Shown piece by piece: positions 1 to 64,000 of a stretch of 64,000 bases of DNA. Position 1 is the first letter of the stretch; the number at the start of each line of letters is the position of its first letter. Both the position numbers and the translations under genes were made by a program. This stretch comes from Gammaproteobacteria bacterium (lineage in GTDB: Bacteria > Pseudomonadota > Gammaproteobacteria > Eutrophobiales > Eutrophobiaceae): NCBI GenBank assembly GCA_965221455.1, contig OZ244890.1, positions 2,025,774 to 2,089,773 of the forward strand, in the 5' to 3' direction. Below the pieces are notes generated by a model, which searched no databases, was not told the DNA's origin, and was given only the letters and a program-made list of their open reading frames with translations.

Positions 1-762
<762 letters not shown>

Positions 763-990
763 TTATTCGAATTTATTATTACACCAGGCCAGGAATGCAG
801 TTGAATTCATTATCAAGATATTTTTATCTTGTTTTTCTTCAGGAATATACTTTCTTTGTGCGGCAATATCTTTGAGCCATATAATTGCGCTATCTCTAAA
901 TCCATTATCCATTGATAAGAATAATAACTTCATTTCCAGGAACTGTTTCAATGGTACTTGAATACACATGAGGTAACTTCTTATCAACAC
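763..990 (-). CDS. Hypothetical ORF (75 aa) overlapping 905..1219 in another frame; possible 3' part of a disrupted gene
   Basis: ORF only; it fills the gap between dam and the dapE start. Confidence 0.2.
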   Translation of the reverse strand: MLIRSYLMCIQVPLKQFLEMKLLFLSMDNGFRDSAIIWLKDIAAQRKYIPEEKQDKNILIMNSTAFLAWCNNKFE

Positions 991-1219
991 TGCCGGCGGC
1001 TTGTTGCCATTTACATTCTATCCTGATTTCCAGATCATATTTTTGAGATTTCAGTAAAAATTCTGTAAACCCTCTACCTTCATAAAGCATGGTATAAGGT
1101 ACATTCCTGAGAAGTAATTCTCCACTATATTCAGCAGGTTTCCTTGTATAGCCAGAATATTTTATATCTGTAAATCCATGGGCAGATAATGTGCCGGCTC
1201 CCCATCTGTTATAATACAT
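905..1219 (-). CDS. Hypothetical protein (104 aa) 44 nt downstream of dam; may be the 5' part of a frameshifted gene continuing into ORF 763..990
   Basis: ORF MYYNRWGAGTLSAHGF...ECKWQQ; no family recognised. It overlaps a second minus-strand ORF (763..990) in a different frame. Confidence 0.3.
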   Translation of the reverse strand: MYYNRWGAGTLSAHGFTDIKYSGYTRKPAEYSGELLLRNVPYTMLYEGRGFTEFLLKSQKYDLEIRIECKWQQAAGSVDKKLPHVYSSTIETVPGNEVIILING

Positions 1220-1262
1220 TTCCAGTTTTATTTGCCTGGCCTCCTTGTGTCATGGTGTTACC

Positions 1263-2102
1263 TCACGTTTTGATAGATGGTAAATACAAGGCCAGAAGCT
1301 CTTTAGCACGTTCTCGTTTAAGTCCGTTGCAACTAATCGTTCTACGCACATTGATATGGTATATATGTGTTGCGTCGCTATATATCCTTTTAGTTATATT
1401 ATTTGAATGATTTGATAGTAATACAGCAACCCCTGAGTCTGATGCTTTTTTAGCGGCATTGGCCAATCGACGTTGCTCATCCATGTCGAACCCGCTTGCG
1501 TTATAGCTTGTAAAACAAGAGGTGTTGTTTCTGGGGACATAGGGTGGATCACAGTAGATTACATCTCCCGGAGACGCTTTTCTGATAATTGCTTCAAAAT
1601 CTTTACATGTAATTGAAGCTTTCCTGCTTTTTTTTTCAAAAAGGAGCAATTCTTTTTCAGGGAAATATGGTTTTTTGTATCTGCCAAATGGAACGTTCAG
1701 TTTTCCGGAGGCGTTATATCGGCATAAACCGTTGTAACCGTGTTTATTTATATATAAAAAAAAAGCGGATTTCAGGACTTGATTACCGGTTGAATTAAAT
1801 CGTTCTCTTATTTTGTAGAATTCATTGGCATCGTTATATTTCGGGTTGAAATATTTACGGCAATAATTGATGAATTTAATTCCATCGCTTTTCAGTAATT
1901 TGTAGAAACAGATGAGATCTTTATTGCTATCGTTGAGTGTATAGCGTTTGTATTCAGTATTTAAAAATACAACACTCGCACCTGCAAATGGTTCTATCAG
2001 ACGATTTCCGGCAGGGAGTCTTCTCTTGATTTCATCCAGTATTTGATATTTTCCACCGGCCCATTTAAGCGGAGGTCGATTTTTGCCAGGCATTTCCTGC
2101 AT
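1263..2102 (-). CDS. dam: DNA adenine methyltransferase (GATC-specific Dam family, N6-adenine MTase)
   Basis: PPLKWAGGKYQIL...EPFAGASVVFLN...DPPY motif set typical of Dam/DpnM-family MTases; 279 aa. Confidence 0.9.
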   Translation of the reverse strand: MQEMPGKNRPPLKWAGGKYQILDEIKRRLPAGNRLIEPFAGASVVFLNTEYKRYTLNDSNKDLICFYKLLKSDGIKFINYCRKYFNPKYNDANEFYKIRERFNSTGNQVLKSAFFLYINKHGYNGLCRYNASGKLNVPFGRYKKPYFPEKELLLFEKKSRKASITCKDFEAIIRKASPGDVIYCDPPYVPRNNTSCFTSYNASGFDMDEQRRLANAAKKASDSGVAVLLSNHSNNITKRIYSDATHIYHINVRRTISCNGLKRERAKELLALYLPSIKT

Positions 2103-2114
2103 GAGCAGTTACAT

Positions 2115-2381
2115 TTACTTTTCTACTTGAGACCGGGCATTAATGCTCAGGGCGTGGATTTCTGATGGCATTAAGTTGCCCACAGCCAGATAAACCATGC
2201 GGTGTCGTTGCAGTGCAGATTGACCTGCAAACTTATCTGAGACGATAGTGATATTAAAATGTCCTGCACCGCCGCTAGCGCCTGCATGGCCGACATGCAG
2301 GTGTGATTCGTCAATAATATCGAGATGTGTGGGAGACAGATCACGTTCCAGTCGTGTTTTTATTTCAGTGATGCGATCCAT
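2115..2381 (-). CDS. BolA-family protein (IbaG/YrbA-like)
   Basis: 88 aa; LDIIDESHLHVGHAG...GHFNITIVSDKFAGQSALQRHRMVY matches the BolA signature. Confidence 0.8.
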   Translation of the reverse strand: MDRITEIKTRLERDLSPTHLDIIDESHLHVGHAGASGGAGHFNITIVSDKFAGQSALQRHRMVYLAVGNLMPSEIHALSINARSQVEK

Positions 2382-2410
2382 TTAAAAATCAATCTTGAGA
2401 ATTGTTTATT

Positions 2411-2707
2411 TCAGAAAATTTTTTTGAAGGGCTTCACAGTGACTTTCTCGTAAGCACCCGCAGTGACATAAGGATCGGTGTCAGCCCACACCTGTGCGGA
2501 CTCAAGAGAATTAAACTCTGCGATAATCAAACTTCCGGTAAATCCGGCTGGACCCGGATCTTCACTATCGATCGAGGGGTGCGGCCCGGCGATCAGTAGT
2601 CGACCCTCATTTTGCAGCGTCTGCAGCCTGGCGACATGATCAGCACGCACACTCATCCTTTTTTCCAGACTATCTTCAACGTCCTGACTGATAATTGCGT
2701 AAAACAT
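2411..2707 (-). CDS. yciI: YciI-like protein
   Basis: 98 aa, YciI-family sequence; adjacent to yciB as in enterobacterial synteny. Confidence 0.75.
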
Positions 2708-2710
2708 TGA

Positions 2711-3319
2711 TTAATTTTTCTGGTCCATGTTATCCGGTTTATCATCATCGCCTTGCAGCATATCGTCGGGAATATTTCCATGTCGGAATATATAAAACAT
2801 TGCGCCACCCATAAATATGACATTCAAAATGGTGATACCAAACACCTTGAAATCAACCCAAATCGCCCTGTCAAAATTGTAAGCAACGTAAATATTGGCA
2901 ATTCCCAGAAGGGAAAAGAAAAGCACCAGACTGATATTCAATCTAAACCAGATTGCGTCGGGCGCTGAGATTCTCTCATCTGAATATTGAATCATTCGTT
3001 GAAATACATTTTTTTTACCGATGTATTGGCTACCGAGTGCCAAGAGTGCAAAAATCCATAATACGACCGTTGGTTTCCATTGGATAAACCTTTCATCATG
3101 TAATAGTAAAGTCGCGGTTCCGAATAACAATACAACCCCAAGTGTAACAAGATGCATCGTTTCAAAGCGCTTATACATTAACCGGTAAATGGCTATCTGC
3201 AGGAAACTGGCCGCCATCAGTACGGCTGTGGCGGTATATATTCCTGTTGCAGAGTCACTGCCCAGTTTGAAGGCGACAAAGAACGCCAGAACTGGAAAAA
3301 AGTCGAACAAAAATTTCAT
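2711..3319 (-). CDS. yciB: Intracellular septation protein A (YciB/IspZ), inner-membrane protein
   Basis: 202 aa polytopic membrane protein; N-terminus MKFLFDFFPVLAFFVAFK is typical of YciB. Confidence 0.85.
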   Translation of the reverse strand: MKFLFDFFPVLAFFVAFKLGSDSATGIYTATAVLMAASFLQIAIYRLMYKRFETMHLVTLGVVLLFGTATLLLHDERFIQWKPTVVLWIFALLALGSQYIGKKNVFQRMIQYSDERISAPDAIWFRLNISLVLFFSLLGIANIYVAYNFDRAIWVDFKVFGITILNVIFMGGAMFYIFRHGNIPDDMLQGDDDKPDNMDQKN

Positions 3320-3408
3320 GCAGGTAATATACGCCTCTTTAAATTATGTTGGTTCTGCAATCATATCGAAAAGCGTTAGCTCGGACCATTCATGAACAAG
3401 ACTATTCT

Positions 3409-4032
3409 ATGACACAGTTTTTTGAAATTCATCCTGTAAACCCGCAGAAGCGACTGATTCTGTCTGCAGCGGCTATTGTGCGCAAAGGCGGTGTAGTTGT
3501 CTATCCGACGGATTCCTGTTACGCATTGGGATGCCATATCGGCGATAAAACCGCGTTGGAAAGAATTCAAAGAATCAGGAAGCTGGATAAAAAACATGAT
3601 TTAACCCTGTTGTGTCGGGATCTTTCCGAGATAAGTACCTATGCCAAAGTTCACAATGCATCTTTTCGTTTAATGAAGTCGGTGACACCAGGACCCTATA
3701 CTTTTTTGTTAGCGGCAACGCGAGATGTGCCCAATCAATTACAGCACCCCAAGCGTAAGACTGTAGGCGTACGTATTCCTGACAAGCGGATTGTGCTGGA
3801 TCTGTTGGAAGAACTGGGTGAGCCGATGCTCAGTACCAGTATGATATTGCCGGGAAATGAAATGCCAATGATTGATCCTGTTGAAATCGCGGATGTACTA
3901 CATGGACAAATTGATCTCGTCATTGATGGGGGGGCGTGTGGATTAGACGCCACCACGGTCGTCGACCTGGCAGATGGTCAGGCGGTGATTGTTCGTGAAG
4001 GCATGGGTGATGTTTCTGCCATGGGCATATAG
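3409..4032 (+). CDS. yciO: L-threonylcarbamoyladenylate synthase-family protein (YciO/YrdC/Sua5 domain)
   Basis: YrdC-like fold motifs (VVVYPTDSCYALGC...KGR...PLLL-type). Start probably at the internal Met MTQFF (3409) rather than the ORF start at 3346. Confidence 0.75.
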   Translation: MTQFFEIHPVNPQKRLILSAAAIVRKGGVVVYPTDSCYALGCHIGDKTALERIQRIRKLDKKHDLTLLCRDLSEISTYAKVHNASFRLMKSVTPGPYTFLLAATRDVPNQLQHPKRKTVGVRIPDKRIVLDLLEELGEPMLSTSMILPGNEMPMIDPVEIADVLHGQIDLVIDGGACGLDATTVVDLADGQAVIVREGMGDVSAMGI

Positions 4033-4075
4033 ATGTATACTGAGGGTCGGAATATTAATCGTTGAGGATGTTTAT

Positions 4076-5287
4076 TTGAGCAGTACCGCCAATCAGAGAG
4101 TTCTGTCAGGCATGAGACCGACAGGGCAACTACATCTCGGTCATTACCATGGTGTACTCAAAAACTGGTTAGGTTTACAGAACGAGTATGAATGTTTTTT
4201 CTTTGTCGCGGATTGGCATGCATTAACCACAGAATATGAAGATCCTCATGTAATTTCAGAAAATGTCTGGGATATGGTGATCGATTGGTTAGCCGCCGGG
4301 GTCGATCCGGGTGCCGCCAAGATTTTTATTCAGTCTCATGTGCCCGAACATGCTGAATTACATCTCCTGCTATCTATGTGTACACCGTTGAGTTGGCTCG
4401 AAAGGGTGCCGAGCTATAAGGATCAGCGGGAGAAGCTCAGCAATAAAGATCTGACCACGTATGGTTTTCTGGGTTATCCCCTGTTACAGACCGCCGATAT
4501 ATTGATTTACAAGGCAGGGCATGTTCCGGTGGGCGATGATCAGGTCGCCCATGTAGAATTATCCCGTGAAGTCGCCCGTCGGTTTAACTTTCTTTATGGT
4601 CGTGAGGCGAAATTTGAGGATAAGGCGGAAGCCGCCGCCAAAAAGATGGGTAAGAAGAATAATCGTCTTTATCATGATTTAAGGAAACAGTATCAGGAAC
4701 GAGGAGATGAGCAGGCACTTGAAAAGGCACACGCCCTGATTGAGAGACAACAGAATATCAGCATTGGAGACCGGGAACGTCTAATCGGTTATCTGGAAGG
4801 GGGGGGTAAGGTCATATTGCCGGAGCCGCAGGCACTACTAACACCCACATCAAAGTTTATCGGTCTGGATGGGAAAAAAATGTCCAAATCCTATAGTAAT
4901 AGCATCACATTGCGAGAAAGCCCTGCCAGTGTGGAAGAGAAAATTAAAACCATGCCGACCGATACTAATCGTGTACGTCGTGATGATCCGGGTGAACCAG
5001 AGAAATGTCATGTTTGGAATTTGCACGAAGTTTACTCCAATAATGAGGTGAAAGACTGGGTGCAGACCGGGTGTCGAACCGCCGGGATTGGTTGTCTGGA
5101 CTGTAAGGAACCTTTGATAGATTCTATCTTGAAAGAGCAGTCACCTATTCGCGAAAGGGCAAAGGAATTTCAGGAAGATCTCGAAACGGTGCGTGGTATT
5201 ATTAGCGAAGGCAGCGATGCCGCACGTGAAGTCGCACGTGAAACTATCAGTGAAGTGAAACAAGCCATGGGTCTTGAGCATAGATAG
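4076..5287 (+). CDS. trpS: Tryptophan--tRNA ligase (long form with internal insertion)
   Basis: HIGH-type motif RPTGQLHLGHY and KMSKS motif present. Likely TTG start at 4076 with GAGGAT RBS at 4063-4068. A lysine/glutamate-rich insertion of about 70 aa relative to E. coli TrpRS. Confidence 0.85.
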   Translation: MSSTANQRVLSGMRPTGQLHLGHYHGVLKNWLGLQNEYECFFFVADWHALTTEYEDPHVISENVWDMVIDWLAAGVDPGAAKIFIQSHVPEHAELHLLLSMCTPLSWLERVPSYKDQREKLSNKDLTTYGFLGYPLLQTADILIYKAGHVPVGDDQVAHVELSREVARRFNFLYGREAKFEDKAEAAAKKMGKKNNRLYHDLRKQYQERGDEQALEKAHALIERQQNISIGDRERLIGYLEGGGKVILPEPQALLTPTSKFIGLDGKKMSKSYSNSITLRESPASVEEKIKTMPTDTNRVRRDDPGEPEKCHVWNLHEVYSNNEVKDWVQTGCRTAGIGCLDCKEPLIDSILKEQSPIRERAKEFQEDLETVRGIISEGSDAAREVARETISEVKQAMGLEHR

Positions 5288-5303
5288 AATATTATTGTTA
5301 AAT

Positions 5304-6137
5304 ATGTCGGATAATCCATCACCAGAAAATCAGGCTCAAAAAGATCAGGCGGTAGGTAACCAAAAAGAGAGGCCCTTTGCCGTAGTTCATGGTGAGCCCT
5401 TATCTGAAGTTCCTACAGATTTGTATATTCCCCCGGAGGCATTGAAAGTCTTTCTTGAGGCATTTGAGGGGCCATTGGACTTTTTGCTCTATCTTATCAG
5501 GCGGCAAAATCTGGATATCGTGAATATCCCGATTGCTCAGATCACAGAGCAATACATGCATTACATTGATTTGATGGAGAATTTACAGCTCGATCTAGCT
5601 GGTGAATATCTGGTAATGGCAGCTATGTTGGCCGAGATTAAATCGAGAATGTTATTGCCCAGCCCCGTGGATGACAATGAGGATGAGGACGATCCGCGTG
5701 CTGAGTTGGTCAGGCGGTTACAAGAATATGAAAGATACAAACGGGCCGCAGAAGATATAGACGCGCTGCCTCGATATGAACGCGAAATTTTCGGGGCTAT
5801 TGCGGAATTTCCAGATCGAAAATCTACTCAGCAGCAGCCAGACGTTTCCATGGACGCTTTACTTCGGGTATTTGCCGAAGTACTAGCCAGAGCTGATATG
5901 TACACACATCACCGGATACAACGTGAAGTATTGTCCGTGCGCGAACGTATGACCATAGTACTGGATAAAATCACTGCTGAGGATTTTATTGATTTTAAGG
6001 AACTATTTGGCGCGGAAGAAGGTCGAGGTGGTGTGATTGTCGCCTTACTGGCAATTCTGGAATTACTAAAAAGTTCGCTGATAGAAATGGTGCAAAACGA
6101 AATAAACGGTCCAATCTATATCAAGGCTGCATCATAA
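5304..6137 (+). CDS. scpA: Segregation and condensation protein A (ScpA kleisin)
   Basis: LEAFEGPLDFLLYLIRRQNLDIVNIPIAQITEQY matches the ScpA N-terminal domain. Start uncertain (5274 or 5304). Confidence 0.8.
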   Translation: MSDNPSPENQAQKDQAVGNQKERPFAVVHGEPLSEVPTDLYIPPEALKVFLEAFEGPLDFLLYLIRRQNLDIVNIPIAQITEQYMHYIDLMENLQLDLAGEYLVMAAMLAEIKSRMLLPSPVDDNEDEDDPRAELVRRLQEYERYKRAAEDIDALPRYEREIFGAIAEFPDRKSTQQQPDVSMDALLRVFAEVLARADMYTHHRIQREVLSVRERMTIVLDKITAEDFIDFKELFGAEEGRGGVIVALLAILELLKSSLIEMVQNEINGPIYIKAAS

Positions 6138-6156
6138 AGGATTAGGTTCTACCGGA

Positions 6157-6921
6157 GTGGGAGCCAAGAAAATAGTGGATCAACAAAAGTTAAAAAATAT
6201 TGTTGAAGCGGCACTGATGGTGTCCGAGAAACCGGTCAGTCTGACTCAGTTATCAGCCATTTTTGAAAATGAGTCCGATATCCCTGAAAAAGCGGATATT
6301 AGAGCAGCCATCGAGCAAGTCGCCCAAGACTATAAGGGGCGTGGTATAGAAGTCAATGAGGTTGCCAGCGGTTTTCGTATACAGGTCAATAGTGATTATG
6401 CCGACTGGATTAATCGTTTGTTTGATGATCGACCTCCGAGGTATTCCAGAGCTTTACTGGAAACACTGGCCATTATCGCTTACCGTCAACCCATAACGCG
6501 TGCCGAGATTGAAGAGATTAGAGGTGTGAGTGTCAGTTCTAATATTATCAGGACATTACAGGAGCGTAACTGGATCCGTGTCGTCGGGCAGAGGGATATC
6601 CCGGGTAGACCCGAATTATTAGCCACAACGAAGGAGTTTCTGGATTATTTCAATCTGAGAAAACTTTCAGAGTTACCATCACTCTCCGAGATAAAGGATT
6701 TTGATCAAATCAATCCTGATCTATTCGAGGAACTTGAAAAAGAAGCTAAGGTACAAGTAAATAAAGCCGCCGCAGATAGATTTGAATCGAGCAAACCGGA
6801 ATCCAGCATTGAACAAGTTGCGATTGATGACAGTGAGAATATTCCTGAACCCGGGGCGGATAATGCAAAAGACACTCGCGATGTTATCAGCGACGAAGAT
6901 AATGTAGTTCCCTTTGGTTGA
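6157..6921 (+). CDS. scpB: Segregation and condensation protein B (ScpB)
   Basis: ScpB winged-helix region (ALMVSEKPVSLTQLSAIF...ETLAIIAYRQPITRAEIEEIRGV). GTG start called in the ORF track. Confidence 0.8.
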   Translation: MGAKKIVDQQKLKNIVEAALMVSEKPVSLTQLSAIFENESDIPEKADIRAAIEQVAQDYKGRGIEVNEVASGFRIQVNSDYADWINRLFDDRPPRYSRALLETLAIIAYRQPITRAEIEEIRGVSVSSNIIRTLQERNWIRVVGQRDIPGRPELLATTKEFLDYFNLRKLSELPSLSEIKDFDQINPDLFEELEKEAKVQVNKAAADRFESSKPESSIEQVAIDDSENIPEPGADNAKDTRDVISDEDNVVPFG

Positions 6922-6985
6922 TTGTTTTTAGCTTATGTTTAAAAGGTTTTAAGCATTATTAACGTTCGGCTCGTTGTCGCTACTC

Positions 6986-7825
6986 ATGTCTGAAAAAAGA
7001 ATACCTGAACGTATTCAAAAGGTTTTGGCGCGTGCGGGTCTGGGTTCACGACGTGAAGTGGAATCATGGATCAGGCAGGGACGCATCACAGTCGATGGTA
7101 AGCCCGCCAGGTTGGGCGATTCAATTGCCACTGGAGATCGCGTTCAGCTAGATAACAAACAAATTAAATTACCTGAAAAAACGGACATAAAAACCAGAGT
7201 CATTGCCTATCACAAACCTGCAGGAGAAATTTGTACCCGGAAAGATGTCGAAGGCAGACCAACCGTATTCTCAAAATTACCTCGTTTGAAAGGTTCACGA
7301 TGGATTGGCGTCGGACGGCTGGATATTAATACTTACGGATTATTGCTTTTTACCAACAATGGCGATCTTGCAAATCGTCTAATGCATCCGTCATCAGGTA
7401 TAGACCGCGAGTATGCAGTTCGTGTGTTGGGTCAAGTTGTTCAAGAGGTGCTTGATAAATTGCAATCAGGTGTGGAGCTGGAGGACGGTCCAGCACATTT
7501 CTCGGATATAGTTGATTCCGGCGGAGATGGTGCCAATCACTGGTATCACGTCACCCTCATGGAAGGACGTAATCATGAAGTGAAACGTCTTTGGGAATCA
7601 CAAGGGATTACCGTGAGTCGTTTGATTCGTGTCCGTTTCGGCCCGGTTGTGTTAACTCGCAGCTCACGAGTTGGCACTATCAGGGAACTTGATGGTAGAG
7701 AAATTAGCGAACTGTATGAGTGGCTTGATGTAAAACTCAAGACTACATCTGTGTTGCGGCACAAGAGAGTGAAGAAACCCGGCGCCGGGAAAAATCGTTC
7801 GGTGGAATATCTACATGAAGATTAA
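6986..7825 (+). CDS. rluB: 23S rRNA pseudouridine synthase RluB (S4 domain + RsuA-family catalytic domain)
   Basis: S4-domain N-terminus KVLARAGLGSRREVESWIRQGRITVDG; catalytic GRLD motif. The trpS-scpA-scpB-rluB order is conserved in gammaproteobacteria. Confidence 0.85.
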   Translation: MSEKRIPERIQKVLARAGLGSRREVESWIRQGRITVDGKPARLGDSIATGDRVQLDNKQIKLPEKTDIKTRVIAYHKPAGEICTRKDVEGRPTVFSKLPRLKGSRWIGVGRLDINTYGLLLFTNNGDLANRLMHPSSGIDREYAVRVLGQVVQEVLDKLQSGVELEDGPAHFSDIVDSGGDGANHWYHVTLMEGRNHEVKRLWESQGITVSRLIRVRFGPVVLTRSSRVGTIRELDGREISELYEWLDVKLKTTSVLRHKRVKKPGAGKNRSVEYLHED

Positions 7826-8422
7826 GTAGGCATCCAGTAATAAAATGGAGATGTTGCATCATTATTTTCAGAAATATTCACTTTAATTAAGTGATTATTA
7901 TGTATTTTTTTCTAAAAAAGATTATCGTTGAAAAAGACACCTTTCCCATACCAACCATAAGTTATTCCTGCAATCCAATGCCTGTAGGTGATAGAAGATG
8001 CTGTTTATGAACAAATACTCTATGTCGGACTGCATCGTGGTGCAAAAAAATATCTTGCTCAAATAAAAATTGCGTCCTGAATAGTGAACATTCCCTTATT
8101 TTTTTACATAACTATTTCGGTAAAAATACAAAATTATTCACATACATTCATTGTTTCGATTTTTGGGAGCCTTGGTGTTCAGGCTATGGAATCGAATGAC
8201 GTAAATGAAGGCTAATTGCTATTGCGTGGAAAGTTATGTCCGGTAATCGCAGGCTTCAACCTCTTCCACCAATTTTTCAATAGAGACCCTGACATGTCCT
8301 TCCGCAAGTTCAATACCTGTGTTCAGTAAGCGATTCCAAGATTGCGTTAGGTCAGCGATTACTCCAGAAGAGTATACTCAGACCGTCAAATATATTAACA
8401 TTCCCGACCTCTCAGGCAGGGT

Positions 8423-9193
8423 ATGAAAATGACGCAACGTACACCGTTAGTGGCGGCGAACTGGAAAATGAATGGATCGTTGGCCACCATTCGTCCGTTA
8501 TTGAAAAGTGTCATTAGTGGTCTGAAGTCGGGATGTGATGCTGAAATCGCATTCTGCCCAACATATGTGTATTTGGCGGAATTGGCGGAGATATTTAATA
8601 ATACAGGGATCGGCTTGGGCGCACAGGATATTTCGCATTTTAAAGCAGGGGCTTACACCGGAGAGGTTGCAGCGGAGATGCTGAAAGATTTTTCATGTAA
8701 GTACGCCATCGTTGGGCATTCTGAGCGTCGAATGCTCTATCATGAGACGGAAACGCTGGTGGCAGAGAAGTTTGTACGAGCACAAGAAGCAGGGTTGGTT
8801 CCCATACTTTGCATCGGAGAGCAGTTAGCGGACAGGGAGTCTGCAGACACAGAAGCAGTGATTGAAAGACAATTGGATGTTGTCATAAAAACAGCCGGGA
8901 TTACTTCATTTAGTGATGCCGTGATTGCCTATGAACCGGTTTGGGCGATTGGCACAGGTGAGACAGCGACACCCGAACAAGCGCAAGAAATACATGCATT
9001 TGTGAGGTCGTTGTTGGCTCGGCATGATGATGTGGTAGCCGACAAAGTTAGAATACTTTATGGGGGCAGTGTTAAAGCTACTAACGCAATTGAAATTTTT
9101 AACATGGTCGATGTTGATGGTGGTTTAATCGGGGGGGCTTCTCTGGATACCGAGCAATTCCTCAGCATATGCCATGCAGCCAAAAGGTCTTGA
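8423..9193 (+). CDS. tpiA: Triosephosphate isomerase
   Basis: AANWKMNGS, GHSERR and AYEPVWAIGTG signature motifs. Confidence 0.9.
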   Translation: MKMTQRTPLVAANWKMNGSLATIRPLLKSVISGLKSGCDAEIAFCPTYVYLAELAEIFNNTGIGLGAQDISHFKAGAYTGEVAAEMLKDFSCKYAIVGHSERRMLYHETETLVAEKFVRAQEAGLVPILCIGEQLADRESADTEAVIERQLDVVIKTAGITSFSDAVIAYEPVWAIGTGETATPEQAQEIHAFVRSLLARHDDVVADKVRILYGGSVKATNAIEIFNMVDVDGGLIGGASLDTEQFLSICHAAKRS

Positions 9194-9197
9194 ATTG

Positions 9198-9692
9198 ATG
9201 GAGTTTTTAAATGCACAATCGTTACAAGTGGTTTTACTCGTTTTTCAGGTCATTGTTGCTGTGACTTTAATAGGCCTTATTCTCATTCAACACGGAAAAG
9301 GTGCGGATGCGGGTGCGGCCTTTGGCAGCGGAGCTTCCTCGACTGTATTCGGCAGTCAAGGTTCCGGTAATTTTTTAACCAGGACGACCGCTGTGTTCGC
9401 ATTTTTGTTTCTGGGTAACAGTTTACTACTTGGCTATATTGCAACAGGGCGTGTAGGAGTTCCGCCGAGCCTCATGGAAGGTCAGCCGTTGGTCGTCGAA
9501 GAGGCGCCGTCGGTGATTACCGAAGAAGTGGTCCCTACAGCAGGAACTCCGCCGAGCCTCATTGAAGTTGAGCCGTTGGTCGTCGAAGAAGTGCCGTCGG
9601 TGATTACCGAAGAAGTGGTCCCTGTAGAGAGTCCCGCTGTAGATACAATTGAATTTGATATTCCCTCAATTCCTGTAGAGCAGTCCGAGTAA
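9198..9692 (+). CDS. secG: Preprotein translocase subunit SecG with an acidic C-terminal extension of about 60 aa containing a 2 x 29-aa repeat
   Basis: LIQHGKGADAGAAFGSGASSTVFGSQGSGNFLTRTT matches the SecG core; followed by tRNA-Leu(GAG) as in E. coli secG-leuU. Confidence 0.85.
   Translation: MEFLNAQSLQVVLLVFQVIVAVTLIGLILIQHGKGADAGAAFGSGASSTVFGSQGSGNFLTRTTAVFAFLFLGNSLLLGYIATGRVGVPPSLMEGQPLVVEEAPSVITEEVVPTAGTPPSLIEVEPLVVEEVPSVITEEVVPVESPAVDTIEFDIPSIPVEQSE
9462..9626 (+). repeat. In-frame tandem direct repeat, 2 x ~87 bp, inside the secG 3' region
   Basis: ccgccgagcctcatggaaggtcagccgttggtcgtcgaagaggcgccgtcggtgattaccgaagaagtggtccct... recurs with few substitutions. It encodes PPSL(M/I)E(G/V)(Q/E)PLVVEE(A/V)PSVITEEVVP twice. 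Confidence 0.85.
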
Positions 9693-9703
9693 CCATACAT
9701 CCG

Positions 9704-9788
9704 GCCGATGTGGTGGAATTGGTAGACACGCTATCTTGAGGGGGTAGTGCTTTAGGGCGTGCCGGTTCGACTCCGGCCATCGGCACCA
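9704..9788 (+). tRNA. leuU: tRNA-Leu (anticodon GAG), CCA encoded
   Basis: Near-identical 5' half to E. coli leuU (GTGGTGGAATTGGTAGACACGCTA). Anticodon loop TTGAGGG, long variable arm, T-arm GGTTCGACTCC, acceptor GCCGATG/CATCGGC + ACCA. Confidence 0.9.
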
Positions 9789-9934
9789 TGAAAAATCAAT
9801 GGCTTACGTTGGTTTTTGTTATTTCCTGTTTTGCAGGAGAGGTGAGATGGGGGGGATGATAATTTTGTCCACGGTACCCCTCATAATTACATCCCTTGGA
9901 CAATGAGTTTTGGAAAAGCGGAGGAGAGGCCTGT

Positions 9935-10864
9935 ATGTCACACAATGTTATTCTTCTTGAAACTGCAAGAAAGCTTGCAGAGCACCATAATTTTGACGGC
10001 CCCTCATTAAGGGAGTCCATTCCTTATTTGAAGGCTTTTAGTGGGAATAACTTTGTCCTTAAGATCGGTGGTTCGGTGCTGAATGATCCATCCCACGCCC
10101 TCATCCCCAAGCTGGTGGATGATATTGTCTTTTTAAAACGACTGGACATTAATGTCATTATTGTTCACGGCGGCTCTCGCCAACTGGATGCGGAGATGAC
10201 CAGGCAAGGGATCGAAGTGAAGAAAGTCAATGGTCTGAGAATTACCGATGGCACGATTCTGGAGCTGGCTCATACAGTGTTTCGGAAAATAAGCGAGGAA
10301 ATCAAGTTAGAAGTTGACCGCAGAGGATACAACGGTGTTATTTTTGATCGTACTACAGGTCTGGTGAGTGCTAAACAAAAACATCCTGAGTTGGGATATG
10401 TGGGCGAACCGAGCGAGGTTAATTCTGAGTTACTGGGGTCGTTATCTGATAAGTCAATCCCTATCGTTTCTTCAATTACCGGAGGTGCCCTGCCGGATAG
10501 CATGGGGTTTAATGTAAATGCCGATGAGCTTGCGAGTGCCGTAGCGCAAGAAATAAAAGCTGATAAATTGATCCTGATGACGGATGTTGACGGTGTGTTG
10601 GATGCTGAGGGTAAGCTTTTGTCAACGTTAGGCATTGATGAAGTGGAGGGCTTAATCGCTGAAGGTATTATTTCCCGGGGAATGCTTCCAAAGGTGAATG
10701 CTTGTCTTGTATCGTTGAAAGCAGGAGTGAAAAAGTCACATATCATTAATGGTGATTCCTCTGACTCATTTATCAACGAGATACTTACAAATTCAGGTGT
10801 AGGCACTGAGTTTGTTTGTGCGGATGCACTCAAAAATAGAGATGGAATCTCCACAAACAGGTGA
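9935..10864 (+). CDS. argB: Acetylglutamate kinase (long-form ArgB)
   Basis: VLKIGGSVL...VIIVHGG...GLRITDG...NVNADELA...GMLPK motifs. ATG at 9935 preceded by GAGGAGAGG RBS. Confidence 0.85.
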   Translation: MSHNVILLETARKLAEHHNFDGPSLRESIPYLKAFSGNNFVLKIGGSVLNDPSHALIPKLVDDIVFLKRLDINVIIVHGGSRQLDAEMTRQGIEVKKVNGLRITDGTILELAHTVFRKISEEIKLEVDRRGYNGVIFDRTTGLVSAKQKHPELGYVGEPSEVNSELLGSLSDKSIPIVSSITGGALPDSMGFNVNADELASAVAQEIKADKLILMTDVDGVLDAEGKLLSTLGIDEVEGLIAEGIISRGMLPKVNACLVSLKAGVKKSHIINGDSSDSFINEILTNSGVGTEFVCADALKNRDGISTNR

Positions 10865-11664
10865 GAATTGACCATCTGGAGATGGAAAAAGACTCGAAAC
10901 CCTTTCAAGGGGTGGATTAACAGATATAATATCCATTCCGTAGGCAGGGCAATGTCTTTGGACGGATCTCTTGCCAGTAGACTGGATATCAGCAGAAGGA
11001 CGATGGCGGTTCAAGCCATCTAGGGACTGAATTCCCAGGGCAGCGGGCAATAGCGAAATACAAACAGTCACCTTGGAATCCGGAAATAATAAATCAAAAC
11101 TGGGTGATATCCAAAAGCATATTTTGTGATGGAAATGTTATGTCGTGTTGATTAAATAAGTTTTGCCTGTTGTAAAGTCAATAGTCGTTTCTTTTTGGAA
11201 CCACGAAACATGTGTGGTGTCCAGAACCTTAATTGATGGAGTATCAGGTTTTCTGATACCACCATGTGCTACCAGGGTCCCCGTAAATTGAATATGCCGA
11301 TGGGGAGATTTTCAATGAGATGGAGGAACTGGTACAGGTTTATTTCGTTCAGCATGCGAAAAGAATTGCAGAAATGTTAAACTTGATAAATCAACATTTG
11401 TTTGTACAGTAGGTTCAGTAAACTTATCTGAAATTTATATAAAAATAAGCATTGTTAGGTAGGCTAGGGAAACTGTTCAAAAGGTCAGAACCGGATTTAT
11501 ACGACCTGTGAACTGATTAAGTCGGCTCTCAGATAAGCGGGGAAGGGGTGGCTGGGCGGCCGTAATGCAAAACTTAAAAGTATTACTATTGCGTTGCATC
11601 GGGGTGTATTATACGAGATGTCGGCTAAACGAATAGTCCTAGATGTTTATCTGCTGACGTAGGA

Positions 11665-13678
<2,014 letters not shown>

Positions 13679-13810
13679 TGGGGATAAAATAGTAAACTAA
13701 TTTAATGATGTACCTTGAGATGGGGCGTGGTTTGTGTCGGGTATTGTTTTTGGAAATGTGCTAGCATCAAAGGGGTGTGTTTGTGTCCAAACCCCTGGGA
13801 GGAAAAGGTA

Positions 13811-14068
13811 ATGATATTTGGTGGAAAGTTTGGTGGAAAAAATTCCGGTGATTCTGCTGTATTGGAAGAACAGAACAAGATACTGCGTGAAGCACTGGAG
13901 TTTTATGCGGATAAAGTTAGTTGGGAGGGTGGAGTTAAATACACAGATGCCGCCGACGCGACCATTTTTACTGATGGTAGCGAGTCTGCTGTGAGTGTTG
14001 ATAAGGGCAGCCGTGCCTTTGTGGCACTCAAGAAAGCTGCAGCACTCGGTCAGGCTGATAAATCATAA
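13811..14068 (+). CDS. Small hypothetical protein (85 aa)
   Basis: ATG at 13811 preceded by strong RBS GGGAGGAAAAGG. MIFGGKFGGKNSGDS...; no recognised family. The ORF-track start at 13715 adds an unlikely Cys-rich leader. Confidence 0.5.
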   Translation: MIFGGKFGGKNSGDSAVLEEQNKILREALEFYADKVSWEGGVKYTDAADATIFTDGSESAVSVDKGSRAFVALKKAAALGQADKS

Positions 14069-14643
14069 AATCTCATCAATTTCTCATTTATTTCATTGTT
14101 TTTTTAGTCCGTGGCCTGTGAATCCTGAGCTAGCGGGCGTGGTCTCGATTGTAATGCCAGGAGAAACTGGCCGTTTATCATCTCTATTACTAACATTTCA
14201 ACGTTAAAGCAGATTGGATCTTAACGGAAGAATCATGGCTATCATCCGTAAAATTCCTGCCTCGGTTGTGAATTTGCGGTCTTCTCACACTCCAAATATC
14301 CTCAATCTGCGCTAGTTAGACTCGGGAGCAGAGGTTTTACCGCGTGCGTCGGTTGACGCTTTGTGTAGCCAATGCACTATACTTGCACGAGGTGTTAATT
14401 TATGAACATTCAATAAATACAAGCTGCTTCACTCAAACTTAATCAGGGATCCTTCGAATAAAATATCCTTGAAATTCAAAAAATTTCTCTAATTTCAGTG
14501 ATTGATGAGTGGCAAGATTGTATACTGCCGCTGTCGTTTGATGGGTGTGGATAACGTCGGACCAAAGCTAGCAATTGGTTGCTTGTTGGCAGGTTGTCTT
14601 ATCCGCTATTTTGAATTGGGAAGGGGGTATTTAAAGACTGCAA

Positions 14644-15012
14644 ATGTTGGAAAATTATTTCCCCATACTTGTATTCATTGCCATTGGTCTAGTGATGGGA
14701 ACGGTAATGCTCGTCATTGGGTTTGGGTTGGGTAAATTGATGGGGCATGCCCGTGCAGACAGTGCAAAGCAATCTCCCTATGAGTGTGGATTTGAGGCTT
14801 TTGAAAATGCCCGAATTAAGTTTGACGTTCGTTATTATCTCGTGGCTATCCTGTTTATCATCTTTGATCTTGAAATCGCATTTTTGTTTCCCTGGGCTGT
14901 TGTCCTTGACGAAGTAGGTATGGCAGGATTTTGGGCGATGATGATATTTTTGGGCGTGTTGGTCATTGGTTTTATTTATGAGTGGCGCAAAGGAGCTCTG
15001 GAATGGGAGTAG
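14644..15012 (+). CDS. nuoA: NADH-quinone oxidoreductase subunit A
   Basis: 3-TM small subunit, typical NuoA sequence; first gene of the nuo operon. Confidence 0.9.
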
Positions 15013-15503
15013 AACAGCAACCTGCGGAGATGGAAGCTACAGTTCACGAAAAAGGAATTGTGACGACGTCCGTGGATAATGTTGTAAATTGGGCCAGAAC
15101 AGGTTCATTGTGGCCGATGACCTTTGGTCTGGCGTGCTGTGCGGTCGAAATGATGCAGGCAGGTGCCTCTCGTTATGATATGGATCGTTTCGGTGTGATA
15201 TTCAGACCCAGTCCTCGTCAGTCTGACGTCATGATAGTGGCAGGAACACTGGTCAATAAAATGGCTCCAGCATTACGCAGAGTTTATGACCAGATGGCTG
15301 AACCGCGCTGGGTTATTTCCATGGGTTCATGTGCGAATGGCGGCGGTTATTATCATTATTCCTATGCTGTCGTTCGCGGTTGTGATCGTATCGTCCCTGT
15401 GGATGTTTATGTTCCTGGTTGTCCGCCAACAGCGGAAGCACTTCTATTTGGGATTATACAACTACAAAATAAAATCAAACGAACTAACACCATTGCCCGG
15501 TAG
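15003..15503 (+). CDS. nuoB: NADH-quinone oxidoreductase subunit B
   Basis: [15 protein letters not shown]...[10 protein letters not shown]...CPP [4Fe-4S] N2 motifs. ATG at 15003 after AAGGAG RBS, overlapping the nuoA stop. Confidence 0.9.
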
Positions 15504-15541
15504 TTTAAAGTTTGTGCACATAAGCAACTGCATAACAAAGC

Positions 15542-16261
15542 ATGAAAAATTCTAATGATACACTGATGAATCGCCTCGTGGATTCTTTGGTCGCACGCTT
15601 TGGTACAGCCATCAGGGATGCTTATGTTGCTCATGATCAGGCAGTTGTCGAGTTAAGCCCCAATCAATTGCTTTCTGTATGTCAATTGCTGAGAGATGAA
15701 TCTGAATATTCCTTTGAGCAATTAGTCGATCTTTGCGGTGTGGATTATTCAGTCTTTGGTAAGGCAGATTGGGAAACCCAAAGTACGTCAAGCACGGGTT
15801 TCAGCCGTGGTGTCAGCGAGGAAATTTTTGATGATGCCGCACAAGCAAGATCTCGTTTTGCCGTGGTTTACCATTTATTGTCGATTACAAACAATCAACG
15901 ATTACGGGTTCGTTGCATGATTGACGATACACCCGCAAAGATTGAGTCAGTGGTGGGTATTTGGGCATCAGCGAATTGGTATGAACGTGAAGCATTTGAT
16001 TTATTCGGGATTTTATTTGAAGGTCACCCTGATCTGAGAAGACTTCTGACTGATTATGGTTTTGTAGGTCATCCGTTCAGAAAAGATTTTCCGTTGCAAG
16101 GTAATGTTGAAGTTCGCTATGACGAAGAACAAAAACGTGTTATTTATCAGCCTGTTACGATAAAAAATCGTGTTTTGGTTCCCAGAGTGATTCGTCATGA
16201 TAATCGTTACGAAGATACGAGGAGCGAAGAAGTACTGGAAGAGGGACAAAAAAATGCCTGA
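15542..16261 (+). CDS. nuoC: NADH-quinone oxidoreductase subunit C (not fused to NuoD)
   Basis: NuoC/30 kDa subunit sequence, separate from nuoD. Confidence 0.9.
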
Positions 16262-17507
16262 GATTCGTAATATGACCATGAATTTTGGGCCGCAGCATCC
16301 TGCAGCGCATGGTGTCCTGCGCCTGGTGCTGGAGATGGACGGTGAAGTGATTGAAAGGGCTGATCCGCATATTGGTTTGTTACATCGAGGTACGGAGAAA
16401 TTAGCGGAATACAAACCATATAACCAGAGTATTGGTTATATGGATAGACTCGATTATGTCTCCATGATGTGTAATGAACATGCTTATGTGATGGCAATAG
16501 AAAAATTAATGGGCATCACACCTCCAATCCGTGCGCAATATATTCGCGTCATGTTTGCTGAAATTACGCGTATTTTAAATCATCTTTTGTGGCTCGGCAC
16601 ACACGCATTGGACGTTGGTGCGATGACCATGTTCCTGTATTGTTTTCGTGAACGTGAAGATCTTATGGACTGTTATGAGGCAGTATCCGGTACACGTATG
16701 CATGCAGCCTACTTGCGTCCTGGTGGTGTTTATCGGGATCTCCCGGATAACATGCCACAGTATGAGGTATCAAAATGGCATAACGAAAAAGAAGTGAAGG
16801 ACATGAACAGGGACAGACAAGGTTCCTTGCTGGATTTTATCGAGAGATTCACAGAAAAGTTTCCAGGCTGTATTGATGAATATGAAATATTACTGACGGA
16901 TAATAGAATTTGGAAACAACGTACTGTTGATATTGGAATAGTAACAGCAGAGCGTGCACTACAGCTGGGTTTTACCGGCCCTTTGTTACGAGGTTCGGGT
17001 GTCGAATGGGATCTACGTAAAAAGCAAAGCTACGAAATTTATGATCATGTCGACTTTGATATTCCGGTCGGTACCAATGGTGATTGCTATGATCGCTATC
17101 TGGTACGCATGGAGGAAATGCGTCAGTCAAATCGTATCGTCAAACAATGTATTACCTGGCTAAAACAAAATCCCGGCCCGGTCATTCTGGACGACCATAA
17201 GCTGGCTCCACCAAAACGTGGAGAAATGAAAGGCGATATGGAAGCGCTGATTCACCATTTTAAATTATTTACGGAAGGCTACTGTGTACCGGAAGGTGAA
17301 ACGTATACCGCAGTCGAACATCCGAAAGGTGAGTTTGGTATTTATTTGATTTCCGATGGTGCCAACAAACCCTACAGGCTGAAAATCCGCGCTCCCGGAT
17401 TTGCACATTTATCTGCAATGGATGAAATGGTCAGAGGCCATATGCTGTCAGATGTAGTGGCGATTATTGGAACGCAAGATATTGTGTTCGGAGAGATTGA
17501 TCGATAA
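16254..17507 (+). CDS. nuoD: NADH-quinone oxidoreductase subunit D
   Basis: [23 protein letters not shown]...HRGTEKL 49-kDa subunit signature. ATG at 16254 overlaps the nuoC stop. Confidence 0.9.
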
Positions 17508-18005
17508 ATGGCTGCGTCAGCTAAAGATTTGCTTTCTTCCCATGCTCGCGAAGAGATTGATCGCTGGATTTTGAAGTACCCTGCGGATCAGAAACAGTCT
17601 GCGGTATTGGCGGCATGTCGTGAAGTACAGCATGAGAACCAGGGCTATTTGACCACGGCGCTAATGGATGCAATAGCGGAATATCTTGAGATGCCTGCAA
17701 TTGCCGTGTACGAAGTTGCTTCATTTTACTCAATGCTGGAAACAGAAAAGGTGGGACGCAACAGCATTTCCGTGTGCACCAATGTTTCGTGTATGTTGAA
17801 CGGCTCAGATGAAATCGTGAGGCATATAGAGAAAAAATTGGGTATTAAAGAGGGCGAGTCCACTGAAGATGGTCGTTGTCACCTGAAACAAGAGGAAGAA
17901 TGCCTCGCCGCTTGTTGCGGTGCGCCGATGATGATGGTGAATCATGTTTACCATGAGCATTTAACCCCTGAAAAGGTCGATAAAATCCTGGATAAACTGG
18001 ACTAA
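17508..18005 (+). CDS. nuoE: NADH-quinone oxidoreductase subunit E
   Basis: 24-kDa subunit with CxxxxC...CxxxC [2Fe-2S] motif ([10 protein letters not shown]...CLAACCGAP). Confidence 0.9.
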
Positions 18006-18010
18006 CACGG

Positions 18011-19306
18011 ATGCTAAAGTTGGATCAGGTTTGTTACGCAACGCGTCAGTTTGATGAGCCATGGACGTTTGAAAATTATAAAAAAGTGGGAGGTTATGAA
18101 GCCTGGTTAAAAGTGGTCCGTGAGCGGATCCCGCCCGAAGATATTATTGAAATCATCAAAGCATCCGGATTACGTGGACGTGGCGGGGCTGGTTTTCCAA
18201 CCGGACTGAAATGGAGTTTCATGCCAAAAAATATCGACGGTCCAAAATATGTTGTATGCAACTCGGACGAAAGCGAGCCTGGCACCTGTAAGGATCGAGA
18301 TATTCTACGCTTCAATCCCCATTCTCTGGTGGAAGGATTAGCCATTGCATGTTACGCCATGGGCACCAAAGTGGCGTACAACTATATGCGCGGTGAGTTT
18401 ATGGATGAGCCCTGCCAAAGATTCGAAACCGCGTTACAGGAAGCATATGAGCAAGGGTATTTGGGTCGTAATATCAGGGGCACAGATGTTGAAGTGAATA
18501 TTTATGGAACTTTGGGCGCAGGTGCCTATATTTGCGGTGAAGAGACCGCCTTACTGGAATCATTGGAAGGTAAAAAAGGCCAGCCACGTTTTAAACCGCC
18601 GTTTCCAGCCAACTTTGGATTGTATGGTAAGCCGACGACAATCAACAATACAGAATCTTTTGCCTCGGTTCCCTCCATTATCAGAAATGGTGCCGACTGG
18701 TTCGCTGCAATGGGCGTAGCCAACAGTGGTGGCAGTAAATGTTTTTCAGTCAGCGGCCACGTGAATAAGCCGGGCAATTTTGAAGTGCCCTTGGGAATGT
18801 CCTTTGCGGAATTACTTGAGCTTGCCGGTGGCGTACGTAATGGCAATAAGCTAAAGGCCGTGATCCCCGGGGGATCATCGGTGCCGGTCATGCACGGAAA
18901 AGACATGATGGAAGTCAATATGGATTATGAATCTATTCAGAAAGCCGGATCGTATCTTGGTTCCGGTGCTGTGATCGTGATGGATGAAACGACTTGCATG
19001 GTGCGGGTGCTTGAGCGTATCTCACGATTTTATTACTCGGAATCCTGTGGTCAATGCACGCCGTGCCGTGAAGGAACCGGCTGGTTGTATCGCGTGATTA
19101 AACGCATTGAGAACGGACAAGGCGAGCAAGAAGATTTGGATAAATTGATTGATGTCGCGAACAAGATCGAGGGCAGAACTATTTGCGCCCTGGGCGATGC
19201 GGCAGCCTGGCCGGTGCAAAGTTTTGTAAAAAGATTCCGTGACGAATTTCAATATCACATAGATCATAAATCCTGTTTGGTGGCGGTGAAGAAGGATGCG
19301 GCTTAG
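18011..19306 (+). CDS. nuoF: NADH-quinone oxidoreductase subunit F
   Basis: [20 protein letters not shown] site and [12 protein letters not shown] [4Fe-4S] motif. Confidence 0.9.
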
Positions 19307-19333
19307 TAAGGTATCAGGAAGGCGATTGCGGAG

Positions 19334-20224
19334 ATGAGTTCATTTGAATTCATAGTTGACCAAATAAAGAACAGCGACGCATGTGATTATGCGGCAGATC
19401 ATTACGAAGCAAAATATCCAAATGAAGACCTGGCTGAGAAGATATTAGAACGTGGATCGGCTGATTTTGATCAGAAATATGATCCTGATGATGAAAAGGA
19501 AAAAACCTGTTACAGAAGTGACTTCTATGTGCGGTGTAATCTAAAAATGCATTTTTCTCAGGCTAGGCGTGCGTTATCTGAATGCTTTAAAGATGCTTTG
19601 CCACAGCCACTTTTGTTTGTTGATTTCGGTTGCGGTCCCATGACTGCGGGGTTAAGTCTGGCTTCTATCTTGCCCGAGCAGACAAATGATACAGACATCG
19701 ACAAGTACGATATCGCCAAGATGATGGAGCAGAAGAAAGCGTACAAAAAGGAAACAAGTTATATCGGAATTGATGCGTCAGAGAATATGTTGCGGATAGC
19801 CGAAAACATTAATAGAGAACATGGCTTGTTCGATCAGTTTGAACTTAAACAGGGAAAACAGCTGGATGTGTTGTCAGATATTTCCTGTACTTCTTCTATG
19901 GGAGCACGTACTGCCGTGTTGATGCTGTCATTTGTACTGGCACCAAAAACGCTTAAGGGTGAGCAAAGTATGGAGGACCTGGCAAATCATTGGACAGTAT
20001 TTGTGCAGAAGTCAGAATGCGACGAGACGTATATCATTTATCTTAACCCGGCGATTTACCCGACACACAAACTCCATAAAAACTACCGGGTATTTGAATA
20101 TATACTTCAAAGCAGTTCCAATGATTTTGAATACAGAAATTTCGGCCTGAAGGAAATTGTGATGAAGAATAAGAATAGTCGTGATTTTGCACTCGGGTTA
20201 ATAAGAGGACAACGGCAACAATGA
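19334..20224 (+). CDS. Class I SAM-dependent methyltransferase-like protein inserted between nuoF and nuoG
   Basis: Motif I LFVDFGCGPMTAGLSLA, post-I acidic YIGIDASENML and motif-IV-like TAVLMLSFVL. 296 aa. ATGA overlap with the downstream gene. Confidence 0.6.
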   Translation: MSSFEFIVDQIKNSDACDYAADHYEAKYPNEDLAEKILERGSADFDQKYDPDDEKEKTCYRSDFYVRCNLKMHFSQARRALSECFKDALPQPLLFVDFGCGPMTAGLSLASILPEQTNDTDIDKYDIAKMMEQKKAYKKETSYIGIDASENMLRIAENINREHGLFDQFELKQGKQLDVLSDISCTSSMGARTAVLMLSFVLAPKTLKGEQSMEDLANHWTVFVQKSECDETYIIYLNPAIYPTHKLHKNYRVFEYILQSSSNDFEYRNFGLKEIVMKNKNSRDFALGLIRGQRQQ

Positions 20225-20886
20225 TGGATACCTCGGTACAACAACCCGATCTTTTCTCCGGGATCGCTGACGTAAGGCACGAATATCAACGCCTGAATGT
20301 ATCTCCGCAACAGCAGGAGCTTTTATGCCGGGGCGGTGCTGAATATATTCCTGATTTTATTACCGATGAAGAAGAGCGCATATTATTATCCGCGATAGAT
20401 CAGGAATCGTGGAATGATGATCTACGGCGACGAGTACAGCATTACGGTTATCGTTATGACTACAGCAAGCGTACTGTCAATGCTGAACAGCGGCTGGGTG
20501 AGTTACCGGACTGGGCACATCGTTTTGCCGAGCGTCTTGTAGAGCAAAGTATATTTACAACTCCGCCAAGCCAGTTAATTGTCAATGAATATCAGCCGGG
20601 GCAGGGGATTGCGCCACACAGTGATCGTGATGGTTTCGGTCCGGTGGTGGCGTCGTTGTCTTTGGCGAGTGATTGCATGATGAAGATTATCCCTGATCGC
20701 AAAGACAGACAAACTGCTTTTGAGATCGTATTACAGCGTCGCAGTCTGCTGGTGCTAAAGGGCGATAGCCGTTATGTCTGGCAACATGGAATTGAACCGA
20801 AGCGTAACGACCGGCAGAATCATCATGTGTTCCCACGTAATCGGCGAGTATCCTTAACTTTTCGTACCGTTAATGATTCGTCATGA
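20221..20886 (+). CDS. AlkB-family 2-oxoglutarate/Fe(II)-dependent oxygenase, ALKBH8-like
   Basis: LIVNEYQPGQGIAPHSDRD (HxD), VASLSLAS, QRRSLLVLKGDSRYVWQHGI (second His), RRVSLTFRTV (2OG-binding Arg pair). Very similar in motif order and spacing to the ALKBH8 oxygenase domain. ATGA overlaps with both neighbours. Confidence 0.75.
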   Translation: MMDTSVQQPDLFSGIADVRHEYQRLNVSPQQQELLCRGGAEYIPDFITDEEERILLSAIDQESWNDDLRRRVQHYGYRYDYSKRTVNAEQRLGELPDWAHRFAERLVEQSIFTTPPSQLIVNEYQPGQGIAPHSDRDGFGPVVASLSLASDCMMKIIPDRKDRQTAFEIVLQRRSLLVLKGDSRYVWQHGIEPKRNDRQNHHVFPRNRRVSLTFRTVNDSS

Positions 20887-23273
20887 CCGACAAAACATTG
20901 CAAATAGAAGTTGATGGTACACAATTACCGGCAAGCCCGGGGCAGACGCTGATTGAGGTGACTGATGCCAATGATATTTATATTCCGAGGTTTTGTTATC
21001 ACAAAAAGTTAACGGTCGCGGCAAACTGTCGCATGTGTCTGGTCGAGGTGGAGAAGGCACCGAAACCCTTACCTGCATGCTCCACGCCGGTGATGGAGGG
21101 AATGAAAGTTTTTACTCGATCAAAACTTGCCATTGAAGCCCAAAAATCCGTGATGGAATTTCTGTTGATTAATCACCCTCTGGATTGTCCGATATGTGAT
21201 CAAGGGGGAGAATGTGAGTTGCAGGATCTTGCTATGGGTTATGGCGAAGGTGTTTCGCGTTATCAGGAAAGCAAACGTGTTATTCAGGACAAAAATATTG
21301 GTCCATTAATTCAGACTGATATGACGCGCTGTATTCACTGCACACGTTGTATTCGATTTGGCGAAGAAATCGCTGGCCTGCGCGAAATGGGCGCTACTGG
21401 ACGAGGCGAGCGTATGGAGATTGGTACTTATATTGAAAAAAGCGTGTCTTCCGAATTATCAGGCAATATTATTGATGTCTGTCCGGTGGGTGCATTGACC
21501 TCCAAACCTTTCAGATATTCCGCACGGGCATGGGAAATGATTCAGCGAGAAAGTATTGCACCACATGACTCTGTGGGTTCGAATGTACAACTTCATGTCA
21601 AGGGTGATCGTGTTATGCGCGTTGTTCCCGCAGAAAACGAGGCGATTAACGAAGTGTGGATATCAGACCGTGATCGATTCAGCTATGAGGGTATGTACAG
21701 CGAAGATCGCTTACAGACACCCATGATAAAAATCAACGGTGATTGGCAGGAAACAGATTGGGAAACCGCGCTTGAGTTGGTACGTGACAAGCTGGGTAAT
21801 ATATTATCAAATCACGGTGGTGAACAATTAGGTGGCCTGGCATCACCTGCATCGACACTGGAAGAACTGTATTTATTTCAAAAATTATTGCGCGGGATTG
21901 GATGTAATAATATAGATTCGCGACTGCGGCAAAATGATTTCAGACAGCAAGAGTCAGATCCTGTTTTTCCTTATCTGGGACAGTCGATCTCTGCGCTGGA
22001 AGATCTTGACGCAGTATTAGTCATTGGCAGCAACGTCAGAAAAGAGCAACCGATGATTAACCACCGATTGCGTAAAGCCTCCCTAAAGGGTGCAGACGTG
22101 ATGATGATTAATTCTATTGATTACGTTTTTAATTATGATCTTTCTGCAAAAATAATCACATCCCCCGCAGAAATAACAACAGCACTTGGCGGCATCCTCA
22201 AGGCTCTTTTCGAGTTTGAGGAGAATGTTGCTGATACCTCTATTCAACCACTAGTGGAAAATGTGGTCGTGAGTGACGAACATCGGGTTATCGCGAAAAA
22301 ATTATCCGCTGCTGAAGATGGTTCGGTGCTTCTGGGTAACCTTGCGACTGCGCATCATGAGTATTCAACATTAAAATATCTGGCTCTCGCTATTGCTAAA
22401 CTGGGTAATTTAAAATTTGGTTTCCTCAGTGAAGCGGCAAATACCAGCGGTGCGCATCTGACAGGCGTGTTGCCGCACAGAGGCGTGGGAGGGGAATCTG
22501 TTGATACTGCCGGACTGACGCTGGCGGCAATGTTGGAAAAGCCTTTGCAAGCTTATCTGCTCTTGGGGATTGAACCGGAGCTTGATTGCTGGGATGGACA
22601 TAAAGCACGTCAGGCTTTGCAGGCTGCCGAGTTCGTCGTTTTGATGACGGCTTATCAGTCGGAAGCCATGAAACAATATGCGGATGTGCTTTTACCTATT
22701 GCACTTTTCGCGGAAATGTCCGGCACCTTTATTAATGTTGAAGGACTATCACAAAGTTTTGCTGAGGCGGTACCGCCGGTGGGCGAGGCGCGACCGAGCT
22801 GGAAAATACTCCGTGTATTGGGAAACTTATTGAATAATACTGAAGCATTTGAATATAACAACCTGGAAGAAGTCAGAAAAGAAATAACCGGTATCATCGC
22901 AGGTACTACCTTGAATAGCGTCGGTAGCTGGACAGTATCCGATACGTCAAACAGTGGTTTGTCTCGAAATGGTTTACTGCAAAGAATTACAGAGGTCCCT
23001 ATGTTTGCTATCGATGCGATGATCAGAAGGGCGAATGCATTACAAAAATCGTGTGGCAACAAAGATTCGATCCATATTAATCAGGAACTTGCCGATAAGC
23101 TGGATGTGTCTGACGGTGATATTGTGATTGCAGGGCAAGAAGAAAAATCCGTCAATGCGCCTGTCAAGATTAGTAAAGATATTTCTGCTGACTGCGTGTT
23201 GATACAAGCGGCGCAACCAATTCATTCTGAATTAGGCCCATGGCATGGATATGTCAGCTTGAGGAAAGCATGA
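20883..23273 (+). CDS. nuoG: NADH-quinone oxidoreductase subunit G
   Basis: N-terminal 2Fe-2S and 4Fe-4S Cys clusters ([14 protein letters not shown]; [14 protein letters not shown]; [10 protein letters not shown]); 796 aa. Confidence 0.9.
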
Positions 23274-23275
23274 GT

Positions 23276-24397
23276 ATGATGGAATGGATCCGAACCAACC
23301 TTATTACTCCTTTGGTAGAACAATTGTTTCCGGTATCAATACATGCACATGTTGTGTTAACGATTGAAACTGTATTGAAGATTGCAGTAATAATTACACC
23401 AGTAATGCTTACAGTTGCGTATTTAACTTATTTTGAACGCAAGGTGATTGGATATATTCAGGGGCGAATCGGGCCAAACCGAGTGGGCGTATTCGGTTAT
23501 CATCTGTGGGGACTGGCACAACCGTTTGCGGATGCTCTTAAATTAATTTTTAAAGAGATAATTATTCCAACAGGCTCGAATAAAACATTGTTTGTGATTG
23601 CGCCGGTTTTGTCATTGGCACCTTCTCTGGCTGCTTGGGCGGTAATACCGTTTGAAGATACTCTGGTTTTGGCCGATATCAATGCCGGATTACTTTACAT
23701 ATTAGCGCTGACATCACTTGCTGTGTATGGCGTGATTGTTGCGGGTTGGGCATCTAACTCAAAATATGCCTTTCTGGGTACCATGCGTTCCGTCGCGCAA
23801 ATAGTGTCATATGAAATTGCTATGGGTTTCGCCCTGGTCGGTGTGTTATTGGCTGCAGGCAGTTTGAATCTGGGCGATATTGTGGATGCGCAGAGAGGTA
23901 GCTTCATTCACTGGTTTTGGTTACCTTTGTTACCGCTGGCGGTCGTTTATTTTATTTCAGGTGTCGCCGAGACCAATCGCGCACCTTTTGATGTTGCGGA
24001 AGGCGAGTCGGAAATCGTCGCGGGTTTTCATGTGGAATACGGCGGTATGGCCTTTTCAGTTTTTTTCATGGCTGAATATGCCAATATGATTATTATTGCA
24101 ATTCTGACAGCGGTCCTGTTTTTTGGAGGTTGGTTGTCACCTTTACAGGGAATATTACCGGAAGCTGTTTTCAGAGTGCCTGTTATCGGCACTTTACTTG
24201 GCGAGGGTATTCACTGGTTACTGATTAAAACTTCATTCTTCCTGTTTATGTTTTTGTGGCTTCGTGCAACTTTCCCACGCTATCGTTATGACCAGATCAT
24301 GCGTCTGGGCTGGAAAGTATTTATTCCGATTACTATTGTCTGGTTAATCGTTGTATCCGTCATGGCCGTAGTGGATATGCCGCTCTGGTTTGATTAG
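23276..24397 (+). CDS. nuoH: NADH-quinone oxidoreductase subunit H
   Basis: [13 protein letters not shown]...SNSKYAFLG...AETNRAPFD signature. Start at ATG 23270 or 23276 after GAGGAAAG RBS, overlapping the nuoG stop. Confidence 0.9.
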
Positions 24398-24403
24398 GTA
24401 TAG

Positions 24404-24895
24404 ATGATGAAAAAAATAGCGCGGTATATAAAAAGTTTATTTCTCCTTGAGCTAATCAGGGGATTGCGGTTGACCGGGCGTCATTTGTTCAGAAAAAAAG
24501 TAACGGTGCAATATCCGGAGGAAAAAACACCACAGTCACAAAGGTTTCGCGGACTTCATGCCTTGCGCCGTTATCCCAATGGAGAGGAACGTTGTATCGC
24601 CTGCAAATTATGTGAAGCGGTATGTCCGGCAGTTGCAATCACTATCGAATCTGAATTACGCGAAGACAATAGTCGTCGTACGACAGTTTATGACATCGAC
24701 TTGTCAAAGTGTATTTACTGTGGCTTCTGTGAAGAAGCCTGCCCGGTGGATGCCGTTGTTGAAACGCGTATCTTTGAATATCACGGTGAGCAACGTAAAG
24801 ATTTATTAATGACCAAAGAAATGTTGCTTGAAGTGGGCAAACAAGAAGAAGAACGGATTGCAAATGATCGGGCAGAGGAAGCACCATACAGATGA
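24404..24895 (+). CDS. nuoI: NADH-quinone oxidoreductase subunit I
   Basis: Two CxxCxxCxxxCP ferredoxin motifs ([12 protein letters not shown]; [12 protein letters not shown]). Confidence 0.9.
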
Positions 24896-25566
24896 TCGAG
24901 CAAACAATCTTTTACATATTTTCTGCTTTGTTGCTGACATCATCTGGACTGCTGATCACTGTGCGTAATCCAGTGTTTGCGGCGTTGTTTTTGATCCTTG
25001 CGTTTTTCTCAAGTTCTGCGGTTTGGATACTACTTGAAGCAGAGTTTCTGGCGATTACATTAGTACTGGTCTATGTAGGTGCGGTCATGGTCTTATTTAT
25101 GTTCGTTGTCATGATGCTGGATATTAATCTGTCAGCTTTACGCGAGGGTTTTGCACGGTATTTACCTATCGGGATCACAGTCGCAATTTTGATGGCCTTA
25201 TCCATGGTACTGGTAATTAATGCTGGGGAGTTCAATTTGGCAAGCGATGTTGTTCAACGTCGTGGTGCTGATTACAGTAATATCAGGGAGTTGGGTGAAA
25301 TCCTGTATACCTCTTACTTGTATCCCTTTGAAATTGCAGGCGCTATTTTATTGGTTGCTATTATTGCTGCGATTTCACTCACTATACGCACTCCACGTTC
25401 CAGTAAAGCACAAAATCCAGGCCATCAGGTAACTGTTAAAAGTACAGATAGATTACGAATTGTCAAAATGCAGGACAAAGAGGTAGTTGGGGATACTGAT
25501 GAACATTTGCAAGAAGAAGCACATGACGATTCAGAAGAACCGACTTTTGTAAAGGACTCCTCATGA
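24892..25566 (+). CDS. nuoJ: NADH-quinone oxidoreductase subunit J
   Basis: Membrane subunit, NuoJ-like TM pattern; start overlaps the nuoI stop. Confidence 0.85.
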
Positions 25567-25868
25567 TTACCTTGTCTAAGGTTCTGATTCTTGCCGCGTT
25601 ACTTTTCTGTATCAGTGTGGCTGGAATATTTTTGAATCGAAAAAACATTTTAATCATATTGATGTGCATCGAATTGATGCTGTTATCAGTGAATATGAAT
25701 TTCATTGCCTTTTCGTATTTTTTGCACGATATCAATGGTCAGATATTTGTGTTTTTCATATTAACTGTGGCCGCAGCGGAGGCGGCGATAGGTTTAGCCA
25801 TTCTTGTTGTCCTGTTTCGTAACAGGAACACCATTGATGTTGATGACTTGAAGAGCATGGAGGGTTAG
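25563..25868 (+). CDS. nuoK: NADH-quinone oxidoreductase subunit K
   Basis: 101-aa 3-TM subunit; start overlaps the nuoJ stop. Confidence 0.9.
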
Positions 25869-25873
25869 CCACG

Positions 25874-27883
25874 TTGAATTTGTTTGACCGACTGTTTATG
25901 GACGGAGGGAAAGATATCTATCTCGCTATCGTATTAGCGCCTCTGCTTGGTTCAGTCATTGCAGGATTATTTGGAAAATTAATCGGTCGTGCCGGGGCAC
26001 ATTGGATAACAATCATCGGCGTTGGGATCTCTTCCATTCTTTCCATGCTGGCCTATTATCATCTTTTTTATAACGCTGGAGGAATCTATAACGAGACTAT
26101 TTATACCTGGCTCAACAGTGGCAATCTGCATTTTGAAATTGGTTTTTTGATCGATAAATTATCTGTCACCATGATGGTGGTGGTTACCTTTGTTTCATGG
26201 ATGATCCATATTTATACCATCGGTTATATGCATGACGATCCAGGTTATCAACGATTTTTCAGTTACATCTCATTATTCACCTTTTCCATGTTGATGCTGG
26301 TGATGTCGAATAATTTCATGCAGTTATTCTTCGCCTGGGAAGCCGTCGGACTAGTGTCATATCTATTGATTGGTTTTTGGTTTACACGTGAAAGCGCAAT
26401 CTTCGCAAATCTGAAAGCATTCCTGGTAAATCGTGTCGGCGATTTTGGTTTCCTCCTGGGTATTGCCGCCATACTGATGCATTTTCAGTCAATGGACTAT
26501 ATTGAAGTGTTTGAGCAAGCACCTGTTTTAGCTTCTGCGACCGTTATTATATGGGGTGATGAATCATGGTCACTGATGTCGGTAATTTGCATCTGTTTAT
26601 TTATTGGTGCGATGGGTAAATCCGCGCAAGTTCCTTTACATGTTTGGTTACCCGATTCCATGGAAGGCCCAACGCCGATTTCAGCCTTGATTCATGCAGC
26701 GACCATGGTCACCGCAGGTATCTTTATGGTATCTCGCATGTCGCCACTTTATGAGTTATCTGAAACGGCGTTGAATTTTATCTTGATAATCGGTGCCACT
26801 ACCGCATTTTTTATGGGGCTGTTGGGTCTGGTCCAAAACGATATCAAACGTGTGATTGCCTATTCAACCTTGTCACAATTGGGTTATATGACTGTCGCGC
26901 TTGGTGCCTCTGCCTATGCCGCAGCGATGTTTCATCTGGTTACGCACGCTTTTTTTAAGGCTTTATTATTTCTTGCAGCCGGGGCAGTCATTATCGCCAT
27001 GCATCATGAGCAGGATATGCGCAAGATGGGAGGTCTTTATAAGTATCTCCCCATTACATGGGTTACCTGTCTGGTAGGATCGATCGCATTGATTGGTTTC
27101 CCTGGAACCTCCGGTTTCTTTTCCAAGGATGCCATTATAGAGGCAGTGCATCTATCGACTTTACCGGCCGCAGGTTATGCCTACTACGCTGTTTTATCAG
27201 GAGTCTTTATCACTGCATTATATAGCTTCCGATTATTTTTCATGACCTTTCACGGAAAGGAAAGGATGGATAAACATACTTGGGAACAATTGCATGAATG
27301 TCCGGCCGTTGTGACTGTCCCGCTTGTTATGTTGGCGATCCCATCGCTGATTTTGGGGGCGTGGTTGCTTGGGCCGATCCTGTTTGGAGATTACTTTGGT
27401 GATGCAATTCAGGTTGCTGAAAGCCATAATGTTTTATTTGAAATGGGACATCACTATCATGGTAAGTGGTATGAAATCGCATGGCAATTTTTTGTGCATG
27501 GCATTCGACATCCCATAGTCATAATTCTTGCGCTTTCGGGTGTGTTTACAGCGTGGTTGTTGTATATCAAATTTCCACACATGCCGGCAAAGATTGCGAA
27601 AACTCTGGGTATCATCTATCGCTTGTTGTTGAATAAGTATGGCTTTGATGATTTTTACCAAAAAGTTTTTGCTGGAGGTGCAAAAGAAATAGGCCGACTA
27701 CTTTGGCAAATAGGTGACGTCAGATTCATTGATGGATTTATTGTCAATGGTTCAGCATCGTCGGTCAGGAAATTCTCAGGCGTCATTAGACAAATACAGT
27801 CAGGCTATTTATACCATTATGCGTTTGCCATGATTATAGGTTTGTTACTGTTGCTTGGCGTGTTCGTGCATAAATTAATTTAG
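25874..27883 (+). CDS. nuoL: NADH-quinone oxidoreductase subunit L
   Basis: Antiporter-like subunit with long C-terminal amphipathic helix. Start could be TTG 25874 (GGAGGG RBS) or ATG 25898. Confidence 0.85.
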   Translation: MNLFDRLFMDGGKDIYLAIVLAPLLGSVIAGLFGKLIGRAGAHWITIIGVGISSILSMLAYYHLFYNAGGIYNETIYTWLNSGNLHFEIGFLIDKLSVTMMVVVTFVSWMIHIYTIGYMHDDPGYQRFFSYISLFTFSMLMLVMSNNFMQLFFAWEAVGLVSYLLIGFWFTRESAIFANLKAFLVNRVGDFGFLLGIAAILMHFQSMDYIEVFEQAPVLASATVIIWGDESWSLMSVICICLFIGAMGKSAQVPLHVWLPDSMEGPTPISALIHAATMVTAGIFMVSRMSPLYELSETALNFILIIGATTAFFMGLLGLVQNDIKRVIAYSTLSQLGYMTVALGASAYAAAMFHLVTHAFFKALLFLAAGAVIIAMHHEQDMRKMGGLYKYLPITWVTCLVGSIALIGFPGTSGFFSKDAIIEAVHLSTLPAAGYAYYAVLSGVFITALYSFRLFFMTFHGKERMDKHTWEQLHECPAVVTVPLVMLAIPSLILGAWLLGPILFGDYFGDAIQVAESHNVLFEMGHHYHGKWYEIAWQFFVHGIRHPIVIILALSGVFTAWLLYIKFPHMPAKIAKTLGIIYRLLLNKYGFDDFYQKVFAGGAKEIGRLLWQIGDVRFIDGFIVNGSASSVRKFSGVIRQIQSGYLYHYAFAMIIGLLLLLGVFVHKLI

Positions 27884-27904
27884 TCATAAATGAAAAATTA
27901 AAAA

Positions 27905-29425
27905 ATGTCAGCGAATATACCAATATTGAGTTTGTTGATCTGGGGGCCGATCATCGGAGGCGTACTGGTACTGTATGCAGGAGACAGACAGGAAAATACT
28001 ACCAAGATAGTAGCCTTGATGATTGCAGTACTGACATTTTTGTTATCCACCTTGCTGTACAAAAATTTTGATTTCAATACGCATGAAATGCAGTTTGTTG
28101 AGTTCGCGTACTGGATAGAATCTTTTAACATCAACTATCATCTTGGCGTTGATGGTATTGCCATGCCGTTGATCATACTCACTACTTTTATAACAGTGTT
28201 GGTGATTCTGGCGGCATGGGAAGTTATAAACAAAAGAATTTCCCAGTACCTCGCGGCTTTTTTAATTATGGAAGGTCTGATGAATGGAGTCTTCTCTTCG
28301 CTGGATGTTATGTTGTTTTATGTGTATTGGGAGGCGATGTTAATTCCGATGTTTTTAATTATCGGGATATGGGGTGGACCGAATCGCGTTTATGCGACGA
28401 TTAAATTTTTCCTGTATACCTTCTTTGGTTCAGTTTTCATGTTAGTGGCTTTTCTCTATCTATATTCTCGGTCAGGTAGTTTTAACATCCTGGAGTTGCA
28501 TAATTTGCCACTGGATTTAGATGCGCAGAAATTACTCTTTATCGCTTTTTTCCTGGCTTTTGCCGTGAAAATACCCATGTGGCCAGTGCATACATGGCTG
28601 CCAGATGCTCATGTTGAAGCACCCACTGGAGGCTCAGTGATACTGGCTGCGATTATGTTGAAACTTGGCGGATATGGTTTTCTTCGATTCAGTTTACCGA
28701 TTACTCCTGGTGCCAGTGCGTATTTTGACTGTGCAATGATTATCCTGTCGTTGATTGCTATTGTTTATATTGGTTTTGTCGCCCTGGTACAGCAGGATAT
28801 GAAAAAGCTGATTGCTTATTCGTCAATATCACATATGGGATTCGTTACTCTGGGTTTTTTTATCGGCTTTACTATTGTAGAGACAACGGGTTCTGCAGAA
28901 GCTGCAGTATTTGGGCTGGAAGGCGCGATGATCCAAATGATTTCCCACGGTTTTATTTCCGGCGCTTTATTTCTTTGTGTTGGGATTATGTATGACAGGG
29001 TTCATAGCCGCCAAATTAGTGACTACGGCGGCGTGGTTAATACCATGCCGCATTTTGCCGCATTTATGATGTTATTCGCTATGGCTAATTCAGGTTTGCC
29101 GGGAACGTCAGGTTTTGTCGGTGAGTTTGTTGTTATCCTGAGTGCGTATCAGGCTGACTTCTGGATAGCATTTCTGGCAGCATTAACATTAATACTCGGC
29201 GCGGCTTATACATTAGGGATGTACAAAAGAGTTATTTTCGGTGATGTATCTAATGATAATGTAGCAAAACTAAAAGATGTTAATTCGCGTGAAACATTTA
29301 TCCTGTCGATACTTGGTATTGCTGTATTAGTGTTTGGGCTTTATCCGGCTCCCTTATTTGATGTAATGCATCCGACGATGGAACATTTATTTGAGCACGT
29401 GATGCAGTCGAAGGAAGGAACCTGA
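27905..29425 (+). CDS. nuoM: NADH-quinone oxidoreductase subunit M
   Basis: Antiporter-like subunit; WLPDAHVEAPT motif. Confidence 0.9.
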   Translation: MSANIPILSLLIWGPIIGGVLVLYAGDRQENTTKIVALMIAVLTFLLSTLLYKNFDFNTHEMQFVEFAYWIESFNINYHLGVDGIAMPLIILTTFITVLVILAAWEVINKRISQYLAAFLIMEGLMNGVFSSLDVMLFYVYWEAMLIPMFLIIGIWGGPNRVYATIKFFLYTFFGSVFMLVAFLYLYSRSGSFNILELHNLPLDLDAQKLLFIAFFLAFAVKIPMWPVHTWLPDAHVEAPTGGSVILAAIMLKLGGYGFLRFSLPITPGASAYFDCAMIILSLIAIVYIGFVALVQQDMKKLIAYSSISHMGFVTLGFFIGFTIVETTGSAEAAVFGLEGAMIQMISHGFISGALFLCVGIMYDRVHSRQISDYGGVVNTMPHFAAFMMLFAMANSGLPGTSGFVGEFVVILSAYQADFWIAFLAALTLILGAAYTLGMYKRVIFGDVSNDNVAKLKDVNSRETFILSILGIAVLVFGLYPAPLFDVMHPTMEHLFEHVMQSKEGT

Positions 29426-29427
29426 AT

Positions 29428-30864
29428 ATGATATCAGCATCTGACATCCTGCTATTGATACCTGAGATATTAATGCTGACTTTCGCCAGTCTCATTTTAG
29501 TCGCAGACACATTCAGTAAAGATTTATACCGTAGGCTAACTTATTACTTATCCCAGCTTGCGCTTATTCTAACCGCTACATGCGTGCTGATTTATTGCCC
29601 GGAACAAACGACTTACGCATTTGGTAATAGTTTTGTCAGTGACGGTATGAGTGTCGTTCTAAAAATCTTTGTATTCGTGACCAGCTTCTTTGCATTTCTT
29701 TATGCACATGAATATCTGAAAGAACACGGTTGGATGCAAGGAGAATATTTTGTTTTAGGCCTATTTGCTGTTCTCGGCATGATGATCCTGATTTCAGCAC
29801 ATAGTCTACTCACTATTTATCTTGGTCTGGAATTATTGTCGTTATCACTCTACGCCATGGTTGCAATGCTTAGAAAATCAACGACAGAATCAGAAGCCGC
29901 GATGAAATACTTTGTGTTGGGTGCTATCGCATCAGGCATGTTGTTATACGGTATGTCGATGATTTACGGTGTCACAGGGGAACTGGAAATGGCGAATATC
30001 GCAGCAAGCATCGGCAGTGATACCGATAATACATTACTGGTTTTCGGCCTGGTATTTATCCTGATAGGCATCGCATTTAAACTTGGTGCTGTGCCATTTC
30101 ATATGTGGGTGCCGGATGTTTATCAAGGTGCACCGACCTGCGTGGCCTTATTTATCGCTAGTGCACCCAAGCTGGCAGCTTTTGCCATGGCGATGAGATT
30201 TTTGGTAGATGGTTTATATTCCCTGGTGAGTGATTGGCAGGGGGTGCTCATTATCCTGTCACTACTATCCATGGCGGTAGGTAATGTTATTGCCATTTCA
30301 CAAACCAACATCAAACGTATGTTGGCTTATTCGACTATCGCGCATGTCGGTTATCTATTATTAGGAATTTTGTCAGGCACGGTATCCGGTTATGCCGGTT
30401 CTATGTTCTATATCATTACCTATGCCCTGATGAGTATGGGAGCCTTTGCGATGATTATCTTGCTGGGTAGGAAGGGTTTTGAAGCAGACCAACTCGATCA
30501 TTTCAAAGGCCTTTGCGACAGGAGTCCGTGGTTTACCTTCATTATGTTGATACTGATGTTCTCCATGGCTGGAGTGCCACCTTTTCTGGGTTTTTGGGGT
30601 AAGTGGTTTGTTCTCAAAGAGTTAGTAGATGCAGGTTTCGTCTGGTTAGCAGTGGCAGCAGTCTTCTTCTCAATCATTGGTGCTTACTATTACTTAAGGG
30701 TAATAAAACTTATGTATTTCGATAAAGCGGATTCAATGACTGCAATCAAGGCATCAAAACAAATGCGTTTTGCGCTGAGCGTTAATGGTCTGGCGTTACT
30801 CGTTTTAGGATTAATGCCCGGCACATTGTTGGCAATCTGTGTTAATGCCATGTTGACTATTTAA
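29428..30864 (+). CDS. nuoN: NADH-quinone oxidoreductase subunit N
   Basis: Antiporter-like subunit; last gene of the operon. Confidence 0.9.
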   Translation: MISASDILLLIPEILMLTFASLILVADTFSKDLYRRLTYYLSQLALILTATCVLIYCPEQTTYAFGNSFVSDGMSVVLKIFVFVTSFFAFLYAHEYLKEHGWMQGEYFVLGLFAVLGMMILISAHSLLTIYLGLELLSLSLYAMVAMLRKSTTESEAAMKYFVLGAIASGMLLYGMSMIYGVTGELEMANIAASIGSDTDNTLLVFGLVFILIGIAFKLGAVPFHMWVPDVYQGAPTCVALFIASAPKLAAFAMAMRFLVDGLYSLVSDWQGVLIILSLLSMAVGNVIAISQTNIKRMLAYSTIAHVGYLLLGILSGTVSGYAGSMFYIITYALMSMGAFAMIILLGRKGFEADQLDHFKGLCDRSPWFTFIMLILMFSMAGVPPFLGFWGKWFVLKELVDAGFVWLAVAAVFFSIIGAYYYLRVIKLMYFDKADSMTAIKASKQMRFALSVNGLALLVLGLMPGTLLAICVNAMLTI

Positions 30865-30975
30865 TGAGTACAAGTGCTACAGTCTTTGGTTATTACTAAT
30901 CATTTCTTTTATTGCTGCAAACCTGCCCTGGTTAAATGAGCGTTTTCTATTCGTTATAAAACAGACAACAAAAAA

Positions 30976-31224
30976 ATGCCGGGAATGCGCCTACTGGAAT
31001 GGTTGTTACTGTATTTTATCGCCGGACTAATCGCACTTGGGTTTGAGAAAAAGATGACAGTGCAGTTACACACTCAGGATTGGAGATTTTATGCAACCGG
31101 GTTTTGTTTATTTATCGTGTTTACCTTACCTGGGTTTATTTATCGATATGATTTCGTCAGCCACTATCAATGGTGGAGAAAGCGGCGGTTAAAATCATTC
31201 ACTTCCTCGATCTTTTTAAGATGA
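30976..31224 (+). CDS. Small hypothetical membrane protein (82 aa, 2 TM) downstream of nuoN
   Basis: ORF with two hydrophobic helices. Small conserved membrane proteins of this type (DUF2818-like) are often found after nuoN. Its 3' end overlaps convergent nhaA. Confidence 0.45.
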   Translation: MPGMRLLEWLLLYFIAGLIALGFEKKMTVQLHTQDWRFYATGFCLFIVFTLPGFIYRYDFVSHYQWWRKRRLKSFTSSIFLR

Positions 31225-32404
31225 GATAGCCGACAATTCCGGAAAGAAATGAAGCGACGATAATAGCCAACTTGTCTGCTGACTCATATATCTGCGTATC
31301 ACCATAAGCTAGAGAATCAACAAACAGGCTCATGGTAAATCCGATACCTGTAAGGATAGATACCCCGTACAGTTGTAGCCATTTAGTGTCTTTCGGCAAG
31401 TCGGCTAATCCCGTTTTTATTGCGAGCCAACAAAAACCAAAGACTCCAAGCTGTTTTCCAACAAACAGACCGAGCATAATTCCCATCGGTACAGGATTTA
31501 ACATTTGCTCTAGAGAGATATTTCTTAAATCAATTCCTGCGTTAACAAACGCAAAAAGTGGCAAGATCGTAAATGCCACCCAATAGTGTAAGTCATGTTC
31601 CATTTCCTTACTCAAAGAGAAAACTTTACCTTCTTTATCAGTAGAGACTAAAGGAATCATAAATGCCAGAGCAACGCCTGCCAGAGTCGCATGAACACCT
31701 GATTTCAGTACGCTTACCCAAAGTACGACACCAACCAGAATATAAGCGGCTTTTTTTGCGACACCAATTCTGTTCATAATGAATAAAACAGTCAGTGAAA
31801 TTGACGCGATGATGATAGATAGTGTTGATAGTTCGACAGTGTAAAACAGTGCAATAATGATAATAGCACCCAGATCATCTATAATGGCCAGGGCCAGTAA
31901 AAATATTTTTAGGGAAATAGGAACTCTGTTCCCCAATAGGGAGAGAACGCCCAAAGCAAAAGCGATGTCTGTTGCCGTTGGTATGGCCCAACCCTTCATC
32001 GCGAGTGGATCAGCATGATTAAACGCGACAAACACCAAAGCAGGGATGACCATTCCACCAATAGCCGCAATACAGGGCAAGGCTGCCTGATTAATTGTGG
32101 AAAGATGGCCTTCCATTACCTCTCTTTTAACTTCCAGACCGATAAGAAAGAAAAATATAGCCATTAATCCATCGTTGACCCAGAGTAATAACGGCTTGGC
32201 AATTTGTAGATCACCAAGTCGAACTTCCACATGAGTATATAGAAAACTACTGTATGCTTGCGATAGTCCACTGTTTTGCAAAATCAGAGCGGCAATAGTG
32301 GCAATAATCAGCAGTACTCCTGCTGTAGATTCTCGTTTTATAAATGTTTCAATAAAGGTCATGATGATGACTCTGCAAAGGCCGAATCCGTCGACCTGGG
32401 ACAT
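31199..32404 (-). CDS. nhaA: Na+/H+ antiporter NhaA
   Basis: NhaA TM pattern and conserved DD pair region (IIDDLGAIIIIALFY). The ATG at 32404 forms a TAATG overlap with the upstream rhodanese stop; an alternative start at 32362 (MTFIETF...) aligns better with E. coli NhaA. Confidence 0.85.
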   Translation of the reverse strand: MSQVDGFGLCRVIIMTFIETFIKRESTAGVLLIIATIAALILQNSGLSQAYSSFLYTHVEVRLGDLQIAKPLLLWVNDGLMAIFFFLIGLEVKREVMEGHLSTINQAALPCIAAIGGMVIPALVFVAFNHADPLAMKGWAIPTATDIAFALGVLSLLGNRVPISLKIFLLALAIIDDLGAIIIIALFYTVELSTLSIIIASISLTVLFIMNRIGVAKKAAYILVGVVLWVSVLKSGVHATLAGVALAFMIPLVSTDKEGKVFSLSKEMEHDLHYWVAFTILPLFAFVNAGIDLRNISLEQMLNPVPMGIMLGLFVGKQLGVFGFCWLAIKTGLADLPKDTKWLQLYGVSILTGIGFTMSLFVDSLAYGDTQIYESADKLAIIVASFLSGIVGYLILKRSRK

Positions 32405-32892
32405 TATTTTCCGGGTACTGTTTCATTTAATATCTTTCCCCAATATTGATTATAAGAATGTACAGCACGGGTAGTTCCGGCTTGATTAACGAGGGGGAGA
32501 CTGGCGTTGGCCCAGGCAAAGATGGAACCTTCAAGATTAGAAATATTTTCCACCCCCGTTTTTTTTAATCTTTGAGCCATTTTCGATGATCGATAGCCGA
32601 CTGAACAGTAGACGACGACAGCTTTTTTTTCTTGCAAAGCAAGAGTGGCAATGGCTTTTGCATCGGTTAAGTGTCGCGCCCCGGGAATATGACTCACGGC
32701 GTATTCTTCGTATTCTCTAACGTCAATGAGTAATATCTCGGCGGGATTTTTGGTATTAAATTGCTCTATAGAAATATGTTCTACAGAAGGAAATTCCCTG
32801 TGTATTTTACTGTTGATCCGCTCCAGGTCCAATGCATGACACTGATAACTCAGCAACGACAGTATGAGAAAAATAGACGACTTATTCTGCAT
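32404..32892 (-). CDS. Periplasmic rhodanese-domain protein (sulfurtransferase)
   Basis: Signal peptide + rhodanese domain with active-site loop VVYCSVGYRSS. Confidence 0.75.
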   Translation of the reverse strand: MQNKSSIFLILSLLSYQCHALDLERINSKIHREFPSVEHISIEQFNTKNPAEILLIDVREYEEYAVSHIPGARHLTDAKAIATLALQEKKAVVVYCSVGYRSSKMAQRLKKTGVENISNLEGSIFAWANASLPLVNQAGTTRAVHSYNQYWGKILNETVPGK

Positions 32893-33660
32893 GTGTATTG
32901 AAAGTAATAAAAAAAATTATATTATTCATTTCCATATCCAAAATTGATAACAACGCTAACTCTTTACATTTTATTTATAAAAGATGCAGCGCAAACCGGT
33001 TGGTCTGTAACATATCTCATAATCTTCACTATACTTTTGGTTAAAAACACCACCATCAATCATCAATCATCAATCAGCAACTGGATATTTTTACCACAAT
33101 TAAGGATAAGAAATATATTGACTTAAAAAAATAGTGCATTGCTTATTTTGAACCTGAATCAAAAGTGTTTTCCGTTGACAGCACACTAAATTTTGATATA
33201 AAGATAACTTTGTGAAAGGAAGGACTATTTAGTAACTTGATCTAACAAAACGGATTTAAGGCTATTTTTCGTTCCTGTAATAATCGAATAATTTGCATTT
33301 TAACCTCGCATGAGTAATTCGCTAAGGATTATAACTAATGAAATCTAGTTTGTGCAACTAACAGGACGTGTTGTTTAAAAAATTGACGTAATACAAGACC
33401 AGGAAAATACCTAACTTATAAAATAACAGGGAAACGTATTATTATGACTCTTTTATTTAAATCTTATCAAATGATATCAGGTTTACATTTACTGAAATCA
33501 CTCTTAATTAAATATCGGCACTTGGTCGTGCTGCGGGTGACCGCTAAAAGTCGCTGAGATTCAGGCTTCGACCTTCATTAAGAATGACAGTATTACCTGA
33601 AGGACCTAATACAAAAATTCTGCATTTTCAAACTATCGAATTTTTAATAATTCGTTAGCA

Positions 33661-35253
33661 TTACTTCAAATTACCCAATATGGACCATAAAAAATCAAGA
33701 CGTAATTTATCTCTGTAGATCGAGTCTGATAAACCAATATAGAAATTGGTCGAGTAGGGCATTTGTCTTTGGGCACTCTGGAAGGCATTGTAATCGTAAT
33801 TGGGATTATATTGTGCATTTGTGTGACAGGACATGCAGTTGGTTTGTACGCCAAAGCGATTGATGATGTTGGTGGTAATCAGTTCATCATTTTTATTAGG
33901 TTGGGTATTGGTAATTTCCCTCACAATCTGGAATACTCCTTCATCAAAACCTGCTTCTAAATAAGGGTTGTAGGCAAGATGGGACGTACCTATGCTCCTT
34001 CCATTATGAACGGGTTGTACTGGTTCCACCATTTGGTATGAATTTGACATGGCATAATGACGAGCGGCAGCATCGGCTACTATAGTGCGATGTTTAGCAA
34101 TTTCAGGCGAACTGGGCGAATAAGGACTATTCGGGTCGGCTGACCACCAAAATGTTTGCCATGTCCAGCGCTTAATTTCTCTTGTGGCAGCGTGCATGCC
34201 AACAAGAATAACGTAATCTCCTGCCTTGAGAGCACTTCCCGTTAGGTTGTTAAATTTTTTCTTGTTTTCGTCAGTAATTTTATTATGCAAAAAATCATCA
34301 ATAAAGAAAGTGTTTTTAGATGATTGATTTTTACAGCCTTGATCGACGCTATTGGCATCACTCATTCCTTTTTTTGTTATGTCTATGTACACACAAGCAT
34401 TCCATACAGACTGTCCAAATGTTTGTGGAGAATCAGGAGGGCCTGGCCATCCAGGAAATGTGTAAATATTATTCGTAATTTCATCTGCAGTGATAGTTTT
34501 ATAAACAGGTTTTAAAGTAATAGCGTCTTTTGGAAAGTTAGGAATATCACTATAGCCCTGTTGAAGATAAAACTTTAGCGTTGATTCTAAAAACAATCTG
34601 TTTTCAAGAGAATGTTTTGCAGCGGGGATGTTATATTGCACACCAACAGCTATCGATAAATCACTCATGGCATGAGGATCTTGAATGGCCCTTTGATTAT
34701 TTTGTTGTCGAGGGACTTCTAAAAGAATCTCAAGTTCTTTTTTCCGTTCGGCATGTGTACCAGCCGGATGGGTTCTCTTTGCTATAGTCCTCGCGCTCTC
34801 CCATGTCTGGTAGGCTCTAATTCCCTCATTGTCAATATTGGCTACAACGTGGGTTAGTCCCGCCCATATACCCCAGCTGTGCCGATACAAGGCGTCTTTA
34901 TTTCCTGTGGAGACCCAGCCTTTGATTTCAGTTTCGCTACGAGGAAATTGGAACCCTTCTGCAACTATGGGTAGTGCGGTGTAACAGATCAAATTACCGT
35001 TGCTATTGGCAATTTCTCCTTTACTGGTGACACAGATATCAAGATTAGGCAATGAAGTTCTTTGATAACTGCCTGTAGTATCTTTGCACGATGCATGTAG
35101 TTCATCATTTAATACGCTAATATGACTGCACGTTAAATAGTAATCACCGTTTCCGGGAACAGGATTGTTTGCAGAAGACACGGACGTTGTCGAAGCCATG
35201 AGCATACAAAATGCAAACCACCGAAAACATATTGCTTTTGAAAAAGTTGCCAT
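33661..35253 (-). CDS. Secreted hypothetical protein (~530 aa) with a single C-terminal CXXCH haem-c motif
   Basis: ATG at 35253 with AAGGAT RBS. Signal peptide MATFSKAICFRWFAFCMLMASTTSVSSA. CMSCH motif near the C-terminus (...NCMSCHTNAQYNP). No recognised family. Confidence 0.6.
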   Translation of the reverse strand: MATFSKAICFRWFAFCMLMASTTSVSSANNPVPGNGDYYLTCSHISVLNDELHASCKDTTGSYQRTSLPNLDICVTSKGEIANSNGNLICYTALPIVAEGFQFPRSETEIKGWVSTGNKDALYRHSWGIWAGLTHVVANIDNEGIRAYQTWESARTIAKRTHPAGTHAERKKELEILLEVPRQQNNQRAIQDPHAMSDLSIAVGVQYNIPAAKHSLENRLFLESTLKFYLQQGYSDIPNFPKDAITLKPVYKTITADEITNNIYTFPGWPGPPDSPQTFGQSVWNACVYIDITKKGMSDANSVDQGCKNQSSKNTFFIDDFLHNKITDENKKKFNNLTGSALKAGDYVILVGMHAATREIKRWTWQTFWWSADPNSPYSPSSPEIAKHRTIVADAAARHYAMSNSYQMVEPVQPVHNGRSIGTSHLAYNPYLEAGFDEGVFQIVREITNTQPNKNDELITTNIINRFGVQTNCMSCHTNAQYNPNYDYNAFQSAQRQMPYSTNFYIGLSDSIYRDKLRLDFLWSILGNLK

Positions 35254-35456
35254 AGTAGATATCCTTAATTTTATTAAGCCCAACTTCATTTTTCTTTGCC
35301 CAGTGTAAAATTGTACAATAAATAAATTAAATATAATTAAAAAAATTTTCATGTCTGAATAGATGTAAATGCCTTATACGGCCTGCGCTTTTTAGCGGTT
35401 GCACAAAAGTGGTGAGATTAAAGAGGGTTTAAGGATGCAAAGGAGTGACGCAAGCA

Positions 35457-36332
35457 TCACTTAACGGAGCCAATACCTTCTCCCATCATGACAGTATTTC
35501 CCTCTGTCATCCCGGCGTCCCATTTCATCACATTTTCAGGAAGTAGTAATATGACCGTTGAACCCATATTGAATCTACCCATTTCCTGACCTTGTTCCAA
35601 TTCAATCTCATCATCCGAATATTTTGTGTCATTAATCGCTCTATTCCTGTTCTCGGCAGGTGTGATCTGCCCCGCCCAAATTGTTTCCATACTACCCACA
35701 TTTAATGCACCGACCATGATTATCGCCATGGGACCAATCTCGGTATTAAAAATATTAATCACACGTTCGTTTCTCGCGAAGACTGAATCCACAACCCGCA
35801 CGGTGTGTGAATTTACGGCAAATAGATTCCCGGGGATGTAGATCATGCGGTCAAGTTGCCCCGCTATCGGCATATGAATACGGTGATAGTCTTTGGGAGA
35901 AAGATATAGTGTGGCGAATGCGCCCTTGGAGAACATCTTGACGAGTCTGTCTTTTACTAATAAATCTTTCAGCGTATATGACTTACCCTTAGCCTGAATA
36001 ATGGTCCCGTTTTGAATTTGTCCTACCTGACTGACGGAACCATCCACTGGACAAAGAATGGTATGCTCATCAATCTTTATCGGTCTTGCTTGCGGTGCAA
36101 GCTCGCGTGTGAAGAAGGCATTAAAACTGGAATAGCTTTCTGGATCCGGATTCTTTGCCAGCGTCATGTCGACATTGAAGACTTCGATAAATATTTTGAT
36201 TAAATTATTTTTCAACCACGGTATTTCACTGCGAGTGATGCGATAGGTAAGACTCGTTATATAATGTTGCGGAATTATATATTGCGGTAGAACCCTTAAC
36301 TTATCTGACCAACGCTCTATTTGACTGCTCAT
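35457..36332 (-). CDS. psd: Phosphatidylserine decarboxylase proenzyme
   Basis: Psd family with C-terminal LGST self-cleavage site (FNMGSTVILL). Confidence 0.9.
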   Translation of the reverse strand: MSSQIERWSDKLRVLPQYIIPQHYITSLTYRITRSEIPWLKNNLIKIFIEVFNVDMTLAKNPDPESYSSFNAFFTRELAPQARPIKIDEHTILCPVDGSVSQVGQIQNGTIIQAKGKSYTLKDLLVKDRLVKMFSKGAFATLYLSPKDYHRIHMPIAGQLDRMIYIPGNLFAVNSHTVRVVDSVFARNERVINIFNTEIGPMAIIMVGALNVGSMETIWAGQITPAENRNRAINDTKYSDDEIELEQGQEMGRFNMGSTVILLLPENVMKWDAGMTEGNTVMMGEGIGSVK

Positions 36333-36340
36333 AATTTTAT

Positions 36341-36817
36341 TTAGCGATGATCGTGATGGTGTATTTCGCTTGAAGCTGACTTTTTTTTAACAGCAGCATC
36401 GAAAGTATGCGTTTCACCATTTTCGAAGGTGAATGTTATCGAACTCATCCTGCCTTCGCGCATCGGCGTGGCATTATTAAATAGCATCAGATGATAATTT
36501 CCCGGCTTGAAGTTAAATGTGGATTTCGCAGGTATTACGATACGTTCCTGTCGTTGCATTTTGGCAACGCCGTTTTCTATTTTGCTTTGATGAAATTCAA
36601 TGCGTTCAAATTCGGCACTTTCTGCAAAGACAAGAATGAAATCCTTAGCTGATGAATTTTCAATATCGAGATAGGCGGCCATGACTTTGACACTGGGAGG
36701 AGCTTCACGCAGCCATGCATTCTGTACGGTAATATGTTCACTGGCGGATGCATCATTCATGAGCGTTAAGATGAAAAAAACTGATGTAATAACTGAATTG
36801 TATGACTTCATCAGCAT
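36341..36817 (-). CDS. Periplasmic copper chaperone PCu(A)C (DUF461 family) with His-rich C-terminus
   Basis: Signal peptide MLMKSYNSVITSVFFILTLMNDASA; H...M...HxM copper-binding pattern (YLDIENSS...FKPGNYHLMLF); C-terminal HHHDHR. The ORF-track start at 36922 would bury the signal peptide, so the internal Met at 36817 is preferred. Confidence 0.7.
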   Translation of the reverse strand: MLMKSYNSVITSVFFILTLMNDASASEHITVQNAWLREAPPSVKVMAAYLDIENSSAKDFILVFAESAEFERIEFHQSKIENGVAKMQRQERIVIPAKSTFNFKPGNYHLMLFNNATPMREGRMSSITFTFENGETHTFDAAVKKKSASSEIHHHDHR

Positions 36818-36918
36818 GTAAAGTCGAACACCCTTTTGAACTCGGTGAATATTATTCACTTTGGATTTATTATTTGCCGGACAATTGCACAGATTATTAT
36901 GCGCGGCTGACATCGTAA

Positions 36919-37869
36919 TCAATGTGTTGAGAAAAAACTACCAAATGCACGGGATCCCTCTTGCGTTTGAATTTCGCCTACAATTTTCAGAGAGTCCGTA
37001 TCAATGATATTAACAGTCGCATCAAACCAGTTGGCAACATAAATAGATTCTCCAGAAGGATGAAGTGCAATGCCCTCAGGGTAGTCACCGACCTTGATTG
37101 TTTTGACCACCTTCTCATCTTGCAATGAAATAACAGATACTGTGCCGTCGTATTGGTTTGTAACAAAAATCCTGTTTCTTATTTCATCATGTGCAATTGC
37201 GTAAGGAAATTTTCCGGTTATTACATTCATGACATTATTACCATTTTCAAGATCAATAATACTGACACTTCCGTCGCGGACATTAGCAACGAATATTTTA
37301 TTTGATGATGTAGCGGCAGTAACGCCAAATGGAGCTGTCTGCACTGGAATTATAGACTCAATCTTTTTTGTTCCGGTATCTATAATCATTAGATTATTAT
37401 CATCTCTGTTAGCTACATAAAGTTGTTCTCCGGTGGTGCTGATAGCGATACCGGAAGGAGATCTTCCAACAGAAATTTCAGAAATAATTTCCATTGATAT
37501 GGTATTCATAATAAAGACTTTGTTTAAGTACCAATCTGCAATATAAAGTGTTTTATTGTCGGGAGTTATAACAATTCCCAGAGGAGCATCGCCCACTTTA
37601 ATATTTTTTATCAAGATGTTGTCTTTTGTATCAATGACAGAAATTTCCTGACTTTCGGGGTTTGATATGTAGACTCTTTCACCATCCACACTGGCGGCGA
37701 CTCCGGCCGGCCGATGTCCAACATCAATATTTTTGATCACTTGCCTTGATGATGTATCAATGATTGAGACTGTATCACTGATCTGATTGGTAATATAAGC
37801 GAAAGTACCTGCTCCTGCGTTTGACGCTATACTGATGAAGAAAAAGACTGAGATTAAGCAATGAATCAT
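36919..37869 (-). CDS. Secreted YVTN-family 7-bladed beta-propeller repeat protein
   Basis: Repeated ~40-aa blades with 'YVAN/YIAD/FVTN ... G(S/T)V S(I/V)ID' periodicity; signal peptide. Confidence 0.75.
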   Translation of the reverse strand: MIHCLISVFFFISIASNAGAGTFAYITNQISDTVSIIDTSSRQVIKNIDVGHRPAGVAASVDGERVYISNPESQEISVIDTKDNILIKNIKVGDAPLGIVITPDNKTLYIADWYLNKVFIMNTISMEIISEISVGRSPSGIAISTTGEQLYVANRDDNNLMIIDTGTKKIESIIPVQTAPFGVTAATSSNKIFVANVRDGSVSIIDLENGNNVMNVITGKFPYAIAHDEIRNRIFVTNQYDGTVSVISLQDEKVVKTIKVGDYPEGIALHPSGESIYVANWFDATVNIIDTDSLKIVGEIQTQEGSRAFGSFFSTH

Positions 37870-37954
37870 TCTTGGAGACAGGAAAAAAGTCAGATGTTAT
37901 TTTTCTGCCGTGATTTTCCGGACTTTATTTATCCGCTTTCCTATTGTCGGCTAC

Positions 37955-38485
37955 TCATTCAGAAAGCTTTTTAATATTTTCCATTCCGGCTTTATAAAAA
38001 ACAGTTAATTTTTCCGTAGCATATTCATCGCTTAATTCATATGGTGGCGTCGGCCCCTGATATGAACGATAAAAGGCGCCTTTCCATTTTAACGTTGCTC
38101 CCCCTTGATCATTGTCTGCGACTGTCATGGTTAAACTATGGGTAGTGACAGGATATGTTTTCAGTTGTTGACCTTCCGTCATGTAATGCTGAAGCATAAA
38201 ATCTTCCTGCCTGTGTTTAGCCAGTATCTCTCTTATTTGTTCGCCATTATCAAGCGTGATAACGCGCAACGAGTCAGGTTCATTACCTTTATCGGCGGTG
38301 CAATCTATAACGGACGGGTGCCAGTCTTTAATAGAGCAATAATCACTAATCACAGACCAGACTTTGTTGGGTGCGGCATTAATTTCTATCTGTTCGACCA
38401 ATAAAACTCTTGCGGGTCCGTGGGCTACCGCCAGTACAGGGGTGAAAAAAAAAGCAAGCAAACAGTATTTTATTATTCTCGCCAT
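37955..38485 (-). CDS. Secreted SRPBCC (Bet v1-like/polyketide cyclase-like) domain protein
   Basis: Signal peptide + ~150 aa with an SRPBCC-like pattern (KVWSVISDY..IKDWHP). Confidence 0.55.
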   Translation of the reverse strand: MARIIKYCLLAFFFTPVLAVAHGPARVLLVEQIEINAAPNKVWSVISDYCSIKDWHPSVIDCTADKGNEPDSLRVITLDNGEQIREILAKHRQEDFMLQHYMTEGQQLKTYPVTTHSLTMTVADNDQGGATLKWKGAFYRSYQGPTPPYELSDEYATEKLTVFYKAGMENIKKLSE

Positions 38486-38836
38486 AATAACCTCATGTTA
38501 GATATCAGGAATAATTTTACCCCATTCAGCATTGTAGAAAATTGAATACGAACTCAGGATTATACTGTCAAATCCCGTATAAGGAAGTGATATAATCAGT
38601 ATTTACGTGATAGGCATATGGGCATGCCGTTGTGGGTAATAGTGTGTTGTTTGTTGCAACAGGCTACCTGGAAAATAACTGATATCATTATAGACACAGT
38701 AATTAGACCTTATGAAGGTAAGGTTCTCTGTTAATCCAAAGAGAATGAGTCCCATAAATTATGGCATGATCGCTTAAAGATCATAGTAATTCTTCAGCAT
38801 TACGACATCTTGTTGTTACTGAGAGGAGAAAGAATC

Positions 38837-40003
38837 GTGAAGATTATACTTGCACCTGATTCCTTCAAAGGGAGTCTGACAGCCTTACAAGTTGCGTCAG
38901 CACTTGAGAAGGGTATTAAAAGAGTCATTCCAAATGCCAGATGTATCAAGGTTCCCATGGCCGATGGTGGTGAAGGTACCGTCCAATCTCTTGTCGATGC
39001 TAACGGTGGTAAATTTATTCGTAAGAAAGTGACAGGACCTGCCGGTAAACCGGTGATGGCACGCTATGGGATGTTGTCTGATGGTGGAACAGCTGTAATT
39101 GAGATGGCGGAAGCCTCAGGTTTGCCTGCGGTTGAAGGAAGCAAAGACAGGAACCCATTGAAAACAACCACCTATGGTACTGGGCAATTAATAGTAGATG
39201 CAATTAACAAAGGTGCGAAGCATATTATTCTTGGTTTGGGCGGATCTGCGACAATAGATGGTGGAGTGGGAATGGCTCAAGCCCTGGGCGTCATATTTCT
39301 GGATAATAAAGGTAAGGAAATAAAAGAATTAGGTGCTGGCGGTATGTTGAATAAAATCGTCAATATCGATATGTCCGCTGTAGACATAAAAGTGAAGCGG
39401 ACCAGGGTCACTGTGGCCAGTGACGTGGAAAATCCTCTATGTGGCAAGCAAGGTGCAGCCCGGGTTTTTGGGCCGCAAAAAGGCGCGACACCGGCAATGG
39501 TCAAAAAGTTAGATGCGAACTTGAAGCATTTCGCAGGAGTCATCAAAAAAGATTTGCATAAAGATATTATGAGATTAAAAGGCGCAGGGGCTGCCGGAGG
39601 TTTAGGTGCAGGTCTGGTTGCGTTCACAGGCGCAAAAATTCGGAGTGGGGTGGATATGGTTGCTGAGGCGACAGAACTATCAAAACACATTAAAGGTGCT
39701 GATCTGGTCATTACAGGTGAAGGACGCATTGATTTTCAGACTGCCTTCGGAAAAACTCCTTCAGGCGTTGCCAGAGCCGCGAAAAAACAGAAAGTACAAA
39801 CTATCGCAATAGGCGGCGGGATTATGGATGATGCGCGAGGTGTGTTTGAACATGGCATAGATGGATTGGCCAGCGCGTGTGTCAGAGATATGTCTCTGCA
39901 AGAAGCAATGAGTCATTCGAAAGTTTACCTGGCGAATGCGGCTGAGAGGGTGATGCGGTTGGTTTTAATCGGCAAGAATTTAGGAAAATTCAGGAAAAAG
40001 TAG
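38837..40003 (+). CDS. Glycerate kinase (GlxK/GarK family)
   Basis: KIILAPDSFKGSL...PMADGGEGT...TAVIEMAEASGL is collinear with E. coli GlxK. GTG at 38837 after GAGAGGAGAAAG RBS. Confidence 0.85.
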   Translation: MKIILAPDSFKGSLTALQVASALEKGIKRVIPNARCIKVPMADGGEGTVQSLVDANGGKFIRKKVTGPAGKPVMARYGMLSDGGTAVIEMAEASGLPAVEGSKDRNPLKTTTYGTGQLIVDAINKGAKHIILGLGGSATIDGGVGMAQALGVIFLDNKGKEIKELGAGGMLNKIVNIDMSAVDIKVKRTRVTVASDVENPLCGKQGAARVFGPQKGATPAMVKKLDANLKHFAGVIKKDLHKDIMRLKGAGAAGGLGAGLVAFTGAKIRSGVDMVAEATELSKHIKGADLVITGEGRIDFQTAFGKTPSGVARAAKKQKVQTIAIGGGIMDDARGVFEHGIDGLASACVRDMSLQEAMSHSKVYLANAAERVMRLVLIGKNLGKFRKK

Positions 40004-40281
40004 CAATAATGAATCTTCAATTAAAATAAAAAGAAGATATTCAACTATTGTAGTCAGCATAAATCCACGCCGCATATATTCCAGGGGTCTTCATGATGAA
40101 GTTGTGAATTCGACTGGCATCCAAAATATCCATGACGCTGTATTGTCAGCTTTGACAATGGCCGATCACATGGCGGCTGGTGCTTTATCTCGATTCACTT
40201 GTTTGCCTTACACGTTGATTATGAATATGTTTGAATATTAACTTTGCTCAGACTTAGCCGAAGGTTCTTCAAAAACATACA

Positions 40282-41544
40282 ATGAATATTTCCAGGTTTG
40301 CCTCACGATTTGATATAAATTCAGGCATCGTTCAACTCATGGATGATTTGGGAAGAGCCTTATCTGAAAATAATGAAATGTTGATGATGGGAGGAGGTAA
40401 CCCAAGCCATATTCCTGAAATGCAGCAGTTTTTTCATGAAAAAATGCAGCGTGTACTGGATCGACCGGCTGAATTCGCGCATATGATTGGTGATTATGGA
40501 CCGCCTCAGGGCGACACTCCATTCCTGGAAGCAATTGCTGATTTACTCAATGATGGGAATCACTGGAACTTGAGTTCAAAAAATGTTGCGCTTACAGCCG
40601 GGAGTCAAGCGGGTTTCTTTTTGCTGTTTAATATTTTTGGCGGTGCATGTACTGATGGAATAAAACGACGCATATTATTGCCTATGGCACCGGAATATAT
40701 TGGTTATGGTGATGTTGGTATATCCGACGGATTATTCATTACGGAGAGACCTGAGATAGAAAAATTTGATGATCATACTTTTAAATACCATGTCAATTTC
40801 AGTCAATTAAACATTGATAACAGTATCGGGGCAATTTGTATTTCACGCCCGACAAATCCCACGGGGAATGTATTAACCGATGTAGAAGTTAACCATTTAT
40901 CACAATTGGCTGAAGATAATAACATTCCACTTATCATTGACAATGCCTACGGTATGCCATTTCCTGATATTGTTTTTGCAGATGCAACATCTGTTTGGAA
41001 CGAAAACACCATACTCTGCATGAGTCTGTCCAAAATTGGACTGCCTGGTGTGCGTACAGGAATTATTATTGCCAATGAAGAGGTCATTGAAATTATTACC
41101 AGGATGAATGGAGTGCTTAATTTATCTATCGGTAGCGTAGGACCCACTATTGCGCATGATCTGGTAAGCAGTGGTGAAATTGCCAGACTGAGTAGAACTA
41201 TCATTAAGCCTTATTATGAAAAAAAATCATTGTATGCTTTGGAGTTATTACATAAGGAGTTGGCAGGACTGGAATATTTTATACATCGATCTGAAGGTGC
41301 TATTTTTCTCTGGCTATGGTTCCCCGATCTGCCAATTAGTTCGGATGTTCTATATAAACGCCTTAAAGGCAGAGGCGTTCTAATTGTATCTGGACATTAT
41401 TTTTTTCCAGGGTTGGAAGATGACTGGTGGCATAAGAATGAGTGTATACGCATTACCTATTCAATGGATAAAAGTGTTATTAGGCAAGGTGCCAGAATTA
41501 TCGCCGAGGAAGTGAGAAAGGCATATAGTTTAGTCACCGAATAA
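40282..41544 (+). CDS. avtA: Valine--pyruvate aminotransferase (alanine-valine transaminase)
   Basis: Strong collinearity with E. coli AvtA (GGGNPSHIPEMQ..., SRPTNPTGNV, CMSLSKIGLPGVRTGII, EGAIFLWLWFPDLPI). Confidence 0.85.
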   Translation: MNISRFASRFDINSGIVQLMDDLGRALSENNEMLMMGGGNPSHIPEMQQFFHEKMQRVLDRPAEFAHMIGDYGPPQGDTPFLEAIADLLNDGNHWNLSSKNVALTAGSQAGFFLLFNIFGGACTDGIKRRILLPMAPEYIGYGDVGISDGLFITERPEIEKFDDHTFKYHVNFSQLNIDNSIGAICISRPTNPTGNVLTDVEVNHLSQLAEDNNIPLIIDNAYGMPFPDIVFADATSVWNENTILCMSLSKIGLPGVRTGIIIANEEVIEIITRMNGVLNLSIGSVGPTIAHDLVSSGEIARLSRTIIKPYYEKKSLYALELLHKELAGLEYFIHRSEGAIFLWLWFPDLPISSDVLYKRLKGRGVLIVSGHYFFPGLEDDWWHKNECIRITYSMDKSVIRQGARIIAEEVRKAYSLVTE

Positions 41545-42519
41545 TTTCATACCCAGTGAAAATACTCTTTCGGAAACTGACTTTTTACGTGTTTTCGATA
41601 TTTCGTAAATATCAGCATTATCAGATGCATTATACAAGTAGTCATCACTGGTTATGAGTTCATCTACAAGTTTTAATTCGAGTGCCCTTTTCCCATACCA
41701 ATGTTCGCCAGTGGCTATCGTTTCGATATCTACTTGATTTCGATTATCTTTAATAAATTCTTTGAATAACTCATGTGTATCTTCGAGTTCTTCCTGAAAC
41801 TTACTTCGATCTTTATCACTATTTTCTCCAAACAATGTCAATGTCCGTTTGTAATTTCCCGCTGTTAATTGCTCATAATCGATATCATGTTTTTTCATTA
41901 GGCGATGGAAATTAGGTAGCTGAGCGAGTACGCCGATTGAACCGATGATGGCAAAAGGGGCGGCGATAATTTTATTTGCGACACAGGCCATCATATATCC
42001 ACCACTTGCAGCGACCTTATCTACGGCAACCGTCAGAGGTATTTTCCTATCACGAATTCGTTTGAGTTGAGACGCAGCCAGACCATAACCATGGACCGTC
42101 CCCCCGATACTTTCCAGTATTAGAACAACTTCATCAGAAGCCTTGGCGACAGTCAATACAGACGTGATTTCTTCTCTTAGCGACTCGACCTCACTTGCTT
42201 TTATATCACCTTCAAAATTGAGTAAAAATATATTTTTTTTTGTAGAGTGCTTTTTGAATGAATTCTTTTCTATTTCTTTATGTTTTGATTTGAGTAGTTT
42301 AGTCGACTTCTTAAATTCTTTCCTATTCAGTACCTGTGACTTGATTAGCATACCCATTTCCTCGAATTTATGATTAATATTTTTAACTTCAATATGTCCA
42401 TATTGCGAAGACTTGGCACGTAAGATGATAATGATTGTTGCAACAGTAGCTATAAAAAGTGTCAATACAACCGACAACAATTTTGAAAGAAATAACAGGT
42501 ATTCTATAAAATGTTCCAT
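41530..42519 (-). CDS. sohB: Inner-membrane S49 peptidase SohB
   Basis: N-terminal TM + SppA/S49 domain (VAVDKVAASGGYMMACVANKIIAAPFAIIGSIGV). Confidence 0.85.
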   Translation of the reverse strand: MEHFIEYLLFLSKLLSVVLTLFIATVATIIIILRAKSSQYGHIEVKNINHKFEEMGMLIKSQVLNRKEFKKSTKLLKSKHKEIEKNSFKKHSTKKNIFLLNFEGDIKASEVESLREEITSVLTVAKASDEVVLILESIGGTVHGYGLAASQLKRIRDRKIPLTVAVDKVAASGGYMMACVANKIIAAPFAIIGSIGVLAQLPNFHRLMKKHDIDYEQLTAGNYKRTLTLFGENSDKDRSKFQEELEDTHELFKEFIKDNRNQVDIETIATGEHWYGKRALELKLVDELITSDDYLYNASDNADIYEISKTRKKSVSERVFSLGMKLFGD

Positions 42520-43196
42520 TGGTATAAATCTGTGTGTAGTTTATGAAATAGATATATACTGCAGTCGTTCAATTCAGTTTATTCCCGAAATGAGTTCATT
42601 AGATTGTCTGGGAATGATCATTGGGGTATTCGGTCAACACATTTTTCGATAAGAAATTAGTATTTATTTGGCTAGGGAGTCGATTGATGTATTGGATTAC
42701 CGCCATGAGTCCAAGCTATAATTGTAAAATACTTTTCCTGTCAATTTTTGTGTAAAAACACACTTAATACTACAGATTTCTCTGCATCGATCAATCTTCA
42801 TTCTTGTGCTTATGTTCTGGATTCATAACCATTATAGAGAACGAATCCTGCATCGTATCAAAGATAATTTTACTGTACCAAGGACACATAATAACTGATG
42901 TGCTGTAAAGTTAGATAGTGAATTTTCTAAAGCAGGCATTACTTTCGAAGCGACAATAGTATTGTCCATAGCCTCCCGTTTGTAATTCGCGCATATATCC
43001 ATCCCGATTATGTGTTTCCGGCCTTTAGTTTTTATCTCTTGAACACGATGTCCCTATTAGGATCGCTTGTTGATATGACAATGGTCGGTATATCCAGGCA
43101 GAACAACAGAATTTGCGACTAATTCAACTTACCTCCGCAAGATTATTTAAAGTGGGGTAAAACGGGGAGATGACATCAAGATTATAATAACGAATT

Positions 43197-46100
43197 TTAA
43201 TTCAATAGCTTGAAAACATGATCCAATAAATTTTCTTCTGAGAATGGTTTGTTCAAGTAAACATTAACTCCTGACCTCTTTGCTTGTTCTCGATGCTTTT
43301 CAGTAGATGTTGATGTGACCATAATCACCGGAATATTTGCCGTCTCATGATTCGTGCGTACATAAGCGGTTAATTCCATGCCATTCATTCCCGGCATTTC
43401 CATGTCCACGAGCAGGATGTCGGGAATCTTTTTCTCGATTATTTTTATGGCTTCCAGGCCATTTTTGGCTGTCCTCAGATTACATCCGGCATCTTTGACA
43501 ACTTGACCAAGGGTAATGCGTGCACTTAGCGAATCATCTACGACTAAAGCGGTTGGCAGTGCCGGACGGAAGTCAACTTGTTCCAAATTATCATCGTCAG
43601 CCTTTTCTTTATTTCGTGCAGATGTACGTAACAACTCGGGGATATCAAGTACTGGAACAACGCTACCATCACCAAGAATCGTCGCGCCGGTGATGCCACG
43701 AATATTGCCCATATATTTTCCTATAGACTTGACGACCAATTCTTCGCTGCCTATTAATTCCTGGATATATACAATCTTGTGGATGTCTTCGTCGCGAACC
43801 AGCAAAGCAGGCCCGGTGATCCGTTCGTTCATGCGCCTATCGCCTGGAAAATCAATTAAAATTTCCAGATTAACCAATTCCAGAAGTTCATCGCCTATTT
43901 TGCACATCAATACGTTTTCAGAATCTACTATTCGGCTGTCAGAAAGATCCAGTATCTGCTCAATGCCTCTACCTGAAACAGCGAGCATCTTATTTCTGTG
44001 TCTTATTACCAGGATGCGTGTCGATATTAATGTGACAGGAATTTTCAACTCAATTAGACAACCTTTATCTTTTTCAGACTGGATGTGCAGAGTTCCCTGC
44101 CTGGCAAGAATTTGTGAATAGACGACATCCATACCGATACCTCGCCCTGATACTCGCGTGACTTTTTTGCTGGTGGAGAATCCTCGCCTCAATATCATGC
44201 GTTCGAGTTCCAATGGCGTAGGTTTTTCATGAGGTTCAATGAAGTTGCGGCTGATTGCTGTGGTATGAATTTCGTCATGATCCAATCCTGCACCATCGTC
44301 TTGACAACGTATAATAATTTCCGTCCCCGTGGATGAAAATGATAAATCAATCCTGCCTTCAGCATCTTTATTTTTATTTGTACGCTCGTCATAACCCTCT
44401 ATGCCATGATCAACAGAATTACGCAAAATATGAATTAACGGATCAATAAGGTCATGCAAAATATCACTATCTATCAATGTGTCAGTACCGCTTAAATGCA
44501 GGGTGGCCTGCTTACCAATAGTTCGACATGTTTGTCTGACACTTCTTTGCAATCCAGGTATAATGGTTCCAGCGGGAACCATGCGAATACCCATCACGAG
44601 TCTTTTGACTTCTTTGTGTAAACGTGATTGATCAACGGCGATTTCGTCCAATTCATGCAGTTCATGTTTAATTTTTTTATTTAATTCAGCAGAATCTGAA
44701 ATTGTTTCTGCCAGTCGATTCGTTGTTGTATACAGTTCGTTGTATTTATCTAACTCAAGAGACTCGAACACTTCATTTTGACTGACTGACTGTGATATCA
44801 CGGACGTTCGACATAATTCGATTTGTTGTTTAAGTTGATTGATCAATTGATGAGATGCCTGGTTTTGTTTGATTAATTCATCCTTTTCAATAAAGGAGTT
44901 CTTTATTTTCTTCTGTAATTGTGTGGTGACAGTGATGGTTTCACTTAGTACCTGGACAAGATCGTCGACAATTGCAGCTTCTACCCGTAAAGTGGAAATA
45001 GCTGGATTCTTATCATCATCAACTGTATCAATTTCTTGTTTTGTTGCCAGATTCCTTGCAACAAAGCCTGAATCAGCAGCCGAATCTTCATCAAAAATTC
45101 CAATGCCTTCGTTTTCAAGACGATTAATCCAGTTGAGGATATCCTGTAGTATCTTCAGTGCACTTTCTGGAGTTTTTCCATGCGTCGTGAGTGAGTGACT
45201 CATTTCATCGAGACAATCGGAAGCATTTATCAAAGATGATGCTAATAACCCGGAAGGCGGTCTATTGTGCTGACCTAAAAACTGTAATATATCTTCCAGC
45301 CGGTGTGCCAGCGTTGCAATGCCACGAATTCCAATGGTATCCGCAGTGCCTTTCATTGTATGTGCAATACGTTGAGCTTTCTCTATCTCTTTACTATCAC
45401 CATTGCTATGGATTAATGCGTGGATGACATTTGAGAATCTTTTAGTTTGAGAAGGTAATTCCTGTAACAGGCTATCAAGTAGATTCGCACTTATGTCAGT
45501 GGGTAATTTCAGTGAAATGTCTTCAGCAAAAGCCTTTGCCTGTCCGGGTTTCTTGCTATCTTCTGCAGAAGCGTAAGGAGCATTCAGTAAGTCGATGAGT
45601 GCATGCGTTTTTTCGGCGATAAGTGGTTCTATCCAGTCATCAGAACTTGATATATCGACGATTTTTTCGCCACTACCATCCTTGCCCAGCAAGGATAAAT
45701 ATTCTTTTACGGCTTTGGGCCAGAACCTGATTAAGTTATTCTGGTTTTGTGACGTAATTACACTGCCTTTTTCAATAAGGATTATGTTTTCAAGAATAAT
45801 TTCGTTTGCCTGGTACAGGCCGTCAAGCTCGCCATCCCGACATGCCTTACCAAACCTTTTAAAACGAACTGTCAGTTGTGAGAATGTATCAACTCTTAAT
45901 TTATCACTGACTGTCTCTGATATAATGCCTTCTATTACATCTTCAACATATTCTTCAATCCGTTGAATTTCTTCCATGAGCATGTCAATCAACATCGGAC
46001 TGACAGGATGAGCTTTATCCGCTGTATTGACTTCTTCCATTAAGTCACTAGCGGCACTATCTAAAACCGTGTTCTCCGGTTTGGACTCTTCATTGGTAAT

Positions 46101-46961
46101 CCTGTCAGTAACCTCAAATATTTCCTTAAGTACAGAGATATCCGACCTGGTAAGTGACGATGGCCAATGATGATCAACCAGGGCATTCATCATGGAAAGA
46201 ATCACAGTGTCGTCCGTAGGTGCATTTATATAACGATCAGCATCGTCTATCCATTCTGCCAGGGCAAGATACTGATCGTCTGACAGTTTCCTGCCGTCAT
46301 ATTCCAGATCTTGAAGATCCTGTTGCAAGAATAAACAAATGTCTTTAAATACAGGCAAGTTAGATTCAGATGCAATCATACCCAAGCGATCCAACTGTTT
46401 AATAATATTACCCAGTGCTGGATTGGTGTCAGACCGATAGTCTTTTAGTACCTGTCTCAGTTGTGCCGGAATATCTTCTAATTTTGGGTCTGATGTAACA
46501 ATTTTTCCAACTATTTCCGGCTTATTAATTTTTTCGTTCGTGGTGCTGCCGATAGAACTATCTAAAGGCACCAGCATCTCTTTCATAAAATTGGTATCAA
46601 TATCAGTTAATGGTGTCGGCCAACAGTCGGCTTTGAAGATTTTTAATATATTTTTTGCGCTATTATCATCAGGACGATTGATATAATCCCTGGTCAAGTC
46701 AACCCAGTAAGCAAGTTGTCGCTGTTGTGACGCCCTATAAACAGAATCATCATCAGGTATTTCGAGCAAAAAGCCCTGAAGCAAAAAACAGACGTTCTGG
46801 AAACCGGACATATTTTGTTTCCCCGCATATAGACCGGTCTCTTCCAGTTTTTCGGCAACAGATTCCAATGTCGTATGTACATCCTGCTTCTGGTAGTTTG
46901 CCACGAGTTCAGAAAGTTCTTCTATGTGTTGTATCAGTATGCGAGTAGATTCTGTGACCAC
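43197..46961 (-). CDS. Hybrid chemosensory histidine kinase (HPt - CheA dimerisation/HATPase - CheW - receiver), ChpA/PilL-like
   Basis: HPt HTMKGTADTIGI; HATPase GRGIGMDVV; CheW-like region; C-terminal REC (LVVDDS...DILLVDMEMPGMNG...NKPF). The N-terminal ~450 aa contain two related ~120-aa repeats. Confidence 0.85.
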   Translation of the reverse strand: MVTESTRILIQHIEELSELVANYQKQDVHTTLESVAEKLEETGLYAGKQNMSGFQNVCFLLQGFLLEIPDDDSVYRASQQRQLAYWVDLTRDYINRPDDNSAKNILKIFKADCWPTPLTDIDTNFMKEMLVPLDSSIGSTTNEKINKPEIVGKIVTSDPKLEDIPAQLRQVLKDYRSDTNPALGNIIKQLDRLGMIASESNLPVFKDICLFLQQDLQDLEYDGRKLSDDQYLALAEWIDDADRYINAPTDDTVILSMMNALVDHHWPSSLTRSDISVLKEIFEVTDRITNEESKPENTVLDSAASDLMEEVNTADKAHPVSPMLIDMLMEEIQRIEEYVEDVIEGIISETVSDKLRVDTFSQLTVRFKRFGKACRDGELDGLYQANEIILENIILIEKGSVITSQNQNNLIRFWPKAVKEYLSLLGKDGSGEKIVDISSSDDWIEPLIAEKTHALIDLLNAPYASAEDSKKPGQAKAFAEDISLKLPTDISANLLDSLLQELPSQTKRFSNVIHALIHSNGDSKEIEKAQRIAHTMKGTADTIGIRGIATLAHRLEDILQFLGQHNRPPSGLLASSLINASDCLDEMSHSLTTHGKTPESALKILQDILNWINRLENEGIGIFDEDSAADSGFVARNLATKQEIDTVDDDKNPAISTLRVEAAIVDDLVQVLSETITVTTQLQKKIKNSFIEKDELIKQNQASHQLINQLKQQIELCRTSVISQSVSQNEVFESLELDKYNELYTTTNRLAETISDSAELNKKIKHELHELDEIAVDQSRLHKEVKRLVMGIRMVPAGTIIPGLQRSVRQTCRTIGKQATLHLSGTDTLIDSDILHDLIDPLIHILRNSVDHGIEGYDERTNKNKDAEGRIDLSFSSTGTEIIIRCQDDGAGLDHDEIHTTAISRNFIEPHEKPTPLELERMILRRGFSTSKKVTRVSGRGIGMDVVYSQILARQGTLHIQSEKDKGCLIELKIPVTLISTRILVIRHRNKMLAVSGRGIEQILDLSDSRIVDSENVLMCKIGDELLELVNLEILIDFPGDRRMNERITGPALLVRDEDIHKIVYIQELIGSEELVVKSIGKYMGNIRGITGATILGDGSVVPVLDIPELLRTSARNKEKADDDNLEQVDFRPALPTALVVDDSLSARITLGQVVKDAGCNLRTAKNGLEAIKIIEKKIPDILLVDMEMPGMNGMELTAYVRTNHETANIPVIMVTSTSTEKHREQAKRSGVNVYLNKPFSEENLLDHVFKLLN

Positions 46962-47020
46962 TGATTGCTTACCTGAATTTGGAATACGGTATTGAAAGAT
47001 TTTATGGATAAAAACCGAAG

Positions 47021-48529
47021 TTATTCAATTAATTTAATATCCATATCCATATCCAGTGTCACTGTTTTCTCATTTGCCATGGAATTAGTTACAGTTCTGC
47101 CGGCACCCGCATCTATATTCATACGAGGATTCAGTGTAATGCCCGGGTTTTCTTCATCAATAATTTTTGCGTGTACTTCCTTAAGTGTAAAGCCTGAGAC
47201 TGCATTCACGAGTGATAGGGCTTGTTGTGCCAGTCGGGTTATATGAACCGTTTGTTCTCGTAAATAATCTGCTGTCGTGTTGATGTTATTTCGGACAATA
47301 TCAACACGTTCGCATAATTTACCGGCATGTCGATTTTGCATGGAGGTGCCCTGCACAATTTTTTGTATCATATCGACGATGTAGTCCGTCGTCGTTTGAG
47401 TGGCATGTATCTCATTATCTGCTTGTGTTGCAAGTCTATTTCCCTCAACCGTTTGACCATTGAGTTCATTTATGATGTCTACGATACCGGCTGTTTCCAA
47501 TTGTATATTGTTGATTATTGTTTTTATTTCAGAGCTTGCTTCACGAGAACTTTCAGCCAATCGCTGAACTTCATCCGCCATAACGGAAAAATTACGACCT
47601 GCTCCACCTGCGGATGCAGCATGCATACCTGCATTTAATGCAAGTATGTGCGTTCGTTCAGAGATATCATTGACCAAATTCACCGCAGAGTTAATTTCTT
47701 GAGAATACTCACCAAGTCGTTCAATACGTTTCTCGGTTTCACGAATGATATCCCTGATTTTGTTAATGCCAGTGATGGTATTTGTTACTGTGTTCCTGGC
47801 TGCTTTGGTCGATTTACTCGCGTTATCGGCCGCAGTATTGGAATGTTCGGCGAGCTTATTAATTTTAGCCATGATATCTGACGTTGATGCCAATTCCGTT
47901 ACTATGGCCTTTACGATATTCATTTCATTTTCAGCCAGTAGTATCACGTCATCGGATTGTGCTTTTACGAAATTAGACGTTTCTGAAATTTCCTCTGAAA
48001 TATTTATCACTTCAGTTAAAACTCTGGAGGTTTCAGAAGACATGATGTTAAGTGCATCTGCAATCGGACCGGTTAAGTCCTCGCTGACTACAGCTGTAAC
48101 GGTGAGATTTTTTTTAGCGAGTTGAGTGACGGTCTCAAGTAATTTCAGGATAGAATTATTCAATGTTTCATTTTTGTTTTCGATGGCTGTTATGGCAACC
48201 ATATGATCGTCAAGTATTTTGTTGATGGATCCGCTGATGTCACCTGGTTCATCATCATTTTCAATGTCAATACGTGCTTTTACATCTCCTTCAACTACGT
48301 TTTTCAACACTTCATCAATATGTAGAAATAGTGCGTTATTCTGTTTGACGAAGATGCGGGTAAATATCATGCTTAAGATGATAACCAGAAAAAGTCCAGC
48401 TAGAGATAGATTGCTAATCGATTCAACTTCTGCTGTGCAGGCAAAGAGTGCAAACGAGGCCACGAATAACAGGCTATTTAATATCATTAATGAGATGATT
48501 CGATTTTTTGATTTCATATTGATTAACAT
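47021..48529 (-). CDS. Methyl-accepting chemotaxis protein with two closely spaced N-terminal TM helices (minimal periplasmic loop)
   Basis: Highly conserved MCP signalling hairpin (ERTHILALNAGMHAASAGGAGRNFSVMADEVQRLAE). Confidence 0.85.
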   Translation of the reverse strand: MLINMKSKNRIISLMILNSLLFVASFALFACTAEVESISNLSLAGLFLVIILSMIFTRIFVKQNNALFLHIDEVLKNVVEGDVKARIDIENDDEPGDISGSINKILDDHMVAITAIENKNETLNNSILKLLETVTQLAKKNLTVTAVVSEDLTGPIADALNIMSSETSRVLTEVINISEEISETSNFVKAQSDDVILLAENEMNIVKAIVTELASTSDIMAKINKLAEHSNTAADNASKSTKAARNTVTNTITGINKIRDIIRETEKRIERLGEYSQEINSAVNLVNDISERTHILALNAGMHAASAGGAGRNFSVMADEVQRLAESSREASSEIKTIINNIQLETAGIVDIINELNGQTVEGNRLATQADNEIHATQTTTDYIVDMIQKIVQGTSMQNRHAGKLCERVDIVRNNINTTADYLREQTVHITRLAQQALSLVNAVSGFTLKEVHAKIIDEENPGITLNPRMNIDAGAGRTVTNSMANEKTVTLDMDMDIKLIE

Positions 48530-48586
48530 TCTGTACGCTCGTCTATAATCCCCGTTTTAAGCCGGGTTATATTACTAAACATGTTA

Positions 48587-49129
48587 TTACTTTTCGCAAT
48601 TTATATTGCCGAGAACTTTATGAATATCAATCTCTAACCAAATTTCATCAGCAATATCATAGGCCGTATTGATACACTCTGAAAATATTTCCGGAGTCCC
48701 CGGGGGCAGTGGTATTTTGCAGACTTTTTTTTCGTTAATTTCCACCGTGATCGGTAACGTATGAATTAACAGTCCAACCGCGTTATTTCCTTTGCCGATT
48801 ACAAATACGAGATTGCTTACCGCCCCAGTTGTCTTGTTGTCGGTTAAAAATTCACCAATTTGAAAAACCGGTATGATGTTACCACGGAGATTTATCATTC
48901 CACTCATCCATGAAGGCATATTAGGGATTGGATAGATAGTTGATTTGGTGGTTACTTCACACAGGACTGTTTTACCAAAAAGTAAATTCTGCTGACAAAT
49001 ATTAACACCATATCGGGTGTGTCTAATTTGATCGTTCTGTACGATATCAATGTCTTGAAACGGATCAAAATGATCGGTTTGTGAATTGAATTTTATCCAG
49101 TCCGGTCTGATGTTATGCTCGTCGCGCAT
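48587..49129 (-). CDS. CheW-like coupling protein
   Basis: CheW domain (MSGMINLRGNIIPVFQIGEFL). Confidence 0.8.
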   Translation of the reverse strand: MRDEHNIRPDWIKFNSQTDHFDPFQDIDIVQNDQIRHTRYGVNICQQNLLFGKTVLCEVTTKSTIYPIPNMPSWMSGMINLRGNIIPVFQIGEFLTDNKTTGAVSNLVFVIGKGNNAVGLLIHTLPITVEINEKKVCKIPLPPGTPEIFSECINTAYDIADEIWLEIDIHKVLGNINCEK

Positions 49130-49137
49130 AAAAATTA

Positions 49138-49380
49138 TTATAAAGTTAATACAATAAATTCAGATTGAATGTTCATGTGCATATCAGAATAGTCATAAGT
49201 TTTAAGTCGATCCATAATGCGTTCTGCCGCGCGGGATTCACAGACAGGATTCCGATTTCCTGTATGTTTATATTGATATGAGTTTCTTTCTTGATATTTG
49301 TTGTCTGGAGAAATCAACAAGGTTTTCGCTTTTATAACGACTTCTCTACCATTATCAGTTTTGATTATTTCACATCGCAA
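49138..49380 (-). CDS. Small hypothetical protein (80 aa) between the cNMP-binding gene and cheW
   Basis: ORF 8 nt upstream of the cheW start; no recognised family. Confidence 0.35.
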   Translation of the reverse strand: MRCEIIKTDNGREVVIKAKTLLISPDNKYQERNSYQYKHTGNRNPVCESRAAERIMDRLKTYDYSDMHMNIQSEFIVLTL

Positions 49381-49485
49381 GAGTCCTCAAAATATTTTTA
49401 AGGTTTAAAATTCAGTCGGTAAATCATCGACGATCAGAATATCTTGACTGGATATCAGTATACAGTACGGCTATGCAGCGAATTA

Positions 49486-50127
49486 TCATTCAAAACTGTT
49501 GCTTTTGGAAACGAGTTCCTGCATTTCTTTTTTTCGTTGCGTAATGACGGCGGCAAAGGCGAGGGCAACGCGAGGGACATTTTCAAAATAATCCGTCAAA
49601 TCTTCATACTGAGCCTGTAACAATTGTGTCGCTTCCAAAGTACGTACGCAAGCACTTCTGACACCGCCGGCAAAATATCCTATCTCGCCGATGGCTTCCC
49701 CCGGACCAACTTTTGCAATCAGGGTTTCATTGCCGGCATTGTTCAGATGAAATACTTCCACAAGGCCGCGTGCAATGATAAACAAGGAAGGATCCTCTTC
49801 GCCCTGCACAATAAAAGTATCGTTGGTCGGCCGACTGATTTCCGTAAAAACCTTGCTTAGTGCTGCCAGTTCTGTTGTTGATAATGTTGCGAATATAGGA
49901 CATGCAGCAAGTCTGGTAATACGCTGTCTTCTTATACTGCTATCAAGCTCTTCCTGAGTTATAATTTTTTGTTCTACAAGAATTTCCCCGATACGTTTGT
50001 TTTCGTTGGTACCAGTAAATGCAGAATTTATTTGCTTCTCGACGGCGTTATTGATGGCACCTTCGGAAACAAGCATGTATTCCCCAATCTTGTACTTATC
50101 TTTACTGTCCAGGTCATCTGTAGACAA
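49486..50127 (-). CDS. Two-domain signalling protein: N-terminal MshEN-like (T2SSE_N-type, predicted c-di-GMP-binding) domain + C-terminal cyclic-nucleotide-binding (CAP-effector) domain
   Basis: Tandem MshEN motifs KIGEYMLVSEGAINNAVEKQ and RIGEILVEQKIITQEELDSSIRRQ. cNMP-binding beta-roll (FIIARGLVEVF...VGPGEAIGEIGYFAGGVRSACVRTLEA). Confidence 0.7.
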   Translation of the reverse strand: MSTDDLDSKDKYKIGEYMLVSEGAINNAVEKQINSAFTGTNENKRIGEILVEQKIITQEELDSSIRRQRITRLAACPIFATLSTTELAALSKVFTEISRPTNDTFIVQGEEDPSLFIIARGLVEVFHLNNAGNETLIAKVGPGEAIGEIGYFAGGVRSACVRTLEATQLLQAQYEDLTDYFENVPRVALAFAAVITQRKKEMQELVSKSNSFE

Positions 50128-50327
50128 AGTACTCTCCCTATGGAATTAAATTTTTACAGGCTAAAGTTTAGTTGAAACTAATGGACAGATACAATGTTTT
50201 GCAGAAGTGAATGGCGTAATATCAAATAAATCTGATGATTTTTTTATTTCCTTGAATCTCTTTAATATTCGGCTTTCGTTGATCGCCGGGTATAAAACAA
50301 ACGCGACACTGTCAGCATAGCGTTGTT

Positions 50328-51062
50328 TTAAATGAGGGTTACAAATGCCTTGGTTAACATCAACACGCCGCTAATGCTCATTAGCGCCATTGTATAGTGC
50401 TTGAAGCGTTGCATTTTTATATGTAGTAAATGATTCCGCGCAATATAAACGCCGAGAATACCACCTGTGCCGAGTAGTACTCCATAGATCCCCGTCTGCC
50501 AGGTGAGTGCGCCGAAGATTGTGTAAGTTGTCAGTTTACTTAATTGCATGATCAGTGAGTTGAGAGATTTCGTGGCAACAAGTTGTTCTTTCCCCAGATC
50601 ATAACTGAGCATAAAAGGGTTAAGTACGGGACCTGTTGCACCCACTAAGCCGGATAGAAATGAAACCATGGTGCCGAGGGGAAAAAACCATCGGAGTCGC
50701 ATATGAATTTGTAATTTTGTTTTGGAAAATTGATATTGAAATACATAGGAAATCAGGAAAATTCCAATGATTATTTGAATTAGCTCAACATTAATTTGGG
50801 TAAATAACCATGCTCCCAAAATGGCACCCAATATGCTACCGGAGGTGAGCCGCTGAATGACTTTCCAATCGATATATTGATAGAAGAAAAAAACCCGGGA
50901 GGGGTTAGCGCAGAGGGATGCAACTGAAATAACAGGTGGCACAAGTTGCGCCCCTAACAGAAAGCCGATGACAGGAACAAGCAGTGTTGCGCCGCCTCCA
51001 GCTGCTGCGGTACTGATTGTCCATGCCACAAGCCCGGATAAGAATAAAAACAGGTAAATCAT
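50328..51062 (-). CDS. TSUP-family (TauE/SafE) membrane transporter
   Basis: Two-repeat 4+4 TM organisation with G-rich motifs (AAAGGGATLLVPV; GLVGATGPVLNPF). Confidence 0.8.
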   Translation of the reverse strand: MIYLFLFLSGLVAWTISTAAAGGGATLLVPVIGFLLGAQLVPPVISVASLCANPSRVFFFYQYIDWKVIQRLTSGSILGAILGAWLFTQINVELIQIIIGIFLISYVFQYQFSKTKLQIHMRLRWFFPLGTMVSFLSGLVGATGPVLNPFMLSYDLGKEQLVATKSLNSLIMQLSKLTTYTIFGALTWQTGIYGVLLGTGGILGVYIARNHLLHIKMQRFKHYTMALMSISGVLMLTKAFVTLI

Positions 51063-51181
51063 ACCGTCATATTCAGCCAGTCATCGAAATAGCGCAACAA
51101 AAACATAAAATCAGACTCTGATGACATACCTGGTGCCATTATAATGTGATTAATATCGTTTGTTTTATCTGGAGTATGTCA

Positions 51182-51811
51182 ATGTTCGTTCTTGGAAAGA
51201 AATCAGAATTGCCTGCTCCCGGCGAGGCTTTGTCGGGTCGTCAGGAAAAAATGTCCGTTGTAAATCGACATTTCATTAAAAATACACCCCTGCAAGAACC
51301 CTTCCCGGAAGGGATGGAGAAGGCTATGTTCGGCTTGGGATGTTTTTGGGGAGCCGAGCGGAAGTTCTGGGAGATTGAAGGCGTGTACTCGACGGCAGTG
51401 GGTTTTGCCGCTGGCGATACACCCAATCCAACCTATCAGGAACTTTGTACAGGGATGACCGGGCATAATGAGGTCGTGCGAGTCGTTTACGATCCGAATA
51501 AAATAAGTTATGAGAACTTGTTAAAGGTCTTTTGGGAATCACATAACCCGACGCAAGGGATGCGGCAGGGCAACGATGTCGGAACACAATACCGTTCAGG
51601 TATTTATGCCTATGGCAACAGGCAAATGGAAGCTGCTAAAGATTCAGCGGAGAAATATCAAGAGGCGTTAACCAATGCCGGGTATGAGACAATGACAACG
51701 GAAATTATATTCGCCCCGGAATTCTTTTATGCAGAGAATGAACACCAGCAATATTTGGCAAAAAATCCAGCAGGATATTGCGGCTTGGGCGGCACAGGTA
51801 TCCGCTACTGA
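51182..51811 (+). CDS. msrA: Peptide methionine sulfoxide reductase MsrA
   Basis: GLGCFWGAE active site and C-terminal resolving Cys region. ATG at 51182, 7 nt after GGAG. Confidence 0.9.
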
Positions 51812-52017
51812 ATGTTGCAATACATCCTTGTATTTCCGTGTGGCTGTCCAGTATTTATCCAGGATTTTTCTGCTGGAGGTTTTTGTCCTCGGATGCTGTT
51901 TTCCTTTTCTTCAATGATTCTTTCTTGTCAGTTGTGTGTGGATAGATCGGCATTACGCCACCTGCCGGGGTCCTTATATATTTATATCTTACTTTATTCA
52001 TAGTTGTCACCATTGTG

Positions 52018-52521
52018 TTATCCCGCAGAAGGGAAAATTGCTGCATATTTACCGATCCATTCTTCAGCGACATGTTCATCATTGACGAATGGGCCATCTT
52101 GCTGTCTTTTCGTTTTGAGATAGGTTTCTATATGACAAATTTGCTCAACAACACGTGCCCGATGTACATCGTCTTGTGTCAGCCACATACCAATCTCGAA
52201 GTGATCTTCCATATTTCTGACCAGCACAATTTTGCCGCGAAAGCTTTGCGTCTCGCCTTTGAGTGGAATCGAAATTTCAATCCTGGTTCCAGGTTTGAAG
52301 TATTTTTCAGATCTGAAGCATAAACCAATGGTTCGTCCTTTCTCGTCGGAACGAGTTTTTTCCCTACCAAGCCAGACTTTTTTACAACTTAGAGGAAATG
52401 TCGGCGGATGATGCATAAAACCCGACAGTAGACCATCGTCAATGGTGACCGAATATTGTCTTTCGTGCAGCGGATTGTTTCGACCATCCCCGTAAACTCC
52501 CGGATGTGCATGAGCCATCAT
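52018..52521 (-). CDS. Hypothetical protein (167 aa), possibly a degenerate PilZ-like beta-barrel
   Basis: RxxxR-like (GREKTR) and a downstream beta-rich segment; the canonical DxSxxG is absent. Confidence 0.4.
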   Translation of the reverse strand: MMAHAHPGVYGDGRNNPLHERQYSVTIDDGLLSGFMHHPPTFPLSCKKVWLGREKTRSDEKGRTIGLCFRSEKYFKPGTRIEISIPLKGETQSFRGKIVLVRNMEDHFEIGMWLTQDDVHRARVVEQICHIETYLKTKRQQDGPFVNDEHVAEEWIGKYAAIFPSAG

Positions 52522-52865
52522 AAAAAACCTCCATCAACTAGATCATTTTCAGCTTGTGTATGTTATTTATAGCCCATCGGAAATAATAAATCAAGTAAAT
52601 AACTATAAATTACTGATAGTTATAGCTAGTACCTAAATTAATTATTATAAATGTTACATAACTATACTCACTGAATACTTTGAATTATATAAATTTATGC
52701 CAACTATCCATATATTCCGTATGCCAGACGGGAATAAATATAACGATTGAAATCAATAGGATATGGATTATCATTATGCCCCTATGACAGCATCACATAC
52801 ACGCAAGCTGTGCGCTTCAATGCTGTCCATTCCCGTGGAAAATTAGAATATTTAGGCTGATATCA

Positions 52866-53336
52866 ATGAAATACGTATTACTCCTTGTTTTTGTGCTGAT
52901 CTTGGGTACGGCGGCGTTTGTTTTAGGCTGGCTTGGAGGGGAACAGCCGGTTGAGCGTGTGACCGCTCCCGTGCCTGAAATTGAACCTGAGGCGGAGTAT
53001 GCGAGTGAACTTATGGACGAAGCGTCTGCTGCGGAAGAGGCAAATTATACAGCGATCACGGTAGAGTATAAAAAACTGGAAAAGGCGAGAAGAAATCTGG
53101 ACAGAAGATTAGCACACATGAAAGCAGTCATGTGGAACGTGGAATTACCCGCCGAACAAGCAGGGGAAATAGTCGGCAAGATCAGAAAAGCCTATGAGTT
53201 GTTGAAAACAAAAAAACTTTTGGGGGCGTTTTCCGGCCTGCAAAGTGTTAGCGATGAACTGGCGCGTGTCGAATTTTCCTATCAAAATCTGGAAGGTGTG
53301 GAAGAAGAAATCAAGGCAGCTAAAGCGCAGCCCTAA
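52866..53336 (+). CDS. Hypothetical N-terminally membrane-anchored protein (156 aa), coiled-coil-rich
   Basis: N-terminal TM/signal anchor MKYVLLLVFVLILGTAAFVLGWL; no recognised family. Confidence 0.5.
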   Translation: MKYVLLLVFVLILGTAAFVLGWLGGEQPVERVTAPVPEIEPEAEYASELMDEASAAEEANYTAITVEYKKLEKARRNLDRRLAHMKAVMWNVELPAEQAGEIVGKIRKAYELLKTKKLLGAFSGLQSVSDELARVEFSYQNLEGVEEEIKAAKAQP

Positions 53337-53573
53337 CTAAAAAAATATGTCACTGTCCGCCATCGTCTCTCTCCCGGTCCATGATCGCGGCGTTTTTTGG
53401 TGCCCGCCTTGTAGCTGTAGCGGGTTTGGCGGTGCGCCCAACGTTCCTGGTGTTTGCCGCTCGCGCCGGACGGTGTATTGACCAAGTTGTTTATGTGAAT
53501 TGAAATCGCCTCATCAAGATTAGTGGACTGGGGCCTCTGCCGGTAGTAGGGCGATACTAGCGTAGGGTGACTC

Positions 53574-54535
53574 ATGCAACATTTTTCAGCAAGATCGTTT
53601 CTGGTCGCGTTGGGTTGGTTTTTCACTGGCTTGGTGTTTGCGCAAAGCCCGGGCCTGACATACGATCCCACCGTCTTGACGGCGGAGGATAGGGAGTACA
53701 GCGACGTTCACCGTCCGGCTGAATACCCGGCCGACCCGCGCTGTGGTCCTTACGATAGAAGTTATTACGGGTGGTCTAGGCATGAATACGGATCTCGTTT
53801 TCCACGGCGGCAACTGGAACACGCCACAGACCCTAACGGTGGGTGCTGCGCAGGACAGTGATGCGAACTCCCGGACCGTGCCTCTGAGAGCCAGGCTGGT
53901 TAGTGGCGACTCGAATTATGATACGTGCGTGCGTGCCATAGATTTGGTAGAACTGACGGTGAATGATGACGAGACGGCGGGCGTGACTGTGAGTGATGCC
54001 ACGCTGACGCTCGGCGTCGGTCAGCCCGACAACACTGACCTTTACCGAGGACAACTGGAACAGTGCCCAGACGGTGACGGTGACAGGTGTCCAGGACGCT
54101 GATGAGAACGACGAGCGCGTGCAACTGAGTCATACCGTGACGAGTACGGACATCGCCTATCGTGCCGTGACGGCGACCGTGGTTGTGACGGTCACAGAGT
54201 TCAATCTTGATGTGGATGGCAGCGGCGGGACCGCGAATCAGAGTGACGGGCTGATGATTGGTCGCTACCTGTTTGGTATTCGTGATATGGCGGGCTTGCT
54301 TGACACTATCCCGGGGAGTCCCTCGTTTAGTGAGATCAGTGCGGATATTGCAAGGGGGTGGCCAGCGGTCGTCTTGATGTGGATGGCAGCGGCGGTGCTG
54401 CGAATCAGAGTGACGGGCTGATGATAGGCCGCTATCTGTTTGGTATTCGTGATACGGCGGGCTTGCTTGATACTATCCCGGGCAATCCATCGTTCAGTGC
54501 GGTCACGACGAATATCGGCGCACTTTTGCGGTAAT
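53574..54535 (+). pseudogene. Frameshifted remnant of a secreted repeat-protein gene (dockerin-like / DVDGSG Ca-binding-type repeats), GC-rich
   Basis: Signal-peptide-like start (MQHFSARSFLVALGWFFTGLVFAQSP). The coding sense continues through three different frames (ORFs 53574.., 53743.., 54074..). Repeated 'NWNTPQTLTV...D(S/A)D' modules; two copies of LDVDGSGG(T/A)ANQSDGLMIGRYLFGIRD(M/T)AGLLDTIPG. Confidence 0.5.
54206..54535 (+). repeat. Tandem direct repeat, 2 x ~167 bp (~90% identical); the period is not a multiple of 3
   Basis: cttgatgtggatggcagcggcgg...ggtattcgtgata(t/c)ggcgggcttgcttga(c/t)actatcccgg starts at 54206 and again at 54373. Confidence 0.8.
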
Positions 54536-54954
54536 CAGGTAAATAGTCGGAACTTGTTTTTCGTGGGGGGGTAGCTTGTCCTATTTCTGTAACCGTGACT
54601 GTCACGGATGACGAGACGGTCCGCCTGTTGCGACCACTATCTCGGCATGAAGGCGACTTTGACTTCAAGGCGCTTGCAGGTGCGACGGAAGCAAGCGAAT
54701 ACGAGCTGGAAATGGAGAGCGTTACTCAGTACCCTGGTTGGGAAGTCAGCGGTGTTGGTGACGGCGAAGCTGAGACCACCTGAGACGCCAAGGTACGTTT
54801 TGTTCTAATTACTAAACTTCTTCTAATAACAATCTTGTCTTTCGAGTCGATTAAAGACAGTCTTTCCGACTCATACTTGATACCGTGATTATATTGTGCC
54901 CAATGTATCGTGGTATGACTGTACTTGAAATATGGATGCCGAATAAGATGGTCG

Positions 54955-56247
54955 CTAGATCAGTTCGCATAGCACGCTCTCGCCATTAATATTTACGGCG
55001 TTTATTTTTGCCTTGTGAATTTTATTCGTGAGAACAGTATCGGATGCAACTTCAATTTGTGTTCGGATAAAATTGGGAGTGTAGCCGGAATATTTCATGA
55101 TATTTTTTTTATCTGTCGGCGCACTACCTTCCCATAAAACCGGAAACTGCCTGTGGATATGTTTTTCCAGCCAGGATTTTTTCATTTTCGCTGCTAATTG
55201 ATGAAGTTGAATGCTACGGCTTTTCTTTACATCGGTGCTAATCTGGTTAGGAAGCTCCGCAGCCTTTGTGCCTTCGCGTGCTGAATAACTGAAAATATGG
55301 ATATGAGAAAATTTTATGTCACTGATGAAGTCGACACTTTCCCGCCATTCTTCTTTTGTTTCGCCCGGGAATCCCACGATAATATCCGTGGTAATGTTGA
55401 AGTCGGGGACTTCACTCCGCGCAATATCTATTAAGCGTTTAAAATCAAGTGTCTTACAGCGACGTGACATTTTTTTTAAAATACTGTCACTGCCACTTTG
55501 CAAAGGTAGATGCATGTGCGGCATTAATCTTGAATTCGAGAATAATGCAAAGAATTTGTCAGGTAGTTCCCATGGTTCCACTGAAGCCAGCCTGAGTCTT
55601 GGCAAGTCGGTTTCATCCAGTATTGCGCTTATCAAATCATATAAGTCACAATTGATATCACTGCCGTAGCCACCGACGTGAACGCCGGTCAATACTGCTT
55701 CATGAATTCCCTGTTTGGCTAGATGATTAATTTCGGAAAGTATATCGCTAATCGCTCGACTACGTTCACCGCCCCGTGCAACAGTCACAATGCAATAGGT
55801 GCAGCGATATCTGCAGCCATCCTGTATTTTTATAAATGCTCGTTGACGCCCACGTTCAAATAATGATGTTTTGCCCGGGGTTGTAGCTTCAGAGGGCATG
55901 GCAAACATGTTTAATTCCTGTATTGCAACTTCAACCAGGTTTTCTTTATTTTCATTTGGAATCACTAAATCAATGCCTTCAATTTCATCCAGGATTTTTT
56001 TATTCAGACTGCTATAGCAGCCACTGACGACAAGCTTTGCGGTAGGGTTATTGCGGTGTGCACGCCGAATTAGCTGTCGTGATTTGCGTACAGCATCCTG
56101 TGTTACAGCACAGGTGTTGATAATCATAACGTCTGCCTGCTCCGGCGTTTGTGTGATGGTATAGCCTTTTGACATAAACCCTTTGGCCCAACTCTCGAGT
56201 TCGGCTTCGTTTAGTCTGCATCCCAGTGTTTTAAAATGTACTTGCAA
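54955..56247 (-). CDS. mtaB: Radical-SAM methylthiotransferase of the MiaB/RimO family, MtaB-like (UPF0004 + radical SAM CxxxCxxC + TRAM)
   Basis: N-terminus FKTLGCRLNEAELE and INTCAVT resemble MtaB; radical-SAM CRYRCTYC; C-terminal TRAM domain. Confidence 0.75.
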   Translation of the reverse strand: MQVHFKTLGCRLNEAELESWAKGFMSKGYTITQTPEQADVMIINTCAVTQDAVRKSRQLIRRAHRNNPTAKLVVSGCYSSLNKKILDEIEGIDLVIPNENKENLVEVAIQELNMFAMPSEATTPGKTSLFERGRQRAFIKIQDGCRYRCTYCIVTVARGGERSRAISDILSEINHLAKQGIHEAVLTGVHVGGYGSDINCDLYDLISAILDETDLPRLRLASVEPWELPDKFFALFSNSRLMPHMHLPLQSGSDSILKKMSRRCKTLDFKRLIDIARSEVPDFNITTDIIVGFPGETKEEWRESVDFISDIKFSHIHIFSYSAREGTKAAELPNQISTDVKKSRSIQLHQLAAKMKKSWLEKHIHRQFPVLWEGSAPTDKKNIMKYSGYTPNFIRTQIEVASDTVLTNKIHKAKINAVNINGESVLCELI

Positions 56248-56250
56248 AGA

Positions 56251-57198
56251 TCACAATCCATAACAGTGTAAAGTGGAAAGATGCTTTTCAATGCACAGAG
56301 GTAATACGTCGAGATTATAACCGCCTTCAAGCACAGAGATAATTCGTTTTCCGGAATACTGTTCGGCTTTTTCCATTATACGTTCGGTCATCCATGTATA
56401 AAATTCCGTGTTCAGATTGATTTGTCCCAGAGGATCATCCATGTGTGCATCAAAACCCGCCGAGATAATAACGGCTTCCGGTTTAAATTCATCTATCTTC
56501 GGTAATATTTTATCTTTGAAGGCTAACATATAGTCAGTGTCGTTTGCACCTGCCGGCATGGGACAATTCAGTGTTGTACCCACACCTTTATGCAAGCCTG
56601 TTTCGTCATATGCACCTGTGCCCGGATAGAAGGGATATTGATGAGTGCTGATATAAAGCACAGAAGGATCCGCCTCGAAAGTATGTTGCGTACCATTACC
56701 ATGATGTACATCCCAATCCAGGATGAGTATTTTATCCAGTTGGTACTGTTGCTGTAGATACCTGGCGAGTATGGCAACATTATTAAAGAGACAAAAGCCG
56801 AGGGCTTGATCCTGTTCGGCATGATGACCTGGAGGTCTAATCAGTGCGAAGCCGTTATTAATTTCTCCATTGATAATTCTATCGCTTACTTCCAGCACTG
56901 CGCCTGTGGCTGATAGCGCGATTTCATAAGATTTTTGGCAAATGCCTACATCCACTGAATCGAGAAAATTTTCGCCTGAAGCACAAGTCGCTTGTACACG
57001 TTTTATATAATCATAATGATGAACTGATTCTATCCATTTGGGATCTGCGGGTTTCGGTGCAAGATGCACTAATGAATCAAACCAGGATTTTTGTTTGAGA
57101 TGTTGTATTGATACTTGCAGACGTTCTCCACACTCAGGATGACCCTGACCGGTTTTATGTTCCAGAAATACAGGGTCGTGGAGTAAACCGGTCGCCAT
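56251..57198 (-). CDS. Histone deacetylase-family protein (AcuC/acetylpolyamine amidohydrolase-like)
   Basis: HDAC motifs GFCLFNNVA, DWDVHHGNGTQ, ISAGFDAH, EGGY. Confidence 0.85.
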   Translation of the reverse strand: MATGLLHDPVFLEHKTGQGHPECGERLQVSIQHLKQKSWFDSLVHLAPKPADPKWIESVHHYDYIKRVQATCASGENFLDSVDVGICQKSYEIALSATGAVLEVSDRIINGEINNGFALIRPPGHHAEQDQALGFCLFNNVAILARYLQQQYQLDKILILDWDVHHGNGTQHTFEADPSVLYISTHQYPFYPGTGAYDETGLHKGVGTTLNCPMPAGANDTDYMLAFKDKILPKIDEFKPEAVIISAGFDAHMDDPLGQINLNTEFYTWMTERIMEKAEQYSGKRIISVLEGGYNLDVLPLCIEKHLSTLHCYGL

Positions 57199-57371
57199 TT
57201 CAAAAACTACTTAACGGTGATTAAGTTTGAGTGAAACAGGCTATATCCAGATGAGAATATTTTATCAATATTATTTAATCCTTTCTTCACAATAACGAAG
57301 AAATGTTCAGTCACCGATTGTTAACGAAACAAGCGATTAAAAGGAGTGGTTTATTACAGTGGACGAAGATA

Positions 57372-59513
57372 TTACATATTGTTGATGACATCTTTCTGAT
57401 TTCTTGATTTCAGGGTTTGCAGTGCAGTGTTGCCTGAATCAGGTGTGACTATCAGATCATGGAGGATACGAGCGGTTTCCTGCAACAGGATATCATGCGG
57501 TTTATCTTCGTCGTCATCTTCACCGAATTCGTCAACCTCCAGGGTATCATCTCTTGCCGGTAGTGGCTCAAGTCCCTGAACGATTCTTAATTCATTTTCA
57601 AACTCATGCTTCATATCAAGCACTTTGGCACGTTCAGCTTTACGCTTGCTTTCCTTAAGGGTTGTTATTTTAGTATCGCTTTGTCTAATAAATTCCAGTT
57701 GATCAAGGAATATTTTGAAGGCCTTGTTGGATTTCATTCGATCTTCGTGCAGAGACTGAACTCTTGTATAGTGTTTAACCGGAGCACTTGCCTTAATATA
57801 TCGTACTGGCTCGATTTTATCCCAGGGCAAGGCGTTCTCCAGAGAGCGTTCACCGTGATTTTTTATATCTATGGCTGTTGGAAAGATAATATCAGGGATA
57901 ACGCCTTTGTTCTGGTTGCTACTGCCGCTCACGCGGAAAAACTGTGCAACTGTTGTTTTAAGTTTTCCATGTTCAACTTCCGGATTTTCGATATAATGAT
58001 TCAGATCGAGGATATTCTGTACCGTCCCCTTACCATATGTGGGTTCGCCGATAACAATGCCACGTCGGTAATCCTGAATGGCACCTGAAAAAATTTCAGA
58101 AGCGGAGGCGCTGTTTCTGTCAACGAGTACGGCTAAAGGTCCTGCATAAAAAATAGAAGGATCGGGATCGTTGTTAACTTTTATTTTTCCCAATGAATCT
58201 TTCGTCTGCACGACCGGACCTTCTGTGATAAATAAGCCTGTAAGTGCCAGTGCTTCAGATAGCGAACCTCCGCCGTTTGCACGCAGATCGATAATCATGC
58301 CCTCAATATCCTGTTTCTCCAGATCAGTAATTAATTTGCGAACATCCCTACTGGTGCTTCTAAAATCAGAATCGCCTCTGGCCTGAGCTTCGAAATCCAC
58401 ATAGAAAGTGGGAATGTCTATGACACCTATTTTCTTATCCAACTCGGGTAAATCTATAATGGTGGATTTTGATGCTGATTCTTCAAGTTTGATCTTGTTT
58501 CTGGTCAAGGTAATAACTTTACTAAAATCTTCGCTGCCGGATTTTCCGGGAATTATCTCCAGTCGAAGTACGGTATCTTTAGGCCCTCGAATCAGTTCCA
58601 CAACATCATCAAGTCGCCAACCAATCACATCCAGGATTTCACTGGTCGTGCCTTGACCAACACCGATAATTTTATCTTTTGCGTGTAATTTTTTGCTTAG
58701 ATCGGCAGGGCCGCCTGGAACAATTTTCTGGATGAGTGTGTAATCATTCTCATTTTTCAGAACTGCACCGATGCCTTCAAGGGAAAGTCGCATGCTGATA
58801 TCAAAATTTTCAGAGGTTCTCGGTGAAAAGTAAGAAGTATGTGGCTCAATTGTTTTGGTATAGGCATTCATAAAGGTTTGAAAGACATCATTCGCATCCA
58901 GTTGGAAGGTGCTGGTATGAATTCGTTTATATCGCTTCCTCAATATGTCTTTTATTTCAGTCTTTTCTTTGTCTGTTAACAATAGATTAAGCATGTCATT
59001 CTTTACACGTTTACGCCAAAAAGCGTTTAATTCTGCAACATTGTCAGCCCAGTCAAGCTCGCCACGATCAAACAGATAGTCTTCATCAATTTCAAAATCC
59101 ATTTCTTTGTTTAACTCGGACACTGCATGGTCGGTGCGTTCCCTGATTCTTTCCCTGTAGGTTTTAAAAATATCGAAAGCGGGTTCCAGATTGGCCTCTT
59201 TCAAGGCATCATCAAGTCTGAATCTGTATTTTGAAAACTTTTGTATATCTTCATCCAGAAAGAAACTGCGGTTTGGATCCAGACTCTTCAAATAGGCATC
59301 AAGCATGGATGATGATAATGTATCGTCGAGAGTTTTATTTTTGTAGTGATAACTATCAATAATATGAGGAATCACTCGCATCGCAATTATATGCTGTTTG
59401 GCAGGAACCAGCTCTGATTCAGGCAGCAGGGCAGTGTTGGAATAAGCATTCGTCAGGATAACGGTCAGACAAAAGACCAAACCAAACTTGGTAAATTGCA
59501 GACGTTTCCTCAT
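57372..59513 (-). CDS. prc: Tail-specific (C-terminal processing) protease Prc, S41 family
   Basis: Long N-terminal domain + PDZ + S41 catalytic region (GPLAVLVDRNSASASEIF). Start probably at the internal Met MRKRLQF (signal peptide) rather than 59573. Confidence 0.85.
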   Translation of the reverse strand: MRKRLQFTKFGLVFCLTVILTNAYSNTALLPESELVPAKQHIIAMRVIPHIIDSYHYKNKTLDDTLSSSMLDAYLKSLDPNRSFFLDEDIQKFSKYRFRLDDALKEANLEPAFDIFKTYRERIRERTDHAVSELNKEMDFEIDEDYLFDRGELDWADNVAELNAFWRKRVKNDMLNLLLTDKEKTEIKDILRKRYKRIHTSTFQLDANDVFQTFMNAYTKTIEPHTSYFSPRTSENFDISMRLSLEGIGAVLKNENDYTLIQKIVPGGPADLSKKLHAKDKIIGVGQGTTSEILDVIGWRLDDVVELIRGPKDTVLRLEIIPGKSGSEDFSKVITLTRNKIKLEESASKSTIIDLPELDKKIGVIDIPTFYVDFEAQARGDSDFRSTSRDVRKLITDLEKQDIEGMIIDLRANGGGSLSEALALTGLFITEGPVVQTKDSLGKIKVNNDPDPSIFYAGPLAVLVDRNSASASEIFSGAIQDYRRGIVIGEPTYGKGTVQNILDLNHYIENPEVEHGKLKTTVAQFFRVSGSSNQNKGVIPDIIFPTAIDIKNHGERSLENALPWDKIEPVRYIKASAPVKHYTRVQSLHEDRMKSNKAFKIFLDQLEFIRQSDTKITTLKESKRKAERAKVLDMKHEFENELRIVQGLEPLPARDDTLEVDEFGEDDDEDKPHDILLQETARILHDLIVTPDSGNTALQTLKSRNQKDVINNM

Positions 59514-59646
59514 AAATACACACATAAAAGCGACAATTTGATAAATCAGTTTCGTTAGTTGTAAACGATCCATTGTACCTCATTTTACCATCTTCCGGTT
59601 ACTTTCGCGGGGGGTGTTCATTGAAATTGAACATTAGAATTAATTC

Positions 59647-60105
59647 TCAGGGGATTTCCAGGGGATCTGTATTTTTGTCCGTTAAATCCTTCAATCGGAG
59701 ACTAATTTCCTCGGCTTTTTCATCGCCACCCCCAAGAAATCCTGGAGCTTCTTTGTAATATTTCATAAGATCTTCAAGTGCCTTGATATTTTCCGGATCC
59801 AGTTCAACTGCAAGTTCAAGATACTCCATTGAGTCTTCAGCCAGTCGCATTGCTTCAAACCAACTGGATTTTTCTGCAAGTTCACCATAAGACTTGGCCA
59901 GCCAGTGGTGATAGCGTGAAGTATTCGGTGATTTACTAATGGCTTTGGTAAATTCTTCGATTGCCGCATTAATTTCATCATTCTCATGGAAAATTTGTCC
60001 CTGCCTGAAATTATCTTCGGCTTGAGTCGAATCTTCGGCATTGGTAAACCCATTGAACATAGCCAATGAGATAAACAGAGTGAAGACCGGTTTTTTTAAC
60101 TGCAT
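59647..60105 (-). CDS. Secreted TPR-repeat protein
   Basis: Signal peptide MQLKKPVFTLFISLAMFNGFTNA followed by TPR-like helical repeats. Confidence 0.55.
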   Translation of the reverse strand: MQLKKPVFTLFISLAMFNGFTNAEDSTQAEDNFRQGQIFHENDEINAAIEEFTKAISKSPNTSRYHHWLAKSYGELAEKSSWFEAMRLAEDSMEYLELAVELDPENIKALEDLMKYYKEAPGFLGGGDEKAEEISLRLKDLTDKNTDPLEIP

Positions 60106-60356
60106 GTTAAGGGATCCAACAGATGCATTGTGAATCAAATCAATCGTGTTCGACATGAATCATTGTAGAGTGGTAACGATCTTGAGTTTAAATTTTATTT
60201 GTCTATTTCCGGTTGAAGATTGCAGAGACACGTCAGGGAACGACTCTCCCTTAAAGTGGGTCGCATGAATGATTTAAATGATTTAAATGATTTAGAGGCT
60301 CTCTGATTAAATCCGGTGAAGTGGCGTGTGTTCAATGGGTATTAAATAACTATTTT

Positions 60357-61040
60357 TTACTTAATTGAGATTAATTCAATATCAAATATCAGGACAGAAT
60401 TTGAACCGATAATTTTCCCTTGAGATTTTTGCCCGTAAGCCAGTTCCGAGGGGATAAAGACTTGCCATTTTGACCCTGTTTTCATCATTGTTACGGCTTC
60501 TTGCCAACCTTTGATGACTTGTGCCAGTGATAGTGTTACCGGTTCACCACGATCATATGAACTGTCAAAAACCGTCCCGTCAATTAACCTTCCCTCGTAA
60601 TGGATTGTTACAGAGTCTTGTACCGCAGGTTTTTCACCATCACCTTCTTCAATGATTCTATACTGTAACCCGGTGGGTGATTCGATGACACCTTCCTTCT
60701 TTTTATTTTTGGCGAGGAAAGTTTCTCCCGCTTTTTTATTTTTTTCCATAGTATCTTTCCGATTTTCGGTGTATTCCTCCCTGTATTTTTCGACGATATT
60801 CTGCATTTCTTCCATACTAATTTCCGGTTCGCTCCGTGTTAGCACGTCTTCAACAGCCTGGATAAACGCAGGCACATCCAGTTCAATATGTGCCACGCTC
60901 AGGGCGAAGAACGTTCCCATGGCGTAACTCAGTTTTTGTTTTTTGGTTTCGAGTTCTGTGGCTGCAAATACCGAAAAACTGGTCAATGTAAAAATTAAAA
61001 CTGTAAAACAACGTTTTCCAGGAATGTTCTTTTTGTCCAT
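60357..61040 (-). CDS. fkpA: FKBP-type peptidyl-prolyl cis-trans isomerase FkpA (periplasmic)
   Basis: Signal peptide, dimerisation helix, C-terminal FKBP domain (GLQYRIIEEGDG...VTIHYEGRLIDGTVFDSS...GWQEA). Confidence 0.85.
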   Translation of the reverse strand: MDKKNIPGKRCFTVLIFTLTSFSVFAATELETKKQKLSYAMGTFFALSVAHIELDVPAFIQAVEDVLTRSEPEISMEEMQNIVEKYREEYTENRKDTMEKNKKAGETFLAKNKKKEGVIESPTGLQYRIIEEGDGEKPAVQDSVTIHYEGRLIDGTVFDSSYDRGEPVTLSLAQVIKGWQEAVTMMKTGSKWQVFIPSELAYGQKSQGKIIGSNSVLIFDIELISIK

Positions 61041-61145
61041 GCTTCAACCTGTCTCCGAATACAACGAGTATATCTACTTGTGCTGCAAGGTTCGCGATCA
61101 TCCCATAATCGGTATTTATATCCAGTAATCTTATGCCGGATAAGT

Positions 61146-61814
61146 TTACAGGGCACCGCTATCTCGCAATACGTTTGCCAGCGTTAAAGCTATTTTTCTA
61201 TAACCATCCTGATTGGGATGAATTGGATCTGACTTCATTGAAGTGTCCGATAATATTTCCGTCATGAGGTTCGGAATATAGGTAATATCTGTATTTCCCG
61301 CGATATTACTATAGAGTTCAGCATCGCTGAGGAATACACCAGGTTTTGGCACGGCAAGAAGTATTACCGGAATATTCCTGTTCATCGCCAGGGCAATCAT
61401 TTGTCGAATATTTTTTTCCGCCTCAGCAAGATTTTTTTTCCGCAATAAATCGTTGCCGGCATGACAAAGAATCAATAAATCAGGCCGGTGTTTCTCAAGT
61501 AATTGAGGCAAACGTTTAAGTCCATTTATGGATAGTTCGCCCGGTATCCCTGCATTGATAACCTTGCGATTGATAGATTGTTCCAGAATGGCGGGATAAC
61601 TTTCATTTTTATTCGCTCCCGTCCCATGGGTAAGACTATCTCCAAAAGCGAGAATGATCGCATCATCAGGGAGCCGCTTGATTTGTTTTGTGGAATCGCC
61701 GCAGGCAGTTAAAGCTACCAGTATCGTTATACTGGCGAATAGCAGCGTCCAGTAAATAATTGTCTGGATCGGATTCTGGTCTACGCCAGAATGACAATGA
61801 AATGAATCTTGCAT
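61146..61814 (-). CDS. SGNH/GDSL-family arylesterase (TesA-like), probable lipoprotein
   Basis: GDSLT block I (ILAFGDSLTHG), GxND block III (CHAGNDLL), DxxH block V (DPIHPNQDG). Lipobox LVALTAC. Start uncertain. Confidence 0.7.
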   Translation of the reverse strand: MQDSFHCHSGVDQNPIQTIIYWTLLFASITILVALTACGDSTKQIKRLPDDAIILAFGDSLTHGTGANKNESYPAILEQSINRKVINAGIPGELSINGLKRLPQLLEKHRPDLLILCHAGNDLLRKKNLAEAEKNIRQMIALAMNRNIPVILLAVPKPGVFLSDAELYSNIAGNTDITYIPNLMTEILSDTSMKSDPIHPNQDGYRKIALTLANVLRDSGAL

Positions 61815-61919
61815 TTCGCTGGAGCTTACATGCTGGCTTTCGGAGGAGACGAGCGTATCACTGGATGACAACAGTTGCCAGCGTATCACGGCACCGCAGC
61901 ATAGATATCCCTGCATCAT

Positions 61920-62080
61920 GCAGCAGCGGCGTAAATAATGTCCGACGTGCCTGCGCCATCTCCAGTATGGTAAACTATCGACATATCGCCATCGTGGAGA
62001 ATGTCATGACATCAGGGCACAGCGTCAACGGGCTGGCAAAGATTATCAAACAGGCCGGTGTGGAGAAAGTTGACATATGA
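61920..62080 (+). pseudogene. Possible C-terminal remnant of a ComF/GntX-type phosphoribosyltransferase gene
   Basis: Final ~35 codons read HIAIVENVMTSGHSVNGLAKIIKQAGVEKVDI*, resembling the type-I PRTase PRPP-binding loop (VLLVDDVxTTGATL...AGA). The upstream part of the ORF overlaps the esterase gene on the other strand and is not PRTase-like. Confidence 0.3.
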
Positions 62081-62147
62081 GTAATGACGCACGGCGGCTG
62101 CGGCTCAGAACGGATACATTGTTACTTGCTGCCAGAGTGAAATATTC

Positions 62148-62942
62148 ATGAATACCAGGCAAAACGCCAGGGTTGCCCTGCTCATTGATGCCGAAAATGT
62201 CCCCGATAAATACGCCGACACCCTGTTTGAGAAAGCCGCCTCTTATGGTGACATCATCGTGCGCAGGGCATATAGCACTAGCTCATCCAACCGAACCAAC
62301 CCTGACCGCTACGGCTGGAAACAGGATATTCTTTTGAAATATGCCATTCAGCCGGTCGTTAATATCGCGCACAAGGCGGGAAAAAATGTCGATGATATCG
62401 CTATGGTTATTGATGCGATAGAACTGACATTACACAAAAGCGTTGATGCGATCTGCATTGCCAGCAGTGATAGTGATTTCTCACTACTGGCAATGAAACT
62501 GCGTGAAAACGGTATGCGGGTATATGGTTTTGGCGAGGCAAAGGCACTGCAATCATTTGTTGTCTCATGTGATGAGTTTTTTCGATTCCCTGTGGATACA
62601 GACGAGAGCGCGCAAACCACGTCCGATGCAGCTGGCAAACAAACAGCTTCCCCTGATACAAACGGCAAACAGCAGCAAGCCCATCTGCTCACGATGCTGC
62701 GCAAGGCCTGCGATGAATTACCAAGCGACGATGAGGGCTGGTTTCATCTTGGAGGAGTTGGTTCATACCTGAAAAGAATAGATCCGGCATTTTCGGTACA
62801 AAACTACGGTTTTGGCAGCCTCAGTGATTTAGTAGGCAGTGCCGAGGGGTTTGCGGTACGGATAAAAGGCAACCAAAACCAAATATGCCCAAAAGAGCAG
62901 GCGAAAAAAAAGCGGACGAAAAAAAAGCAGGCGAAAAAATAG
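62148..62942 (+). CDS. NYN-domain (PIN-like, LabA/DUF88) protein with C-terminal OST-HTH/LOTUS domain and Lys-rich tail
   Basis: VALLIDAENV and ASSDSDF NYN acidic motifs. The C-terminal ~70 aa are LOTUS-like (LLTMLRKACDEL...GWFHLGGVGSYLKR...FGSLSDLV). Confidence 0.75.
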   Translation: MNTRQNARVALLIDAENVPDKYADTLFEKAASYGDIIVRRAYSTSSSNRTNPDRYGWKQDILLKYAIQPVVNIAHKAGKNVDDIAMVIDAIELTLHKSVDAICIASSDSDFSLLAMKLRENGMRVYGFGEAKALQSFVVSCDEFFRFPVDTDESAQTTSDAAGKQTASPDTNGKQQQAHLLTMLRKACDELPSDDEGWFHLGGVGSYLKRIDPAFSVQNYGFGSLSDLVGSAEGFAVRIKGNQNQICPKEQAKKKRTKKKQAKK

Positions 62943-63010
62943 AGTATCCCTACTGTCATGAACCATTTGCGAGTCCCATGCAATCACTATCTGTGCAGAA
63001 AGAAAGTAAA

Positions 63011-64000
63011 CAATGACCAAAGAACAACAGATCGAAAGCAAATTAATCGAGAAGCTCGAAGAGCTTAAATATACCTATCGTCAGGATATACGTGACAAGG
63101 TTTCGCTGGAGCAGAATTTCCGGGCAAAGTTCGAGGCGCTGAACCATGTGGACCTGACTGATTCAGAGTTTGCCCGCCTGCGTGATGAAATTGTCAACGC
63201 GGATGCCTTTGCCGCTGCCAAAATCCTTCGCGAGCGCAATACCTTCGAGCGTGAAGACGGCACACCACTGCAATATACGCTGGTCAATATCAAGCACTGG
63301 TGCAAAAACGATTTTGAAGTCATCAATCAATTACGCATTAACACAGATAACAGCCATCATCGCTATGATGTCATCTTGTTGATTAACGGCGTCCCCGTTG
63401 TTCAGATTGAGCTAAAAACGCTTGGTCTCAGTCCACGCCGCGCCATGGAGCAAATTGTCGAATACAAAAACGATCCAGGCAATGGTTATAGCAATACGCT
63501 GTTGTGCTTCATGCAGCTTTTTATTGTCAGCAATCGGGACGATACCCTGTACTTTGCCAATAACCAAAAACAGCATTTCAGCTTTAATGCCGATGAACGG
63601 TTTTTACCGATTTATCAGCTTGCCCATGAAGACAACTCGAAAATAACCCATCTTGACAAATTTGCTGATCATTTCCTCGCCAAATGCACGCTGGGTCAGA
63701 TGATCAGCCGTTACATGGTACTGGTGGCCGGCGAGCAAAAGCTGATGATTATGCGACCGTATCAAATCTATGCGGTCAAGGCGATTGTCGATTGCATCCA
63801 GCAAAATCGCGGCAACGGCTACATCTGGCACACCACAGGCAGCGGTAAAACGTTGACTTCCTTTAAGGCTTCCACGTTACTCAAAGACAATTCAGACATT
63901 GATAAATGCCTGTTTGTGGTAGACCGTAAAGACCTGGATCGCCAAACCCGTGCGGAATTTAACAAGTTTCAGGAAGGCTGCGTTGAAGAAAACACCAATA
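63011..64000 (+). CDS. hsdR: Type I restriction enzyme R subunit (HsdR), N-terminal part; continues beyond the window
   Basis: HsdR_N nuclease domain (RYDVILLINGVPVVQIELK) and start of the helicase domain (PYQIYAVKAI...GYIWHTTGSGKTLTSF). The ORF is open to the window end. Confidence 0.85.

Follow-up and report, generated by a model that had tools for sequence, protein, structure and literature searches.

The window analysed here, the whole 64-kb stretch of DNA, encodes a 213-aa protein on its minus strand. The protein consists of an MshEN_N-like bundle, predicted to have four helices, a CRP-type cyclic-nucleotide-binding (CNB) domain, and a long C-terminal helix, and has no output domain. The gene and the features of its product are:

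49486..50127, minus strand: di-domain gene, 213 aa, stop codon included (ORF list and sequence)
50132..50139, minus strand: Shine-Dalgarno-like AGGGAGAG, read from the sequence, with a 4-nt spacer to the TTG start
50032..50091, minus strand: motif 1, K13-Q32 = KIGEYMLVSEGAINNAVEKQ, 20 residues, shortened MshEN type, KIG...IxxxVxxQ (pattern scan)
49924..49995, minus strand: motif 2, R45-Q68 = RIGEILVEQKIITQEELDSSIRRQ, 24 residues, canonical MshEN register except Lys54 (NF053729, family profile, hhalign)
49582..49830, minus strand: CNB (CAP/CRP-type) beta-roll, residues 100-182 (Pfam PF00027)
49651-49689, minus strand: phosphate-binding cassette G147-E148...R157-S158-A159 (alignment to CRP/CAP)
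49495..49575, minus strand: C-terminal long helix, residues 185-211, counterpart of the CRP C-helix (AF2 secondary structure)

Both the ORF and the two motif strings quoted in the original prediction are present in the ORF list and the sequence. The start codon is a TTG (50125-50127, minus strand), and close relatives also carry a Leu-coded start (TTG or CTG) at the matching position. Public collections hold an identical copy of the protein and more than 150 homologue clusters. This is a genuine, conserved gene. The AF2 model of its product has a mean pLDDT of 85 and a pTM of 0.78. An Rfam scan of 49050-50400 returned no match, which indicates that no riboswitch lies upstream of the gene.

Chemosensory genes beside the di-domain gene

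The di-domain gene shares its strand with a set of chemosensory genes that lie downstream of it:

49138..49449, minus strand: decayed CheY-type receiver pseudogene (tblastn with the intact 121-aa receiver of a 79%-identical relative)
48587..49129, minus strand: CheW-like coupling protein (Pfam CheW, E=1.3e-14)
47021..48529, minus strand: methyl-accepting chemotaxis protein, MCP (Pfam MCPsignal, E=3.6e-24)
43197..46961, minus strand: hybrid CheA with Hpt - HATPase_c - CheW - receiver layout (Pfam and NCBIfam CheA)

The 213-aa protein had been thought to occupy the PilG/PilH position of this cluster. That slot is filled by a CheY gene, decayed here and standing between the di-domain gene and cheW. 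Its remains take in both the 105-nt gap (49381-49485) and an 80-aa ORF (49138-49380). The tblastn translation reads ILIVDDLPTEF*TLKIF*GLLRCEII...; its frame is interrupted by two stops, and a deletion of 33 residues takes out the phospho-acceptor region. The receiver gene is intact in the related loci L082 and L087. When the REC proteins of the relatives were searched for a PilG or PilH class, NCBIfam yielded generic receiver matches only. The 213-aa protein itself contains no REC domain by Pfam.

The gene order REC-CheW-MCP-CheA/REC is similar to that of pilus-type clusters. Pfam found no PilJ N-terminal domain (PF13675) in the MCP, and neither CheR nor CheB is encoded between tauE and sohB. 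The rest of the window carries no type IV pilus or GGDEF/EAL genes, only housekeeping ones (the nuo operon, thiC, trpS, tpiA, and others). In a 69%-identical relative, the di-domain gene ends 13 nt ahead of the CheY gene, a distance that makes co-transcription with the che genes possible in that subclade. A promoter and terminator scan of 42.4-51.2 kb detected no convincing terminator between the di-domain gene and cheW; as its counts were the same as in shuffles, the scan says nothing on co-transcription.

Domain assignment of the 213-aa protein

The proposal of a CAP-type beta-roll after the two motifs was borne out by sequence and by fold. Pfam cNMP_binding (PF00027) matches residues 100-182 with E=1.5e-15, its 57.3 bits exceeding the cutoff of 27.5, and the CRP-type domain as a whole spans about residues 75-182. 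Comparison with CRP/CAP structures gave phmmer E values of 1e-9 to 1e-14. Foldseek aligned the model with Mtb CRP, GlxR, and Tt CAP (E ~1e-11, TM 0.55-0.59, rmsd 1.7-2 A over ~135 columns). Residues G147, E148, R157, S158, and A159 align to GEMSLLDEGERSA of Tt CAP, and G147, E148, and R157 are invariant within the family. Profile, fold, and intact cassette together establish this region as a CNB domain (PF00027, CAP_ED). The beta-roll, the cassette GE...R[ST]A, and the C-helix are common to the 213-aa protein and to E. coli CAP, M. tuberculosis CRP, and T. thermophilus CAP. In contrast to these regulators, it lacks a helix-turn-helix and has the N-terminal MshEN-like bundle in place. All CRP alignments stop near chain residues 130-140, where the 213-aa protein ends.

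The MshEN_N-like region comprises residues 13-74. Of the two tandem MshEN motifs originally read there, motif 2 holds, being in the 24-residue register of RLGxxhhxxGhhxxxxLxxxLxxQ seen in V. cholerae MshE MshEN_N (5HTL) and T. thermophilus PilF GSPII-B/C, apart from Lys54 at the position of the turn Gly. Motif 1 departs from that register with 20 residues, four fewer, because its hxxG turn is deleted. The spacer between the motifs is 12 residues rather than 5. The arrangement therefore differs from MshEN_N as defined, which is two tandem 24-residue motifs with a 5-residue spacer (53 residues). The window, translated in six frames, contains each motif pattern a single time, against ~0-0.1 occurrences in shuffles; this rarity, together with retention of the motifs across the homologue clusters, indicates that they are not due to chance. 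In an internal-repeat test with hhalign, the motif 1 and motif 2 sub-profiles matched each other with 94% probability and a 4-residue gap. The same gap appeared when the motif 1 sub-profile was aligned to motif I of V. cholerae MshE (70% probability).

Profile searches likewise upheld the MshEN/T2SSE_N signature for motif 2, while motif 1 remains a truncated variant of it. Alignment to V. cholerae MshE by hhalign reached 96% probability through motif 2 only. Against the PDB, the family profile matched only MshE/PilF/PilB chains, again via motif 2 only (PilF 1e-16, PilB 2e-10, MshE 5htl 1.9e-7, and PilF GSPII-B chains), with the next-best match at E>0.4. The NCBIfam model NF053729, an MshE-related c-di-GMP motif, matched residues 45-71 with E=8e-7 and 28.8 bits, under its cutoff of 38; the match covers profile positions 1-27 of 53, i.e. 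half of the model. The relaxed MshEN pattern of Wang 2016 has no match in the protein because Lys54 lies outside even [GAS]. Pfam T2SSE_N (PF05157), put forward earlier as a decisive check, gave no match even at E<=1. As this model leaves out the c-di-GMP site (Wang et al. 2016), the missing match does not refute the MshEN assignment. A weak Pfam match to DUF4388 (E=0.003) is explained by the same 24-residue motif being embedded in the DUF4388 model.

Structural comparison of the bundle was made with an N-terminal-only model, as Foldseek with the whole model returned CNB proteins only. AF2 predicts four helices, and the top Foldseek PDB match is 5htl, which is MshE with c-di-GMP (probability 0.91), yet the match is weak (E=0.56, TM 0.48, rmsd 6 A). 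As in MshE and PilF, each motif begins with [RK]-h-G and closes with h-x3-h-x2-Q. Unlike those proteins, the 213-aa protein lacks both an ATPase and an MshEN_C/T2SSE_N1 subdomain, and its bundle leads into a CNB domain. The MshEN_N subdomain by itself binds c-di-GMP (Wang 2016).

The six ligand-contact residues of each MshEN motif (R, L, G ... L, L, Q) all have counterparts here by conservative substitution: K13/I14/G15...I25/V29/Q32 in motif 1 and R45/I46/G47...L61/I65/Q68 in motif 2. Across phyla (47-52 sequences of ~30% overall identity), Q32, Q68, E148, and R157 are invariant, and G15, G47, and L61 are at least 90% conserved. At the first position of motif 2, which is R45 in the 213-aa protein and R38 in VcMshE, family members have R, P, L, H, or F. 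In the published work, Arg9 changes lowered affinity less than 5-fold (Wang 2016).

A portable module and its possible ligands

As an input module, the MshEN_N-like + CNB di-domain is portable. Uncultured Gammaproteobacteria have it as a separate protein. Elsewhere it forms the N-terminus of CyaB1-like class IIIb adenylate cyclases (GAF-GAF-PAS-cyclase-TPR) and also heads PP2C (SpoIIE) phosphatases and GAF-only proteins. Order and spacing of the two domains are constant across all architectures, and the MshEN-like bundle of this family is always paired with a CNB domain. The family ranges over Gammaproteobacteria, Desulfobacterota, Acidobacteriota, and Planctomycetota, all uncultured to date. 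As a fission-partner test, the neighbourhood of the di-domain-GAF-GAF genes in L019 and L024 was searched for a cyclase gene; there was none.

The long homologues carry the cyclase motifs FSDIRGFT, KF[IM]GD, and DFTVIGDxVNxASR, and the Lys/Thr substrate pair typical of adenylate cyclases. This pair and the GAF-GAF-PAS-class III cyclase(-TPR) layout are shared with Anabaena CyaB1/CyaB2, which are GAF-GAF-PAS-cyclase proteins (PMC4411481). Compared with CyaB1/CyaB2, the long homologues add the N-terminal di-domain, and the protein of the window is the di-domain alone. MshEN_N fusions to REC, CheA, CheX, and adenylate cyclase, as well as T2SSE-cNMPbind, have been listed before (Wang et al. 2016, Suppl. 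Table 4), so MshEN_N serves as a portable input domain there too. The same work notes its association with cNMP-binding domains only in general terms (Fig. S3b legend) and with cyclase domains (figure legend). The architectures tabulated in Suppl. Table 4 of that work include neither a free-standing MshEN_N-like + CNB di-domain nor a truncated motif 1.

On balance, we consider the gene product to be a small cytoplasmic second-messenger receptor built from this conserved di-domain. The ligand of its CNB domain would be cAMP; the Lys/Thr pair of the fused cyclases suggests product sensing. The N-terminal bundle would bind c-di-GMP or a related dinucleotide via the [KR]-h-G...h-x3-h-x2-Q positions of both motifs, which makes the protein a plausible dual second-messenger sensor. 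Ligand state would pass via the C-helix to a putative partner protein, and in the fused forms this partner would be the downstream GAF/cyclase or phosphatase domain. CbpA of Pseudomonas aeruginosa is a cAMP-binding protein (cited in PMC11139211). It is not known to contain a DNA-binding domain or an MshEN-like domain. By description, the 213-aa protein would be comparable to CbpA: small, cytoplasmic, and a cAMP effector other than a transcription factor, with an action that presumably depends on protein contacts or localisation.

It is possible, though we think it rather unlikely, that cAMP (or cGMP) alone is sensed. The N-terminal bundle would then be a degenerate MshEN_N relic that no longer binds a nucleotide and serves to lengthen the CNB domain with helices at its N-terminus or to dimerise it. 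Consistent with such decay are the four residues missing from motif 1, including its turn Gly, the 12-residue spacer, Lys54 in motif 2, the half-match to NF053729 under threshold, and the weak structural match to 5htl. The constant tie to a CNB domain is what an integral extension would be expected to show. There is also precedent in the non-binding GSPII-A domain of PilF, where c-di-GMP binding can be abolished by small deviations. Against this, the invariant and near-invariant positions across phyla are exactly the MshEN ligand contacts: the two terminal Gln, the hydrophobic residues of LxxxL, and the Gly in each hG turn. Two invariant Gln at contact positions would not be needed in a bundle with a structural role alone.

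The genomic context bears on a different proposal, in which the protein heads a chemosensory operon as a non-CheY adaptor and feeds c-di-GMP and/or cNMP input to CheW-MCP-CheA in place of PilG/PilH. Several observations speak for it. In the window the gene directly precedes the che genes on the same strand, in the relative mentioned above 13 nt separate it from the CheY gene, 7 related loci (window included) have a che cluster downstream, and MshEN_N fusions to CheA and CheX are known (Wang et al. 2016). We nevertheless judge it improbable, given the intervening CheY gene, the absence of a PilJ domain, CheR, and CheB, and the distribution of the module. Of ~20 related stand-alone loci whose flank is long enough, 12-13, each with 4 kb or more of it downstream, have no che cluster on that side. 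About two thirds of related loci lack a che cluster near the gene. In L085 and L007, sohB directly follows the di-domain gene and che genes are absent; in L011 and L025, 3.6-3.8 kb lie between the di-domain gene and the che genes. Adjacency to a che cluster holds in part of the family only, and the outputs that accompany the module across phyla are cyclases and phosphatases, not che proteins. As for a Crp/Fnr-family transcription factor, public records name homologues 'Crp/Fnr family transcriptional regulator' or 'CRP-like cAMP-binding protein', and CRP is the best NCBIfam match. That match involves the CNB region alone: it takes in profile positions 28-137 of 214 and, at 48.5 bits, stays below the cutoff of 266. 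Pfam, NCBIfam, and the AF2 model show no HTH or other DNA-binding domain after the C-helix, and the protein stops at residue 213. This reading has virtually no chance of being correct and was ruled out by the missing DNA-binding domain.

Returning to the second-messenger receptor, a more specific and tentative version would make the di-domain a dedicated coincidence detector of cAMP and c-di-GMP (or another cyclic dinucleotide). It would serve as a portable input of cyclases and PP2C phosphatases and as a free-standing adaptor in these Gammaproteobacteria. If true, this would constitute a direct protein-level node of c-di-GMP/cAMP cross-talk, and the MshEN site behind it would be a 20+24-residue variant not described before. 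These are the two global bacterial nucleotide messengers, and proteins known to read the pair are few. Binding of cAMP alone would add one more non-transcriptional cAMP effector, useful yet ordinary. Binding of both would define a compact, widespread module that could place cAMP synthesis (in the CyaB1-like cyclase fusions) or protein dephosphorylation (in the PP2C fusions) under c-di-GMP control, and the definition of the MshEN site would grow to take in the shortened first motif.

The di-domain gene and its cyclic-nucleotide-binding domain

The gene and its start were placed as follows.

49486-50127 (-): di-domain gene, 213 aa (ORF list)
50125-50127 (-): TTG start codon of the di-domain gene (read from sequence)
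4 nt 5' of the TTG start (-): AGGGAGAG box (read from sequence)

The annotated start is sound, as close relatives share a Leu-coded start codon at the same place and the conserved stretch of the family alignment begins well ahead of the first internal Met. Public data hold an identical protein and >150 homologue clusters, nearly all of 207-215 aa. This is a genuine gene, kept by selection. Both strings underlying the original prediction were found, at K13-Q32 (KIGEYMLVSEGAINNAVEKQ, motif 1) and R45-Q68 (RIGEILVEQKIITQEELDSSIRRQ, motif 2). When all six frames of the window were scanned, each pattern turned up a single time, and shuffled translations gave next to none.

The predicted CAP-type cyclic-nucleotide-binding (CNB) domain was confirmed in the C-terminal two thirds of the protein. 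Pfam cNMP_binding matched residues 100-182 with 57.3 bits (cutoff 27.5), and phmmer against structures retrieved Streptomyces 2pqq (3e-14), Thermus thermophilus CAP (3e-12), and Mycobacterium tuberculosis CRP and Escherichia coli CAP (~1e-9). The AF2 model of the whole protein (mean pLDDT 85, pTM 0.78) aligned by Foldseek with CRP, GlxR, and CAP (E ~1e-11, rmsd ~1.8 Å over ~135 columns). The phosphate-binding cassette is complete (G147-E148...R157-S158-A159), with G147, E148, and R157 invariant in family alignments down to 30% identity. By every test of membership, the 213-aa protein is a CNB-domain protein.

Some sources name it a "Crp/Fnr transcriptional regulator". This is wrong, because the protein terminates after a long helix (185-211), all CRP/CAP alignments end at the CRP C-helix, and no helix-turn-helix was found by Pfam, NCBIfam, the AF2 model, or alignments to CRP/CAP structures.

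A divergent MshEN-like N-terminus

Pfam T2SSE_N (PF05157), suggested originally as the check for an MshEN domain, did not match the 213-aa protein. However, this model leaves out helices one to three, where the c-di-GMP site lies (Wang et al. 2016), so its absence is not a valid refutation. The appropriate model is NCBIfam NF053729 (MshE-related c-di-GMP motif, 53 positions), which aligned residues 45-71 with profile positions 1-27; the score of 28.8 bits (E=8e-7) falls short of the 38-bit cutoff. Profile A2, built from the N-terminal region of 52 homologues from several phyla, matched only MshEN/GSPII domains in the whole PDB: PilF (1e-16), Geobacter PilB (2e-10), Vibrio cholerae MshE (5HTL, 1.9e-7), and PilF GSPII-B; further matches had E>0.4. 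In hhalign, the N-terminal profile matched VcMshE(1-79) with 96% probability. These PDB and VcMshE alignments go through motif 2 only. For motif 1, one-against-one hhalign comparisons, which should be read modestly, gave 94% probability against the motif 2 sub-profile and 70% against MshE motif I, with an identical 4-residue gap in both (KIGEYML----VSEGAINNAVEKQ). The tandem is composed of a shortened 20-residue motif 1 and a canonical 24-residue motif 2, separated by a spacer of 12 residues rather than 5.

AF2 predicted four helices (14-17, 22-38, 46-52, and 58-74) in both the whole-protein and N-terminal-only models. The best Foldseek match of the N-terminal model in the PDB was MshE with c-di-GMP (5htl_A, probability 0.91; others <0.15), a numerically weak match (E=0.56, TM 0.48, rmsd 6 Å). 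Homology and contact residues agree with MshEN_N; motif length, spacer, turn Gly, and curated cutoff do not. The N-terminal domain is therefore a divergent MshEN_N relative rather than a canonical member, and the original assignment holds with motif 1 and the spacer corrected.

Several points favour c-di-GMP binding. Each MshEN motif contacts its ligand through R-L-G...L-x3-L-x2-Q (Wang et al. 2016). The equivalents here are K13/I14/G15...I25/V29/Q32 and R45/I46/G47...L61/I65/Q68. Q32 and Q68 never varied, and G15, G47, and L61 were at least 90% conserved, over 47-52 sequences spanning Gammaproteobacteria, Desulfobacterota, Acidobacteriota, and Planctomycetota. The MshEN_N subdomain binds c-di-GMP in isolation; in MshE, binding is lost in the G11L and G40I variants, and changes to Arg9 cost <5-fold (Wang et al. 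2016). Other points speak against binding. The first position of motif 2 (R45, equivalent to R38 of VcMshE) is variable across the family. The motif 1 deletion takes out the first turn Gly, and the 213-aa protein and its closest relative (P0002) carry Lys54 at a position that is Gly almost without exception in the family; Lys does not fit even the relaxed [GAS] pattern of Wang et al. 2016. Small deviations can abolish c-di-GMP binding, as in PilF GSPII-A. The chances that the di-domain family binds c-di-GMP or a related dinucleotide are about evenly balanced, and those for the 213-aa protein itself are somewhat lower.

The di-domain as a portable module and candidate sensor

Family size classes were obtained from a genome-collection scan followed by ORF extension. 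Relatives at 44-79% identity are stand-alone proteins of ~210 aa from uncultured Gammaproteobacteria. At 30-40% identity, the di-domain forms the N-terminus of ~950-990-aa proteins with the Pfam layout di-domain-GAF-GAF-PAS-Guanylate_cyc(-TPR), and two gammaproteobacterial loci encode di-domain-GAF-GAF (Pfam). Profile A5, restricted to the N-terminal domain, retrieved 4583 proteins at E<=1e-3 in an exhaustive search. Those with many matched stretches bear arrays of the 24-residue motif. In all ten scanned single-stretch matches, a cNMP_binding domain begins at residue 94-104, and in eight the N-terminal profile aligned over practically its whole length. The ten were stand-alone or extended by GAF, GAF-GAF, SpoIIE (PP2C), GAF-GAF-SpoIIE, or GAF-GAF-PAS-cyclase.

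The cyclase domains of the long relatives contain FSDIRGFT, KF[IM]GD, and DFTVIGDxVNxASR, giving a Lys/Thr substrate pair. In the Linder and Schultz classification, this pair marks class IIIb adenylate cyclases. The chief positive finding is that the helical bundle and CNB domain form an obligate pair upstream of cAMP-making or signalling outputs, from which we infer cAMP as the predicted CNB ligand. The GAF-GAF-PAS-cyclase part has the same layout as Anabaena CyaB1/CyaB2 (PMC4411481).

Known MshEN_N fusions include REC, CheA, CheX, adenylate cyclase, kinases, glycosyltransferases, and MshEN-T2SSE-cNMPbind, with cNMP-binding domains mentioned in a figure legend; a stand-alone MshEN_N-like and CNB di-domain with a shortened motif 1 is not among the architectures listed (Wang et al. 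2016). Non-transcriptional cAMP effectors such as Pseudomonas aeruginosa CbpA (PMC11139211) are most alike in predicted action; the 213-aa protein differs by an added MshEN-type site. The di-domain is a candidate dual c-di-GMP/cAMP sensor module widespread in uncultured bacteria. The window copy has a suspicious Gly-to-Lys change and adjoins a decaying signalling locus.

The A5 matches also included large proteins (P0165-P0177) in which the 24-residue MshEN-type motif is repeated 7-12 times in tandem; some of them have Hpt, bacterial TSP3, and dockerin domains as well. The only Pfam matches to these arrays are with the central part of DUF4388 and, spuriously, with FumaraseC_C.

The adjoining chemosensory locus

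The di-domain gene is followed on the same strand by:

49138-49449 (-): decayed CheY-type single-domain response regulator, pseudogene (alignment to an intact 121-aa receiver)
48587-49129 (-): CheW (Pfam)
47021-48529 (-): MCP (Pfam)
43197-46961 (-): hybrid CheA with Hpt and C-terminal receiver (Pfam, NCBIfam)

Beyond these lie sohB, an aminotransferase, and a glycerate kinase. The original prediction had the di-domain protein heading a chemosensory operon as a non-CheY adaptor in the PilG/PilH slot. This reading is not supported, as the slot holds a CheY gene and the che cluster is absent from many related loci. What had been taken for a 105-nt gap, together with an 80-aa ORF (49138-49380), is a dead CheY gene. 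Aligned with the intact receiver of a 79%-identical relative, it reads ILIVDDLPTEF*TLKIF*GLLRCEIIKTDNGREVVIKAKT..., interrupted in frame by two stops; the phospho-acceptor segment is missing through a 33-residue deletion. An independent metagenome contig (L001) shows the same decayed state.

Related loci gave the co-occurrence check originally proposed. L087 (69% identity) has tauE, the di-domain gene, then after 13 nt REC, CheW, MCP, CheA/REC, and sohB. L082 (79%) has a degenerate and an intact REC ahead of CheW, with a REC and Ser/Thr kinase pair after CheA that is lost in the window; L017, L025, and L011 have two RECs each. In L085 (61%) and L007 (57%), sohB directly follows the di-domain gene without che genes, and in L084, L086, and others the downstream genes are unrelated. 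Of the stand-alone loci whose downstream flank reaches 4 kb or more, 7 (window included) have the cluster and 12-13 lack it. Where present in L011 and L025, it is 3.6-3.8 kb from the di-domain gene. Given the pseudogene, the degenerate L082 REC, and the lost REC and kinase pair, the simplest reading is an ancestral che cluster between the di-domain gene and sohB, repeatedly decaying or lost while the di-domain gene was kept. In this subclade, the di-domain gene could conceivably share a transcript with the che genes; promoter, terminator, and RNA-element scans of the locus gave nothing informative on it. The data do not point to a functional link, although one is possible.

The cluster could not be placed in the Pil-Chp class: Pfam found no PilJ domain in the MCP, CheR and CheB were not found between tauE and sohB, and receivers of relatives matched only generic receiver models (NCBIfam). 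The degenerate L082 receiver is a 162-aa "unknown" ORF (11190-11678, +) upstream of the intact REC, reading ...ALVVDDSLP... then ...PIILLTGNSS...LIKP with its central part gone; Pfam Response_reg matched only at profile positions 68-108 (E=2e-4). In the window, cheA and sohB are separated by 677 nt of non-coding DNA (42520-43196), where only faint remnants (tblastn E ~1e-3) are left of the REC (213 aa) and Ser/Thr kinase (248 aa) genes found after cheA in L082, another sign of decay here. The N-terminal third of CheA (residues ~1-350) has internal repeats of ~130 aa, and in tblastn against related loci residues 1-150 and 1-354 matched a second time, with overlap; the repeats may represent several modules, Hpt-like or unknown, of the sort seen in ChpA-type kinases. 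Upstream of the di-domain gene, L084, L085, and L082 share a conserved trio of DUF4139, an unknown 375-aa protein, and a Sel1-repeat protein. Relatives with this trio are 59-79% identical; tauE takes its place in the window and L087.

About 2 kb from the di-domain gene, a 167-aa ORF (52018-52521, -) matches PilZ weakly and below threshold (E=0.003, 18.3 bits, cutoff 22.5) and may be a degenerate c-di-GMP receptor. Positions 53500-54500 form a GC-rich island (56-58% GC, 35-45% around) where numerous short ORFs overlap on the two strands and none is long. Pieces such as ...VNDDETAGVTVSDATLTLG... resemble what is left of a repetitive adhesin-type gene, and the island is possibly of foreign origin.
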